A stretch of DNA of 64,000 nt from Malacoraja senta (GCA_038087875.1 CM075990.1:14324001-14388000), one strand, 5' to 3'. Shown: positions 1-64,000, counted from the first letter of the stretch. Numbers and translations: made by a program. Notes: generated by a model from the sequence alone, not told the origin.

Positions 1-2157
1 TGCAGTTGAACTAAGGGGACTATGAAGGCATGAGAGGGGAGCTGGCCAAAGTAGACTGGAAAGGGATCCTAGCAGGAATGACGGTGGAACAGCAATGGCA
101 GGAATTTCTGGGCATAATCCGGGAGACGCAGGATCATTTCATTCCAAAAAGGTAGAAAAATTCTATGGGGAGTAGGAGGCAACCGTGGCTGACAAGTTAG
201 GGATAGAATAAAACTAAAAGAAAAGATGTATAACACAACAAAGAATAGCCGGAAGCCAGAGGATTGGGAAACTTTCATAGAACAGAAGGAAACAAAACGG
301 GCAATACGGGCTGAAAAGATGAAGTACGAGGGGAAGCTGGCCAGGAATATAAAGAAGGACAATAAAAACTTCTTTAGATATGTTAAGGGAAAAAGTGTAG
401 CAAAGTCAAATGTGGGTCCCTTGAAGGCAGACACGGGTGAAATTATTATGGGCAACAAGGAAATGGCAGAAGAGTTGAATAGGTACTTTGGATCTGTCTT
501 CACTAAGGAAGACACCAACAATCTCCCAGATGTATTGGAGGACAGAGGATCTAAGGGGGTTGAGGAACTGAAAGAAAATTTCATTAGGCGAGAAATAGTA
601 TTGGGTAGGCTAATGGGACTGAAGGATGATAAATCCCCTGGGCCTGATGGTCTGCATCCCAGGTCCTCAGGGAGGTGGCTCGAGAAATAGTGGACACATT
701 GGTGATCATTTTCCAATGTTCAATAGATTCAGGATCAGTTCCTGTGGATTGGAGGATAGCTAATGTTATCCCACTTTTCAAGAAAGGAGCGAGAGAGAAA
801 ACAGGGAATTACAGACCAGTTAGCCTGACTTCGGTGGTGGGAAAGATGCTGGAGTCAATTATTAAAGAGGTAATAATGGGGCATTTGGATAGCAGTAAAA
901 GGATTAGTGATTTATGAAAGGTAAATCATGCTTGACTAATCTTCTGGAATTTTTTGAGGATGTGACAAGTAAAATGGATGAAGGGGTGCCAGTGGATGTA
1001 GTGTATCTAGACTTTCAGAAAGCCTTTAATAAGGTCCCACACGGGAGACTGGTGACTAAAATTAGAGCACATGGTATTGGGGTTCGGGTGTTGACGGATA
1101 GAAAATTGGTTGGCAGACCGGAAGCAAAGAGTAGGAGTGAACGGGTCCTTTTCAGAATGGCAGGCAGTGGCGAGTGGAGTGCCGCAAGGCTCGGTGTTGG
1201 GGCCGCAACTGTTTACCATATATATTAATGATTTGGAAGAGGGAATTAGGAGCAACACTAGCAAGTTTGCGGATGACACAAAGCTGGGTGGCTGTGTGAA
1301 CTGTGAAGAGGATGTTAGGAGGTTGCAGGGTGACCTGGACAGGTTGAGTGAGTGGGCAGATGCGTGGCAGATGCAGTATAATATAGATAAATGTGAGGTT
1401 ATCCACTTTGGCGGCAAAAACAAAGGGGCAGATTATTATCTCAATGGGTTAGGTTAGGTAAGGGGGAGGTACACCGGTCACTGAAAGTTGGCGTGCAGGT
1501 ACAGCAGGCAGTGAAGAAAGCTAATGGAATGTTGGCCTTCATAACAAGAGGATTTCAGTATAGGAGTAAAGAGGTTCTCTGCAGTTGTATAGGGCTCTGG
1601 TGAGACCACATCTGGAGTACTGTGTAGAGTTTTGGTCTCCTAATTTGAGGAAGGACATCCTTGTGATTGAGGCAGTGCAGCGTAGGTTCACGAGATTGAT
1701 CCCTGGGATGGCGGGACTGTCATATGAGGAAAGATTGAAAAGACTAGGCTTGTATTCACTGGAGTTTAGAAGGATGAAGGGGTATCTTATAGAAACATAT
1801 AAAATTATAGAAGGACTGGACAAGCTAGATGCAGGAAAAATGTTCCCAATGTTGGGCGAGTCCAGAACCAGGGGCCACAGTGTTAGAATAAAGGGGAGGT
1901 CATTTAAGACTGAGACGAGTAAAAACATTTTCACCCAGAGAGTTGTGAATTTATGGAATTCCCTGCCCATGAGGGCAGTGGAGGCCAAACCACTGGATGG
2001 ATTTAAGAGAGTTAGATAGAGCTCTAGGGGCTAGTGGAGTCAAGGGATACGGGGAGAAGGCAGGCACAGATTATTGATAGGGGATCACAATGAATGGCGG
2101 TGCTGGCTCGAAGGGCCGAATGGCCTCCTCCTGCACCTATTTTCTATGTTTCTATGT
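1..2157 (+). mobile_element. CR1-clade LINE, frameshifted ORF2 (RT) and 3' end
   Basis: KSPGPDGLHP, NYRPVSLTSVVGK, YLDFQKAF, GVPQGSVLGP, FADDTKL, RPHLEYC; 3' tail CTATGTTTCTATG. Confidence 0.95.
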
Positions 2158-2890
2158 AACATGTTTCCTGCCTCTAGCGTGTCCAAGCCCTTAACAATCT
2201 TAAATGTTTCAATGAGATCCCCTCTCATCCATCTAAACTCCAGAGTGTACAAGCCCAGCTGCTCCATTCTCTCAGCATATGACAGTCCCGCCATCCCGGG
2301 AATTAACCTTGTAAACCTACGCTGCACTCCCTCAATAACAAGAATGTCCTTCCTCAAATTAGGGGACCAAAATTGCACACAATGCTCCAGGTGTGGTCTC
2401 ACTAGGGCTCTGTACAACTGCAGAAGGACCTCTTTGCTCCTATATTCGATTCCTCTTGTTATAAAGGCCAACATGCCATTCGCTTTCTTCACTGCCTGTT
2501 GTACCTACATGCTTACTTTCATAGACTGATGTACAAGGACCCCCAGATCACATTGTACTTCCCCATTACCCAACTTGACGCCACTTAGATAGTAATCTGC
2601 CTTCCTGTTTTTGCTACCAAAGTGGATAACCTCACATTTATCCGCATTAAACTTCATCTGTCCTCTCCCCGAACCTGTCCAAGTCACCTTGCATTCTCAT
2701 AGCATCCTCCTCACAGTTCACACTGCCACCCAGCTTTGTGTCATCTGCAAATTTCCTGTTACTTTGAATCCCTTCATCCAAATCATTGATGTATATTGTA
2801 AATAGCTGTGGTCCAGCACCGAGCCTTGCAGTACCCCACTAGTCACTGCCTGCCATTCTGAAAAGGACCCGTTAATCCCTACTTTGTTTC
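2158..2890 (-). mobile_element. CR1-clade LINE fragment, inverted relative to the copy at 1-2157
   Basis: Minus-strand [37 protein letters not shown] and KCEVIHFG. Confidence 0.93.
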
Positions 2891-3639
2891 CTGAGTGGTG
2901 TCAGAACAATTATCTCACTCTTCTGCCTTTGTTAGACAAAGGAGCTAATTGTTGCCTTCACCAACGCACTGACCGAACCTTCACAAATACTGCCCAAACC
3001 ACCATTGAATTGACCGACTAAACAGTAACAAAAACAGAGTAAAACAAACCATTAGTAAAAAGCTCGCTTCAGTTAAAAAACCCATCCCAAGTAAAAAGCC
3101 TGCAAGTTAAAAAAACACATCACAAGTAAAAACAAATGTAACTAATGAATAGAAACAAGTAAACAAAAGAAAGGCCTATTCCTCACTTTGTATTGCAGCT
3201 AGATAGATTAATTATGACTTTCTACCCAGCCTGAAGATCAAATAAATACTGGTCTGAATTACATTGAGATTAAGAAAAAAGAGAAAGTGAAGGAAAATGG
3301 TGAAGGTGTAAAAACGTGACAACAAGAAAGAACAGAGACCCTGTAGAAAAGAAATTAAAAAGAAAGGATTAAGAGATAGACCCTAAAGGGAAAAAAAGAT
3401 AAAGAGGAAAAAAAGAGAAAAACAAATACTTTGTGTATATATTTATAGAATGCCTTGTAGTAAATGCCTACTATGTTCTGTTGTGCTCAAGCAAAGCAAG
3501 AATTTCATTGTCCTACCAGGGACACATGACAATAAACTCACTTGACTTGACTTGACTTGGCAAATGGGATATACCAACTCTCCAGCTTTAATCCCCCTTT
3601 ACCTGACCTCAGTTTTTTTTTTTTTTTTTTTTTTTAAGT

Positions 3640-3978
3640 ACTTTTGCACCCTATACTTGTAATAATTCTATAAATGCAGACCACGTCAGGTGGAAGTGAT
3701 CTGGTTTACCTGCCAGGAGTCTTATCTCTTCTAGGTGTAATGTTTCAAACATATTTGAAATCCACATGTTTATAGTTGGTATTGGAGCGTTTTTCCAGAA
3801 TTTTAGGATTAACTTTTTTCCAGTTATTAACCCGTAATCTATTAATTTCTTTTGAAACACATTTAGTTCAGGACTATCTTCCGTTGTTCCGAAGATAATC
3901 CATTCTGCTTTTGGTATTAGTTTTATTTTAAATAATTTTGTAAACATTTCAAAAATTTCAAACAAGAAGTTATTGAGG
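3640..3978 (-). mobile_element. L1/Tx1-type LINE ORF2 C-terminal fragment
   Basis: IIFG...[33 protein letters not shown]; the same family occurs at 32560-33940. Confidence 0.8.
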
Positions 3979-3979
3979 G

Positions 3980-4445
3980 TAAGGACCAACTCCGCTAGGC
4001 GGAGGAGAATATCTATGGACGGGTATAGGTAGCTCCTCCGGTCGAGGAAGAACCGGAGGGCTTTGAGACCATCCTGGTGGGGGATGGAGGTGTAGAGTGA
4101 CTGGACGTCAATGGTGAAGATGAGGATGGGGGCCTAGAGAATGGAATGCACGGAGACAACGGAGAGTGTCTGAGGTGTCTTGAACATAGGTAGGGAGGGA
4201 TTTAACCAAGGGGGATAGGATGGAGTCAAGGTATGTGGAAATGATTCCGGTAGGGCATGAACAGGCAGAGACAATGTGCCTGCCAGGACAGTCAGGTTTG
4301 TGGATTTTGGGGAGAAGGTGAAATCGGGCCATGCGGGGCTGGGGAACGATGGGGTGAGGCGGTGGGGGGTGGGGGGGATTGGAGTGAGACAGGGTAGTGG
4401 AGAAGTTGAGGCGGTTGATGTCGCAATGGCAGTTTTGGATTAAAA
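3980..4445 (-). mobile_element. Penelope-like element RT fragment
   Basis: ARFHLLPKIHKPDCPGRHIVSACSCPT...LDSILSPLVKSLPTYVQDT followed (after a frameshift) by FTIDVQSLYTSIPH. Confidence 0.9.
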
Positions 4446-4599
4446 GTTCTAAAGCCGGAGGGCCAGGCCTATTCCTCACTTTGCATTGCAGCTAGATAGA
4501 TTAATTATGACTCTTTCTACCCAGCCTGAAGATCAAATACTGGTCTGAATTACATTTGCAGGGTTCGTAAGTAAGCAAATAGAGAAATAAGGCATCCAG

Positions 4600-5340
4600 A
4601 CAAAATGAAATGCAAATTGCAGCTCTTGCTGGTGCCTCTTTAAAGACACTCAGCAGCCCAACAATCGTTCATCCCAGGTTCAAGAACATCTTCCCATCAA
4701 ACATCAGTTTCCTGAACCACATTGCACCAGCAACAAATTTCAGAACCGAAAGCACATTTCTACTCACTTTTGCATTATGTCCATTATTTGGATCGTCTTC
4801 ACCAAAATAGCCGAAGCGCTCTCAATTAAACAGAATGTATCTGTCAACCACTTGGCTGTTAGATTTCAAAGAACCTCAACCTCCTCTATCTTCTCTGCTT
4901 CATGTTCCCGCACTTTTAAGGTCAAGCACATCTTAGGGCGACAGTTCTCTTTAACGAGTCTAATAACTCCTGCATGTCTTCCAACTCAACACAACCTACT
5001 TTCTGAGCCAAACTCAACCTTTTCCTCTGGTTTTACATAGACCATTACCAACCCTGAAACCTCTCAGTTCAGGCACTAGATGCAGGCACAGTTTTTATCA
5101 AACACCATTCACACACCAACTGTGCCCCATGCATCGCGAGCAAGTCTCTAATGTTAAAAGATTTCCAGAAATCTTTAACACTCATTTTACCATCACCAGT
5201 AGCCTTCATTACAGCATCAAATGTTTTGTTGAGATAATAAAAATTAAACATGCTAATCACACCTGGATCCATAAGAGGGATGTAGCATTCAGTAGAAGAT
5301 AAACTTGAATATTTCTGTTACTGCACTTTATGTTGTCACA
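4600..5340 (-). mobile_element. Degraded pogo/Tigger-like transposase fragment
   Basis: MDPGVISMFNFYYLNKTF...DFWKSFNIRD resembles the pogo QPMDQGVI..FK.YYL...FWK.FNI.D motif; extent approximate. Confidence 0.7.
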
Positions 5341-5747
5341 ATGCCATTACTAATAAATTATGACATGTTACCAAGTCTGAACTTCAAATCTTCATCTGAA
5401 CTACACTTGCACGTTTCTTAATTGATCATTACAAGTAGAGAAATAGAACATCCAGACATAATAAATACAAACAGCAGACTTAGGGAGTAAAATATTCAGC
5501 AGCTCTTACCAGACCTTTAGTAGTGCTGGATGAAGGAAGGTTGTAGATGTACTTCATCTTCTGGGACAGGGGACAATTCTCTCCATGGATGGATCATCTC
5601 CACAACCTGGCCAAGTTAAGCCCACTGGCCTTCAGTGAGTATGACATCTTCAGATAGATCTCGGATGACCTCCCTAAGGAGCACCTCGTGGGATTCCAGG
5701 CAGTGCGGGTTTTCCATTCAGATCCACAGTATGACCTACAATACAAT

Positions 5748-5820
5748 TGAGTGGTGTCAGAACAATGATCTCACTCTCTGCCTTTGTAAGACAAAGGAGC
5801 TAATTGTTGCCTTCACTAAA
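5748..5820 (+). mobile_element. Short Rex1/Babar-type LINE RT fragment (second copy at 2892-2962)
   Basis: EWCQNNDLTLCLCKTKELIVAF resembles the W..N.L.LN..KTKELIVDF motif. Confidence 0.6.
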
Positions 5821-7279
5821 GCACTGACCGATCCATCACAAATACTGCCCAAACCACCATTGAATTGACCGACAGGAAGTGCTAATACAACAGAGCTCTG
5901 GCCCATCCTTCTGTCCAGAGTGATCACCCATTTGTGGAAGTGGAAGGAGCAATTCGTTGGATTGCTGGAAGCACTGGATGTCACAGCACCAGGTGGGGAG
6001 CGATGAGACCTGGCGCTGCACTACTGTCAGAGCGATCTTGGAACTGCGGAGCTCCCTGTGGACATGCAGCTCCATGACTGGAGGCGGGTGCCCGGCCCGT
6101 CAATCTTGCAGCACCTGCCCCCTACGCTGATCGGACCTCGGGCTTCGTCCAATCAGCATGAACGGATTTTTGAGCGGGAAACCGAATCTGAGAAAGTTTC
6201 TGCTGTTGGCGAAGCCCGCAGCAAGTACAGCATGAGTGGACAACCCCTCATATGAACAACCTGCTCCAGTAAACAACCAGCCCCCCACCCACCCTGACTA
6301 AACAGTTACAAAAACACAGAGTAAAACAAACCATTCGTAAAAAGCTCGCTTCAATTTAAGAAACCCATCCCAAGTAAAAAATCTACAAGTTAAAAAAACA
6401 CACCTCAAGTAAAAACAAAAGTATCCAATGCGTAGAAACAAGAATAACAAGAGCAACCAACCACGTTTCTCCATTGATGTTGTCTCCATCTCCAGCTATT
6501 TCTGGTCTGTGATCTCTTGGCTTTTCCCGGAGATAATCTGCATCAGTTTTGCTGCTCTTGGTATTTCCTGGATGAATCTTTTCTTTCCATTTGGTATCTC
6601 TTTCACTTTCTTTTCGCCAGTATTGAGTCGCTGGTGGGGGTTCCCATCCCTGGCAAGGAGACTTCATTATGAGATATTCGCTGGTTATATATGGCACGCG
6701 TCCTCCTGTCAAAATTATCATCACAGCCATTGCAAAGAAGCGGCTTTTAGCAACTGAACAGACATTTGATCCATCGCTTATTTGCACAGGAATTCATCAT
6801 TACACTCAACAACACAAACACGATTCTTTAAGTGTTATTATACTCACCCTGGTAGTCGGCTTCAGGTGATCACTATCTCCTGCCAATGGGCTGAAAGGCT
6901 TATTCCTGCACCTTACCTCAGGTGGCTCTTTCAAGACCTACAGTTGGACCAGGCGGGATAAACTTGTAGACGCGCCAATGTCTTTGGTTATGATGGTGAC
7001 TCGCAGACTGAACAGTGCGCAGATTTGTGTCCTCACCAGTAAATAGTCCACCTCGACTAAAAAACACCTCGAGAAAAAAGAGTAAAAAAAGAGTTTAAAA
7101 AAAGCACGAATAAAATGCCCGCCTCGACTAAGCAAACCACAATCTCCAGTAAAGAGCTGGCTTTCACTAAAATTGACACAAGTAAAAAAATTACCATCAG
7201 CCATTGCAAAGAAGCAGCTTTTAGCTACTGAAGAGACATTTGATCCATCACCTATTGCCCAGGAATTCATCATAACACC

Positions 7280-8185
7280 GTTATACAAGAATTTTGCCTG
7301 AACAGTCTGCGACCCATAGCGCTATGTTTAAAGCCCAATGTGCTGTGGCCAGTAACGCGATGTTTAGAACCAAAGTGCTGCAGCTGATAGCTCTTTGTTT
7401 AAATTTCAGCGCGTTAAGCCAACAGCGCTGTTCAAACCTTTGAGCACCAAACTGGCAGTGCCGTGTATTACCTTTACGCACCGTCTGTATCGCTGTGTGA
7501 ATTGATTTGAGCGCCGTCTTTAGCGCTGTGTGTATGGATTTGTACACCAAGTCTGTAGCTCTGTGCATTGATTTGCGCACTAAGTCTGTAGCTCTGTGCA
7601 TTGATTTGCGCACCAAGTCTGTAGCTCCGTGTGTATTGATTTGCGCGCCAAGTCTGTAGCTCTGTGCATTGATTTGCTCACCAAGTCTGTAGCTCTGTGC
7701 ATTGATTTGCGCACCAAGTCTGTAGCTCTGTGTGTATTGATTTGCCCGTCAAGTCTTTAGCGCTGTGTGTATTGCTTTACATGCCAGTCTGCAGCTGATA
7801 GCGCTTTGTTCCCAAAGGAGGGAGGGGACGGGGCTTGCTGGGATGCAGTCCCCTGCCATTGGTTATAGTTTGAATATGGGAGAAGCTCTATTGTCCAGGC
7901 TTACCGGCAGTTATTTCAACAGCTGATTTCTTACCTGTATAAAGGCAGGCGCCAGGAAGCCATAAGTTAGTTCATGTACGAGAGGGGTTCACCAATGGGC
8001 TGAGTCGCGATCAGCGCCGGACGGAGGCATAGTGAGAGGTGTGCTGCTGTAAAACAGACCCGCGCATACCAGGACAAGTATTGTTTTTGTTCTCTCTTGC
8101 CAATAAATCTGATTTGTAAATAAACAGATGAGTGAGCCTTTTTCTGTTCTACTAGTCAGACCCTTGAACCCGTTCCCTTGTAACA
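7280..8185 (+). mobile_element. Solo LTR with 4-bp TSD
   Basis: Begins (T)GTTATACA and ends TGTAACA; CACC on both sides (7276-7279, 8186-8189); TATAAA 7938-7943; AATAAA 8102 and 8119. It interrupts a module that is contiguous in the sister copies. Confidence 0.8.
7478..7800. repeat. 33/35-bp minisatellite inside the solo LTR
   Basis: Tandem AAGTCTGTAGCTCTGTGCATTGATTTGCGCACC, roughly 8-9 copies with degenerate ends. Confidence 0.92.
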
Positions 8186-11100
8186 CACCTATCAACACAA
8201 ACACAATTCTCTAAGTGTTATCATACTCACCCTGTTTGTCAGCCTCAGCCAACGGGCTCAAAGGCTTATTCCTGCACCTTACCTTCGCTGGCTCTTTCAA
8301 AAGCTATGGTTGGACCAGGCGGATTAAGTAAATAGACGCGCCAATGTCTTCGGGTAAAATGGTGGCTCACGGCATGGACTGTGCGCAGATTCACCAGTAA
8401 AAGGTCCACCTCTTCTAAAAAACACCTTGAGATTTTAAAAAAAGCACACATCGAATTAAAAAACACAAGAGCGCAAGTAAAAAGCCCACCTCAATTAAGC
8501 AAACATCCATCTCCAATAAAATGCTGGGAAAATTCACAAGTAAACAGCCCGCCCTGACTTAAAAAGACACAACCCGAGGAAAAAAATGTTAAAACTCTGC
8601 TTCACACTTCAAATAAAAATCCCACCGAGATAAAAAAAACAAACATACCTCAAGTAAATACGAGTAAAAAGCCAGAGTTAAAAAGTTAGTTAAAAAGTTT
8701 TTTAAAAAATTAACTGGAGTAAAAAGCACATCGAGGTTAAAAAAAACATACTGCAGATTAAAGCGATTAAAAACCTGAGTAACCAATGTGTAACATGGGC
8801 GAGCACCCCCCCCCCCCCCCCTCTGATCTGTCCTCTGGCTTCGTTCAATAACCAGGAAAGGATTTGAGCGGGAAACCGAAGTGGAGAAAGCTTCCGCTGC
8901 GCTACATGAACAGCACGAATGGACAACCGACCCCTCATGTAAACAACCCCCCCCCCCCCCGCTAAACCATCGCGACTAAACAGTTACAAAACCACCTCGA
9001 ATAAAAACAACCAACTCGAGCAATAAAAAGTTGGCTTAGACTAAAAATCACAATTAAAATGCCCCCCCTCATGTAAATAACCTGCTCCAGTAAACCACCC
9101 CGACTGATCACCTACCCAGCCTAAACAAAACCACCACCCCGACCAAAGTTACAAACACCTCGAGTAAAACATCCAACGCCTAAAAAAAGAGTAAAAAGCT
9201 CAGCTCGAGTAAAAACACATCTCGAGTTAAAAACGCATGTCGAGTAAATAGAAACCACGAGTAAAAAGCTCGCCTCGACTCAAAACCCCACCTCGAGTTA
9301 AAGAAAGCACCACGAGTAAAATAAACTACGAGTAAAAAGCCTGCCTCGAGTAAATAATCACCTCATTAAGAAAGACTTCAAAAAACACATCGAGTTATAA
9401 AACACACCTGACCTCGAGTAAAATAACAATGTCCGCCTCGACTAAAAAGTACACTTGAGTAAAAATAAAAAAACTCGAGTTTAAAAGAGTAAAAAGCTCA
9501 CCTAGACCAAAACACCCATCTCGAGTAAAAAGCTGGCTTCGACTAAAAAACACACGAGTTAAAAAAAGGCCCAGTTAAAAACAAGAGTCACCAACGAGTA
9601 GACCAATGAATAAGAAGGACGTCCAACCTGGTTTCCCATTGATGTTGTCTCCATCTCCAGCTATCCTGGTCTGTGATGTCTTCTTGACTTTTCCCAGAGA
9701 TAAGCTGCATCAGTGTTGCTACTCTTGCTTTTTCCTGGATGGGTCTTTTCTTTCCATTTGGCGCCCCTTTCACTTTATTTTAGCCAGTATTTAGTCGCTG
9801 GTGGGGGTTCCCATCCCTGGCAAGGAGAGGCTTCATTATCGGATATTCGCTGGCTTTATGTGACGCTCCTTGCCCTCCTGTCAAAATTACCATCGTAGCC
9901 ATTGCAAAGAAAGAGTTTTTAGCAACTGAAGAGACATTTGATCCATCGCCTAATCGTGTAGGAATTCATCGTAACACCCATCAACAACACAACATTATTC
10001 TCTAAGTGTTATCACCCTGGTAGTCGGCCTCAGGTAATTACTATCTCCTGTCTGCGGGATCAAAGGCTTATTCCTGCACCTTACCTTCGATGACACTTTC
10101 AAGAGCAATGGTTGTACCAGGCGGGGTAAGCTTGTAGACGCGCCAATGTCTTCGGGTAAAACGGTGACTCGCGGCTTTGACGGAGCGCAGATTCACGTCC
10201 TCACCAGTACAAAAAAGTTCGCCACGACTAAAAAAAAGCAGAAAAAAATACCGATATTACAAAAAAAAGCACGAATATAAAGCCCTCCTCGACGATGTAA
10301 ACATCCATCTCCAATAAAAAGCAGAGTGCGACTAAAATTTACAAGTAAAAAGCCGGCCTCGACTATAAATCAGTTTTAAAAACTCGAGTTAAGAAAACAT
10401 ATCTTGGATTTTTTTTAAACGAGTAAAAGACCCGCCTAAACTAAAAAAAAACTGAACTCGAGTAAAAAGAACATCGATTTAAAAAATAATATATACCTCG
10501 AGTAAAAATAAGAGCAATCAACGCTGATCGGTCCTCGGGCTTCGTCCAATGAACACGAGGGGATTTTTGAGCGGGAACCCGAAGCGGAGAAAGTTTCCGA
10601 TGTCGGCGAAGTCCGCGCCCGCCACAAGTACAGCACTAGTGGACAACCCTTCATGTAAACAACCTGTCCCAGTAAACAACCTGCCCCGCCGCCTAAACAC
10701 CCACCAGACTCAACAACCACCCGACTCAAGTTACAAAAACTCCTCGAGGAGAAAGCACAGGTCGAGTAAAAACACACTAGTTAAAAACGCATGTCGAGTA
10801 AATAGAAATCACGAGTAAAAATCTCGCCTCGACTAAAAAACTATCACGACTAAAAAACCCACCTTGAGGTAAACAACACGAGTAAAATAAACTAGGAAAT
10901 AAAATAAACAAAGACTAAAAAAAATCACCTCGTTAAAAAAAACACTTGAGTTTAAAAAAAAACACGCTCCGAGTCACAAAGAACGAGTCAAATTCCCATC
11001 TTACTGAGTATAAAGCTGGCTTCGACAAAAAAAACACATCTTGAGGGGAAAAAAAATCACGTAAAAAAGCCGCCTCGACTAAAAATCACACCTCGAATAA

Positions 11101-13378
11101 AATTCTCACCGTGTTTAAAAAAACCCATCTCGAGTAAAAAGCCCGCCTAAAGTAAAACACTTAACTGGAATAAAAGGCACATGGAGTTAAAAATAAAACA
11201 TACCACGAAAAAACAAGAGTAACCAACGAGGTACATGGGCTAGCAATGGGAGCTGGTGACCACTATGTTTCTTCACCAGAGCGGCTCTGTGACTGAAGGC
11301 AGGAGCCAGACCCGTCCGCCTTTTAAACACTCGTTACACCCAATTAGCAAGAACAGTTGTTTGAGCGGGAAACCTAGGCGGAGAAAGTTTCCGAAGCCGG
11401 CGCGCGTCGCAAGTACAGCTCGAGTGGACAACCCTCTTATGTAAACAACCTGCTCCAGTAAACAACCAGCCCGCCTAAACACCCACCCCGACTAAACAAC
11501 CACCGCCCAGTTACAAAAACACCTTGAGTAAAACAACTAACGAGTGAAAAAAACGAGCAAAGGGCACAGCTCGGGTTAAACCCCTATCTCGTTAAAAGAA
11601 ACCATCAATAAAATGCCCGCCTTGACTAAAAAAATACATCTCGAGTAAAAAGCCCGTCTCGAGTAAAAAACACACGTTAAAAGCATACCGAGTTAAAATA
11701 CCTCGAGCAAAAGGAAACCACGAGTAGAAAGCCCACCTCGACTAAAAAAAACCTCGAGAAAAAACACGCCCAGTTAAATATCACACCTCGAGTAAAAATC
11801 CCACCGAGTTATATCCACTACAAAAAAACGAGTAAAAAGCCTGCCTCGACTAAAAAAAAGTTTAAACAAAAAACACACCTCGGGAAGAAAAAGAGTAAAA
11901 AGCCCGCCTCGACTAAAATTATACTTCTAGTAAAAAAATAACAGGAGTAAAAAGCCCACCTCGATTAAAAACACACCTCAGCTAAAAATCACACTTCGAG
12001 TAAAAAAGCAGAGAACAACTGAAACCTCGATCAAAAGAAACGAGTTAAAAAGCCCGCCTCAAGTAAAAAAACTAATCTCGAGTAAAAAAAAGCACCTCGA
12101 ATAAAATATCCCACGAGTAAAAAACTAACCTCGAGTAACAAATCCCACCGAATTACAAAATGTACCTGGAGTATATAAAAACGAGTAAAAAGCCCGCCTC
12201 AAGTAAAAATCAAACCTCGAGTAAAAAAAACTCACCGTTGCAAAATATACCTCGAGTAAAAAAAACGAATAAAAAGCCCGCCTCAACTAAAAAACACACC
12301 TCGAGTAAAAACTCCCACACGTTTAAAAAAAAAACTCACATCGACTATAAAGCTACCTCGAGTAAAGAAAGACACATCGAGTAATCAAACACCTCGATTA
12401 AAAAATACTTGAATTTAAAAAAAAACGTCGAGTAAAATACATTAAATCTTGTCATTATTATTCAGAAATAAAATGTGCGCTTTTTAGAATGTTTCGTTCT
12501 CAGGAGCCTATGTTGTCAACATATCTCAGTGCTAATGGGCTTTGTAAATTGAACATATTGAATTGATGACACAGTGTTATGTATTCATGTAACATATTTC
12601 CTGTATTATGTGTTTTATGCATAACATCTTTTTAAAAATTTAATAAACATATCTTACAGATTTGCACTGCACAGACGCCCCCCCCCCCTCAGCCTAATTC
12701 ACGCTTACTGACCAAGGTGCCGATCTAACCTAGTCTCTCGTGTAACTTGTATTTTGCCCACATCTCTCTAAACCTTTCCAATCTAAGAACACACCCAAAA
12801 GCCTTTTGAAAGTTGTAATTGTACCCACCTCTATCACTTCCTCTGGCATTTCATTCCATGTACCCACCGCCTCCGATGAGGCAAACATATTGTCCCCCAG
12901 ATCCATTTAATTCTTTCCTCTTTTACCTCAACCAGTCCCCTCTAGATTTTAAACCTCCTTGCCCTTGTAAAAAGCCCGCTGGATCAGATCATCACCTTTA
13001 ATGCACAGCGTCTGCCCCCTCGCCAATCGCAGCTTACACTTGAGTTGGCTGAGGTGCGGATGATACAGTTGTCTTCCCTTCTTTAACAACAACATTTAAA
13101 ATACATTTGGACAGGCGGATAGATAGAAAAGCTTTGAAGGGTCTGGGACAAATGAAACTCACTTAGAAAAGGCATCTTGGTCGTTAAGGTCGAATTGGGC
13201 TAGAGACTTTCCTACCTATGTCTGACTCTGTAACTGTTTACCAAGAAGGTCCAGCGAGGGGGTTGGTTGTTGTTGTCACGGCACCGCACTCTGGGGGAAA
13301 GGACTGCAACCCAGAATCGTACTACCACAGGCTACTGAGGGACGGATCCTATGTAACAGCATGTGAAAAATACTCGGA

Positions 13379-13590
13379 GGTAGACACAAAATGCTGAAGT
13401 AACTCAGCGGGACAGGCAGCATCTCTGGAGAGAAGGGATGGGTGACGTTTCGGGTCAGTCTGAAAAAGGGTATCGACCCGAAACGTCACCCATTCCTTCT
13501 CTCCAGAGCTGCTGCCTGTCCCGCCGAGTTACTCCAGCATTTTGTGTCTGCCTTCGATTTAAACCAGCATCTGCTGTTCTTTCCTACACA
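13379..13590. mobile_element. Penelope-derived terminal repeat in palindromic arrangement
   Basis: 78-bp inverted arms 13379-13456 and 13475-13552. The same family recurs at ~14500, 15100, 16910, 17320, 30500, 42890, 46080, 49030 and 49430. Confidence 0.75.
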
Positions 13591-14411
13591 TATGAGAAAT
13601 ACTCTATTGATACTTAAAGATGAAACATTAGTGGAGTATTGCTACTATACAACATTGTTTCCACTCGCCTAGATATTGAAAGGTAAGCAAAACATAACAT
13701 TATAACTACAATTAGTCTGGAGGGCACGTTATCGATGTTACAATCAAAGAGGTTACAATAGTGTCGCCATAATTATGTGTTCGAAAATACATCAGACTGA
13801 GAGATTGATAGGGTGTGAAGGGTCCTAACTCAAAATATCGCTTGTCCATTCCCTCCACAAATGCTGCTGACGCATTGTTCCTCCAGCACTTTGTGCAGAG
13901 TTGATTTGTACTAGTTCAGCTGACAGAAGCCAACATTGTAATGGAATCTATGAGCAATATAACTGAACGATCTCCTGATGCAGAATCTTAGCCCAAAACA
14001 TCGACTACCCTTTTGTCTCCACAGATGCTGCCCGCTGACGTTCCTAGAACAACGTTTGCTTTGCTCCAGTTTCCAGCATCTGCAGTCTTTGAATTATCCT
14101 CTCAGTAGTTCAGTCTCGCAGGTATCCTTTTCTTATTTCCAAGCTTTGTTTTGTCGTCGAACGAAACAATATTAGGCAAATTATACATCGTCAAGCCTAT
14201 TGCCATCTGTACAAAGACGGATAGGTACATATGATGAAAATCTTATTTGAATGTTTTTTTTTAAAATAATCCTGAAGGGCAATAATAGTAAGAAAAGCCG
14301 ATTTGTATTTCTCATAATGGGCTGCTGAACAGTGTTTTGTGCATGTTCACCCTTCTGCTTCAGATTTTGCAATTGTTCTATTTTTTAAAAAGTAAACCCC
14401 TGCATGATTGA

Positions 14412-15410
14412 GTAAACCAGCATCTGCAGTTCCTTCCTTTGGTCAAAACATGAACGAAATGACGAAGAAACATCAATAGGAACTGTGGATATTGGTTTAC
14501 ACCGAAGATAGGCACAAAATGCTGGAGTAACTCAGCGGAACAGACAGCAACGGGTCTCGACCCGAAACGTCACCCATTCCTTCTCTCCAGAGATGCTGCG
14601 TGTCCCGTTGAGTTGGTCCAGCATTTTTGTGCAGTTCCAGCATCTGCAGTTCCTTCCTTTGCTCAAAACACGAACGAAATAATTAAGAAAAATCAGTAGG
14701 AACCGCAGATGTTGGTTTACGATTAAAAAAAAATACAAATGCACACATACAGACACCGAAACTCATTGTGAGTCCCCGCTACAAGAGATACACAATACTG
14801 GAGTAACTGGCAGGATCTCTGGATGGAAGGAATGGATGACGTTTCGGGTCGAGACGTGGTCGGGTGTAAACCAGCATCTGCAGTTCCTTCTTTTGGTCAA
14901 AACATGAACAAAATGATAAATAAACATCAATAGGAACTGCAGATGCTGGTTGAACCAACTCATTGAAACAATGAGTTTCAATGTACGCATGTGTGCATTG
15001 TCTGAACTTTGTGTCTTTAAAAAAAAAATCGTAAACCAACATCTGCAGTTTCTTCCTCTGGTCAAAACATCGAAATGATGGAGAAACATCAATACGGACT
15101 ACAGATGGTAGACACAAAACGCTGGGGTAACTCGTCAGGCCAGGCAGCATCTCTGGAGAGACGTAATGGAATGGGTGCTGTTTCGGGTCGAGACCGAGAC
15201 CCTTCTTCAGACCAAAGATCTAGTATCTTTGCTTCAGACTCATGGGGTCTCGACCAGAAACGTTACCCATCCCTTCTCTCCAGAGGTGCTGCCTGTCCCG
15301 CTGAGTTACTCCAGCTTGTTGTGTGTGTGTCTTCGGTTTAAACCAGCATCTGCAGCTCCTATAGTGTAGGAAGGAACTGCAGATGCTGGTTTAAACCGAA
15401 GACATACACA
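14412..15410. repeat. Cluster of hairpin units built from Penelope-derived termini
   Basis: AAACCAGCATCTGCAGTTCCT ... AGGAACTGCAGATGCTGGTT inverted pairs repeated five times. Confidence 0.8.
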
Positions 15411-15489
15411 CATTAAATTGTAACAATGTACAAAGTGCAGACAAAGTACAAAAACAAAAGATACAAAGTGAAGACAATGCACACGTCGA

Positions 15490-15681
15490 AATATTTAAGA
15501 TGGGATTTAAGAGGGAGTTAGATGTGGCCCTTGTGGCTAAAGGGATCAGGGGGTATGGAGAGAAGGCAGGGATGGGATACTGAGTTAGATGATCAGCCAT
15601 TATCATATCAAATTGCGGTGCAGGCTCGAAGGGCCGAATGGCCTACTCCTGCACCTATTTTCTATGTTTCTATGTTTCTAT
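15490..15681 (+). mobile_element. CR1 3' fragment immediately upstream of the CHUK promoter
   Basis: CR1 3'UTR ending in (CTATGTTT)n. Confidence 0.88.
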
Positions 15682-15699
15682 GAAACACATTGTTTCACT

Positions 15700-15845
15700 G
15701 AAGGGTGAACGCGCAGGCGCAGTGGTTCGGACTCCAACTCCCAGCATGCCTGGGCCGGGCGATGACGCAGGCGCGGGAGACGGTTGTGGACGTGATGCGG
15801 TGACGGCGGCAGTGGCGGTAGTAGGCCCCCCCCCCCCCCCTCAAG
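15700..15845 (+). promoter_or_regulatory. CHUK: CpG-island promoter and probable non-coding first exon of CHUK
   Basis: CpG-dense stretch with an NRF1-like GCGCAGGCGCA (15711-15721) and a ZNF143/SBS-like ACTCCAACTCCCAGCATGCC (15731-15750). Donor AAG|GTAGGT at 15845/15846. The ATG exon at 18007 begins with an acceptor (tttcag), which implies an upstream exon. Confidence 0.75.
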
Positions 15846-15870
15846 GTAGGTAGGCCCGGCGGCGCGGCTC

Positions 15871-16025
15871 TCCCACACCCCCACCCCCACCCCCACCCCG
15901 TCCCCACCCCGTCCCCCACCCCGTCCCCGTCCCCACCCCGTCCCCACCCCGTCCCCACCCCCACCCCCACCCCGTCCCCACCCCGTCCCCACCCCGTCCC
16001 CGTCCCCGTCCCCGTCCCCGTCCCT
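15871..16025. repeat. C-rich simple repeat (CCCCAC / CCCCGT)n
   Basis: More than 20 C4 tracts on the + strand, so G4 tracts on the template strand. Confidence 0.9.
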
Positions 16026-16104
16026 CTCTCCTCCGCCCCAAGGCCGCACCGGGACCCCGCCGGCACTCACCTTCCTGCCCCCTCCCACACACCACCCGCG
16101 GCTC

Positions 16105-16812
16105 CAGGCCGATCCGCCAGGGTCCCGGGTTCAATCCCAGCCTGGGGGTGCTGTCTGTGTGGAGTTTGCATGTCCCGGCTTCAATCCCAGCCTGGGGGTG
16201 CTGTCTGTGTGGAGTTTGCATGTCCCGGCTTCAATCCCAGCCCGGGGGTGCTGTCTGTGTGGAGTTTGCATGTCCTCCTTCAGGCCGATCCGCCAGGGTC
16301 CCGGGTTCAATCCCAGCCTGGGGGTGCTGTCTGTGTGGAGTTTGCATGTCCTCCTTCAGGCCGATCCGCCAGGGTCCCGGGTTCAATCCCAGCCTGGGGG
16401 TGCTGTCTGTGAGGAGTTTACACGTCCCGGGTTCAATCCCAGCCCGGGGGTGCTGTCTGTGTGGAGTTTGCATGTCCTCCTTCAGGCCGATCCGCCAGGG
16501 TCCCGGGTTCAATCCCAGCCTGGGGGTGCTGTCTGTGAGGAGTTTACATGTCCCGGGTTCAATCCCAGCCCGGGGGACACTGTCTGTGTGGAGTTTACAT
16601 GTCCCGGCTTCAATCCCAGCCCGGGGGTGCTGTCTGTGTGGAGTTTGCATGTCCTCCTTCAGGCCGCAGGGTCCCGGGTTCAATCCCAGCCTGGGGGTGC
16701 TGTCTGTGTGGAGTTTGCATGTCCTCCTTCAGGCCGATCCGCCAGGGTCCCGGGTTCAATCCCAGCACAGGGCGCTGTCTGTGTGGAGTTTGATGTCCTC
16801 CTTCAGGCCGGT
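16105..16812 (+). repeat. Minisatellite derived from a tRNA-SINE head (50-51-bp and 76-bp units)
   Basis: 11 copies of TTCAATCCCAGC...GTGCTGTCTGTGTGGAGTTTGCATGT, matching the B-box region of the SINE at 21727. Confidence 0.9.
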
Positions 16813-18027
16813 CCCTCAGTAACCCTGACTTTCCCATTCTGTCCCTCCCCCATCCTAATTCTCTAACTAGTTCAACTGTCCCCCTGGTTAATTTAACTGA
16901 TTGTTTCAGAAGGAACTGCAGATGCTGGTTGAAACCGAAGATAGACACAAAAAGCTGGAGTAACTCAGCGGGACAGACAGCATCTCTGGAGGGAAGGAAT
17001 GGGTGACGTTTCGAGTCAAGATCTCGAACTTAAACGTCTTTAGTGATTGTATGCCTGGTTGTCACCTTCCCCATAGCGAACCATGAACAATTCTACATTT
17101 CCTTGATCATCATCTGTTTTGATCTCTGTGTGTGGAGTTTGCATGTCCTCCTTCAGGCTTATCCGTCAGTGTTCCAGGTTCAATCCCAGCACTGTCCTGA
17201 TTAATTTTACTGTTCGCATGCTTCGTTGATACCTTCCCTTCAGCCACTAATGAACCATTCTACATTTCCTTGATCACCAACCCATCCATATCTCTAGTTT
17301 CCCTCTCCCCTGACTCTCAGTCGGAAGAAGGGTCTTGACCTGAAGTGTCACCCATTCCTTCTCTCCAGAGATGCTGCCTGTCCTGCTGAGTTTCTCCAGC
17401 ATTTAGTGTCTGTCTTCCTGAACCAATCACCTCTTTCACGCCCTATTCCTGGTGCTGCTTCCACCAGCTCTTAACTCTGTTATTGTGCTTTGTATCAGTA
17501 AATAAATGGTGTGCAAAACAGCAGATACTTTTTAAAGGCAGAAGATAGACACAAAAAGCTAGAGTAACTCAACATGTCAGAGAGCATCTCTGGAAAAATA
17601 TGTTAATTATTCAGGGCAGAATACCTCATCTCCACCTATGCCTGTTTCCTCCTATGCTTTTACTCAGTAGCCAAACATTTTTCCATAAGTGAACTCAAGA
17701 TCTTTCTCTTACTTTTCCTTGAAATGAATATTCACTGCATAGGGAAAACCAACAACACTTGTGGGCTATTTGAATAGCACAATTCTGTGGATCATGATTT
17801 TATTTCCCCCCTGACTTGAGTTAAAGTTCCACTGCTATTCTCACGCAGCCTTAATCTTTGCCATTTACTGTTAGAAATGCAGTTGAGAAAGAAAGGTTGA
17901 AGTAGAAACTGTATTGTGCAGTGTTTCAATTTATTTTGGTTGTTCTATTTGTGATTTAAATTTCTTATATGGCTTCGATGATAAGTTAGTATTTTTGTAA
18001 TTTCAGTGTTGAAGATTCTGACCGAGA

Positions 18028-18132
18028 ATGGAGAAGCCCCCCTTTAGGCAGGTTCAAACATATGGGCTTTGGGATCTAAAGGAACGCCTTGGAGCAGGGG
18101 GCTTTGGACATGTCTATATGTACGAACATAAG
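18028..18132 (+). CDS. CHUK: CHUK coding exon 1 (exon begins 18007, 21-nt 5'UTR)
   Basis: [35 protein letters not shown]; acceptor tttcag at 18001-18006; donor gtacat. Confidence 0.95.
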
Positions 18133-21100
18133 GTACATTCTATATACAGTTAGTCTAACCTTTCTGGTATATTTTAATAAAACAAGCGTGAGACAGATAC
18201 AAAAACCTCCTTTCAGTTTCTTTGACCAACTGTTAATATGCAATTTCAGGGGACTAATTTCTCCTCGGCCTTTATTGTTGTAGATTTTATTCCTTCTATA
18301 GATGTTCGTCATGAGAAAATTTGAAATCTCCTGTTTTAACATTCCAGTTTGTGTTGCTTTTCTTCCCTTCTCCCCAGTATATGTGTGACAGAAACCTTTG
18401 TAATTTAGATCAGTAATGTTGTGATCAAACCTGCGAAGCGATGATTCTTTCAATATATCTATGTCATGTACTTAAGCTGATTGGGCGGCTACCAGCAAGC
18501 TATTCTGAGAAATGCAAAGCTCGGATAATTTTAAATTGAAATTATTTCTGAGAGAGAAAAATAAAGTGCCCAATGTATGGAACTGACAGAAAGACGGTTG
18601 ACACGTAAGCCCTGAGGGTTTTTTCTCGATGGGAAGTGATTGTTCTTCTGCAGCCATTCTCCACCAGTTTTTGCTTGATTTCCATGACTTCAATTTTACC
18701 AGGGCTCCTTGATAATACAATTGATGGAGTGATGTCAAGGGAAGCCACTCTCCTATTAGTTGTGAAATTCAGTTTTTGGTTATTGATTACATTTGAAAGC
18801 AATTAATGTTATTGAGTTGAATGGAGTGTTAATTAGCTTAGGAGGGGGGGTTTTCCACATTTTCTGGGAGAAATTGTAACCTTTTTATCTTAGGGGTCTA
18901 GATATATTTTAATCACATCTATCCTGTAAAGCAAGGATGTTGTGTGTTATAGCTTTTTGAAGGGTCACAACCTGAAACGTTGCCTGTCCATGTCTTTCAG
19001 CAATGTCGCCTGTCCTGCTGAGTTGCTCCAGTGCCTTATATTTTTTGTAAACCAGCACCTGTAGTTCCTTGTCTATTGTACAGTGTGCGCCCAGCTACAG
19101 TGCCCTTCCATTATGTTTGGGACAAAGAACCATCATTTATTTATTTGCCTCTGTACCCCACAATTTGAGATTTGTAATAGTCCCCTTCAGTTTTCTCTTC
19201 AGCATATAAAAGGCATGCTCAATGGGGTTCAGATCGGGTAATTGACTTGGCCACTCAAGAATTGAATTTTTTTTAGCTTTGAAAACGCCCTTGTTGCTTC
19301 AGCAGTATGTTTGGGATCATTCTTGCGAAAGATGGCTGCAATACAGGCTTGGCAGACCATCACCAGAGAAGACACCCCTGCAACTGGTGATGTCCATGAA
19401 TCGCAGTCGTTGCATGTAAGGGATATGCAACAAAATACTAAACATGACTACTTTCATTTACATGACCATGTTGTGTCCCAAACATTGTGGTGCCCTGAAA
19501 TGGGGAGACTATGTATAACACTGCTGTAAATTCTATATGGTGAAACCAAAATGTATACAAATGGCCTTTATTAAAATCTGACTATGTGCACTTTAACCAC
19601 ATGTGATTTTTTTTTCGATTACAAATCTCAAATTGTGGAATACAGAGGCAAATAAATAAATGATGGGTCTTTGTTCCAAACATTATGGAGGGCACTATAT
19701 TTCTCAAAATCAAGAAGTGAGGGTTTCCTCTGATAAACCCGATTCCATCTTCTCTGATGTGTTATTTTGTGTTTGTCCGATGAAAAACCTGTTAATCCTT
19801 TTTATCTTGCTGACATTCAGTAATCGCGGAATGGTTCTCATTGCCTCAGCTTGTCTGCTACCAAAACCAGTATGTGCATTGTCACCTTTAGACTGGACCG
19901 TGTCAAAGGTTCCCAATCGCTTCACTAACATGACATAACGTTTCCTTAATTGATCTAGTTTAAGTTTTCATTCTCCTATTAAAATCCTTGCATGTTGTTG
20001 GCCACTTATGTCTGTAAATTCTTAAGCTTTCTTTGTGCTTAATCCTTCCTAGGTTACATTATTTATTTTTCTCATAATTCAGCCTCATTTGCTTTCTTTT
20101 ATCATTCATTACCATTCGCATACCTCAGTTACTGGTACTCATACCATAGTCATCAAAGTTTTAATAGGTTTTAAATTCATTCTTATCAACCAAAGTTTGG
20201 GAGTTTTTAATTACCTCATTTAAGGCCTTTTGCAGAAAGATGGTAGAGTAAAAAAATGTTCTTTGCAATATAGTTGCAAATGCACATTGAATTCTGTTTT
20301 TATTGGATTTGAATTGCAACAGTGATGTGCATGATATGCCAAATGCATTGTAGAAATTGAAAGAGGATTCTTTCTGGTGGTTCAAGATAAAATGATCAAT
20401 GTTTTTTCGTAAATTGACTGAATTTGGAAGCTATATTGCATCTTTAAGGTTTCAAGATACAAGATACATTTATTTGTCACATGTACCAATTGGTACAGTG
20501 AAATGTGTGGTCACCATACAGCCATACGAATAATAAAGAGGACAGAACACGATAGTCTTTAACATAGACATCCCCACACAGCGGGATCAAAGTTTCGCAC
20601 TGTGAGGGAAGGCTCCAAAATTCAGTCATCCTCCTCCGTTGTCCTCCTGTGGTCGGGGGGCTCCCGAACCCCCCGCTATCGCCGCTACGGGCAGCCCGAT
20701 GTTCAGGCCCGCTCGCCGGGGTGATGGAAGTCCGACGTCGGGACTGGAGGACATCCTCAGCGGCTTGGACATCCGAATCGGCCAACTCCTACCGGAGTCC
20801 GCGGCTCCCGAAGTCCACAGGCCGTGCTGGGCGTAGATTCAACGCTAGCTGCCCTCGGCAAAGGGCCCCAGGACTCATCGATGTTGAAGTCAGCGCCGCC
20901 CGCGCTGGAAGCTCTATTACAAATAATCAACACTAGAGTGTATTTGACAGACTTTATAGTTTAGAATTTAATCAGATGTTTATTTGACATCAGTTGGAAT
21001 GATTTGCAAGCCAGTTTCAAATGAACTAAGTGAAACAAGTGTAACTGTTGAGATTTGTGATCCGTCATTAATTTTGTCAACAACTTTAACTAATTACCTT

Positions 21101-24100
21101 TTGATTTACTATGTAATGAACTTCTAAATCGACATCTCTGTTCCAGAGCACTGGGGAAAGGATTGCAGTTAAAGCCTGTCGTGTGGAGTTGAGTGCAAAA
21201 AACAAGGAGAGGTGGTGCCATGAGATTCAAATCATGAAAAAGTGAGTGTATTTTCAGAGACCTCTGGAGTTTCTTTAGTGATGCAGTGGACCTTGGCTTA
21301 AGAATTTCACAACATTTTTGCCATCACAGATAACCCATTTTGTATCCAGCTATTTGTGTACAGTACAGCACAAACCATTGACTAAAGATTTTTCAGAATA
21401 TCTTTGCAGGTAGAGGTTGTGAGGGAACAATGTGCTCAATTTTTTGTTACCTGGGGATAAGGACAGTGTGCAAGCTGAAAATACCTGTACCTTTGGGTTA
21501 GGTGGAACTTGGAGGAAATTCTTAGTTTGATTTTCCCGTCTCCCAATCAAGTTCACTGAGGTTGTGGCTTCTTGTTTTACTGGGATAAGGTTGTTCCAAA
21601 CAAGGTTCTGTGGAAGATTCTGTAAAAGATTGTGAGTACTTCAGAACCTTGGTGGCTACAGTCTGAATATTAATTTGTATGTTTCATAATAGAGTAGCAC
21701 GCGGGTAAGGCAGAATATTCTATAAGGGGTGGCACAGGGGTGCCGCAGTGGTAGAGTTGCTGCCTTACAGCGCCAGAGACCCGAGTTCAATCCTGACTAC
21801 GGGTGCTATGTGTATGGAGTTTGTACGTTCTCCCTGTGACCCTCTGGGTTTTCCCCGGATGCTTCACACTCCAAAGACGTACCGATTTGTAGGTTAATTT
21901 AGCTTTGGTAACAATTGTAAATTGTCCCTAGTGTGTAGGATAGTGCTCGTGTACGGAGATCGCTGGTCAGCGAGGACTCGGTAGGCCGATGTGCCTGTTT
22001 CCGTGCTATATCTCTAAACTATACTAAATCAAACTACGTTTATTTTTGCTTATTTCTACTGAACCTGGTCAATAATAGGCAGTTTTCTTTGTATTGTTAA
22101 ATCTCAAGTATAAAATTCAGGCAATTTAATTTTCGAGAGATAAGAATTGTTTTACAGTTGGGATTATTTTTTGTTTCAGTTTGCATATAAGGACTATAGT
22201 AGAATTACATTTAACATACTTGTTAATTGTGTTTTCTCAGTTTTTCTATCTCCTACCATTTAAATGCATTTGACTTGTGTAAGGGTTATCTGAAGATCAT
22301 TTCTGTTGTCTTGTCCCAAAAAAGGTTAAGCAATGCAAATGTTGTTAAAGCTCGTGAAGTTCCCGAAGAAATGCAGAGTATTGTCTTTAATGATGTCCCT
22401 CTACTTGCGATGGAATTCTGTACAGGAGGTAACTTGCGTAAGGTAATTTTCAAGATCATTCTAATTCCTTTTACTGAGTGCAATTTTGAGGTTAATGCGA
22501 ATTTAATTTAGTTACAAATGTTTAACAGAATTCCATTATGTACTAAACATCTGCATGTATTTAGAGACAAGTGGAGTACCCTTCTTTTTGTGATTAAGAT
22601 CAAGAAATAGAAGCACGAGTAAGCTGCAGTGTCTCAATCTTGTTTCAGCATTAGATGGCATCATGGCTAATTTGATTTTGGACTGAACCTCACCATCCTG
22701 CCTTTTTTCTATAACCCTTTGCTCTCCTCCCAACCAAAAATCTATCCATCTCTGTCTTCACAATATTCCGTGTTATAACCTCCACAGTATTTAGGGATAA
22801 TGAATTTCAAAGTCCACTGAAAGAAAAACATTCCTCGTCATGCTCATCTTTTTTGAGGTTCTTCTGTGAGGGTAAACATTTTCCTTGTCAAGCCACTTCA
22901 ATCTTGTGTGATTCATTCATATCCTCTCATCCTTTTAAATTCCAATCTTTCCTTCAAGCAAACCCATTTATCACAGAAATCAACTTGGTCAAACCCTGTT
23001 TGAAGTGCTTCCAATGTGTACAATGTCGGAGCAAATCTACAGGTCGTCCCCTGACATTTACTTGAGTTTCTTCTCTCCTTCCTTTTTGTACAAGCTCTAT
23101 CGTCCCTGTTTGGTAATTTTGCCAATTTACTTTTTTTATACTTTGCTGGTTTGGAAATCTTTCTCGATCGTCTGGCCAATTACTCATCATAGCGGGTTGT
23201 GAGCCATTTTTATCAACTTGATGCTATCTTTAAATTTCTAGGCCGTGCATTGCTTGATCCTTTTCCTAGAATATGGAATATGAATTCAAAATACCTCCTT
23301 AAATGTCTCCCACTGCTTATTTACTATCTTCCCTTTTAATCTCTGTTATGTTGGATTTGAAAACTAACATTTCTCTTTTTTTTGCATTGTTTAAGAATTT
23401 AAATTTAAGAATGAGAATATTAACAGTCTGGTGTTCTCTTCTTTCTGGGAAGTTCTGTAGTGGCATCTCTTGGTAACTTCCTCTTGGATATGCATATATT
23501 TATCTTAATGTCTGAAGGTGATTAATAAGTAATTTTATCCTTTCTAGTGGAAAGATATCTGAGCTATTATTTTCTCGTTCAGGTTTTTAAACTCGGGCTT
23601 CATTCAACTTTATTTACTGTTGAAAACTTCACGCTAAGTGGTTGGGTCAAATTATAATTACAATTGGTGCTGCATACATTTAAAACATAACTACAGTCAG
23701 TTAAATGGGCATTATAACTTCAGATCTTTGCCTGTTTTGTAACTTGAATATTCAATTTATTTTGAGAACCTTGTAAAAGATTTAATGTTAATTGTGAAGG
23801 TTAATTACTGCTGTGTTTTTGTGCATCCATTTTCCATGTTCTATTAAGTAATTTGTTTGAACTCATAATATATTTATTTGAACTTAACATCTTTTACTAG
23901 AAGCATATAAAATTATAAGAGGACTGGACAAGCCAGATGCAGGAAAAATGTTCCCAATGTTGGGCGAGTCCAGAACCAGGGGCCACACAGTCTTAGAATA
24001 AAGGGGAAGCCATTTAAGACTGAGGTGAGAAAAAACTTTTTCACCCAGAGAGTTGTGAATTTGTGGAATTCCCTGCCACAGAGGGCAGTGGAGACCAAGT

Positions 24101-27100
24101 CACTGGATGGATTTAAGAGAGTTAGATAGAGCACTAGTGGAATCAAGGGATATGGGGAGAAGGCAGGCACGGGTTATTGATTGGGGACAATCAGCCATGA
24201 TCACAATGAATGGCGGTGCTGGCTCGAAGGACCGAATGGCCGCCTCCTGCACCTATTTTCTATGTTTCTAAGTTTATAATACAATTACCATTTTTCTGTT
24301 GGAGAATTATTGAATATTTATTTGTGTATTTTTCCTAATTGGTTCTTTGCTAACGTTGCATTTTGTGTTTCAAGGTACTGGGCAAGCCTGAAAACTGCTG
24401 TGGACTTAAAGAAAGCCAAATATTAAGCTTATTACATGATGTTGGTAGGTATTTTTTTTAATGCTTATTTATAATTTAATTAAATTTCTTACAGAAGACA
24501 TTGATGGTCTAGTCAGGTGGGCAGGAAAGTGGAAAATGAAATTTAACCCAGAGACATGCAACACATTGCCCTTGGGAAGGTGCAACAAGGCAAATAGGAG
24601 GATAATGGGAATTGTGAAGGAGAAGAAGGAACTTGGGTTGAATATCCATAGGTCCTTCAAGCAAGGATGGATGGATTAGAAGGCTGAACGACATATGGAA
24701 TGCTTTTGTTTATTAGCAGATGCAAAGAATGCGCAGGAAGTAAGATTACGCTGGAATTGTACACAATGCTTGTTCAGCTACAGCTTGCCTATTGTGAACC
24801 ATTCTGGTCAGTGCGTCATAAGAAGGACATAATTTTACTGAGAGGGTTCCGATCTCATATGAAATTAACTGTAAAATTAGAAGCTCTGAGGAAAGATGGA
24901 AGCCTGAGGTTTTCTTTTGGAACCGATGAGTCAAATGGCCTCATAATCTCATGAATATTCTGTGGTCTGGTCAACATAAATACAAAAACACACATTCGCT
25001 ATTTAAAACAAATCTGCTTTCACCCACCATTTTGCATTTAATTTTAACCAGGTTCTGGCATCCAATATTTACATAACCACAGAATTATCCACAGAGATCT
25101 GAAACCTGAAAATATTGTGTTGCAAGAAGATAATGGCAAGGTAAGAGAAATGTATTACTTAAAAAAATTAAAAAAAGTTTGCGCTCTTTCCTCTGTAGTT
25201 TTCCTGACACAATTTAAGAACAATGGCCATATATGCTTTATTGCCAAATACCATCTAACTCTTTTCTTCCTTTAAAATCAGCATTCCATTCCTAAAAATG
25301 TATTTTGTCCCTCTATTGCAAATAGTCCCAACAATGCAGTCTTTGCTCCTCTGCAAGATGCTTGAATGTACTATCATCTTCCAAATCTCATCAATAAGTT
25401 TCCATCATATTTAAACCTCAGCTTACACAATGTCGAATGAAAGACAGAGTGGTACGTTTTCCATTTTAGACAAGGTACCAGACCAATCTTCTATATCACC
25501 TCTTTTGTACAATTTAGTTGAGCTGTCTTTGCTCCGTTCCATTCTTGCATGTCTATTCGTATCCAGGGAATCACTGGCTGTGATTTATTCTCGCATGTCT
25601 GATGTTAGTTATCAACGTTCCAGAAATACATGAAGCTTGGCTCCCTTCCTGGTTCACTTCATGACTGAGTACCTGTTGGTGTGGGCTGAGTTGCAGCCTC
25701 TGTTGCTTTCAATGAAGCCTGCCGTAGCACTTGTCAGTGATGAGCAGACAATACTCTTCCAGACTTTACTTACTGTACTAGTAACCTTGGATGTAAAAAT
25801 AATCCTTAGCAACTATGCAACTCATTTATGTTCAAACATTTATCAAGAACTGCTGAGTTATTTTTGTTCCTGTGAATTAACAGTGTACTATATCACTAAA
25901 ACTATGTGATTCAATTTAACTGATCTCTTACATATATTTCAATGATTTTTTTCTTATTTTCAATATTTTGATTTTTATGTGACTAATTTCACAAAAGGCT
26001 CTTCAGGTACACCAAATTGCAATCCCATCAATGCTTCATCATCAATATGAGTTTTGTTTTCTTATATAATTGAATGGCACAGTAGACTTGATGGGCCGAA
26101 TGGCCTAATTCTACTCCTATCATTTATGATCTTATGATCATATAGTGAGATGATGGCAGAAGAACATCACAGTAGTTACATTTTATTGGTAAAAGGCACG
26201 ACAGCATGGACGACCCACATAACAAAATTTAATTTTTATTGAAATTGTTCTGAAATATTTAATTGCAAAAGTATTTGGCAAAAGGAGTGAATAACTCTAT
26301 CTTTTTTACTGCAGTTAATACACAAAATAATTGACTTGGGCTATGCAAAAGATCTGGATCAAGGAAGTCTTTGCACATCTTTTGTCGGAACATTACAATA
26401 CCTGGTAAGATTTCTGTTGCATTGTTTATTGTGCATTGATTGAGCACATTGTAATTCATGGACATGTTTACTTGTATTCATTCTCAGTACCATTGCAAAT
26501 GTTATTCAGGCATGGTCATTGAAAGAATATTATGTCTGGAAATGGTTATAAGTGTGAATAAAAATAATAGGTATATTAAAATCATCCATTACGAAATCCT
26601 TTGCACTTTTATACCATAATTGCTTATATAATGTTTTCATTTTATAATTACACTTGAGTGCAATTCTCCAGTCCTATCAGTTTCAGCAGACAATCAATAT
26701 ATAAGGCCATTACCAATGTGAACATTTGAATTTAAACCCCAAAAAGTGAAAAACAGCATTTTGATGTATGTTTGGTTTTAAATTATTTTGTTTGCTCTGT
26801 GGATCTAACTCGCCTGAAGACCACATTAGTCTTGCCTTCCCGTTTAATGACTCAAACCATTTAACCATAATTAGTATCTAATAAGACCAGTTTACTAATG
26901 AGATTTGTGAAGGTGGATTGAACTTTGCAAAATGCATGTTTGACTAAAGCAACAAATTTCTGTGCACTATAATAAATGTGTACCTTTTGAATCAAACCTG
27001 GCAAACTCCAATGATGTTTATACATTATTGAAGTAATTATTGTGGAAAAGAACCGTGTCCAGTATGTTTACTATTGCATTTTGTTTTAGGTTGATTTTAT

Positions 27101-30100
27101 CTAAAAATTGCTATTGCCATTTATAACACAGTCTGCTCGAAAATTTAATAATTGTCAATCAGCCAAGGTTTGTCTACAATGTTATGTAGTTCCTAGCTGT
27201 TCTCATACATGCCATAGAAAGATGAGTATCAAACATTTTTGAGTTAATGTGCATGTCAGTGAGCAATATTGGTTCATTTTCTCATTCTTTATTATATTGA
27301 GAAGCAAATAGACTCGTTCATTAGACAATATTGTTACCTTCTTTCTAGGCACCGGAGTTATTTGAATCACCATCTTACACAGTCACTGTAGACTACTGGA
27401 GCTTTGGAACAGTAGTATTTGAGTGTATCTCAGGATTTCGACCATTTTTACATAATATGCAGCCTTTCCAATCGTAAGTAGACTGTTTTTGCATCCCTAT
27501 TTAATGCTTAAATCACATTTACAGTTTACAAAGAGAGGATGTTAGAATGAGTGCATTGGGGACCAATGAATATCTTCTCTTATCATCTTTAATCGGGTGG
27601 AATTAAAAAAAATTCCATCGTTGGATTATAATCAAGATCACAGAATTAAAATCAGATTTTGCGAATCATAATCTTTTTTTTTAAATCAGAAGATAATCCT
27701 AGATGAAGTTTCAATTCCCATCTTAGTTAAACTACACAAAATATCCACATTTCCCAGAGCAACAACAAGATGTTCCTCAAACAGTTCCAGACATTTCACA
27801 CTCACTGGTCAGTTCAATATTAGCTACCCGATGTGGAAGGTTTTCTGTAGTATTGATATCACATTCTCTTTTCTTTACTTCCATTGTCAGGGAAGGGTAA
27901 TGATATTCTTTACCTTTATCTTGGATTTTCTTTATCTTGATTACAGCATCCCTTATAATATCTTCGTTCCAGTTTAAAAATACGTATTTTGCCTCTCAGT
28001 ATTTACAGGATGTAAATTTACAATAAAGGACTGTTAGAATTATATACACAACAGTAAGCACTGGCCAGATTGTGGAATTGATTGGAGCTTGTAATTGTAA
28101 AGGGTCTTGGTTAAAATTATAAAGATTTGTGGACAAGTGGGCTCAACTGAATGATGAGCCTTATACTGAAAAAAAAACTTGTTTGTTTGTTTAACAGAAA
28201 AAGATGTGCACTGTTTATCATTTTAATTAAATTCATGCTGAATTATATCTAAGCGTGTGTTCAGTTCATCGTTGTTTGCTAAAGATCTGTGGAATATAAC
28301 TTAGAGGATTACCATTTATTTATAGAAAATGGATTATAATATATTTTGACGTTTATTGCTGTGGAGAAATTCATCATGAAAATACACTTCCTTTTAGGCA
28401 AGACAAAGTTAGAGTTAAGGGCCAGTCTGACATTATGGCTGTTGAAGAGATGAATGGTGAAGTAAGGTTCTCCACAAATTTGCCACAGCCCAATGGCCTT
28501 AGCACGTGAGTATTTTTACTTGTAGGAATTTTGCATCTTTAACAACTTAAATTTAGCTGAAATTTGGTTGTCTCATGACATTTTTTAAATCTGAATGACT
28601 TCAGTCTTGTAAAATGCAGGATTATGTAACCCAGGGTGGACAGTTGTAAAACGAACAGAGGAATTCTGGTGACTTCATGCAATCACGGGGAGGGAGAACA
28701 AGGACCTGGAATACCCAAACATTTTATCCTAGCCAAATATTTCCCCCTCCAAATATAATGCAGTGATGCAGAAATGGACGCTGGAATGCCTATCTGACCA
28801 AGTGCCAGCAAGTTCTAGAGCTACAATGCACTGCAAATACTGCAATCTTGAGCAAAACACAATGTTCTGGAGAAACTCATTGGGTCAGGCAGCTTCTGGT
28901 GAGGGAATGGACAGGCGATATTTCCGGCCTGTCCTCTCCCCAGATACTGTCCGAAGAAAGGTCTCCACTCATGACATCACCTTCCATTCCCTCCACTGAT
29001 GCTGCCTGAACATCTGAGTTCCTCCAGCACTTTGTATTTTGCGATCAATTTTTAGTTCTGTGAAGTGACCAACAGCTGGAATCTTCCCCAGTAAATGTAT
29101 GTTAGACACCAGGCAACATGGAATCTTATATTTTCCAGGGTCTGGTCAAATAATAACTTACATAATTACAATGTTAAATCTAAGTAAATTGTCACAAAAT
29201 GATACACTGAGCAGTCAGGCAGCATCTGTGAAAGGGAAACAGTTAACATTTCAGCTCTGTGACTTTTCTTCAGACATAAATTGTGATAACTACATAGTCG
29301 TAGAGCGATACAGTTATGAAACAGGCCCTTTGGCCCAACTTGCCAACACCGGCCAACATGTCCCAGCTACATTAGTCCCACCGACCTGCATTTGGTCCAT
29401 GTCCCTCCAAACCTGTCCTATCCATGTACATGTCTAACTGTTTCTTAAACGTTGGGATCGTCCCAGCCTCAACTACCTCCTCTGGCAGCTTGTTCCATAC
29501 ACTCACCACCCTTCCCATGATGGGGAGTTCACTGTGACTATTTCATTTTTGAATGGTTTTGTTTTGTTTTGCAGCTTAATGGTAAAACCATTGGAGACAT
29601 GGCTGCAAATGATGTTGCTTTGGGATCCAAAACAACGGGGTGGTGATGTAGATCCAAACACAAATCGACTAGCCTGCTTCTCGCTCCTGGAGCAGATTTT
29701 AAGTCAGAAGGTTGGTGATACAATAAATATTGGTTAGTGTAGTGTCATATGACATGTTTAATTTTATGAAATCTCTGATAAAACACGTTTGAAAGAATGT
29801 AATAAATTCAGAATTACAATCTAAGGGAATGTCAAGATAGAGTTTCTGCAGAAGTGCTATATTTTGTGAATGTCTTGCTACACATTTCTTTAAAGTATGA
29901 AGACTGCAGAAAACATTTTATTTTATTAAATATATGATCATAGTACATGTCATTTAATGCATATGAATTTGAACACGTTTAGAAAGATTTTGGGGTTAAA
30001 TGCATTTGAATTGTCTGTCATTTTTCTTTATTAGTTTTTTTTCATCTCTCAGTATATTTCTTAATCAATTAAAGTTAACCATAATAATTTCTGCTGGCCC

Positions 30101-33100
30101 AAGACATTTGTGTGGAATGAAGAATATTCAGGGAAACTGGTCAGGGTGTGTAGGGATCTGACGGCTGTTACCTAATCTCTTCCTTCAGCAATGAGGAGTC
30201 CATCCTGACGGAACCTGATCCCAAAGTAAAACTTGATCGATCAATAATTATATTTTTTCAAGAAAATAGAATCATTCCTTTCAAATTCTCAGAATATCCA
30301 AAATCACTTTGCATTTTGACTTTACAGTACTTTAATGGTTGCAAAGTAAACTTCAGATGCTGGAAATCTGAAATAATGGAGAATGCTGGAAGGTATTCTG
30401 TAGATTAGGGTGTACCTGACAGAGAAAAACAATGACATTTTTGGTCGATACCCTTTCATAATAATTAGGAAAAGTTAAGGACAGAATAAGTTGTAGAGAG
30501 GTGTAAGAAGGAACTGCAGATGCTGGTTTAATCCGAAGATAGACACAAAATGCTGGAGTAACTCAGCAGGACAGCCAGCATCTCTGGAGAGAAGGAATGG
30601 GTGACGTTTCGGGTCGAGACCCTTCTTCAGACTGGTCGTTTCAGAGAGGGGTGTAGTGGTGGAAGAAACAAGGGAACGTCTGATAGGGTGAATACAATGA
30701 AAGATAATATGGAAGATAGACACAGAATGCTGTAGTAACTCAGCGGGACAGGCATCATCTCTGGAGAGAAGGAATGGGTGTCGTTTCAGTTTGAGACCCT
30801 TCATACTATGGAGCAAATACTGTATGGTTGCCAGTTGAAAGAGTGAAGGCCAAGTCAAAGGATATTTTTAAGGCAGAGATAGATAGATTCTTGATTAGTA
30901 GGGGTGTCGGGATTGTTGATTAGTATGGGTGTCAGGCCGAATGGCCTAATTCTACTATCACGTATGAATTTATGAACTTACTCACAGCTGAATTTGTTTT
31001 TGCATTGAACAACTTTTCCCTTAATTCCACTCACTTCTACCAAGTCAAAGTCATAGTTACGAGCATGTAGATCTGAACTATACATGCACAGATCCTTCTT
31101 TCTGTCTGAACTGAACCAGTTCCTTTCTTCCTTTTTTCAGTACATTGCAATAATTGTGTGTCCTGTTCCCACACATAACTCAAATGTATCATCACTTCTA
31201 CTGCTGATTTCCGACAGGTTTTCATTTGAAATCTTGGTGAAATAGTCTTGTGAGCAATGTTCATTACAAACCTACAGACCACTAATCTACTCGGTATACA
31301 TCTTTCCATTTTGCCTCTTGTAAGGGTTCCTTCTAAGTATGGCCAGTTTTCCTGGTTCCATTGTATTCTTATCGTGACACTTCCACATTAGTACTTCTGA
31401 GGTGTTTTTCTTTTGCCTTAAAAGGGGCTTTTGCTGTACCATAGTTGACCGGCTCTTAATAATTACTTACATTTGTGCTTTCACTCCCTCTTCTTCCCAC
31501 CAGAGCAAGGATAGGATTCTCCTGTCCTTCCACGACTCCAGACTCCAAATTCACTAAATCATCCTTCATACAGTGGCTTGCAAAAGTATTCATACCCCTT
31601 GAACTTTTCCACATTTTGTCAAGTTACAACCACAAACGTAAATGTATTTTATTGGGATTTTATGTGATAGACCAACACAAAGTGGCGCATAATTGTGAAG
31701 TGGAAGGAAAATGATACATGGTTTTCAAATTTTTTTACAAATAAAAAACTGAAAAGTGTCGCGTGCAAAGGTATTCAGCCCCCTTTACTCTGATACCCCT
31801 AAATAAATTCCAGTGCAACCAATTGCCTTCAGAAGTCACCTAATTAGTAAATTGAGTCCACTTGTGTGTAATCTAATCTCAGTATAAATACAGTTGTTCT
31901 GTGAAGGCCTCGGAGGTTTGTTAGAGAACATTAGTGAACAAACAGCATCATGAAGCCCAAGGTACACACCAGACAGGTCAGGGATAAAGTTGTGGAGAAG
32001 TTTAAAGCAGGGTTAGGTTATAAAAAAATATCCCAAGCTTTGAACATCTCACGGAGCACTGTTCAATCCATCATCCGAAAATGGAAAGAGTATGGCACAA
32101 CTGCAAACCTACCAAGACATGGCTGTCCACCTAAACTGACAGGCCGGGCAAGGAGGGCATTGATCAGAGAAGCAGCCAATGTAACTGGAGGAGCTGCAGA
32201 GATCCACAGCTCAGGTGGGAGAATCTGTCCACAGGACAACTATTAGTCGTGCACTCCACAAATCGGGCCTTTATGGAAGAGTGGCAAGAAGAAAGCCATT
32301 GTTGAAAAAAAGCCATAAGAAGCCCCGTTTGCAGTTTGCCACAAGCCATGTGGGGGACACAGCAAACATGTGGAGGAAGGTGCTCTGGTCAGATGAGACC
32401 AAAATTGAAGTTTTTGGCCTAAATGCAAAACGCTATGTGTGGCGGAAACCTAACACTGCACATCACCCTGAACACACCATCCCCACTGTGAAACATGGTG
32501 GCAGCATCATGCTGTGGGGATGCTTTTCTTCAGCAGGGACAGGGAAGCTGGTCAGAGTTTTTTATTATTTTTTTATTTTTTATTTTATTAGAAGTATTGT
32601 ACATTACAGTAATCTGCAATAACGTAAGTTTATACTTTTCTTGTACCACTTCTTATTTTAAACTTTAATAAGAGAAAAGGATAGAAAGAGTTAGTAAAGA
32701 TAGTAAGTGAGTGATTGAAAGAGTGGTCCAGGAACACCCATATGGACCTAAACCACAAGAAATAGTTAAAAATAAAAAATAAAAAAAAGGAAAAAGAGAA
32801 AAACCAAAAGGAGGAAAAAGAAAAAAGAAAACATAAGGTAAGATAGGACAATATGAAAGGGATGTACCTACTTCATATCTTTACTCACCCCTCGCCAGGT
32901 CCTGAAACCATTTATTATCAATATTTTGTTGCACCCTATGTTTGTAATAAGTCGATAAATGGAGACCAAATCTTTTGGAATTGGTCTGGTTTACCTGCCA
33001 AGAGGAATCTCATATCTTCTAGGTGTAACAATTCCGACATATTAGAAATCCACATTTTTGTCGTTGGCGTGGGAGCGTTTTTCCAAAATTTCAGTGTACG

Positions 33101-36100
33101 TTTTTTTGCTGTTATTGCCATAATTAAGAAAACTCCTTTGAAACGAAGTCAGCTCCAAACTTGCTTCTATTGTTCCAAAAATAATCAGTTTTATTTTAAA
33201 TAATTTAGTGAAAATTTCAAAAATTTAATTCCAAGATTTTTGGATTTTTATACAAAAAACAAAAGAATGTGCTATAGTTGCTTCTTGGGTTAGGCATTTA
33301 TCACAGATAGAAGAGGTATTTGGGTAAAATTTACTTAATTTAACTTTCAAATAGTATAATCTATGTAACATTTTAAATTGAATTAGAGTATGTCTTACGT
33401 TAATCAAGCATTTATGCACATATAACAGGTGTTTATCCCAACTCTCTCGAGATTTTTATAGCTAGTTCCTGTTCCCATTCTCTTCTAATCCCATCAGATG
33501 ATGGAATTTCTATATTTAAAATGGAATTATACAGGTATGATATTAAATTAGCTGATTCCGCTTTTATATTCATTATCTCATCTAATAGGTCAGGAGACAT
33601 ATTTTGATATTCTCATGTATATTTTTTCAAATAGTCACGTATTTGAAAGTATTTAAAATATTGATTACAACTCAAGTTGTATTTAAGTTGTAGTTGGTGA
33701 ATTGTTAAGAAACTTCCATTATCATACATATCTCCAAACGTTTTAATTCCTACTCTTTATCTATCATAGGTTTAAACGAAGGGTTATTCATTATAGGTGA
33801 GAGAAGTGATAGATTTCTTAATTTTAAAGTTAATTTTATTTGTTTCCAAATTCTAATTGTACTATGAATAATTGAATTTTTACTGTATATTGTATTCTTC
33901 ATTTTTGTTGGTGAGAGAAGGATCGCTCCTATGTTAAAAGGGGAAGCTGGTCAGAGTTGATGGGAAGATGGATGGAGCCAAATACAGGGCAATCTTGGAA
34001 GAAAACCTGTTAGAGTCTGCAAAAGACTTGAGACTGGGGCGGAGATTCACCTTCCAGCAGGACAACGACCCTAAACATACAGCCAGAGCTACAATGGAAT
34101 GGTTTAGATCAAAGCATATTCATGTGTTAGAATGGCCCAGTCAAAGTCCAGACCTAAATCCAATTGAGAATCTCTGGCAAGACTTGAAAATTGCTGTTCA
34201 CAGATGCTCTCCATCCAATCTGACTGAGCTTGAGCTATTTTGCAAAGAAGAATGGGCAAAAATTTCAGTCTCTAGATGTGCAAAGCTGGTAGAGACATAC
34301 CCCAAAAGACTTGCAGCTGTAATTGCAGCGAAAGGTGGTTCTACAAAGTATTGACTCAGGGGGGCTGAATACTTTTGCACGCGACACTTTTCAGTTTTTT
34401 ATTTGTAAAAAAATTTGAAAACCTTGTATCATTTTCCTTCCACTTCACAATTATGCACCACTTTGTGTTGGTCTATCACATAAAATCCCAATAAAATACA
34501 TTTACGTTTGTGGTTGTAACGTGACAAAATGTGGAAAGGTTCAAGGGGTATGAAAACTTTTGCAAGCCACTGTAATTACCACCACTGTGATGGCACCACT
34601 AGACATCTCCTCTCTACTTCACCTCTCCTTTCAGAACTATTCCCTTCACAAATACCAGTTCAATCGTTCAACTCTGTTAAATCCCGTTCATCTATCCACG
34701 ATATGAAATACCTACTGTTTACCTCCTACAATGCTCTAAGACCTTAAAAACCTTACAAGTGGAGCAGCAATTCACTTGTCCTTTTTTCATTTATTGCCTC
34801 AGTTTCAGTGCCCTGAAATGGTCTCTATATTGCTTGGACTAAAGAAGTCTGAAGAAGGATCCCATCCCAATACCTTGCCTGTTTATGTTCTCCAGAGATG
34901 CTGCCTGACATGCTGATTTCCAGCACTTTGTGTATTTGCTAAATGCAGATTGAGGAACTACTTGGCAGAAACTCCTGGTACTCAAGTGACCTGCTTCCAG
35001 TCTCCTGTGATTTAATTTCCCATCCCACTCTGCTGACTATCCTTGGCCTCTTACACGGTTCCAATGATACCCACCAGTAGATCGGCTAATAGCATGTATT
35101 CTTTTAGGTATGTTACAATCCTCAGAATTTAACATTGAACTCAATAATTCTGATGAAAGTTCATTACTTTGTAATGTTAACTTGCTTTTTTTTCATGAGA
35201 CGATTGATCTTCTGAGTATTTCTGGAAAACAGACTGGTTAATGCCTCATGAACGACCAACTCTGACGGTAGCAAAGGGCTAGGTTTTCTATCATGAACCT
35301 AACGATGTTTCTAGCTCTTACTAACCCACTGTTGGCATGATGGTTGTCACTGAGCTTTTGAATATTTGCCTGTCGTCTTTGTGTTTTAAATTCAACACAA
35401 AATATTATTGGAAGTTTTTTGTAGAAAAATAATGTAGTGCCTCAAATTTAGTAACACCTTGAAAACAATATTTGCTTTAGAGTGCCCTCTTGTGGTTAAT
35501 TCCATACAATTCAAGTATGGCATGAATTTCCTTATACAATTTTCTACTTTTCACTTGGCAGGTTTATATTTGCAGCTTAAATAGGAAAATCACAAAGTGA
35601 CAAGTGCAGAGGCCTGAAGCTCTTGACCCAACAAAGGGGCAAGAAGCCAGTTATGGTTTAACTAGCGATCCATTTCACCAATGGTAAAACAGTTTAAAGT
35701 AGACTGGATACATTTCTGTTAAGAGAAGTGTATGGGATTATTAGAATTAATTTCAAAAAAATCTGAAAGTGTTGTTTCATCTTTCTCACAGTTTGTTCAT
35801 ATATTAAATATGACTTCTGCCCGGGTTCATTCCTTTTTGATTAAACCTGATGAGAGCCTGCATTCTCTTCAAATGCGAATCGAAGCTGAAACAGCAATTG
35901 CTGCTGCAAACCAGGAGTTGCTTGTGGAAACTGGGATTTCTTTGGATCCTCGAAAGCCTGCCAATCAATGTGTGCCAGATGTAGTAAGTATTAATCTTTA
36001 TTATCTTTATAAAAATATAGACTTTTTGCCCATGTGTTAATGAAGCTGTATATGACTTGATGATTATTGATGCTGTTAATCAAAAAGCTACAAATTAATT

Positions 36101-39100
36101 TATTGAATTTTTAATTATTATATATTATCTTTGTGTACTGTTTATAGACCCATTAGGCTGCTGCAAGTAAAAAAAATCATTGTTCTGTTGTCGGTACAAA
36201 TGACAAATTAAACACTCTCGGCTCTTGAAATATACTTTGCTCGTGGAAGAGTTTCTAAGATGCCAATAAATACTGACACTATCATGCTGAAGTTTATCAT
36301 CTTTGTAAAATGTTAAGGTTTACCTCCCAACACCAAACGAACCAGGTTATCTATTGTAAAGAACAAGAGAATGATTCAAGGGCCATAATGGGCAGTAAAT
36401 GTTGCTCTTGTCAAAAATGCCTCCCATTGTGATTCTTTTTAAGATGTTGGCCAATTTGATTCAAGTGAACTAATGCCTCCAATCGAAGGGGAAAGCAGAT
36501 AACTTTCATTCAAACATTCTAAATTATAGTACCGGATACAATAATTTCAAGGATTCGCTGCTTATTATACTTTCAATGCCTCCAAATATATCAAAACTGT
36601 GCCTTTTAAATTGAGTGGTCAAAAGAAACAATGACAAAAAGTACCTTGACTACAAATTCCAATAATATGTGAAGTTGTATCAATAAAACTGTGTTTCAAT
36701 ATGTTTTTTCTCATTTTGCAGAGAGGCTGGGATCGGTACATGGTGTACCTCTTTGATAAAAGTAGCACCATCTATGAAGGACCTTTTGTTGCCAGAAAAT
36801 TACCAGAGCATGTTAATTATGTTGGTAAGAGCTAAGTTATACAAAATGCAGTTTGTAAGTTTAAAATGAAAAACTATAATCAAAACAATCTATTAACAAT
36901 CCATTAAATCCTCATGAACATAACAGATGCCAGGAATCATGACTTTCAATGTAAAAATACATCTCACTACAAATTTTCTGATTGGCCTTGATTCATTGTT
37001 ACATGTTTCAGATATCACTTCAGCCCTATTTTTCTTCACACTTGTAATATTTACATGGATGTTGTAACATTTACATGGCTTTTGCAATATTTGCATGTTG
37101 TAATTGCAACATGGAAATTCTAATGCAGCCTTACGGGTGTGGTACAACAGCGCAGTGGTTCAGCACGTTATTGTTGCACATATTGGGAGTTAAAACATAT
37201 AAGGCACCCTAGATTAACTGGAAGATTCAGTAATTTAAAGAGTACAATAGAACCTTTATTAGGAACATAATTGACCCACAAATCGGTTTTCTTTGAGTCC
37301 TATGGAGGCGATCATAGATTTAAATACGGATGAGAGAATTTAATGTTTGCTAGCCGTTTTCTTGCTTGGTACGTGTGAGTGCTCAATTGAATTCAAAATA
37401 CTGAGAATTTTCTGTTTATTTTTAAATTTGTTTTATTGATAAAATAAAAGTTGGCAAGCCTTTCAAAAAGATAGCTGTAGGGAAAGTGTGGAAATAGGTT
37501 CCAGAGGGAAGAGAAGGTATCAAAGCAAAAGAGAGGAAAAGGCTGGGGTGAGTTATTGTTGAGTGCTGTGCTAAAATATGATACATTAATGAGGTAGTGA
37601 TTAGTGTAAGACTTTGGCAGTATTAAGAAGTTCACTCCAGTTGGCCAGCTTTCTGGCAGTGCCACGACATCATTAAGTCCTAAGGCAGCTGTGCATGTGG
37701 AGTCAAGAGTGTTTTATTGTCATATGTACTTAAACAACAATAAAATTCTTATTTGAGCATTATGATAGCAATAATATTTATGTAATGCTCACAACATGTC
37801 CAAAGACGGTTAACGTGCGCATGATTAGACAGAATCTACAGTGGACTGTATAATGTGAAAGTATGAGTAGAAGATTGAGGGGGGAATCTTATAGAAACTT
37901 ACAAAATTCTTAAGGGGTTGGACAGGCTAGACAAGAAGATTGTTCCCGATGTTGGGGAAGTCCAGAACAAGGGGTCACAGTTTAAGGATAAGGGGGAAGT
38001 CTTTTAGGATCGAGATGAGAGAAAGAAATTTCACACAGAGAGTGGTGAATCTGTGGAATTCTCTGCCACAGGAAGTAGTTGAGGCCAGTTCATTGGCTAT
38101 ATTTAAGAGGGAGTTAGATGTGGCCCTTGTGGCTAAAGGGATCAGGGGGTATGGAGAGAAGGCAGGTACAGGATACTGAGTTGGATGATCAGCCATGATC
38201 ATATTGAATGGCGGTGCAGGCTCAAAGGGCCGAATGGCCTACTCCTGCACCTATTTTCTATGTTTCTATGAGCTCTAAGTTTTGACTAAGAAGAAAGAGC
38301 AACAAAGAAGCTGAGAGATTGAAAGTGACAATTCTATAACATTGATATTGCATGGAAGAGACACCGGAAAGGAAGAGGTCACGGAGATATGTGAAGCAGA
38401 TATCTGAAGAAGGGACAAGGGCATGGCCACAGAGGTAGTTGAATATTATGTTGATAATTTAAAAATCAATGGATTATTGGACCAATGAGCTGACAGAAGA
38501 AAATCCCAACCCAAAACATCAGAGATCCATGTCCTCCAGAGATGCTGCTGACGTGCTGAGTTACTCCAGCACTTTGTCTTATTTTGTAAACCAGCATCTG
38601 CAGTTCCTTGTTTCAGTATTTTTCCATGGTTCTGTTGAACATCATTTGAAGCATTTCCAGTTACTGTTGTATATCATGATTTAACCACATTATTATTATT
38701 TATGCTGTTTTTCAATGTTCTAATTATATCCCCACTATGTACCATTTTTGGACTCCCATTCCCAACTAGAAACACTTGTTCCAACGAAACCTTCTTTAAG
38801 GACATGAAAAGGAGAGACATTAAAGTGAACATGAGGCTGAGGATTAAGGGAAATGTAAACAAAAAAATAGAAACAGGTTTTTACATCAGTCTTCACAGTA
38901 GGAAATACTTGGACCTTGCAATTAATACTGAAAAAATACAGGGAAGGAATTAAGTAGCATCACTGTGATTAGAGATTTTGTATTAGGCAAACTCAAAGAA
39001 ACTAATGCTGTTTCTAGATATCAATTATTAAGGAGGCATCAACAGAATATTTTGTAAAGTCATAATCTGATTAAGCAGAGTCAGCATGGCTTCATGAAGG

Positions 39101-42100
39101 GGAAATATTGACAAACCTATGAGAGTTTTTTGACGGCGTATCAGCCGGTGGGGAGAGGGCAACCGGTCGATGTGATATAGTTGGATTTTCTAAAAGGCAT
39201 CTAACAAGCTGCCACACAAATGGTTACTTTACAAGAACAAGTGGTGTTGGATCTTATATATGGCTGTCTAACAGGTAACAGCGAGTCAAGATAAGAGGAT
39301 CATTTTCAGTTTGGCGACCTTTAAGCGGTTCATTACCACAAGGATCAGTACTGGGATACCGGCTGTTTAAAATAGATATTGGGAATTTCGAGATAGGAAG
39401 CAAATATACTGTAGCTGCACTAGCAGATGATATAAATGTAGTGGAAAGGCAAGTTGTGATGTGAGATTTTACAGAGAGATGTTGATGGGTTGAGTAAATG
39501 AAAAGTTAGCAAGGAAGATTAACAAAACAGGTTATTATGTAAATGGAGCAAGACTAAAGAAAGCTGCAGCATTAAAGGATTTTGAGGTCCTTGTACATGA
39601 AACACATACCAATAGCATACAGCTGCAGCAGATAAGGCCAATGGGATCAATTATGATTGTTTTTCAAAGGGACTGGAGTATAAAAGCAGGGGAAGTATTA
39701 CTGGAATTGTACAAGACGCTATTGAGACATTTAAATCACTGGGCACTTTTCCACTTTAATGCTCTTTTAGAGACTCAGCAGTTCCTTCTTAATCCCCAAA
39801 TGCGCTATCATATTAATATACCCACACTGATCACACAGTCCTTATCCTTCTACTGGGTGAATACTGATGCTAAGTACTTGTATAGTAATTGAAGGAAACC
39901 AATGTAGTCACATGGAGAACGTGCAAACTCCTGACGGACTGCACTAAAGGTCAGGATAATTGAGAATGCAATGTTATTGCTATACTACCCTTCCAGTTGG
40001 CTCTGTACTCTTTGGGGTTTAGAACTAAAAGTGACCTTAATAAAACATACAAAGTTTAGGATGTTAGACAGGTCAAATGCTAGGTGGGTGTTTCCCCTAT
40101 TGGGATGAGAGGACACCGTTTCAGAACAAGGGACCATTTATTTAAGACTAAAGCATTTCTTCTTTCACATGACCGCATATCTTTGGAATTCTGTAGAGGC
40201 TAAATCCTTTGATATATTCAGTTCGGAGAGATTTCAGGATGAGAAAAGGAAAGTGGGATCAGCCACAATCTTAAAAGGCTCTATGATCTATTCCTCTACC
40301 TATTTCTAATGGTCTTTTAACACTTCGCTATTGAATACACTACTCCATCTGAGCTCCAGCCAGTGGAGCGTGCTTCCACTGCTTGTGAAGCTAAGGATCC
40401 ATCTCTGCAATACTGCATTCACATCTGGCCTTGCATATTCAATTTGTTTAGTTTAGAGATAACAATGTAGAAAAAGGCCTTTGGTCCGCTGAGTCCGCAC
40501 CAACCAGCAATAACCCGTACACTAGTTCCATTCTACACACTCGGGACAATTTACAGAAGCCAATGAACCTACAATCCTGATGTAGGTTACATAAACAACT
40601 TGCATTTTATTGTTTAAATTAGAAACATCACCAAAGTATGAATAATGTTTGTAAAGACATGCAACAAGGTTGATCTTGCGTAAATTGAGAATGTTTACGT
40701 AATTTGCGTAAATTTGCGTAAATTGGAGAACTCAAATTTAGTTAAACGTATATTTGAAACAAATATTCAGAAAAATATTTTATTCAGAATCGGAATTGTT
40801 AGATGTAAAAATGTTCAAATGCAGTTAAATAGTTTGAAAAAGGTGCGAGTGGTGAGCTTCATTTTTTGTAAATTTCATAATCTTCAAATTGATCAGATGC
40901 ATTGAGACTGAAATCACATTATGTAAATTAATTAAGCTGAATAAAACCAGATTTTAATGATTTGTGGGTTTTGGTGTCAAAATTAAAGTTCTGAAATGCT
41001 GCATTTAACTTCATTGTAATGTTTTCTTATAGTACGGGATGCTAAGATAATGTTGCCTAATGTTCAGCTGAGGAAGGTGTGGGGAGAAGCTGTGAATTAT
41101 GTCTGTGGATTAAAGGAGGACTACAGCAGATTGTTCCAGGGCCAGAGAGCTGCAATGTAAGTCATTTCTGCACCGTAGAGCTGATGTAATACACTACCGA
41201 TAAATGCGTGTCCTGTTTGGGAGTATGCGTGTCCTGTTTGGGAGAGATCATCCCATGCCAAGAAACTAGACCCAGCATTGAATAACACCTGCCGCTCAAT
41301 CACTGGCTGCTTGAAGCCCACCAACATAAACAACCTGCACCTCCTCGCTGGCATTGCCCCTGCTGATGTGAGATGGAAAGTCGCCAGCCGAGTAGAGATG
41401 ACCAAGGCCACCAATGATGAACGCCACCTCCTCTACGGACGTGTACCCCCGGCCCAACGGCTGAAGTCCAGGAGAAGCTTTCTCAGCCATGTCCAGCCCC
41501 TAATAGCATCACGGGAAGAAACCAGACTCCAACTATGGACAAAAAGGCTTGAGGACGACCCCCCTCCTACTGACATGGGTATCCCTCCTTCTGAAGCCCT
41601 CCATCTGGGCTCAGAAGCACCATGGGTCCAGTGGAAGACGCTCAACCGCCTGAGAACAGGAACAGGGCGATCAAAAGATGCCATGGCCAGATGGGGCTAT
41701 GAAACTGGCCAAACCACCTGTGAATGTGGAGAAGAGGACCACACAATGCAGCACTGCCTTGTCTGCCCCCTACTACCCAACCAGTGCAGCTCAAAGGATC
41801 TTGCAGTGTTCAATAAAAACGCAAAGGACTGTGTAAAGGAATGGGAAACTGTCATATAGCCAACCAGCTTCAAAGACACAAAAAGAAGGAGACCGATAAA
41901 TAATTATATGTTTGCCTCTCTATGTACTCACTTACAAATTATAAAGTCAAGGATTAAGATCTCAAAGAAGATCCAAGAATCCAAGAGGTGAAAGACATTT
42001 CAGGAAGAAAAATTCAAAGACATGAAAATTAAGGAAGAAAAGGAAAATTAAGAATTTTTTTAAAATAGAATTTCCTAAAACAATTTACAATGTGGAAGAA

Positions 42101-45100
42101 TGTGACTGTGTTGATTTATGTTCAATTATGAGCATCTTTTTTAAAAGGTTCCTGTCCCTGTAGGATACTCATTTTGCATTCTCTGGGGAGCTCCAATCTT
42201 TCCAAGTGAAACAAAAATGTTAATCAAATTATGTTGAGAGCAACACCAAATTTAAAAAATCTGTTCATTATTTGAAATATTTCCTATAAAATCATCTAAT
42301 TCTTTTTTCAATGGTAGAATATTCTACCCCAATGGTGTGCCTTGCAGTAAATTACTTTTTCAGTCAGTAAGCTTGCATGAGATGCTAAAATGATTGTTGT
42401 GGTCAACTTCCTGTCTTTCCTGCAGCACGCAAAGAATGCTATTTCCTGATGGGCACATTTCCAATTTCCATTCGGATTTATGTGGACTTGCCTACAATTT
42501 AGATCATATATGAGATTGACAATATATATTGGCAAAAAATAGCATAATAATCTTAATAATTTGCCACATTTAGGGAGCATAAATATTGTATGATTTAGTA
42601 GAGCCAGGATTTTGCCATAAATGCCTTTTTCATGATCGAGGCCTGAATCAGCCTTTTTTTGCCGTTTTGCTAAAAGGTCATGCTATTTTCTCTAGTGGTA
42701 CCATGATTACAATTACATTTTCTATATTAACACCTTAATATTAATGTTATTGTTAACGTGTTAACATAGTATAATTTACAAGCAAACATCCACCACCGGG
42801 GCGAAACCGGGGGGCGCCACCGTCGGTCAATCATTCGTTCGTGCCGCTGCCCGCTGGTTCCGTCTTCTCCAAGATCTATTTAAGAAAAAAATTGAAGGTA
42901 GACAAAAGATGCTGGAAAAACTCAGCGGGTGAGGCAGCAGCTATGGAGAGAAGGAATAGGCAACGTTTCTTCAGACTGATGTGGAGGGGGGGGAGGGAAA
43001 AAGAAAGGAAGAGGCAGAGACAGTTGGACTAGAAGGAGAGCTGGGAATGGGGAGGGGGAGGATGGAGAAGACAAGGACTATCTAAAATTAGAGAAGTCAA
43101 CGTTGATACCGCTGGGGTGTAGACTACCCGTAAAATACCCAAGCTTCTCCTCCTACATTTACTGCTGGCTCCAGTCGCAAATCTGAGTTTTCGAGTGATC
43201 TGTGCAAGACATTTATTGATGCTGGAATTCCACTGTGGAAATTGGAAAATAAACCTCTCAGAGGTTTTTTAGAGAAATACATAAAGGAACATAAACCTAG
43301 ACATTATGGAAAAATTGTGTTGACAGCAACACTGTTGTGCAGAAAATTAGAGATGAAGTTGCATGCAGCAAAATATGGATCTCAATAGACAAGACAACCG
43401 ATGCTGTGGGGAGTTATGTTGCCAATGTGGTCATCGATACACTGGAGGCAGGTCAACCATCAAAGGAGTATTTGTTGACATCGGAACAGTGGAAAAGTCA
43501 AACAGCTCAACTATTGCTCAGTTGTTTACATCTTCACTTGCTGTACTTTTGCTGCAAATATTTTGCTTTGTTTCTGGAGTAATTGATTGCTTTCACTGTT
43601 GGTTATAAGGCCATTAAATATATGTTGACTACTATTAAATTACTTGGCTGACAAAAATATTTTGCTTTTAGTAATAAAGGCAATTAATTTTAGTTTATCA
43701 TTGCCACGTGTACTGAGGTACAGTGAAAAGCGTTTTTGTTGCGCGCTATCCAGTGGATGGAGCTTTTCTCACATTGGGGTCAATTTACAGTGGCCAATTA
43801 ACCTACCAACCCAAAGGACTTTGGGACGTGGGGGGAAACTGAAGCCCCCAGAGGAAACCCACATGATCATGGGGAGAATATACAAACAGCACACAGAGAC
43901 AGCACCTGAAGATTGAACCTAGATCTCTGGTGCCGTGAAACAGTAGCAATATTAGCTGCACCACCACATCGCCCACATGTTTATATTTCAATTGTAGCTT
44001 AGTTTAGTTTAGTGATACGGTGCGGAAACAGGCCCTTCAGCACACCGAGTCGGTGCCGACCAGCGATCCCCGCACATTAACACTATCCTACACACATTAA
44101 GGACAATTTACACATACACCCAGCCAATTAACCGACATACCTGTACGTCTTTGGAGTGTGGGAGAAAACCGAAGATCTCGGAGAAAACCTACGCGGTCAC
44201 CGGGAGAACGTACAAACTCCGTACACACAGCACCCGTAGTCGGGATCGAACCCGGGTTTCCGGCGCTGCAAGCGTTGTAAGGCAGCAACTCTACTGCTGT
44301 GCCACTCTGCCGCCCTTTAAGTTGACTGATTTATATCCTTACTGGCCAGTCGCCTCCCTGTCAATATTTTTTTTTTTGTTGTGTTAATGAATGCTTTTTC
44401 AATAGAAACTTCTGTTGTTCATTGTGAAAGGTTTTGTTTTTAGATGTTCCATGGAATCTTATTTTTTGATTGTGATTTATTTCCAGGTTGAGTCTGCTTC
44501 GTTATAACAATAACCTTACAAAAATGAAAACAACCATGTTTTCTAATTCTCAGCAGTTGAAGGCTAGGTTGGATTTCTTTCAGTCCAGCATTAAGCTTGA
44601 TCTGGAAAAGTACAGCGAGCAAATGGCATATGGAATATGTAAGTGTCCACTTTATTAAAATCTTTCTGAATGTGTTGTGATCTTGTGTTTATTGATGGAT
44701 CTATTGTTAATTACATTGGCAGCAAGTGATCTAATGTCCTTTCTTTTCATGTTATTCTGTGGCAATGTTATACGCTGCAATTAGTTGTGCGACTAGCCTA
44801 ACTGGTCCTTGTTTGATTGATGGGACTGCTGGTAGAAACTGGAAATTCATGAATTTGTACAGCTCACAGTCAACTACGTTTCTTTTGAAACACCTGCTTG
44901 CTGTTTGTGAGTATAATGATTGGTCTGTGGGAATGACGTGACTGGAAAAAAACTCATTTGTCATCGAGCCCTGGTGAGCATCGTTCCATCACAAGCAAAA
45001 GCATTGTGACAACAAGATGACAAAGTGGAGCATTTGTTTCCTGATGAACAATTAGAATCATTTAAGCAAACAGAATTTAAATTGCAGCAGCAGAGCTTAG

Positions 45101-48100
45101 TGGGGGTTTTCCGTGAATCTCTCTCTTGAACGTACTTCCATTAAAATCACTGACGACTGCATTTCCCTTCTGAGGCCCAATTTGACTTCCATTGTAATTG
45201 CTTATCCTCCTCTTTGTCAATCATTAACATTAAATTGAAGAGAAAACTTTTTACACCTCTACCTTTGCAAACAGTGAACCTGCCTCCATTCATGTCTGAA
45301 ATCCTTGAAACTAAAGACACCTCAGAAATCCATGCTTATTTTAATTAAGGCTTTGTTTGCATGTGTCCAATTGGGTAACAACTATCCTACAGGATCAAAG
45401 CCCTAATCAAAGTACAACATGTGTGTGAATCTAACCATAGTGCTCACTGTTCATGATACTTTTGAAGAAAAACAAAGGTTAGTTGATTGTAAGCCTTTTG
45501 ATTGTGATCTTCCATCTATTGACCAGGAGCTCAAGTTTGCTTCCAGTGTAACAGCCAATAAGCCAATTGTGACAAGAACCTCTGATCATTCACCTCTTGC
45601 ATGTCGAGACATGGTGGGGCTGATCCTCTCTAGCAGTGACACTTCAGTACAATTTAATATTAAAAGTGGTGTGAAACTGAGCTGTGTGCTTGTTCCAGGC
45701 CTGTCCAACCTGTTTTTCACGTGTGTCCTTAACTATGTCCTCTGACTTTGAAGGAGAAGTGTACTTGAGGGGTAAACTGTATGGCTCACTATTCAACCTC
45801 TGGAGACTGAAGGCAAGAACCACGACATTGAGAGACTGACCTCAGAGGCACTGTTGCTGATGACTGTGCCCTTAGGGCATATTCAGAGTTTGACCTTCAA
45901 TTCATTGACAAGTTTATCAAAGCTTTGTGATTCTTCATCCTACAATCAGTCTCAACAAGCAAGGTCCGGCACCAACCTGTTCCAGGGTCCACAGTGTATC
46001 ATTTCAGCACAAACATCAATGGCAATGAGCTGAAGAGGGCAATTACTTTAAGTACCTGGAAATCCTCATCTCTTTTAATGTCGGAAAGAACTGCAGATGC
46101 TGGTTTAAATCGAAGGTAGACACAAAATGCTGGAGTAACTCATTGGGACAGGCAGCATCTCTGGAGAGAAGGAATGGGTGACGTTTCGGATCAAGACCCT
46201 TCTCCAGACTGATGTCAGGGGAGTGGGCGGGACAGAGATAGAATGTAGTCGGAGACAGTAAGACTGGTGTGGAAATTAGCAAGGGCAATCAGTCGATCTG
46301 CACTCTTGTGTGAAGAACCACAGAAACTAAAGGTGTACAAAACGGTTGTACAGCTGTGAGCCATGAACACTTTACAAGAAGAATTGTTTCAAACCGTTTC
46401 CACATGAGATGTATGCGGCCACTATTGGGCATCAAATGGCACGGGAGGGTGATCAGGCAGCCTGATCAGCAATGAGGCCTTGATCCTGAGGGCTCAGTTC
46501 CACTGGACAGACCATGTAATCCATTCGGACAGTTTCCATATGCTCCTTTGCAGCTCCTTTACATAGGTCTTTCAGAGACACCGGAAGGAGAGATGTTCAA
46601 GAAACTAATACAAGGATTATATCAAAGACAGACTTAAAAACAGTGACCTTCCTCAAACTTGTGTTCTTGGATTGATGGTCCATAATTCTGACCTGTTTAT
46701 AAAAACACAAAACTGGAGCTAATATCTAATAAAATAAATCAAACAAACTCTGTCTTTTATATATAACAGGAATATTTTTGGAATAGCTCATTGATAAATA
46801 TATGGTAATGTGGTAAATCTTTTTTAGTTCATATACTTACAGTGCACATAACAGTGGTCAATAATAACATTGTTTTTCCAATACTAGGTTCTACTACCAG
46901 GTTTTGACTAATACCATCAGCATCATTATTTCTATCTGGCTGAGAGATGCGCCCTTTGAATATCTGCCATTTATTCCCCTTTAGGAGGAATATGCTGTCA
47001 AATTAAAATGTTATTTGAAACTCTGCGAGAGTTGCCAGAGCACAGTTATTTTTTGTGCCAATCCCTCAAATCCTGCTACAAATTTATACTGCAATAAATT
47101 TATAGCTATTCTTGCACAGCATTACTTAAACAAACTCCACATCGACGATCAAGCGCAGTGGAAAGAACCAAAGGACCCAATGGTTTGAGAATTTGCCAAA
47201 TACCTTCATAACTAAAGTAAATCTGATGCTTTCAGCTAATCTAACTTTATTTTTTACATAGTAAACCTGGATTATCACCATCTCTTAAATGCCAAAAATG
47301 TTGAATAAAAATAAATGGCTTTAAAAGATGGAACCTTTATTTGTTACATTGTTATGTTTTAACTTTGCTGTGTTGAAAAAAGATGGTGCTTGCAGATGTT
47401 CATACTAGATAAAAGATTTGTATTTTCTAGTACCTTTCTTGGCTATTTCTCACAAACATTTACAGCAATGTATTAATGAAGAAAATTGCAGTCATATTGG
47501 AAGAAACACAGAGAGACAGATCAATGCACAGCAAACTCCTGCAAAGGTTATTGTAATAGTTGCCAACTACTGGGCCTGTCCCACTTAGGTTATTTTTAGG
47601 CGACTGCCGGAGACTGTCATAGTCATAGCAGGTCGCTGAAAAAACGGCGATTGGCTCCCCCTTCGACATAAAATTTGAAATAGAATCATTACTTTAATAA
47701 CAAAAAAAAAATGAAGTCAGCACCGGCGACAATCTACGTTAACCTGGCGCCAACTACGACAGCACCTACATCAGGAGAAGTCCAGCTACGCTCATTGGCG
47801 TCAAACCCACTGTTGCCGACTGTCTCCAAAAATTTTTCAACATGTTGAAAGTCCAGCGGCGACCAGAAAGACGCTACGACTCTTTGGGCGACTGAGGAGA
47901 CTACTCACGACCATACAGGCGACAATCCGGCGACCATGTGGCGACAGCCTAGTCGCCTGAAAATAGCCTAAGTGGGACAGGCCCTTAAGTTATTTTTGTA
48001 GAGTTGATTGAAAATAAATATTGGTCAAAGCATTGGGCAGAATTGTGTGTTTTTTTTTTCCAAATGCCAACCAGAAAGGTTAGATGGCTCCTTGTGAAAA

Positions 48101-51100
48101 ACGCCACCTGAGAGAAGAGGTGCACAACCGGGCTTCTTCCTCTTGTTACTGAACTGGTGCTCAAGTCTAAACAGGAATTTGAACTTGCAAAGTTCATTCA
48201 TCTGAGTCAGATCATTGCAAGTTCAAATTCCTGTTAAAGATTGACTTTGGTAAATACTAAAATAGAATAACAAAATTGGCCAAAAAAGTTGGTCAGTAGA
48301 TTGGTAAAAAATATGAATACAATTGTAAGTTTCAATATGAAAAGAGGACAGAGAAACTGTGAAATAGTTTGCATAGCAAAATGGAGAGTGTGAATTGAAG
48401 AGCAATACTCTTTTGGAGAAAGAAAAATAGTGCACTGTATTGGGCTAGAGAGTGGGAGCAGAAACACTGGATCATTTTCTATTCCTAACTTTCTATTCCT
48501 AAACCTGTTGTGACTTTTTTTATTTTATCTGATGTTTACTTAAGATTTACTTTATTGTTCCCAAGCAATGACAACAGAACACAATTTAGTTCTATCACTG
48601 GGCGATTACCTGTGAGGATCCTGATATCCCAGGTCCCAAACTTCATATTGTTGAATGAAAGTTGCCAATGTGTGATTTATTTTAACATGGGGTAGATGTT
48701 GCCCACAAGTTATCACATATTCAGACTCAATCTACATTTATTTATTCTAGTTCTTACAATATGATTTCCTTTTGTTTATATTTTCAGGAGATGGTTGTGA
48801 ATTTTAAGGAACAGTATGCTGTTTATTGCTGAGTTACTTCTAAATTTTGATTGAGATTGTATATTTCTATTCTTAGCTTCTGAGAAGATGTTAAAAGCAT
48901 GGAAGGAAATGGAAGAGAAGGCAGAAGCTTGTAAACAGGTAAATAAGTTGAAGGTTTTAATGGTGTTTGACAGTGAAATTGTATTTTAATACTAAATAAA
49001 TGTTAGTATCATGCAGGTAATATTTGACTGCTAAGATATAGTCATTGATGATACAAGAAACTGCAGATGCTGGAATATTGAACAACAACAAAAAGTGCTG
49101 AAGGAACTCAGCAGGTCAGGCTGCATCTGTGGAGGGAATGGAGTGACGTTTCTGCTTGGGATTCTTCTTCAGACTGATTCTGTCAGACTCATTGAGTTCC
49201 TTCAGCATTTGGGTTTTTTTGTTCAATAGTCTTTGGTATGCTGAGAAACTTGGGTTTGTCACCAAGTAAGATCAGAAAGTTAATTTTATTCTACTACAGC
49301 TTATAATTATGGAATATGATCTTGTACAGCACAATACATGCCCCATGTCAAGTTCTCATTATATCCGGGATTCAAAATAGTAATATTTGTCTTTGTGTTT
49401 TCCTCTGGCTGCGTATTTGTTAGGACCAAAGAAGGGTCTCGACCCAAAACGTCACCCATTCCTTCTCTCCAGAGATGCTGCCTGTCCCGCTGAATTTTGT
49501 GTCTACCATCGATTTAAACCAGCATCTGCAGTTCTTTCCTACACATTCTTCAATTTTAAGTTGTATGATTAAATTATTAAATTACTTTACAATTCTTCAA
49601 TGTAACAAAGTAGCAACCACAGAGACCAGGCTTAAATCCCATCCTTGGGTGCTGTGTTTGTGGAGTTTGCATGTTCTTCCTGTCACCATATAGATTTTCC
49701 CCAAGTTGCTTTGGTTTCTTCTTACATAGAAACATAGAAAATAGTTGCAGGAGTAGGCCATTCGGCACTTCAAGCCAGCACCGCCATTCAATATGTTCAT
49801 GGCTGATCACCTAAAATCAGTACCCTGTCCCTGCTTTTTCCCCATATCCCTTGATTCCTTTAGCACTACGAGCTAAATCTAACTCTCTCTTGAAAACATC
49901 CAGTGAATTGGCCTCCAATGCCTTCTGTGGCAGAAAATTCTACAGATTCACAACTCTCTGGGTGAAAAAGTTTTTCCTCATCTCAATGCTAAATCTCCAA
50001 CCCTTTATTCTTAAACTGTGACCCCTGGTTCTGGACTCTCCCAACATCAGGAACATTTTTCCTGCATCTAGCCTGTCCAATCCTCTAAGAATCTTATATG
50101 TTTCTATAAGATTCCCTCTCATCCTTCTAAATTCCAGCAAATAAATGCGCAGTCGACCCATTCTTTCATCATATGTCAGTCCCGCCATCCTGGGAATTAA
50201 CCTGGTGAACCTATGCTGCACTCCCTCAATAGCAATCATGTCCTTCTTCAAATTAGGAGCCCAAAATTGCACACAATACTCCAGGGCCCTGTACAACTGC
50301 AGTAGGACCTCCTTGCTCCTAAACTCAAATCCTCTCGCAATGAAGGTCAACATGCCATTAGCACTAATGTGATGGTTGGTAGGTTACTTGGTCACTGTAA
50401 ATTACCCCTATTGTGTAGGTGTAAGCTGTGAGGTGTTACCAACTCCCTCTCTGCAAAACTCGTCCAAATTCACAGGCAGGAAAAGCAAATCAGCATCGAT
50501 AGCTTCTCCCAAGGCAGCATCCCCAGCATTGAAGCTTTAAGGGCCTGTCCCACTTGGCGATTTTGCCGGCGTCATATCAGTGTCGCCAAAAGATTTTGAA
50601 CATTTCAAAATCCAGCGGCGACAAAAAAAAAGCGACACTTGAAAAAACACCACGCGTCATACGTCACCACGCCACTTCACCGCCAGGTCATGCGTCGTCA
50701 CGCCGTGTATTTTTCGGTGACCTGATACATCAGTCAAATGATGCCGGCAGTCGCCGAAAAAATCGCCAAGAGGGACAGGCCCTTTAATTAGAGGCTCATT
50801 TAGCACCTACAGCACAGGCTGTATAACACAGAATATAGAACAGTACAGCACACGAGCAGGTCCTTCAGCCCATCGTGTCTGCACTGATCATGATGTTAAT
50901 CATACTAATCCTGTACATAGTTCACATCCCTCTATTCCCTACTTGTTCATGTGTCTAAAAGTCTCTTGATCGTTGCTGTCCTATCTGCTTCTACCACCTC
51001 TCCTGGCAGCATGTTCCAAGCACCTGTAAAAAAAAGTCTTGCATTGCACAAATGTTTTAAACTTTCTCTCCTTTACCTTAAACCTTGGCTCCCTAGTGGG

Positions 51101-54100
51101 GAAGAACACTACCTCCTCTATCTATGCTTCTCATGATTTTATATGCTTCTATCAAATTACCCCTCATCCTTCAACACTCTGGAGAAAACAGTCCATGTAT
51201 GTCCAAACTATCTTTAAGCTAATGCATTACAATCCATGCAACGTCCCGATGATGCTCTTCTGCACCCTCTCCAAAGCCTCCACATCCTTTTTCACATGCC
51301 TGTGACTGGTATCTGAATCAAACCGTTTACTTTAACTTCAGTTGCAGGAAGAGATTATCAAGTGGGCAGAGGAAACAATTCACAGATTTGATGTCATCAT
51401 TGACTCGAGGAATGCCATGGCCCATGATTGCTCAAAAACAGAGAGAGAGCATTCAGGATGGCATTTGAAAACCTTAACTCCGTTTGCCAAAGTGCACAGA
51501 AGCTCGGAAGAAAATCAAAAACCTAGAAATCTAAAATACAAACAGAAAATGCTGGAAAGACTACGCAGATAAGGCCACGTCTATAAGAAAAGCAAATTCT
51601 CAAGTTGATGACCTTTCGTCAGACCTGAGAAGGGGAGAAAAGCTTGTTATGATGCAGAGTGGGGAAGGGTGATGTCCCGAATGGAGTTAAACTGGGATGA
51701 CAACGGCGATCTGCTGTAAAGAAGATTAATGAGTGAATGAGAGCAGTTAGAGAGTGAAAACATAGACAAAAGAATGTATGAGTTGTTAAAAGCAGAGGAG
51801 GAAGGCTAGCCCTGGTTTTGTTCTGGTGACATCTACCCCCATCTCCAGCCCATGCAGCTTAGTGAGCTACATTGACTCTGCTTCGCTCTGCAAAGATGCT
51901 CCTAATGTGTGGAACACTTCCACTATTCTCTGCATTTTAGCTAAGTAATAAAAAGGTGGAAGGAATTCACTAGTCAAGCACCTCCCCAATACAGATGGAT
52001 TCTACTGTGGTTTCATCAGGCAACTTGGAACCAACAGAAATGGTTAGTGACAGTACAAGAATTCATCCTCAACCCTAATGGACTACTTAAGAAGTGTATT
52101 CATGTATCAGTGCACTCTTCTGCAGAAATCCCCTCACTACCCATCAGTTATTCCATGTGTACATAGCTGTGCAGTGAATAATCCAATTATTTAATTATCA
52201 TTGTTTCTTCATACCTGACAGTTGCAGTAATAACATCGACAGTTGGCTTCATTTAAGGAAACTTTGTTTTGACATTTTAAGGCTGCTGAAATTGGTCATT
52301 TGGAAGAACAAATTATGGGTCTGCACAGTGAGATAGTGGAACTTCAGAGGAGCCCGTATGCGAGACGACAGGGAGACGTCATGGAAAACCTGTAAGAAAA
52401 ATAATTTATACTTGGTGTGACAGATTTCTTCATAATTGGCAGCTGTGTCTTCCCCGAAAAAATGTGTTAAGTAGTGGATGACAAGGAATGCAGCATTTTA
52501 ACATGCGGCCAACAATCTTCAATCTGCAGAAAATTTACAAAGAAAACTGGTCTGGGTTAAATGGCAAACCGTTCATTAAAGCATAAAATAGAGCATCTTT
52601 CTGTACAATTTTTTTGCATTTAATATATCACTATTTTCCATTCAGAAGTGTGACAGTGGTGATGAGGTACATAATTCAAAAGTGAAAATAGTAAAAATAA
52701 TAATTGTTTCCGTTGCCACCACAGTAGTGGAAGAATGCATATGTGATATAATGGACACGTTATCAAATGAAGTTGGAGATATATTTTAAAAAGTTACCCT
52801 AAAGTGTGAACCAAAATGGGTTGAAATGGTCTGCAATTCTTAGATACCGATATACGAGTGTTTCTTCAATGATTCCAACCGTTCCCTTGTGGCTAAATTC
52901 TGGGACTTTTCCCTGCCCTTTCCATCAACCTTTATATCCCTCATCATTCCATTCTGTGTAAATTTGAGGTGCAGGATTTGCACTTCCACCCTGGACCAAG
53001 ATCATAAGTGTCAGCCACAGGAGAAAGTAACATTTGGGACATGTTGCAGATATAAAACTGTACAAGGCAAAGGATCTGTGCTCAGAGAGAAAAATTATGA
53101 GCGTGGGAAGGATAATCCAATATAAAGTGATGAAAGGATGTGTGCATGCCATCCCCAACACATTAATGTTCACCTGGCTTTGGCAAGGACGTATTCTGTC
53201 ATGGTCACTCATTCTCTTAGTGTGTACCTCATGAAGCTACTTCCCCTGTTGTGTCACCACAAAGACTTCTAAACCATGAAGGAGACTGCTTAGGTGCACG
53301 AGTGACCATAGTTAATCCAATTTTCTGTTCGATTACAGTTGTTCGATCATGATCAGAGTGAGAATGTTGTTGTTTTTTATTTTTTTGGAGCTCTGGACCC
53401 AAGGCCAATAATATAATAATACAACAATAATCACAGACGTTTTCTTTAAGTAAAATATGGGGGTGATATTAATGTGGAATATAATTGGAAAAGGTTTTTC
53501 ATTGTTGTACACTTACCTTTTTGCCTCTCTGATAGGGAAAACATTGATTTCTCATATCTATTTTTTCATATTCTGCATCAGTGGAATTGTTCTGCAGATT
53601 TTAAGCTATTATTTATATTGGACTTTTATCACCAAATATTTTGTCACTTATGAGCTTTCCTCATAACCTTTTTGACGTTGTTACTCAATCACTGTAAAGA
53701 AGGTGTAATCACATTGAGTACCACAGAATCATGAGGCACTTGCTGTTTCTGAGTAGGAAAAATATCCAATTCCGTTTAGAACAAGTGAATCTGTCATTGT
53801 CCAGTTGTGTTAATAGATGCAGGACTGGCATTTGAGAATAGAGCTATGGGAAGTACTTTACTGTTGAGCAAGCAAGACTGTAAGATATATTTCTAAACTT
53901 GAAGGAAAGTGTATTGTGCAGCTGAACACAAAGCAGTAATCTAGTTCTGAGCTTTCACAGGGACAAATGCTTTAACACTGCGCTAGGATTGAATAAGTCC
54001 CAGAAAAATCTATAACTATGCTTTCAGCAGAATAGACCAATCATCCACACGTTTAGATTAATTTATGAAAGGAATTATTTATGGCAAGTATTGGTCTTCA

Positions 54101-57100
54101 ACAGACATAACAATTCATTAGATTGATTTTCAAGCATGTTAGTGTAATAAATCATTTTACTAATCATAATTTTCCTTTCTAGTGAACAGAAAGCTATTGA
54201 TTTATACAGAAAGCTCAAGGGAAAACGAAAAGGTATTGTGCTTATTTTTAACTCTGTAGTTGGCATTTTAGCTTCTATCTTTATGAACACAGTGTTAAAG
54301 TGCGTGAAATAAGTCTTAAACTTTTTAATTAGGTTTGTCTATCCGTAAACAACAAGAACTAGTTCACGATTTTAAAACTAATTTTGAGTTCATTGCAGAA
54401 AGCAGATGATTTTTTTTTTTAAATTTGTATTGTCCTATCTTTTATGAATTTAGTGGACCATTTGTAAAGGCCTGAATTAACGTGCAAGAGCTGTATTGCA
54501 AACAAAAACAGTATGTAAGGTTGAGGAGCTGTACTAATGCAGAATAGGTAATGAGAATGAGAGGTATAGAGTTATACAGCATTGAAGCAAGGCCTTCAGC
54601 TCAACTTGTCCATGCTGACCAAGATTCCCCATCCGAACTGGTCCCATTTCCCTGCATTTGGCCCATATACCTCTAAACATATCCATGTCTTTTAAGTGTA
54701 TTATAGTACTTGCCTCAATTACCTCCTCTGGCAGCTCATTCCATGTTTAGGTTCACAGCTGGCACATAGCTGAACTGAAAAATAAAAATTTGAAACATCT
54801 CCACATTTCCATATGATGCCAAGCCAACTAATAGAATGGTTTTAGTTGTCATGGTTTCTTGATATCTATTTTTAGATAAATGAATTTCAGTGTAATTGGT
54901 TGGAATTTTGTAGGTGGTGATTGCTGTTGACGTGTAGATCTAAGATCAAATTCAGAATTACACCTTGATATCACACAGATTCCAGCTTCTTTGTACAATA
55001 CTCAGTTGTAATCTTCGGAAAGATTGATCAAAGTCATGTGAAAAAATAATCAGTGAGGAGAAAGAAAATTGAGTGGGAGGAGCAGAGGGATTTCAAATAC
55101 TCTGAAGTGCTGGCATATCCTTTCTGTAAGTGAATGCTGAGAAATTCCCCCCCCCCCCCACCCCATTTCAGTTGATATAGATATGCAGGATGAAGCAGGC
55201 AGAATAATGGGATATCATTTGGTTTGGCTGCCACATTAATATTTTCCAACTGATTCTTAATGTTTCCAGCGAGAGCGTAATGATGCTTAGAAAAGCCGGG
55301 AGGGAGTGGAAGATTGGAGTGTATCTGTTGTCCAGTCAAGCAGCTGATAAGATCACTTCAATAAATATTTTTTGTGTCTGCTTGCATTCTACATATCTCC
55401 CATCATCTGGTTCATGAATGCAAATGCAGACATCACTATAACAATGTCCAGGCTTGCACGCCTCTGGTGGCATCTTATTCTTCAGCACATTGATCACGAA
55501 CTTTTCATTTAAGAGACGGTGCATCCAATCAATAACATCTATGGCAGTGGGACTAGCGTATCTTTGGCCTGTTAGCAAGCTTGTTAAGAGGCAATTTACT
55601 TTTTCTTTTAGTGTTTGCAAAGCAAATAATCTTCGGTATTTGTCGTGTGGAAAGCCCATGATTTGACTGTTAATAGATAGCAACAATCTAATTTCTATCA
55701 ATACTATTGAGTAGATGTGCTCCAGTGCATCTGACCTTTGGGGATATTTCAGTGCAAACTCCAATGGAAAGTGGTGGAAATGGAATTATTTCACAAATAA
55801 TTGATTTGCCGGTCGCTTCTGTTGTTGTTGCAAGTTCTTTAATGTTCGCCTAGAAAATACCTTTTCCAAGTGAAGGAGTGAAAAATTAGCACACAAAAAA
55901 AGCACACAAAAAAACTGCAGATGTTGGAAGTGAGAAATAAAAACAGCAACATGTTATAAATACTCAGCAGGTCAAGCAGCATTTGAGGGGAGAGATACAG
56001 ACCTTAAAAAATGACTATATCATTTAAAGAATATATTTTGTTTTAAGACTCACATCAATATGGAGACAGTACAGAGATGGTGAAGATCATTGTACAAACA
56101 GTACAGAATCAAGATCGTGTGCTTAAGGAGCTCTACACCCATCTCAGGTATAAACACTCAATTTGATAGGGATTTATAAATCGTTTAAAAAAGTTAAAAT
56201 ATCTTTATATCATGTATAATAAAGTTAATTTAAAATTTATTTTGGGAAGGGAAATAAGCAAGATTTGGTACTCACAGTTCATTGAATAGTACCTTGCTAT
56301 TCATAGTCATAGAGCTCTATTCGTAGAGTCATGGCACTTCAGTCCATGTTATCCATGCTAATCAAGATACTATACTGGTTCAGTCCCATTTTCCTGTATG
56401 CGGCCCTCAGCTCTCTAAACCCCTCATATTCATCTCTGTTCAAATGTATTTTAAAAGTCCACTTCTATAGGTTCCTCTGGAAGGTCAACCCAGATACAGA
56501 CTGCCCTCTGAGTGAAAACGTTGCCCCTGAGGTCCATCTTAAATCCCTCCCCTCTCACCTTAAGCCCATGCCCTTTACTTTTACAACTGTGAGTGTTGAC
56601 TTTATTCGCTGTGTCACCATGCTCATTCTTTTCATCTGGTTCAGTTAGGCCATCTTTCTGAAGGGTTCATCGCAATTCATTACCTTAGGGTAAGGAAGTA
56701 CGAAAATCAACCAGGCTTCATGGTCTGATTTCGAACATCGATACCTGAAGGTTGTATTCATGTTGCATTTGTGTAAGGAAAAGTTTGGCTCTGATAATTA
56801 TGCCCCTCCTAATCAACATTACCATTCAATGTAGTCTTGCATGTGAATAATAAATGATTAATGGTAATAGGTATTTGATAGCTAAAATATTTGGTTGTAC
56901 AGTATTGTTCACTGCCTTACATTAATGCTGTAGGTTGATGGATCAACTGTATTGGCCATTTTAACTTTACTTTCTTGATTAATTAACGTTTGTAAATATT
57001 TCTTCAAAGGTCACTGCTTGTTAAGTTGAGAGTTGAAATGTCTGGGACTAAATGTCCCACATTTCCATAATTCTTTGGCTGAAGCTGATTCATGATACAA

Positions 57101-60100
57101 TCCTGCCCAGGTTATGGAAATTCAACTTTATGCAAATTCTCCCATAGAACTCTAAATTCAAACAATGCTTCTGTGAAAACAAACCTTGATCATGGATGTT
57201 TGTCTTCAAAGTTTAATATAACATTGAATAATTTATGTTGAAAGCATCTATGCGGGCAAATATCCAAGTGTTTAAACTGTGGCTTCATTAAAAAGAAATG
57301 TGTTGTTGGAATTTTATCGCCTCTGTTGGTGGTCTGGCTCTTTCATGACTGTATTTGTGGTAACTGGATGAAACCAAGTGAACTTCTATTATTTCTGTCA
57401 CCTACTTATTTTCCCTTACTGAAAAAATATTTGTTTCCTACTTATGGATAGTTTACCTTGGAGATATAGGATTGGAACATGCCCTTCGGCCACCAAGTCC
57501 ACACAGATCATTGATCACTCATTTGCACTATTTCCGTTATACCACTTTGCCATTCACTCCGTGCACAACTAGTCCAGTATCCAGAAGCCAATTCATCTAC
57601 AAACCCATACATCTTTAGGATGTGGGGGGAGACCGGAGCACCCAGAGGAAACCCACGCGGTCACAGGGAGAATGTGCAAACTCCACACAGACAGCACCCA
57701 AAAGGAACTAATTTACCGACAGTTCTCAGGAACGGAACCCTTGTGTAACACGGGGACTGCCTGTATTTAACTCCAAAGATGAAAATGTCCTACCATGTAC
57801 TGTGTATGTTTTTTCATGCTAGTGTGAAAAGGACATTAATAAATATTGAAATAAACTCAGAAGTTCTGTAAAATCTTGAAATGAATATCGTTATCTCAGA
57901 TGTACAAATCCCTTGCAGTTATTGTCATCCAAATCTGTTACTTCTGTTAGGTTAGGTAAGGGGGAGGTGCAGCGAGACCTGGGCGTCCTTGTACACCAGT
58001 CACTGAAAGTTGGCGTGCAGGTACAGCAGGCAGTGAAGAAAGCTAATGGAATGTTGGCCTTCATAACAAGAGGATTTCCTCCTGCACCTATTTTCTATGT
58101 TTCTATGTTACTTGCTGCATGTTAATGTCATCTTTATAAGCAATATAATATATTATCAGCAAGCTGCCTTGTTATCTTTGTCCCAATGTGCCTTCCTTTC
58201 TAAATCACAGTAAGCTGTTGGCCTGTAAGCAGAAGATCATTGATCTTTTCCCAAAGATTGAACAGGCGCTTGACAACATTAGAGAAAATGAAAAAATGTT
58301 GTTGAGATCGCAAGAGAAGAGGCAGAAAGAAATATGGTATTTGTTAAAAATTGCATGTGTAAGTACTACTTTTTCCCCAAAATTAACAATGCTGTGAAGT
58401 TAAATAAAAACTCTTTTAACACTTCGTATGCCAATTCCAGTAATCAGTCTTGTTTTTACGTGAGGAGACTTGATCGAAACATTATAAGATCTGGAAGAAT
58501 CTTGACAGGGTTAACGTTTTGAGGATGTTTTCTATTCTGGGACATTCTAGAACCAAGAGTTAATGTTTAAAAATAAGAGGTGTCCATTTAAAACCAACAT
58601 GAGGTGCGTTTTTTTTTTTTTTTTTTTTTTTTTTCTTCCACCTCCTTTTTTTTCTCTTTCAGAAGCTTTGAAACTTCCAGTGCCGGGTGGCGAGTCTTTT
58701 AGTATTTTTGAAGACTAGTGAAAAGATCTTTGCCGACTAAGGGAGTAAAAGGTCACTGTAGAGAAGGCAGGAATGTAGGGTAGAAGTTATATCAGAAAAT
58801 ATATTATCTGTTAAGTGGTGAAATTGTTAAATAAGGAGCCAAGTACACCGCTACTGCCAATCTACTTTAAGTAAATACTTTATCTCTTGTGTCATGTTAA
58901 AAATCCTCTTGAATTATAAGAGAACTAACAATTCATATGTGTGAGTATGAAAATTTGAGACTTTTTTAACTATTTAAAATATTTTTTAAATCTTGTTTAT
59001 GATTTTTATGTAAATCTTGTCTTACTTATCTACTGAAAAATTAACAGATTATGAAAATTGTTTCCATTGATAAAATTCATTTCCAAGTAGGAGCTGAACA
59101 GTTCACTGTGTCCTAAACAGCTAAAACATGATCTGTTTGTTAAGCACGTTTGTGGTCTGGAGGCTTTTCCCTTTGCAATGGGACGTTGAATGAGCATGAG
59201 ATGTTGAAAACTGAAATTCCAGCAAACTCCCTCGTCCTCACTCTGAATAGAGAATTCTTATTATTTGTTTCAATCATCCTGCTTTCTTGATTTAAAATTG
59301 GAAAAAAACTCATTGATTAAACATTTAATGATCCTTTGGAATTTCATTTCTTTCAGAGCACGGCTCGAGGGCCTGAAAGTGCCAGTCTCGAGTCGTCAGG
59401 TTCACCCCATGGTTTAGGGTGGGCACAACAGGCCCAAACTTTAACACCACAAAATACTTTGCCGAACCCGTTGTCCTCTATTTCCTTGTTGAAGAACAGG
59501 TATGAACTATTTGGATGTTGCCCAGTCTTCTCTTGTTAAATATTTACAGTTACAATTTTTATTAAAAGATTATATTTGATTGTGCAAAATCAGCTAATAT
59601 ATACAAAGAAAATGATATAAATGTGGAAAGTATAGTTCTGGCAATACAGCTATGTTTTAATGTACACAGTGTTAGCTCTATGCATGGTCAGAACTCAGGT
59701 TTTGGTTCAGCTACTGATTTACCCTGTTAGACATATTTTAAATTGTGTTAACTCAAATGGATGAAATGAAAAATGTGATTATGCTTCTGGCACACACAGA
59801 TATCATTTATTGGGAACAGATATATTAAGTATGAAGGCAGTGCTGAGTTCAAGGAAAGCTTTGCAAGCAGAAAATAAGCTTTTGCCTGGGTATGGATTTA
59901 TAAGCAAAAGCAGCAGGGCATTGGCAGCATACTGTACATACAGGATTGGCCTAGGGTTGTGACCAGAAGGTTGTGACAAACAGCTCTTTTTTTTTAGACT
60001 GTGAAATTTACTGCAACATTTCTTTAGCTTTAACATCAGATCACAGCTATTTTAGTTGACTTGTACAGCATGGAAACATGTCCTTTGGCCCATCAAACCC

Positions 60101-63100
60101 AGCCATCGATCTCCCGTTCACGCTGGTTCCATGTTATCCCACTTTCTCATCCACTCCTTACAAACAAAGGGCAATTTACAGAGGGCAATTAACCTAGAAA
60201 TCCACACGTCCTTGGGATGTGGGAGGAAACCAGAGAAACCACCTGGAGGAAATCCATGTGATCACATGTAGAACGTGCAAACTCCACACAAACAGCTGCT
60301 GGTGTCTGGCGCTGTGAGGCAGCAGCTCTATCAACTGCATCATTGTGCCATTTTGGATGTAGATTAGTGACGTGGATTTCTAGATAAAGGTTCAGTCAAT
60401 ATGGATCTTGGTGACAAAAGATTTGTACATGCTCCAACCATTTTAACTTCCAGTCAATGATTAAATGCTACAGATGGTTGCCAAGGATATGTAAAGGTTC
60501 CCATGGGAACATTAATGTGTCATTATGTGGATCTGCCTGACTTTCAAAGACACTGCCTGCTTCACTCTTCATTGCTGGGTTTCATCACACTGTATTTGAT
60601 GCAGCAGAGAGACATGTGAAATGTGATTTTGTAGAATAATGAGCCCACGCCTTGCATGTCTTGGGATGTGTGGATGAGTCGGGTATGCGTGTTCCCGGGA
60701 GAGTCCAAAACCAGGGGCCACAGTTTAAGAATAAGGCGTAGGCCATTTAGAACGGAGATGAGGAAAATCTTTTTCACCCAGAGAGTTGTGAATCTGTGGA
60801 ATTCTCTGCCTCCGAAGACAGTGGAGGCCAATTATCTGGAGGCTTTCAAGAGAGAGTTAGAGCTCTTAAAGATAGCGGAGTCAAGGGATATGGGGAGAAG
60901 GCAGGATCGGGGTACTGATTGTGGATGATCAGCAATGGCTTACTATTGTCTAAAACCCGGTCTTTTGTTGGTGATACGAACGGACGCCTCGGTTATAACA
61001 GACTTTGTCCAACATAACAGACATCTGTTATAAAAAAAAGTCTGTAATAACTGGATTAGTGTTCTGAGAACCTGACATAGACTTGATGGGCTGTTGTGTT
61101 CTATTCCCATTTTCTTCATTCATCTATCCTGCCTTTCAGCGAATCATCCATGACTGTAATTGAAGAAAACCAGAGTTTCTGCAGCCAGTTGCACAGTCTG
61201 ATGCAGGAAACTCTATCAGACCAGAAATACAGCATGTCGGTAAGAATGATTCAGTATTTTAATTGTGACGTTTTCAGCTATTTAGCGGGTCTTGTTGTTT
61301 TTAGAAGAAACTGACCTATTCTCCTGTTAAGACTCATGACAATGTAGCCGTTATATTTTGTTTCCTCAAAACACATCCTGAGGAATCTGAGGGTTCGTTT
61401 TTTTTACACAATGAATGGCTGATATCTGATATCCAGAGGAAGTGATGGAATCAGATGCAATTACATATTTTGAGGCATTTAAAATAAACAAGCTCCTGAA
61501 GGATATGGTGTGTGTGCCTTCATTGGCCTGAGCATTGAGTATAAGAGTCAGGAAGTCATGATGTAACTTTATAGGACATCGCTTCAGTGCATTTGGAATA
61601 TTGTGTACAATTCTGGACAACCCGTTACAGGAAGGATGTGGAAATGTGCAGGGCAAGTTATTTACACAGATGGTGGGGAATAACTGGAACATTTGGGTCT
61701 GATAGGAGCATTTGGGAAACTTCTAAATAGGCATATGGGTATCCAGGTATTGGAGAGATATGGATTATATGCAGGCAGATAACTTTTGGTCTTGACCTCG
61801 TGTTCGGCACTGATCCTGTGCCATACTGTTCAATAGTGATACAATGATACAATTTATTTGTTGTCATTTGAACCTAAGTTCAAACAAAATTTGGTTTCTG
61901 CAGTCATACAAACAAGTACACCAAGACCCAACACAATTTACACAAACATCCATCACAGCGAATCTCCTCCTCACTGTGATGGAAGGCAAAGTCTTATCTC
62001 TCCCCTGTACTCCCCATTCTCCTCCTGATGTCAAAGTCAAAGCCCCCGGTGGGCGATGGAAAATAAGTCCCGCGGCCATTAAAGCCGCGCCGGGTGATGT
62101 AAGGTGTAAGGCCCCGCTCCGGGTTATTTTCAACCCCGCAACTCGGGCGGGAGAAGTTGCCGTTGCGGGAGCTCCGAAAAGTGGTCTCCCACCAGGGACC
62201 CGCGAGCTCCCGGTGTCACCGTCCACCGGGCCGGCGGCTGGAGCCTCCGAATCTCCGGGATCGGACCGCAGCAGCGCGCCACCACAGCTCCTCCCGTTCC
62301 GAACTCGGCCAGCTCCACGATGGTAAGTAGTCCGCAGGCTCCGCGACTGGAGCCCCAGGTCGTTCCGGTTGAGGGCCACTCCACGGTGCTAGGCCCCAAC
62401 GACAACGGAGACCCGACAGGGAAAAGGTCGGGTCCTCCGTACAGCGAAAATATTTTTTAAGTTTCCCCACCCACCCCCCGCCCCCCCCCCCCCCCCACAC
62501 ATACCCAGTTAAAAAACACTATAAACTACGCTCAAACAAAACAACAACAAAAAAAAAGACAGACGGACTGCAGAGGCCGCTGCGGCGTTTATGTTCTAAT
62601 GCAGACAAATGGGGTTAGTGTAGATGGGCAGAAAGATCAGCATGGGGCATGGTAGGATAAGGCGGTTTTCTGATTCTTTGATTTTACATAGAAGGGCCCA
62701 TTGACATAATTAGCAAGATAGTAAAGCTGGTCAAGATAGTCAAGATAGATAAGCTCATCACCTGACCTTACCGATTGACCTTTATGGCAAGATTTCCTGC
62801 TGTGTTATTCCAAAAGTAACTGCTACAGCAAGTCATGGTGGCAATTTCTCTGTAAACCTTGCAGTAGAATTTTTTTTTGCCATTGAGCAGCTTTTGAAGA
62901 ATAGGTCTTGGCTATTACAGATCTTAACATTTTAATATAAAATAATACATTTCGCCTATAATATTAATATGTTACATTTCAGTATTAAATGATTCGAGTG
63001 ACAGTGTTTTTATATTGTAAACATTTTCAATCAATCGACGTAATGCATTTTGAAATTCATGACATTGCTGTGTGCAAACTGTTAAATGCAGAACATCTAG

Positions 63101-63385
63101 CCAGGCCTGTAATTTGTTTTGGTCCGCACACAGGAGCGATCCTATACCTTGTACTATCTTGAACTCTGCCTTATGTTACTTAGTTGACATGAAGGTTTAT
63201 CAATATCATTGTAACCAAGCATGGGCATTCACACTGTAAGAGAAGAAAGCTTGCCTTGTTTGATGGATGGAGTGGATGAAAAATTGATTTTCTTCGCAGT
63301 ACACAGTAGTCAGCATTCATTAACTTTTGTTTTTCAGTCTCTTGATTGGAGTTGGCTTGAAGAAATGGTATCAGACAGACCCTGA
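18028..63385 (+). CDS. CHUK: IKK-alpha (inhibitor of NF-kB kinase subunit alpha), full spliced CDS, 21 coding exons, 755 aa
   Basis: Exon lengths 105,95,118,70,89,90,125,108,136,192,103,124,152,62,110,50,100,148,143,100,48 sum to 2268 nt with matching phases and GT-AG introns. Motifs: GxGGFG, K44, [78 protein letters not shown] and SPYARRQGD match IKK-alpha rather than IKK-beta. Confidence 0.97.
19098..19697. mobile_element. Internally deleted Tc1/mariner element
   Basis: TA|CAGTGCCCT...AGGGCACTA|TA with ~80-bp terminal inverted repeats. Confidence 0.85.
20452..20915 (-). mobile_element. GC-rich non-autonomous retroelement (unclassified)
   Basis: Minus strand ends AATAAA + (TATCTTG)n; CpG-rich body; 3' region related to the element at 61838-62587. 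Confidence 0.6.
21147..21241 (+). CDS. CHUK: CHUK coding exon 2
   Basis: [31 protein letters not shown](K), contains catalytic K44; ttccag / gtgagt. Confidence 0.96.
21727..22036 (+). mobile_element. tRNA-derived SINE (V-SINE-like), full length
   Basis: A-box-like GCAGTGGTAGAG, B-box GAGTTCAATCC, GGAGTTTGTACGTTCTCCC core, (CTAAA)-type tail. Confidence 0.88.
22325..22442 (+). CDS. CHUK: CHUK coding exon 3
   Basis: [39 protein letters not shown]; aag / gtaatt. Confidence 0.94.
23898..24270 (+). mobile_element. CR1 3' fragment
   Basis: Near-identical to 1790-2157. Confidence 0.9.
24375..24444 (+). CDS. CHUK: CHUK coding exon 4
   Basis: [23 protein letters not shown](G); tttcaag / gtaggt. Confidence 0.96.
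25052..25140 (+). CDS. CHUK: CHUK coding exon 5
   Basis: [29 protein letters not shown] (catalytic loop); cag / gtaaga. Confidence 0.97.
26315..26404 (+). CDS. CHUK: CHUK coding exon 6
   Basis: [30 protein letters not shown] (activation loop SxxxS); cag / gtaaga. Confidence 0.97.
27349..27473 (+). CDS. CHUK: CHUK coding exon 7
   Basis: [41 protein letters not shown](S); tag / gtaagt. Confidence 0.96.
28398..28505 (+). CDS. CHUK: CHUK coding exon 8
   Basis: [35 protein letters not shown](T); tag / gtgagt. Confidence 0.95.
29575..29710 (+). CDS. CHUK: CHUK coding exon 9
   Basis: [45 protein letters not shown]; cag / gttggt. Confidence 0.95.
30603..30630 (-). ncRNA. Minimal hammerhead ribozyme core within a Penelope-derived repeat
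   Basis: Minus strand CTGAAGA-A-GGGT(CTCG)ACCC-GAAAC-GTC: conserved CUGANGA and GAAA boxes, a 4-bp helix II, and a palindromic ACGU helix III. Helix I is weak (GU/AC). Confidence 0.6.
31571..34572 (+). mobile_element. Tc1 (DD34E) transposon with ~210-bp TIRs; transposase frameshifted and split by an L1
   Basis: TA|CAGTGGCTTGCAAAAG ... CTTTTGCAAGCCACTG|TA. Transposase at 31950-32559 plus 33959-34354 with [15 protein letters not shown] and [11 protein letters not shown] (34 residues between the second D and the E). Confidence 0.97.
32560..33940 (-). mobile_element. 5'-truncated L1/Tx1-type LINE inserted in the Tc1 transposase
   Basis: 18-bp TSD GGGAAGCTGGTCAGAGTT (32542-32559, 33941-33958); minus-strand [12 protein letters not shown]...CDKC...H and [11 protein letters not shown]-rich tail on the minus strand. 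Confidence 0.93.
35792..35983 (+). CDS. CHUK: CHUK coding exon 10 (ubiquitin-like domain)
   Basis: [64 protein letters not shown]; cag / gtaagt. Confidence 0.95.
36722..36824 (+). CDS. CHUK: CHUK coding exon 11
   Basis: [34 protein letters not shown](V); cag / gtaaga. Confidence 0.95.
37865..38270 (+). mobile_element. CR1 3' fragment
   Basis: [25 protein letters not shown] followed by the CR1 3'UTR and tail. Confidence 0.9.
38760..40310 (+). mobile_element. Old, heavily degraded CR1 LINE
   Basis: Remnants of [30 protein letters not shown]; boundaries approximate. Confidence 0.7.
41033..41156 (+). CDS. CHUK: CHUK coding exon 12
   Basis: [40 protein letters not shown](M); tag / gtaagt. Confidence 0.96.
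41206..41891 (+). mobile_element. 5'-truncated RTE/RTE-X LINE with uninterrupted ORF end
   Basis: EYACPVW...[15 protein letters not shown]...LAGIAP...LNRLRTG...CECG...H..CP; 10-bp TSD ACCGATAAAT (41196-41205, 41892-41901); AAG-type tail. Confidence 0.9.
43180..43550 (+). mobile_element. hAT transposase fragment of the CGGBP1-related type
   Basis: [28 protein letters not shown]...[21 protein letters not shown], with frameshifts. Confidence 0.65.
43997..44314 (-). mobile_element. tRNA-derived SINE, full length (older relatives at ~43700-43975, 57450-57700, 60050-60350)
   Basis: Reverse complement of the SINE at 21727; B-box GGTTCGATCCC; (CTAAA)n tail. Confidence 0.88.
44487..44638 (+). CDS. 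CHUK: CHUK coding exon 13
   Basis: [50 protein letters not shown](S); cag / gtaagt. Confidence 0.96.
44850..46680 (+). mobile_element. Degraded RTE-clade LINE interrupted by a Penelope-derived repeat (46078-46270)
   Basis: ADDCAL, FKYLG, TKLKVYK and MRCMR.LLGIKW remnants; boundaries approximate. Confidence 0.6.
47571..47985. mobile_element. PIF/Harbinger-like MITE
   Basis: TIR GGGCCTGTCCCACTTAGG ... CCTAAGTGGGACAGGCCC; flanks TAC / TAA. Confidence 0.8.
48877..48938 (+). CDS. CHUK: CHUK coding exon 14
   Basis: [20 protein letters not shown]; tag / gtaaat. Confidence 0.96.
49726..50361 (-). mobile_element. CR1 3' fragment inserted into a SINE
   Basis: Minus-strand ORF 49940-50353 and CATAGAAA tail; SINE halves at ~49615-49720 and ~50365-50420. 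Confidence 0.88.
50540..50783. mobile_element. PIF/Harbinger-like MITE with TTA TSD
   Basis: TTA|AGGGCCTGTCCCACTTGGCGATTTT ... AAAATCGCCAAGAGGGACAGGCCCT|TTA. Confidence 0.88.
52282..52391 (+). CDS. CHUK: CHUK coding exon 15
   Basis: [36 protein letters not shown](L); aag / gtaaga. Confidence 0.95.
54183..54232 (+). CDS. CHUK: CHUK coding exon 16
   Basis: [16 protein letters not shown](D); tag / gtattg. Confidence 0.93.
56048..56147 (+). CDS. CHUK: CHUK coding exon 17
   Basis: [32 protein letters not shown](S); aag / gtataa. Confidence 0.94.
57946..58107 (+). mobile_element. Internally deleted CR1 fragment
   Basis: Matches ~1448-1555 joined directly to ~2125-2157; TGTTACTT on both sides. 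Confidence 0.82.
58211..58358 (+). CDS. CHUK: CHUK coding exon 18
   Basis: [49 protein letters not shown]; cag / gtaagt. Confidence 0.96.
59357..59499 (+). CDS. CHUK: CHUK coding exon 19 (Ser-rich linker)
   Basis: [47 protein letters not shown](S); tttcag / gtatga; phases fit the neighbouring exons. Confidence 0.88.
61140..61239 (+). CDS. CHUK: CHUK coding exon 20
   Basis: [33 protein letters not shown]; tttcag / gtaaga. Confidence 0.92.
61838..62587 (-). mobile_element. GC-rich non-autonomous retroelement (unclassified) inserted in an old CR1
   Basis: Minus strand ends AATAAA + (TTGTATCA)n; CpG-rich body; shares a 3' stem-loop with 20452-20915. Confidence 0.6.
63338..63385 (+). CDS. CHUK: CHUK coding exon 21 (NEMO-binding motif, stop)
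   Basis: [15 protein letters not shown]; acceptor ttttcag; 3'UTR follows. Confidence 0.96.
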   Translation, partial: SLDWSWLEEMVSDRP

Positions 63386-63699
63386 AATTCATATGTTGGT
63401 GTGGCAGTTGATTCCTTGAGCCCTGAGCACTGAAGGATCATGAGACGGCGTGGATTTGCAGTGGTGAATGCTATGAAGAAAAGTCATATTTCTGGAGCTT
63501 GGAAACTCAATCCCTCTGTCTCTCAGAAATCTCTTGGCATTTTAGTTGCACTGTTGCAGTTCAGCTAACACATGAATGCACTAAGCTGCCAATATGCTGC
63601 TTTATCACTTTGTCATCTACTGTTAGCTTTCACAACACAGTTGCTGCAGTAACAGTTTATAAAATTCTTCTAGATATTTTGCTGAGGCTTGCATAAAGT

Positions 63700-63714
63700 A
63701 ATAAAAACAATAAA
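63700..63714 (+). terminator. Candidate polyadenylation signals in the CHUK 3'UTR
   Basis: Two AATAAA hexamers (63700-63705, 63709-63714) about 315 nt after the stop; usage not shown. Confidence 0.35.
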
Positions 63715-64000
63715 TGATGAAAAAGCACACAAATCCCTGTCAACAATCAGTAGGGAAAAAAATATAGATTTGCAAACTTTTTTGTGCATTCTACTGAAGT
63801 CTATACTGATATGTTTTAATCAGCTGTTGATGGACCTGTTCTATGCATCCAGGATTTATAGCTTCTGCCTTTTAATTTCATGTTTCATTTCACATATTTA
63901 CATGAGTATTTATTCAGTGTCCACTGGAATATTTTTTTTTCCCAAGTTTCCTTCCACATTTTGTAGAGACAAATAACAGTCTGAGTTGTGCTTGTGGAAT

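Follow-up and report, generated by a model that had tools for sequence, protein, structure and literature searches.

A composite minisatellite-bearing tandem array beside CHUK in Malacoraja senta, probably a decaying low-copy duplication

Results

Setting of the array

The window analysed here, that is, the whole stretch of 64,000 nt from Malacoraja senta (GCA_038087875.1, CM075990.1:14324001-14388000), contains CHUK on the plus strand, whose promoter region at about 15700-16100 is rich in GC and whose kinase exons begin at about 18010. Upstream of the gene lies a composite tandem array, surrounded by repeats that we take to be CR1-like LINEs and elements of SINE and MITE type, similar in appearance to the repeats of cartilaginous fishes. 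Two CR1-like LINE copies (1120-1844 and 2158-2891) are placed tail to tail, so that an inverted repeat of 750 nt at 77% results. At 3600-4440 the minus strand contains disrupted frames like those of a reverse transcriptase, presumably of a Penelope-type element, with a very high depth in the short-read run X1. A minus-strand fragment at about 4660-5320, which we assume to be part of a Tigger-like transposase (searches gave no confirmation), is flanked within 4465-5510 by a directly repeated 190-nt module, whose two copies are diverged and of which a third, partial copy is found at 3172-3265. In the interval from the array to the CHUK promoter, short inverted-repeat elements form a cluster (13374-13557 and 14412-15412). 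Directly behind this promoter and a CCCCA/CCCGT repeat, a tRNA-SINE-like head is amplified in tandem (16105-16810; periods of 50, 76 and 126 nt, 90-98% matches) and contains eight B-box matches (GGTTCAATCCC), and a CHUK intron holds a presumably Tc1-like transposase in pieces (31938-34351).

Contigs of run X1 (55% of sampled words), which possibly represents the source sample of the window assembly, were compared with positions 2700-13000 at 80% likeness; 8 of 41,774 pieces were listed.

Architecture of the array

The array and the pieces related to it comprise the following features, where P is a promoter-like module, A and A' are A-rich tracts, and strand is given where assigned.

2892-3265, plus strand: rearranged partial duplicate made of 5748-5873 (94.5%), A tract 1 (87%) and 4465-4556 (92.7%)
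5345-5646: module I-E, left of the array, apparently of the same low-copy family; matched by a 578-nt run X1 contig
6066-6119: upstream piece U/u; 78% match between 6066-6101 and 11281-11316 (score 46, shuffle maximum 43, 0 of 300)
6120-6290, plus strand: P1, with what we take to be a CCAAT box 25 nt before an E2F-type site (GCGGGAAA)
6290-6456, plus strand: A tract 1, an 18-nt minisatellite
6457-6710: X1 module, 88.5% to X3
6711-6805: Y1, 83-91% to Y2 and Y3
6806-7045: Z1, with a candidate minus-strand exon at about 7055-6917 (end AG/GTAAGG), predicted from motifs only
7046-7186, plus strand: A' tract 1, shortened by deletion and joined to Y2 at the microhomology AAAATTAC
7187-7279: Y2, from self-BLAST and pairwise identity
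7280-8185, plus strand: solo LTR-like insertion, from its ends, target duplication, signals and depth
8189-8400: Z2, with a candidate minus-strand exon at about 8414-8283
8401-8805, plus strand: A' tract 2, with up to 8 variant run X1 contigs at 8487-8608
8820-10515, plus strand: complete unit of P2 (8820-8955), A (to 9622), X3 (9623-9882), Y3 (9883-9977), Z3 (9981-10212) and A' (to 10515)
about 10226-10085, minus strand: Z3 candidate exon, from splice motifs
10521-11245, plus strand: P3 (10521-10690) and a hybrid tract with A-like start and A'-like end; X-Y-Z lost
11246-11329: spacer u, which probably linked A' to P in the ancestral unit; one run X1 contig joins 8800 to 11250
11330-12440, plus strand: P4 (11330-11476), followed by the longest A tract, of about 950 nt, with which the array ends
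16061-16075, minus strand: consensus splice donor AAG/GTGAGT, facing the array from the GC-rich CHUK promoter region

By self-BLAST, alignment and profile search, four copies of P, two of X, three of Y and three of Z were recovered, all in a single orientation with A-rich tracts between them, in the order P1-A-X1-Y1-Z1-A'(cut)-Y2-[LTR]-Z2-A'-P2-A-X3-Y3-Z3-A'-P3-A/A'-u-P4-A. Module pairs are 77-91% identical, with local scores of 77-314 against maxima of 22-34 in 200 shuffles each, which confirms the claim of a preliminary description that a real tandem array with diverged copies is present. The regular P-A-X-Y-Z-A architecture and the period of about 1.7 kb given there apply to part of the array: the complete order P-A-X-Y-Z-A' is found in one unit only (about 8820-10515) and four further units are partial, and P2 and P3 are 1703 nt apart, whereas for the remaining neighbouring P modules the distance is 2694 and 794 nt. 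Homology extends to the left of 6120, with 6066-6101 matching 11281-11316. A supposed further copy at 2892-3170 contains the tract and its flanking DNA, but lacks P, X, Y and Z.

The A-rich tracts are a minisatellite, as had been proposed, in which the most frequent monomer length is 18 nt (23 monomers, next to 9 of 17 nt and 6 of 19 nt) and tract lengths range from 150 to about 950 nt. Their core CTCGA[GC]TA is present at 26 places in the array and absent from the other 57.7 kb of the window. The ratio of observed to expected CpG is 1.2-1.95 in the right-hand tracts, compared to 0.38-0.46 in CR1 and in CHUK introns, a retention compatible both with recent expansion and with an unmethylated, active region. 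Strong folding z-scores of the tracts stem from CTCGAG palindromes, which pair with one another at low energy.

The LTR insertion into one copy was correctly recognised earlier. It spans 7280-8185, is flanked by a CACC target duplication on both sides, and has the ends GTTATACAAG...CTTGTAACA, i.e. the usual TG without its first T; TATAAA is found at 7938, AATAAA at 8102 and 8119, and an internal 33-35-nt tandem repeat at 7473-7778. The summed depth of run X1, which is not a measure of copy number, amounts to 2,333-17,300 in LTR bins versus 34-174 in the other bins of the array, and reaches millions in LINEs. The insertion presumably postdates the duplication of the units, one of which received the LTR.

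Conserved motifs

Two modules contain stretches that are identical in all copies. The invariant 12-nt run in P (four of four copies; column-permutation p 0.006) includes the E2F-type site, which is preceded at 25 nt by CCAAT in three of the four; across the window the E2F-type 8-mer is not enriched (5 occurrences vs 3.2 expected). In Z a 25-nt run over a splice donor is invariant in three of three copies (p 0.0003, or 0.043 without CpG and gap columns), three alignments having been tested for these invariant-run values. On the minus strand this 25-mer matches a consensus splice donor, which would end a candidate exon of 130-145 nt.

Coding and RNA searches

No Pfam family was found in the six read-through frames of 4440-12601, and word-seeded protein searches of array frames gave no match. 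For 5510-7045, which covers Z, Y, X and E, one minus-strand frame of the six was compared with 1.84 billion representatives and had no match, the best E value in PDB for the six frames of 5400-7201 was 0.55, and the first matches of the Atlas comparison, 0.82 and 0.86, remained below lead level. Transposase, reverse transcriptase, integrase and viral coding sequences were likewise not detected in array frames, blanks that weigh little because the same searches missed the fragment at 5069-5314 that we regard as Tigger-like. A codon-level test revealed no synonymous excess in any frame of X, Y or Z, and 5 of the 25 gap entries between Z-A' copies are multiples of three, whereas most are not. Rfam returned nothing at the gathering score and two weak matches (E 0.76 and 2.4), Y and Z contain no conserved long hairpin, and the B box of tRNA-derived SINEs, with 10 matches in the window, has none in the array, which holds no tRNA. 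Exact array DNA patterns were absent from metagenome contigs and from viral contigs.

Several specific candidates were rejected: a miRNA hairpin around the invariant Z run (no conserved hairpin), a C/D snoRNA in Y (a minus-strand D box in one of three Y copies), and E as an ancient homologue of X (67 and 185 of 300 shuffles scored equal or higher). The idea that X-Y-Z is coding DNA derived from a Tigger, a likeness we had assumed, received no support from the search of 1.84 billion representatives.

The preliminary description recognised no known LINE, SINE or DNA-transposon family in the array, and the absence of a match to a known family holds for the libraries searched (Pfam, Rfam, PDB and protein representatives), within which the array is an uncatalogued low-copy repeat family. 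A source of small RNAs, which had been suggested, is supported by neither Rfam nor folding, and an endogenous virus or mobile element is likewise unsupported, given six frames devoid of a coding match, the lack of terminal repeats and the low depth outside the LTR.

Discussion

A low-copy family

Among the listed pieces of run X1, contigs that differ from the window by 0-3 letters lie over 6100-6345, 9801-10642, 10912-11341 and 11690-12550 at a depth of 11-27, and therefore the array is no echo of the assembly, in agreement with what had been stated before; the 77-91% identity of the copies and the crossing of module borders by near-identical contigs point the same way. The run also includes diverged relatives. 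A 412-nt contig on 9801-10213 differs from the window by 49 letters and 14 gaps, compared to 66 and 15 for copy 1 of the window, and the 578-nt contig matches 5345-5646 with 21 other letters and 7 gaps before it enters Y at 6725. Because of these relatives and of the low depth outside the LTR, the array unit appears to represent a low-copy family with diverged members elsewhere in the genome, unlike the adjoining mobile elements. Low-copy segmental duplications that undergo repeat-mediated rearrangement are known for module mosaics, low-copy relatives, and junctions in repeats and microhomologies, and the array resembles them in its mosaic of modules, its low-copy relatives elsewhere and its repeat and microhomology junctions.

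Alternative explanations

That an assembly artefact created the array could be argued from the fact that none of the 8 listed pieces (of 41,774) spans it as a whole and from the possible identity of run X1 with the source sample. Copies that are 77-91% identical instead of nearly 100%, an LTR with target duplication and near-identical contigs across module borders make this exceedingly improbable. A transposon origin, in which the unit would be the internal portion of a rolling-circle or DNA transposon that is non-autonomous, carries a minisatellite and became arrayed in tandem, would account for the composite make-up, the internal minisatellite and the relatives elsewhere in the genome; Helitrons often carry minisatellites and form such arrays. 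However, the terminal inverted repeats and target duplication of a DNA transposon or MITE are missing (the best pairs are 25 nt at 76% or shorter), the right end has no CTAG (the nearest are at 11927 and 12730), and the depth is low relative to true mobile elements in the same run X1 comparison, and we consider this origin quite unlikely. The units might also be pseudogenes of a lineage-specific gene family, with P as the former promoter and either the tract as coding sequence or E, X-Y and Z as former exons; in the tract version, the 18-nt repeat would have encoded a basic S/K/P-rich protein (SSKKPA or RVKSPP per monomer). The mode of 18 in monomer length (23 monomers, against 9 of 17 nt and 6 of 19 nt) is in line with this version, 9 of 19 changed codons between P1 and P3 are synonymous in one plus frame, and four of six listed E differences fall on third codon positions (by hand, with 12 of the contig's 21 differences listed). 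Yet the P1/P3 signal is absent from the other P pairs, second positions of the monomer vary more than third positions (entropy 1.0 vs 0.88), and every copy has stops and frameshifts, without a conserved ATG or any protein relative found, so that we regard a former gene family as very doubtful. As regards the earlier proposals of a decayed gene family or a regulatory locus, splice-like and E2F/CCAAT-like motifs are indeed present, but no codon-level selection was detected. As a separate observation, 5513-5635 in module E is also readable, by hand, as a plus-strand exon with an acceptor at 5512, GTGAGT at 5636 and one in-frame stop; its phase would fit an open frame across X-Y, and the match of the related contig ends 10 nt beyond the donor at 5636.

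The conserved run in Z leads to a different alternative: a spliced lncRNA might start on the strand opposite to CHUK, within the promoter region of that gene, use the donor at 16070 and take up the same 130-145-nt exon from each Z, in a Dxz4-like manner. In all three Z copies a T-rich AG acceptor and an AG/GTAAGG donor, the latter at 6916, 8282 and 10084, are found on the minus strand, where the array has 5 donors compared to 0.7 in shuffles (reached in 0 of 100) and none on the plus strand; four of the six perfect minus-strand donors of the window fall between 7934 and 16070, and the excerpts of PMC3491370 on mouse Dxz4 provide a precedent. These donors, however, are not independent, since all but one in the LTR are duplicates of a single site, and composition predicts acceptors in T-rich tracts. 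The scarcity of minus-strand poly(A) signals is not significant (1 vs 3.2; 15 of 100 shuffles were as low), and the invariant Z run has a weak likeness to the 3' tail of CR1 (E 0.003-0.07) and may be a LINE remnant. Nor is there a CTCF-like match in the array: the CTCF consensus, with one mismatch allowed, has two matches in the window and none in the array. We judge such an antisense RNA to be unlikely, though worth keeping in mind. If it were produced, the locus might even represent an independently arisen Dxz4-type design of cartilaginous fishes, in which a transcript from the CHUK promoter would meet E2F/CCAAT promoters that fire in the opposite direction from each unit, and the number of units and the length of the minisatellite would tune transcription beside the IKK-alpha gene; from motifs and layout this appears decidedly improbable. 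The minus-strand donor at 16070 could also belong to exon 1 of a head-to-head gene left of the window, independently of the array.

Origin of the array

We favour, as the probable explanation, a real low-copy tandem duplication with a unit of roughly 1.7 kb (u-P-A-X-Y-Z-A') that has no intact reading frame and decays without a specific function; a macrosatellite-like layout under neutral decay is the best reading of the array. P may retain some promoter activity, but the bulk of the array probably has no specific activity. The retention of motifs across copies above expectation in P and Z speaks against decay.

At its start, the tract that follows P3 resembles an A tract (score 56 to an A start, compared to 20-28 to A' starts), whereas its end is of the A' type (75 and 84 against A' ends, compared to 37 and 47 against A ends), and the simplest reading is therefore a crossover between A and A' that deleted X-Y-Z. 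The first A' tract passes into Y2 through a common AAAATTAC, an 8-nt microhomology, and the two parts of the duplicate at 2892 are joined at a short common GAC, which indicates deletions at microhomologies. The contig that connects 8800 with 11250, one of the relatives from elsewhere in the genome, suggests u-P-A-X-Y-Z-A' as the ancestral unit. While these junctions are observed, the recombination events are what we infer from them. The unit would have derived from a small family of duplicated segments, and crossover or repair between misaligned A and A' tracts would have added units and deleted X-Y-Z from one. In this way the array may have grown to about five units and then been pruned by unequal recombination between the 18-nt minisatellite tracts, with slippage continually altering tract length over a range of 165 to about 950 nt and the unit copies drifting without selection at the protein level.

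Comparison with known tandem arrays

According to the excerpts of PMC3491370, the monomers of mouse Dxz4 measure 3.8-5.7 kb, differ markedly in sequence and contain an internal VNTR, and a transcript that originates outside the array is spliced in every monomer to one and the same 163-nt exon. The array beside CHUK is similar, as far as these excerpts describe Dxz4, in being small and in having an internal variable repeat, monomers that vary in size as well as in sequence, a piece derived from an LTR and possibly one exon per monomer. It differs in its units of about 1.7 kb, which are mostly incomplete and without a CTCF-like match, and in its neighbour, CHUK instead of Pls3; splicing has been demonstrated for Dxz4 and is predicted here. 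The likeness concerns the layout, and no sequence homology is claimed. Macrosatellites in general, as characterised in the excerpts of PMC5687341, have units of several kb in several to hundreds of copies. Like the examples given there (DXZ4, D4Z4, RNU2, TAF11-like), the array consists of kb-size units arranged head to tail, in which short repeats and promoter-like sequence are embedded. Their several to hundreds of units are nearly identical and often yield a known gene or RNA, whereas the array has about five units of 77-91% identity with internal deletions, its 1.7-kb unit is smaller than the 'several kb' of that source, and no product was found. In layout the array comes nearest to small, heterogeneous arrays of macrosatellite type. 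We do not classify it as a macrosatellite or as a Dxz4 member, because its monomers are not nearly identical and no CTCF-like match occurs in it. In the literature searched we found no description of the locus or of its family, and the term CHUK is absent from the main text of PMC10015161; supplements with repeat tables could bear on this novelty.

Significance

As a decaying duplication, the array would provide a clean, small example of how a minisatellite causes kb-size units to be gained and lost. A low-copy repeat family that is uncatalogued, in a poorly annotated group of vertebrates, is of modest interest in itself. The antisense spliced RNA, if true, would be a non-mammalian lncRNA with one exon per tandem unit, located beside a gene of the NF-kB pathway.
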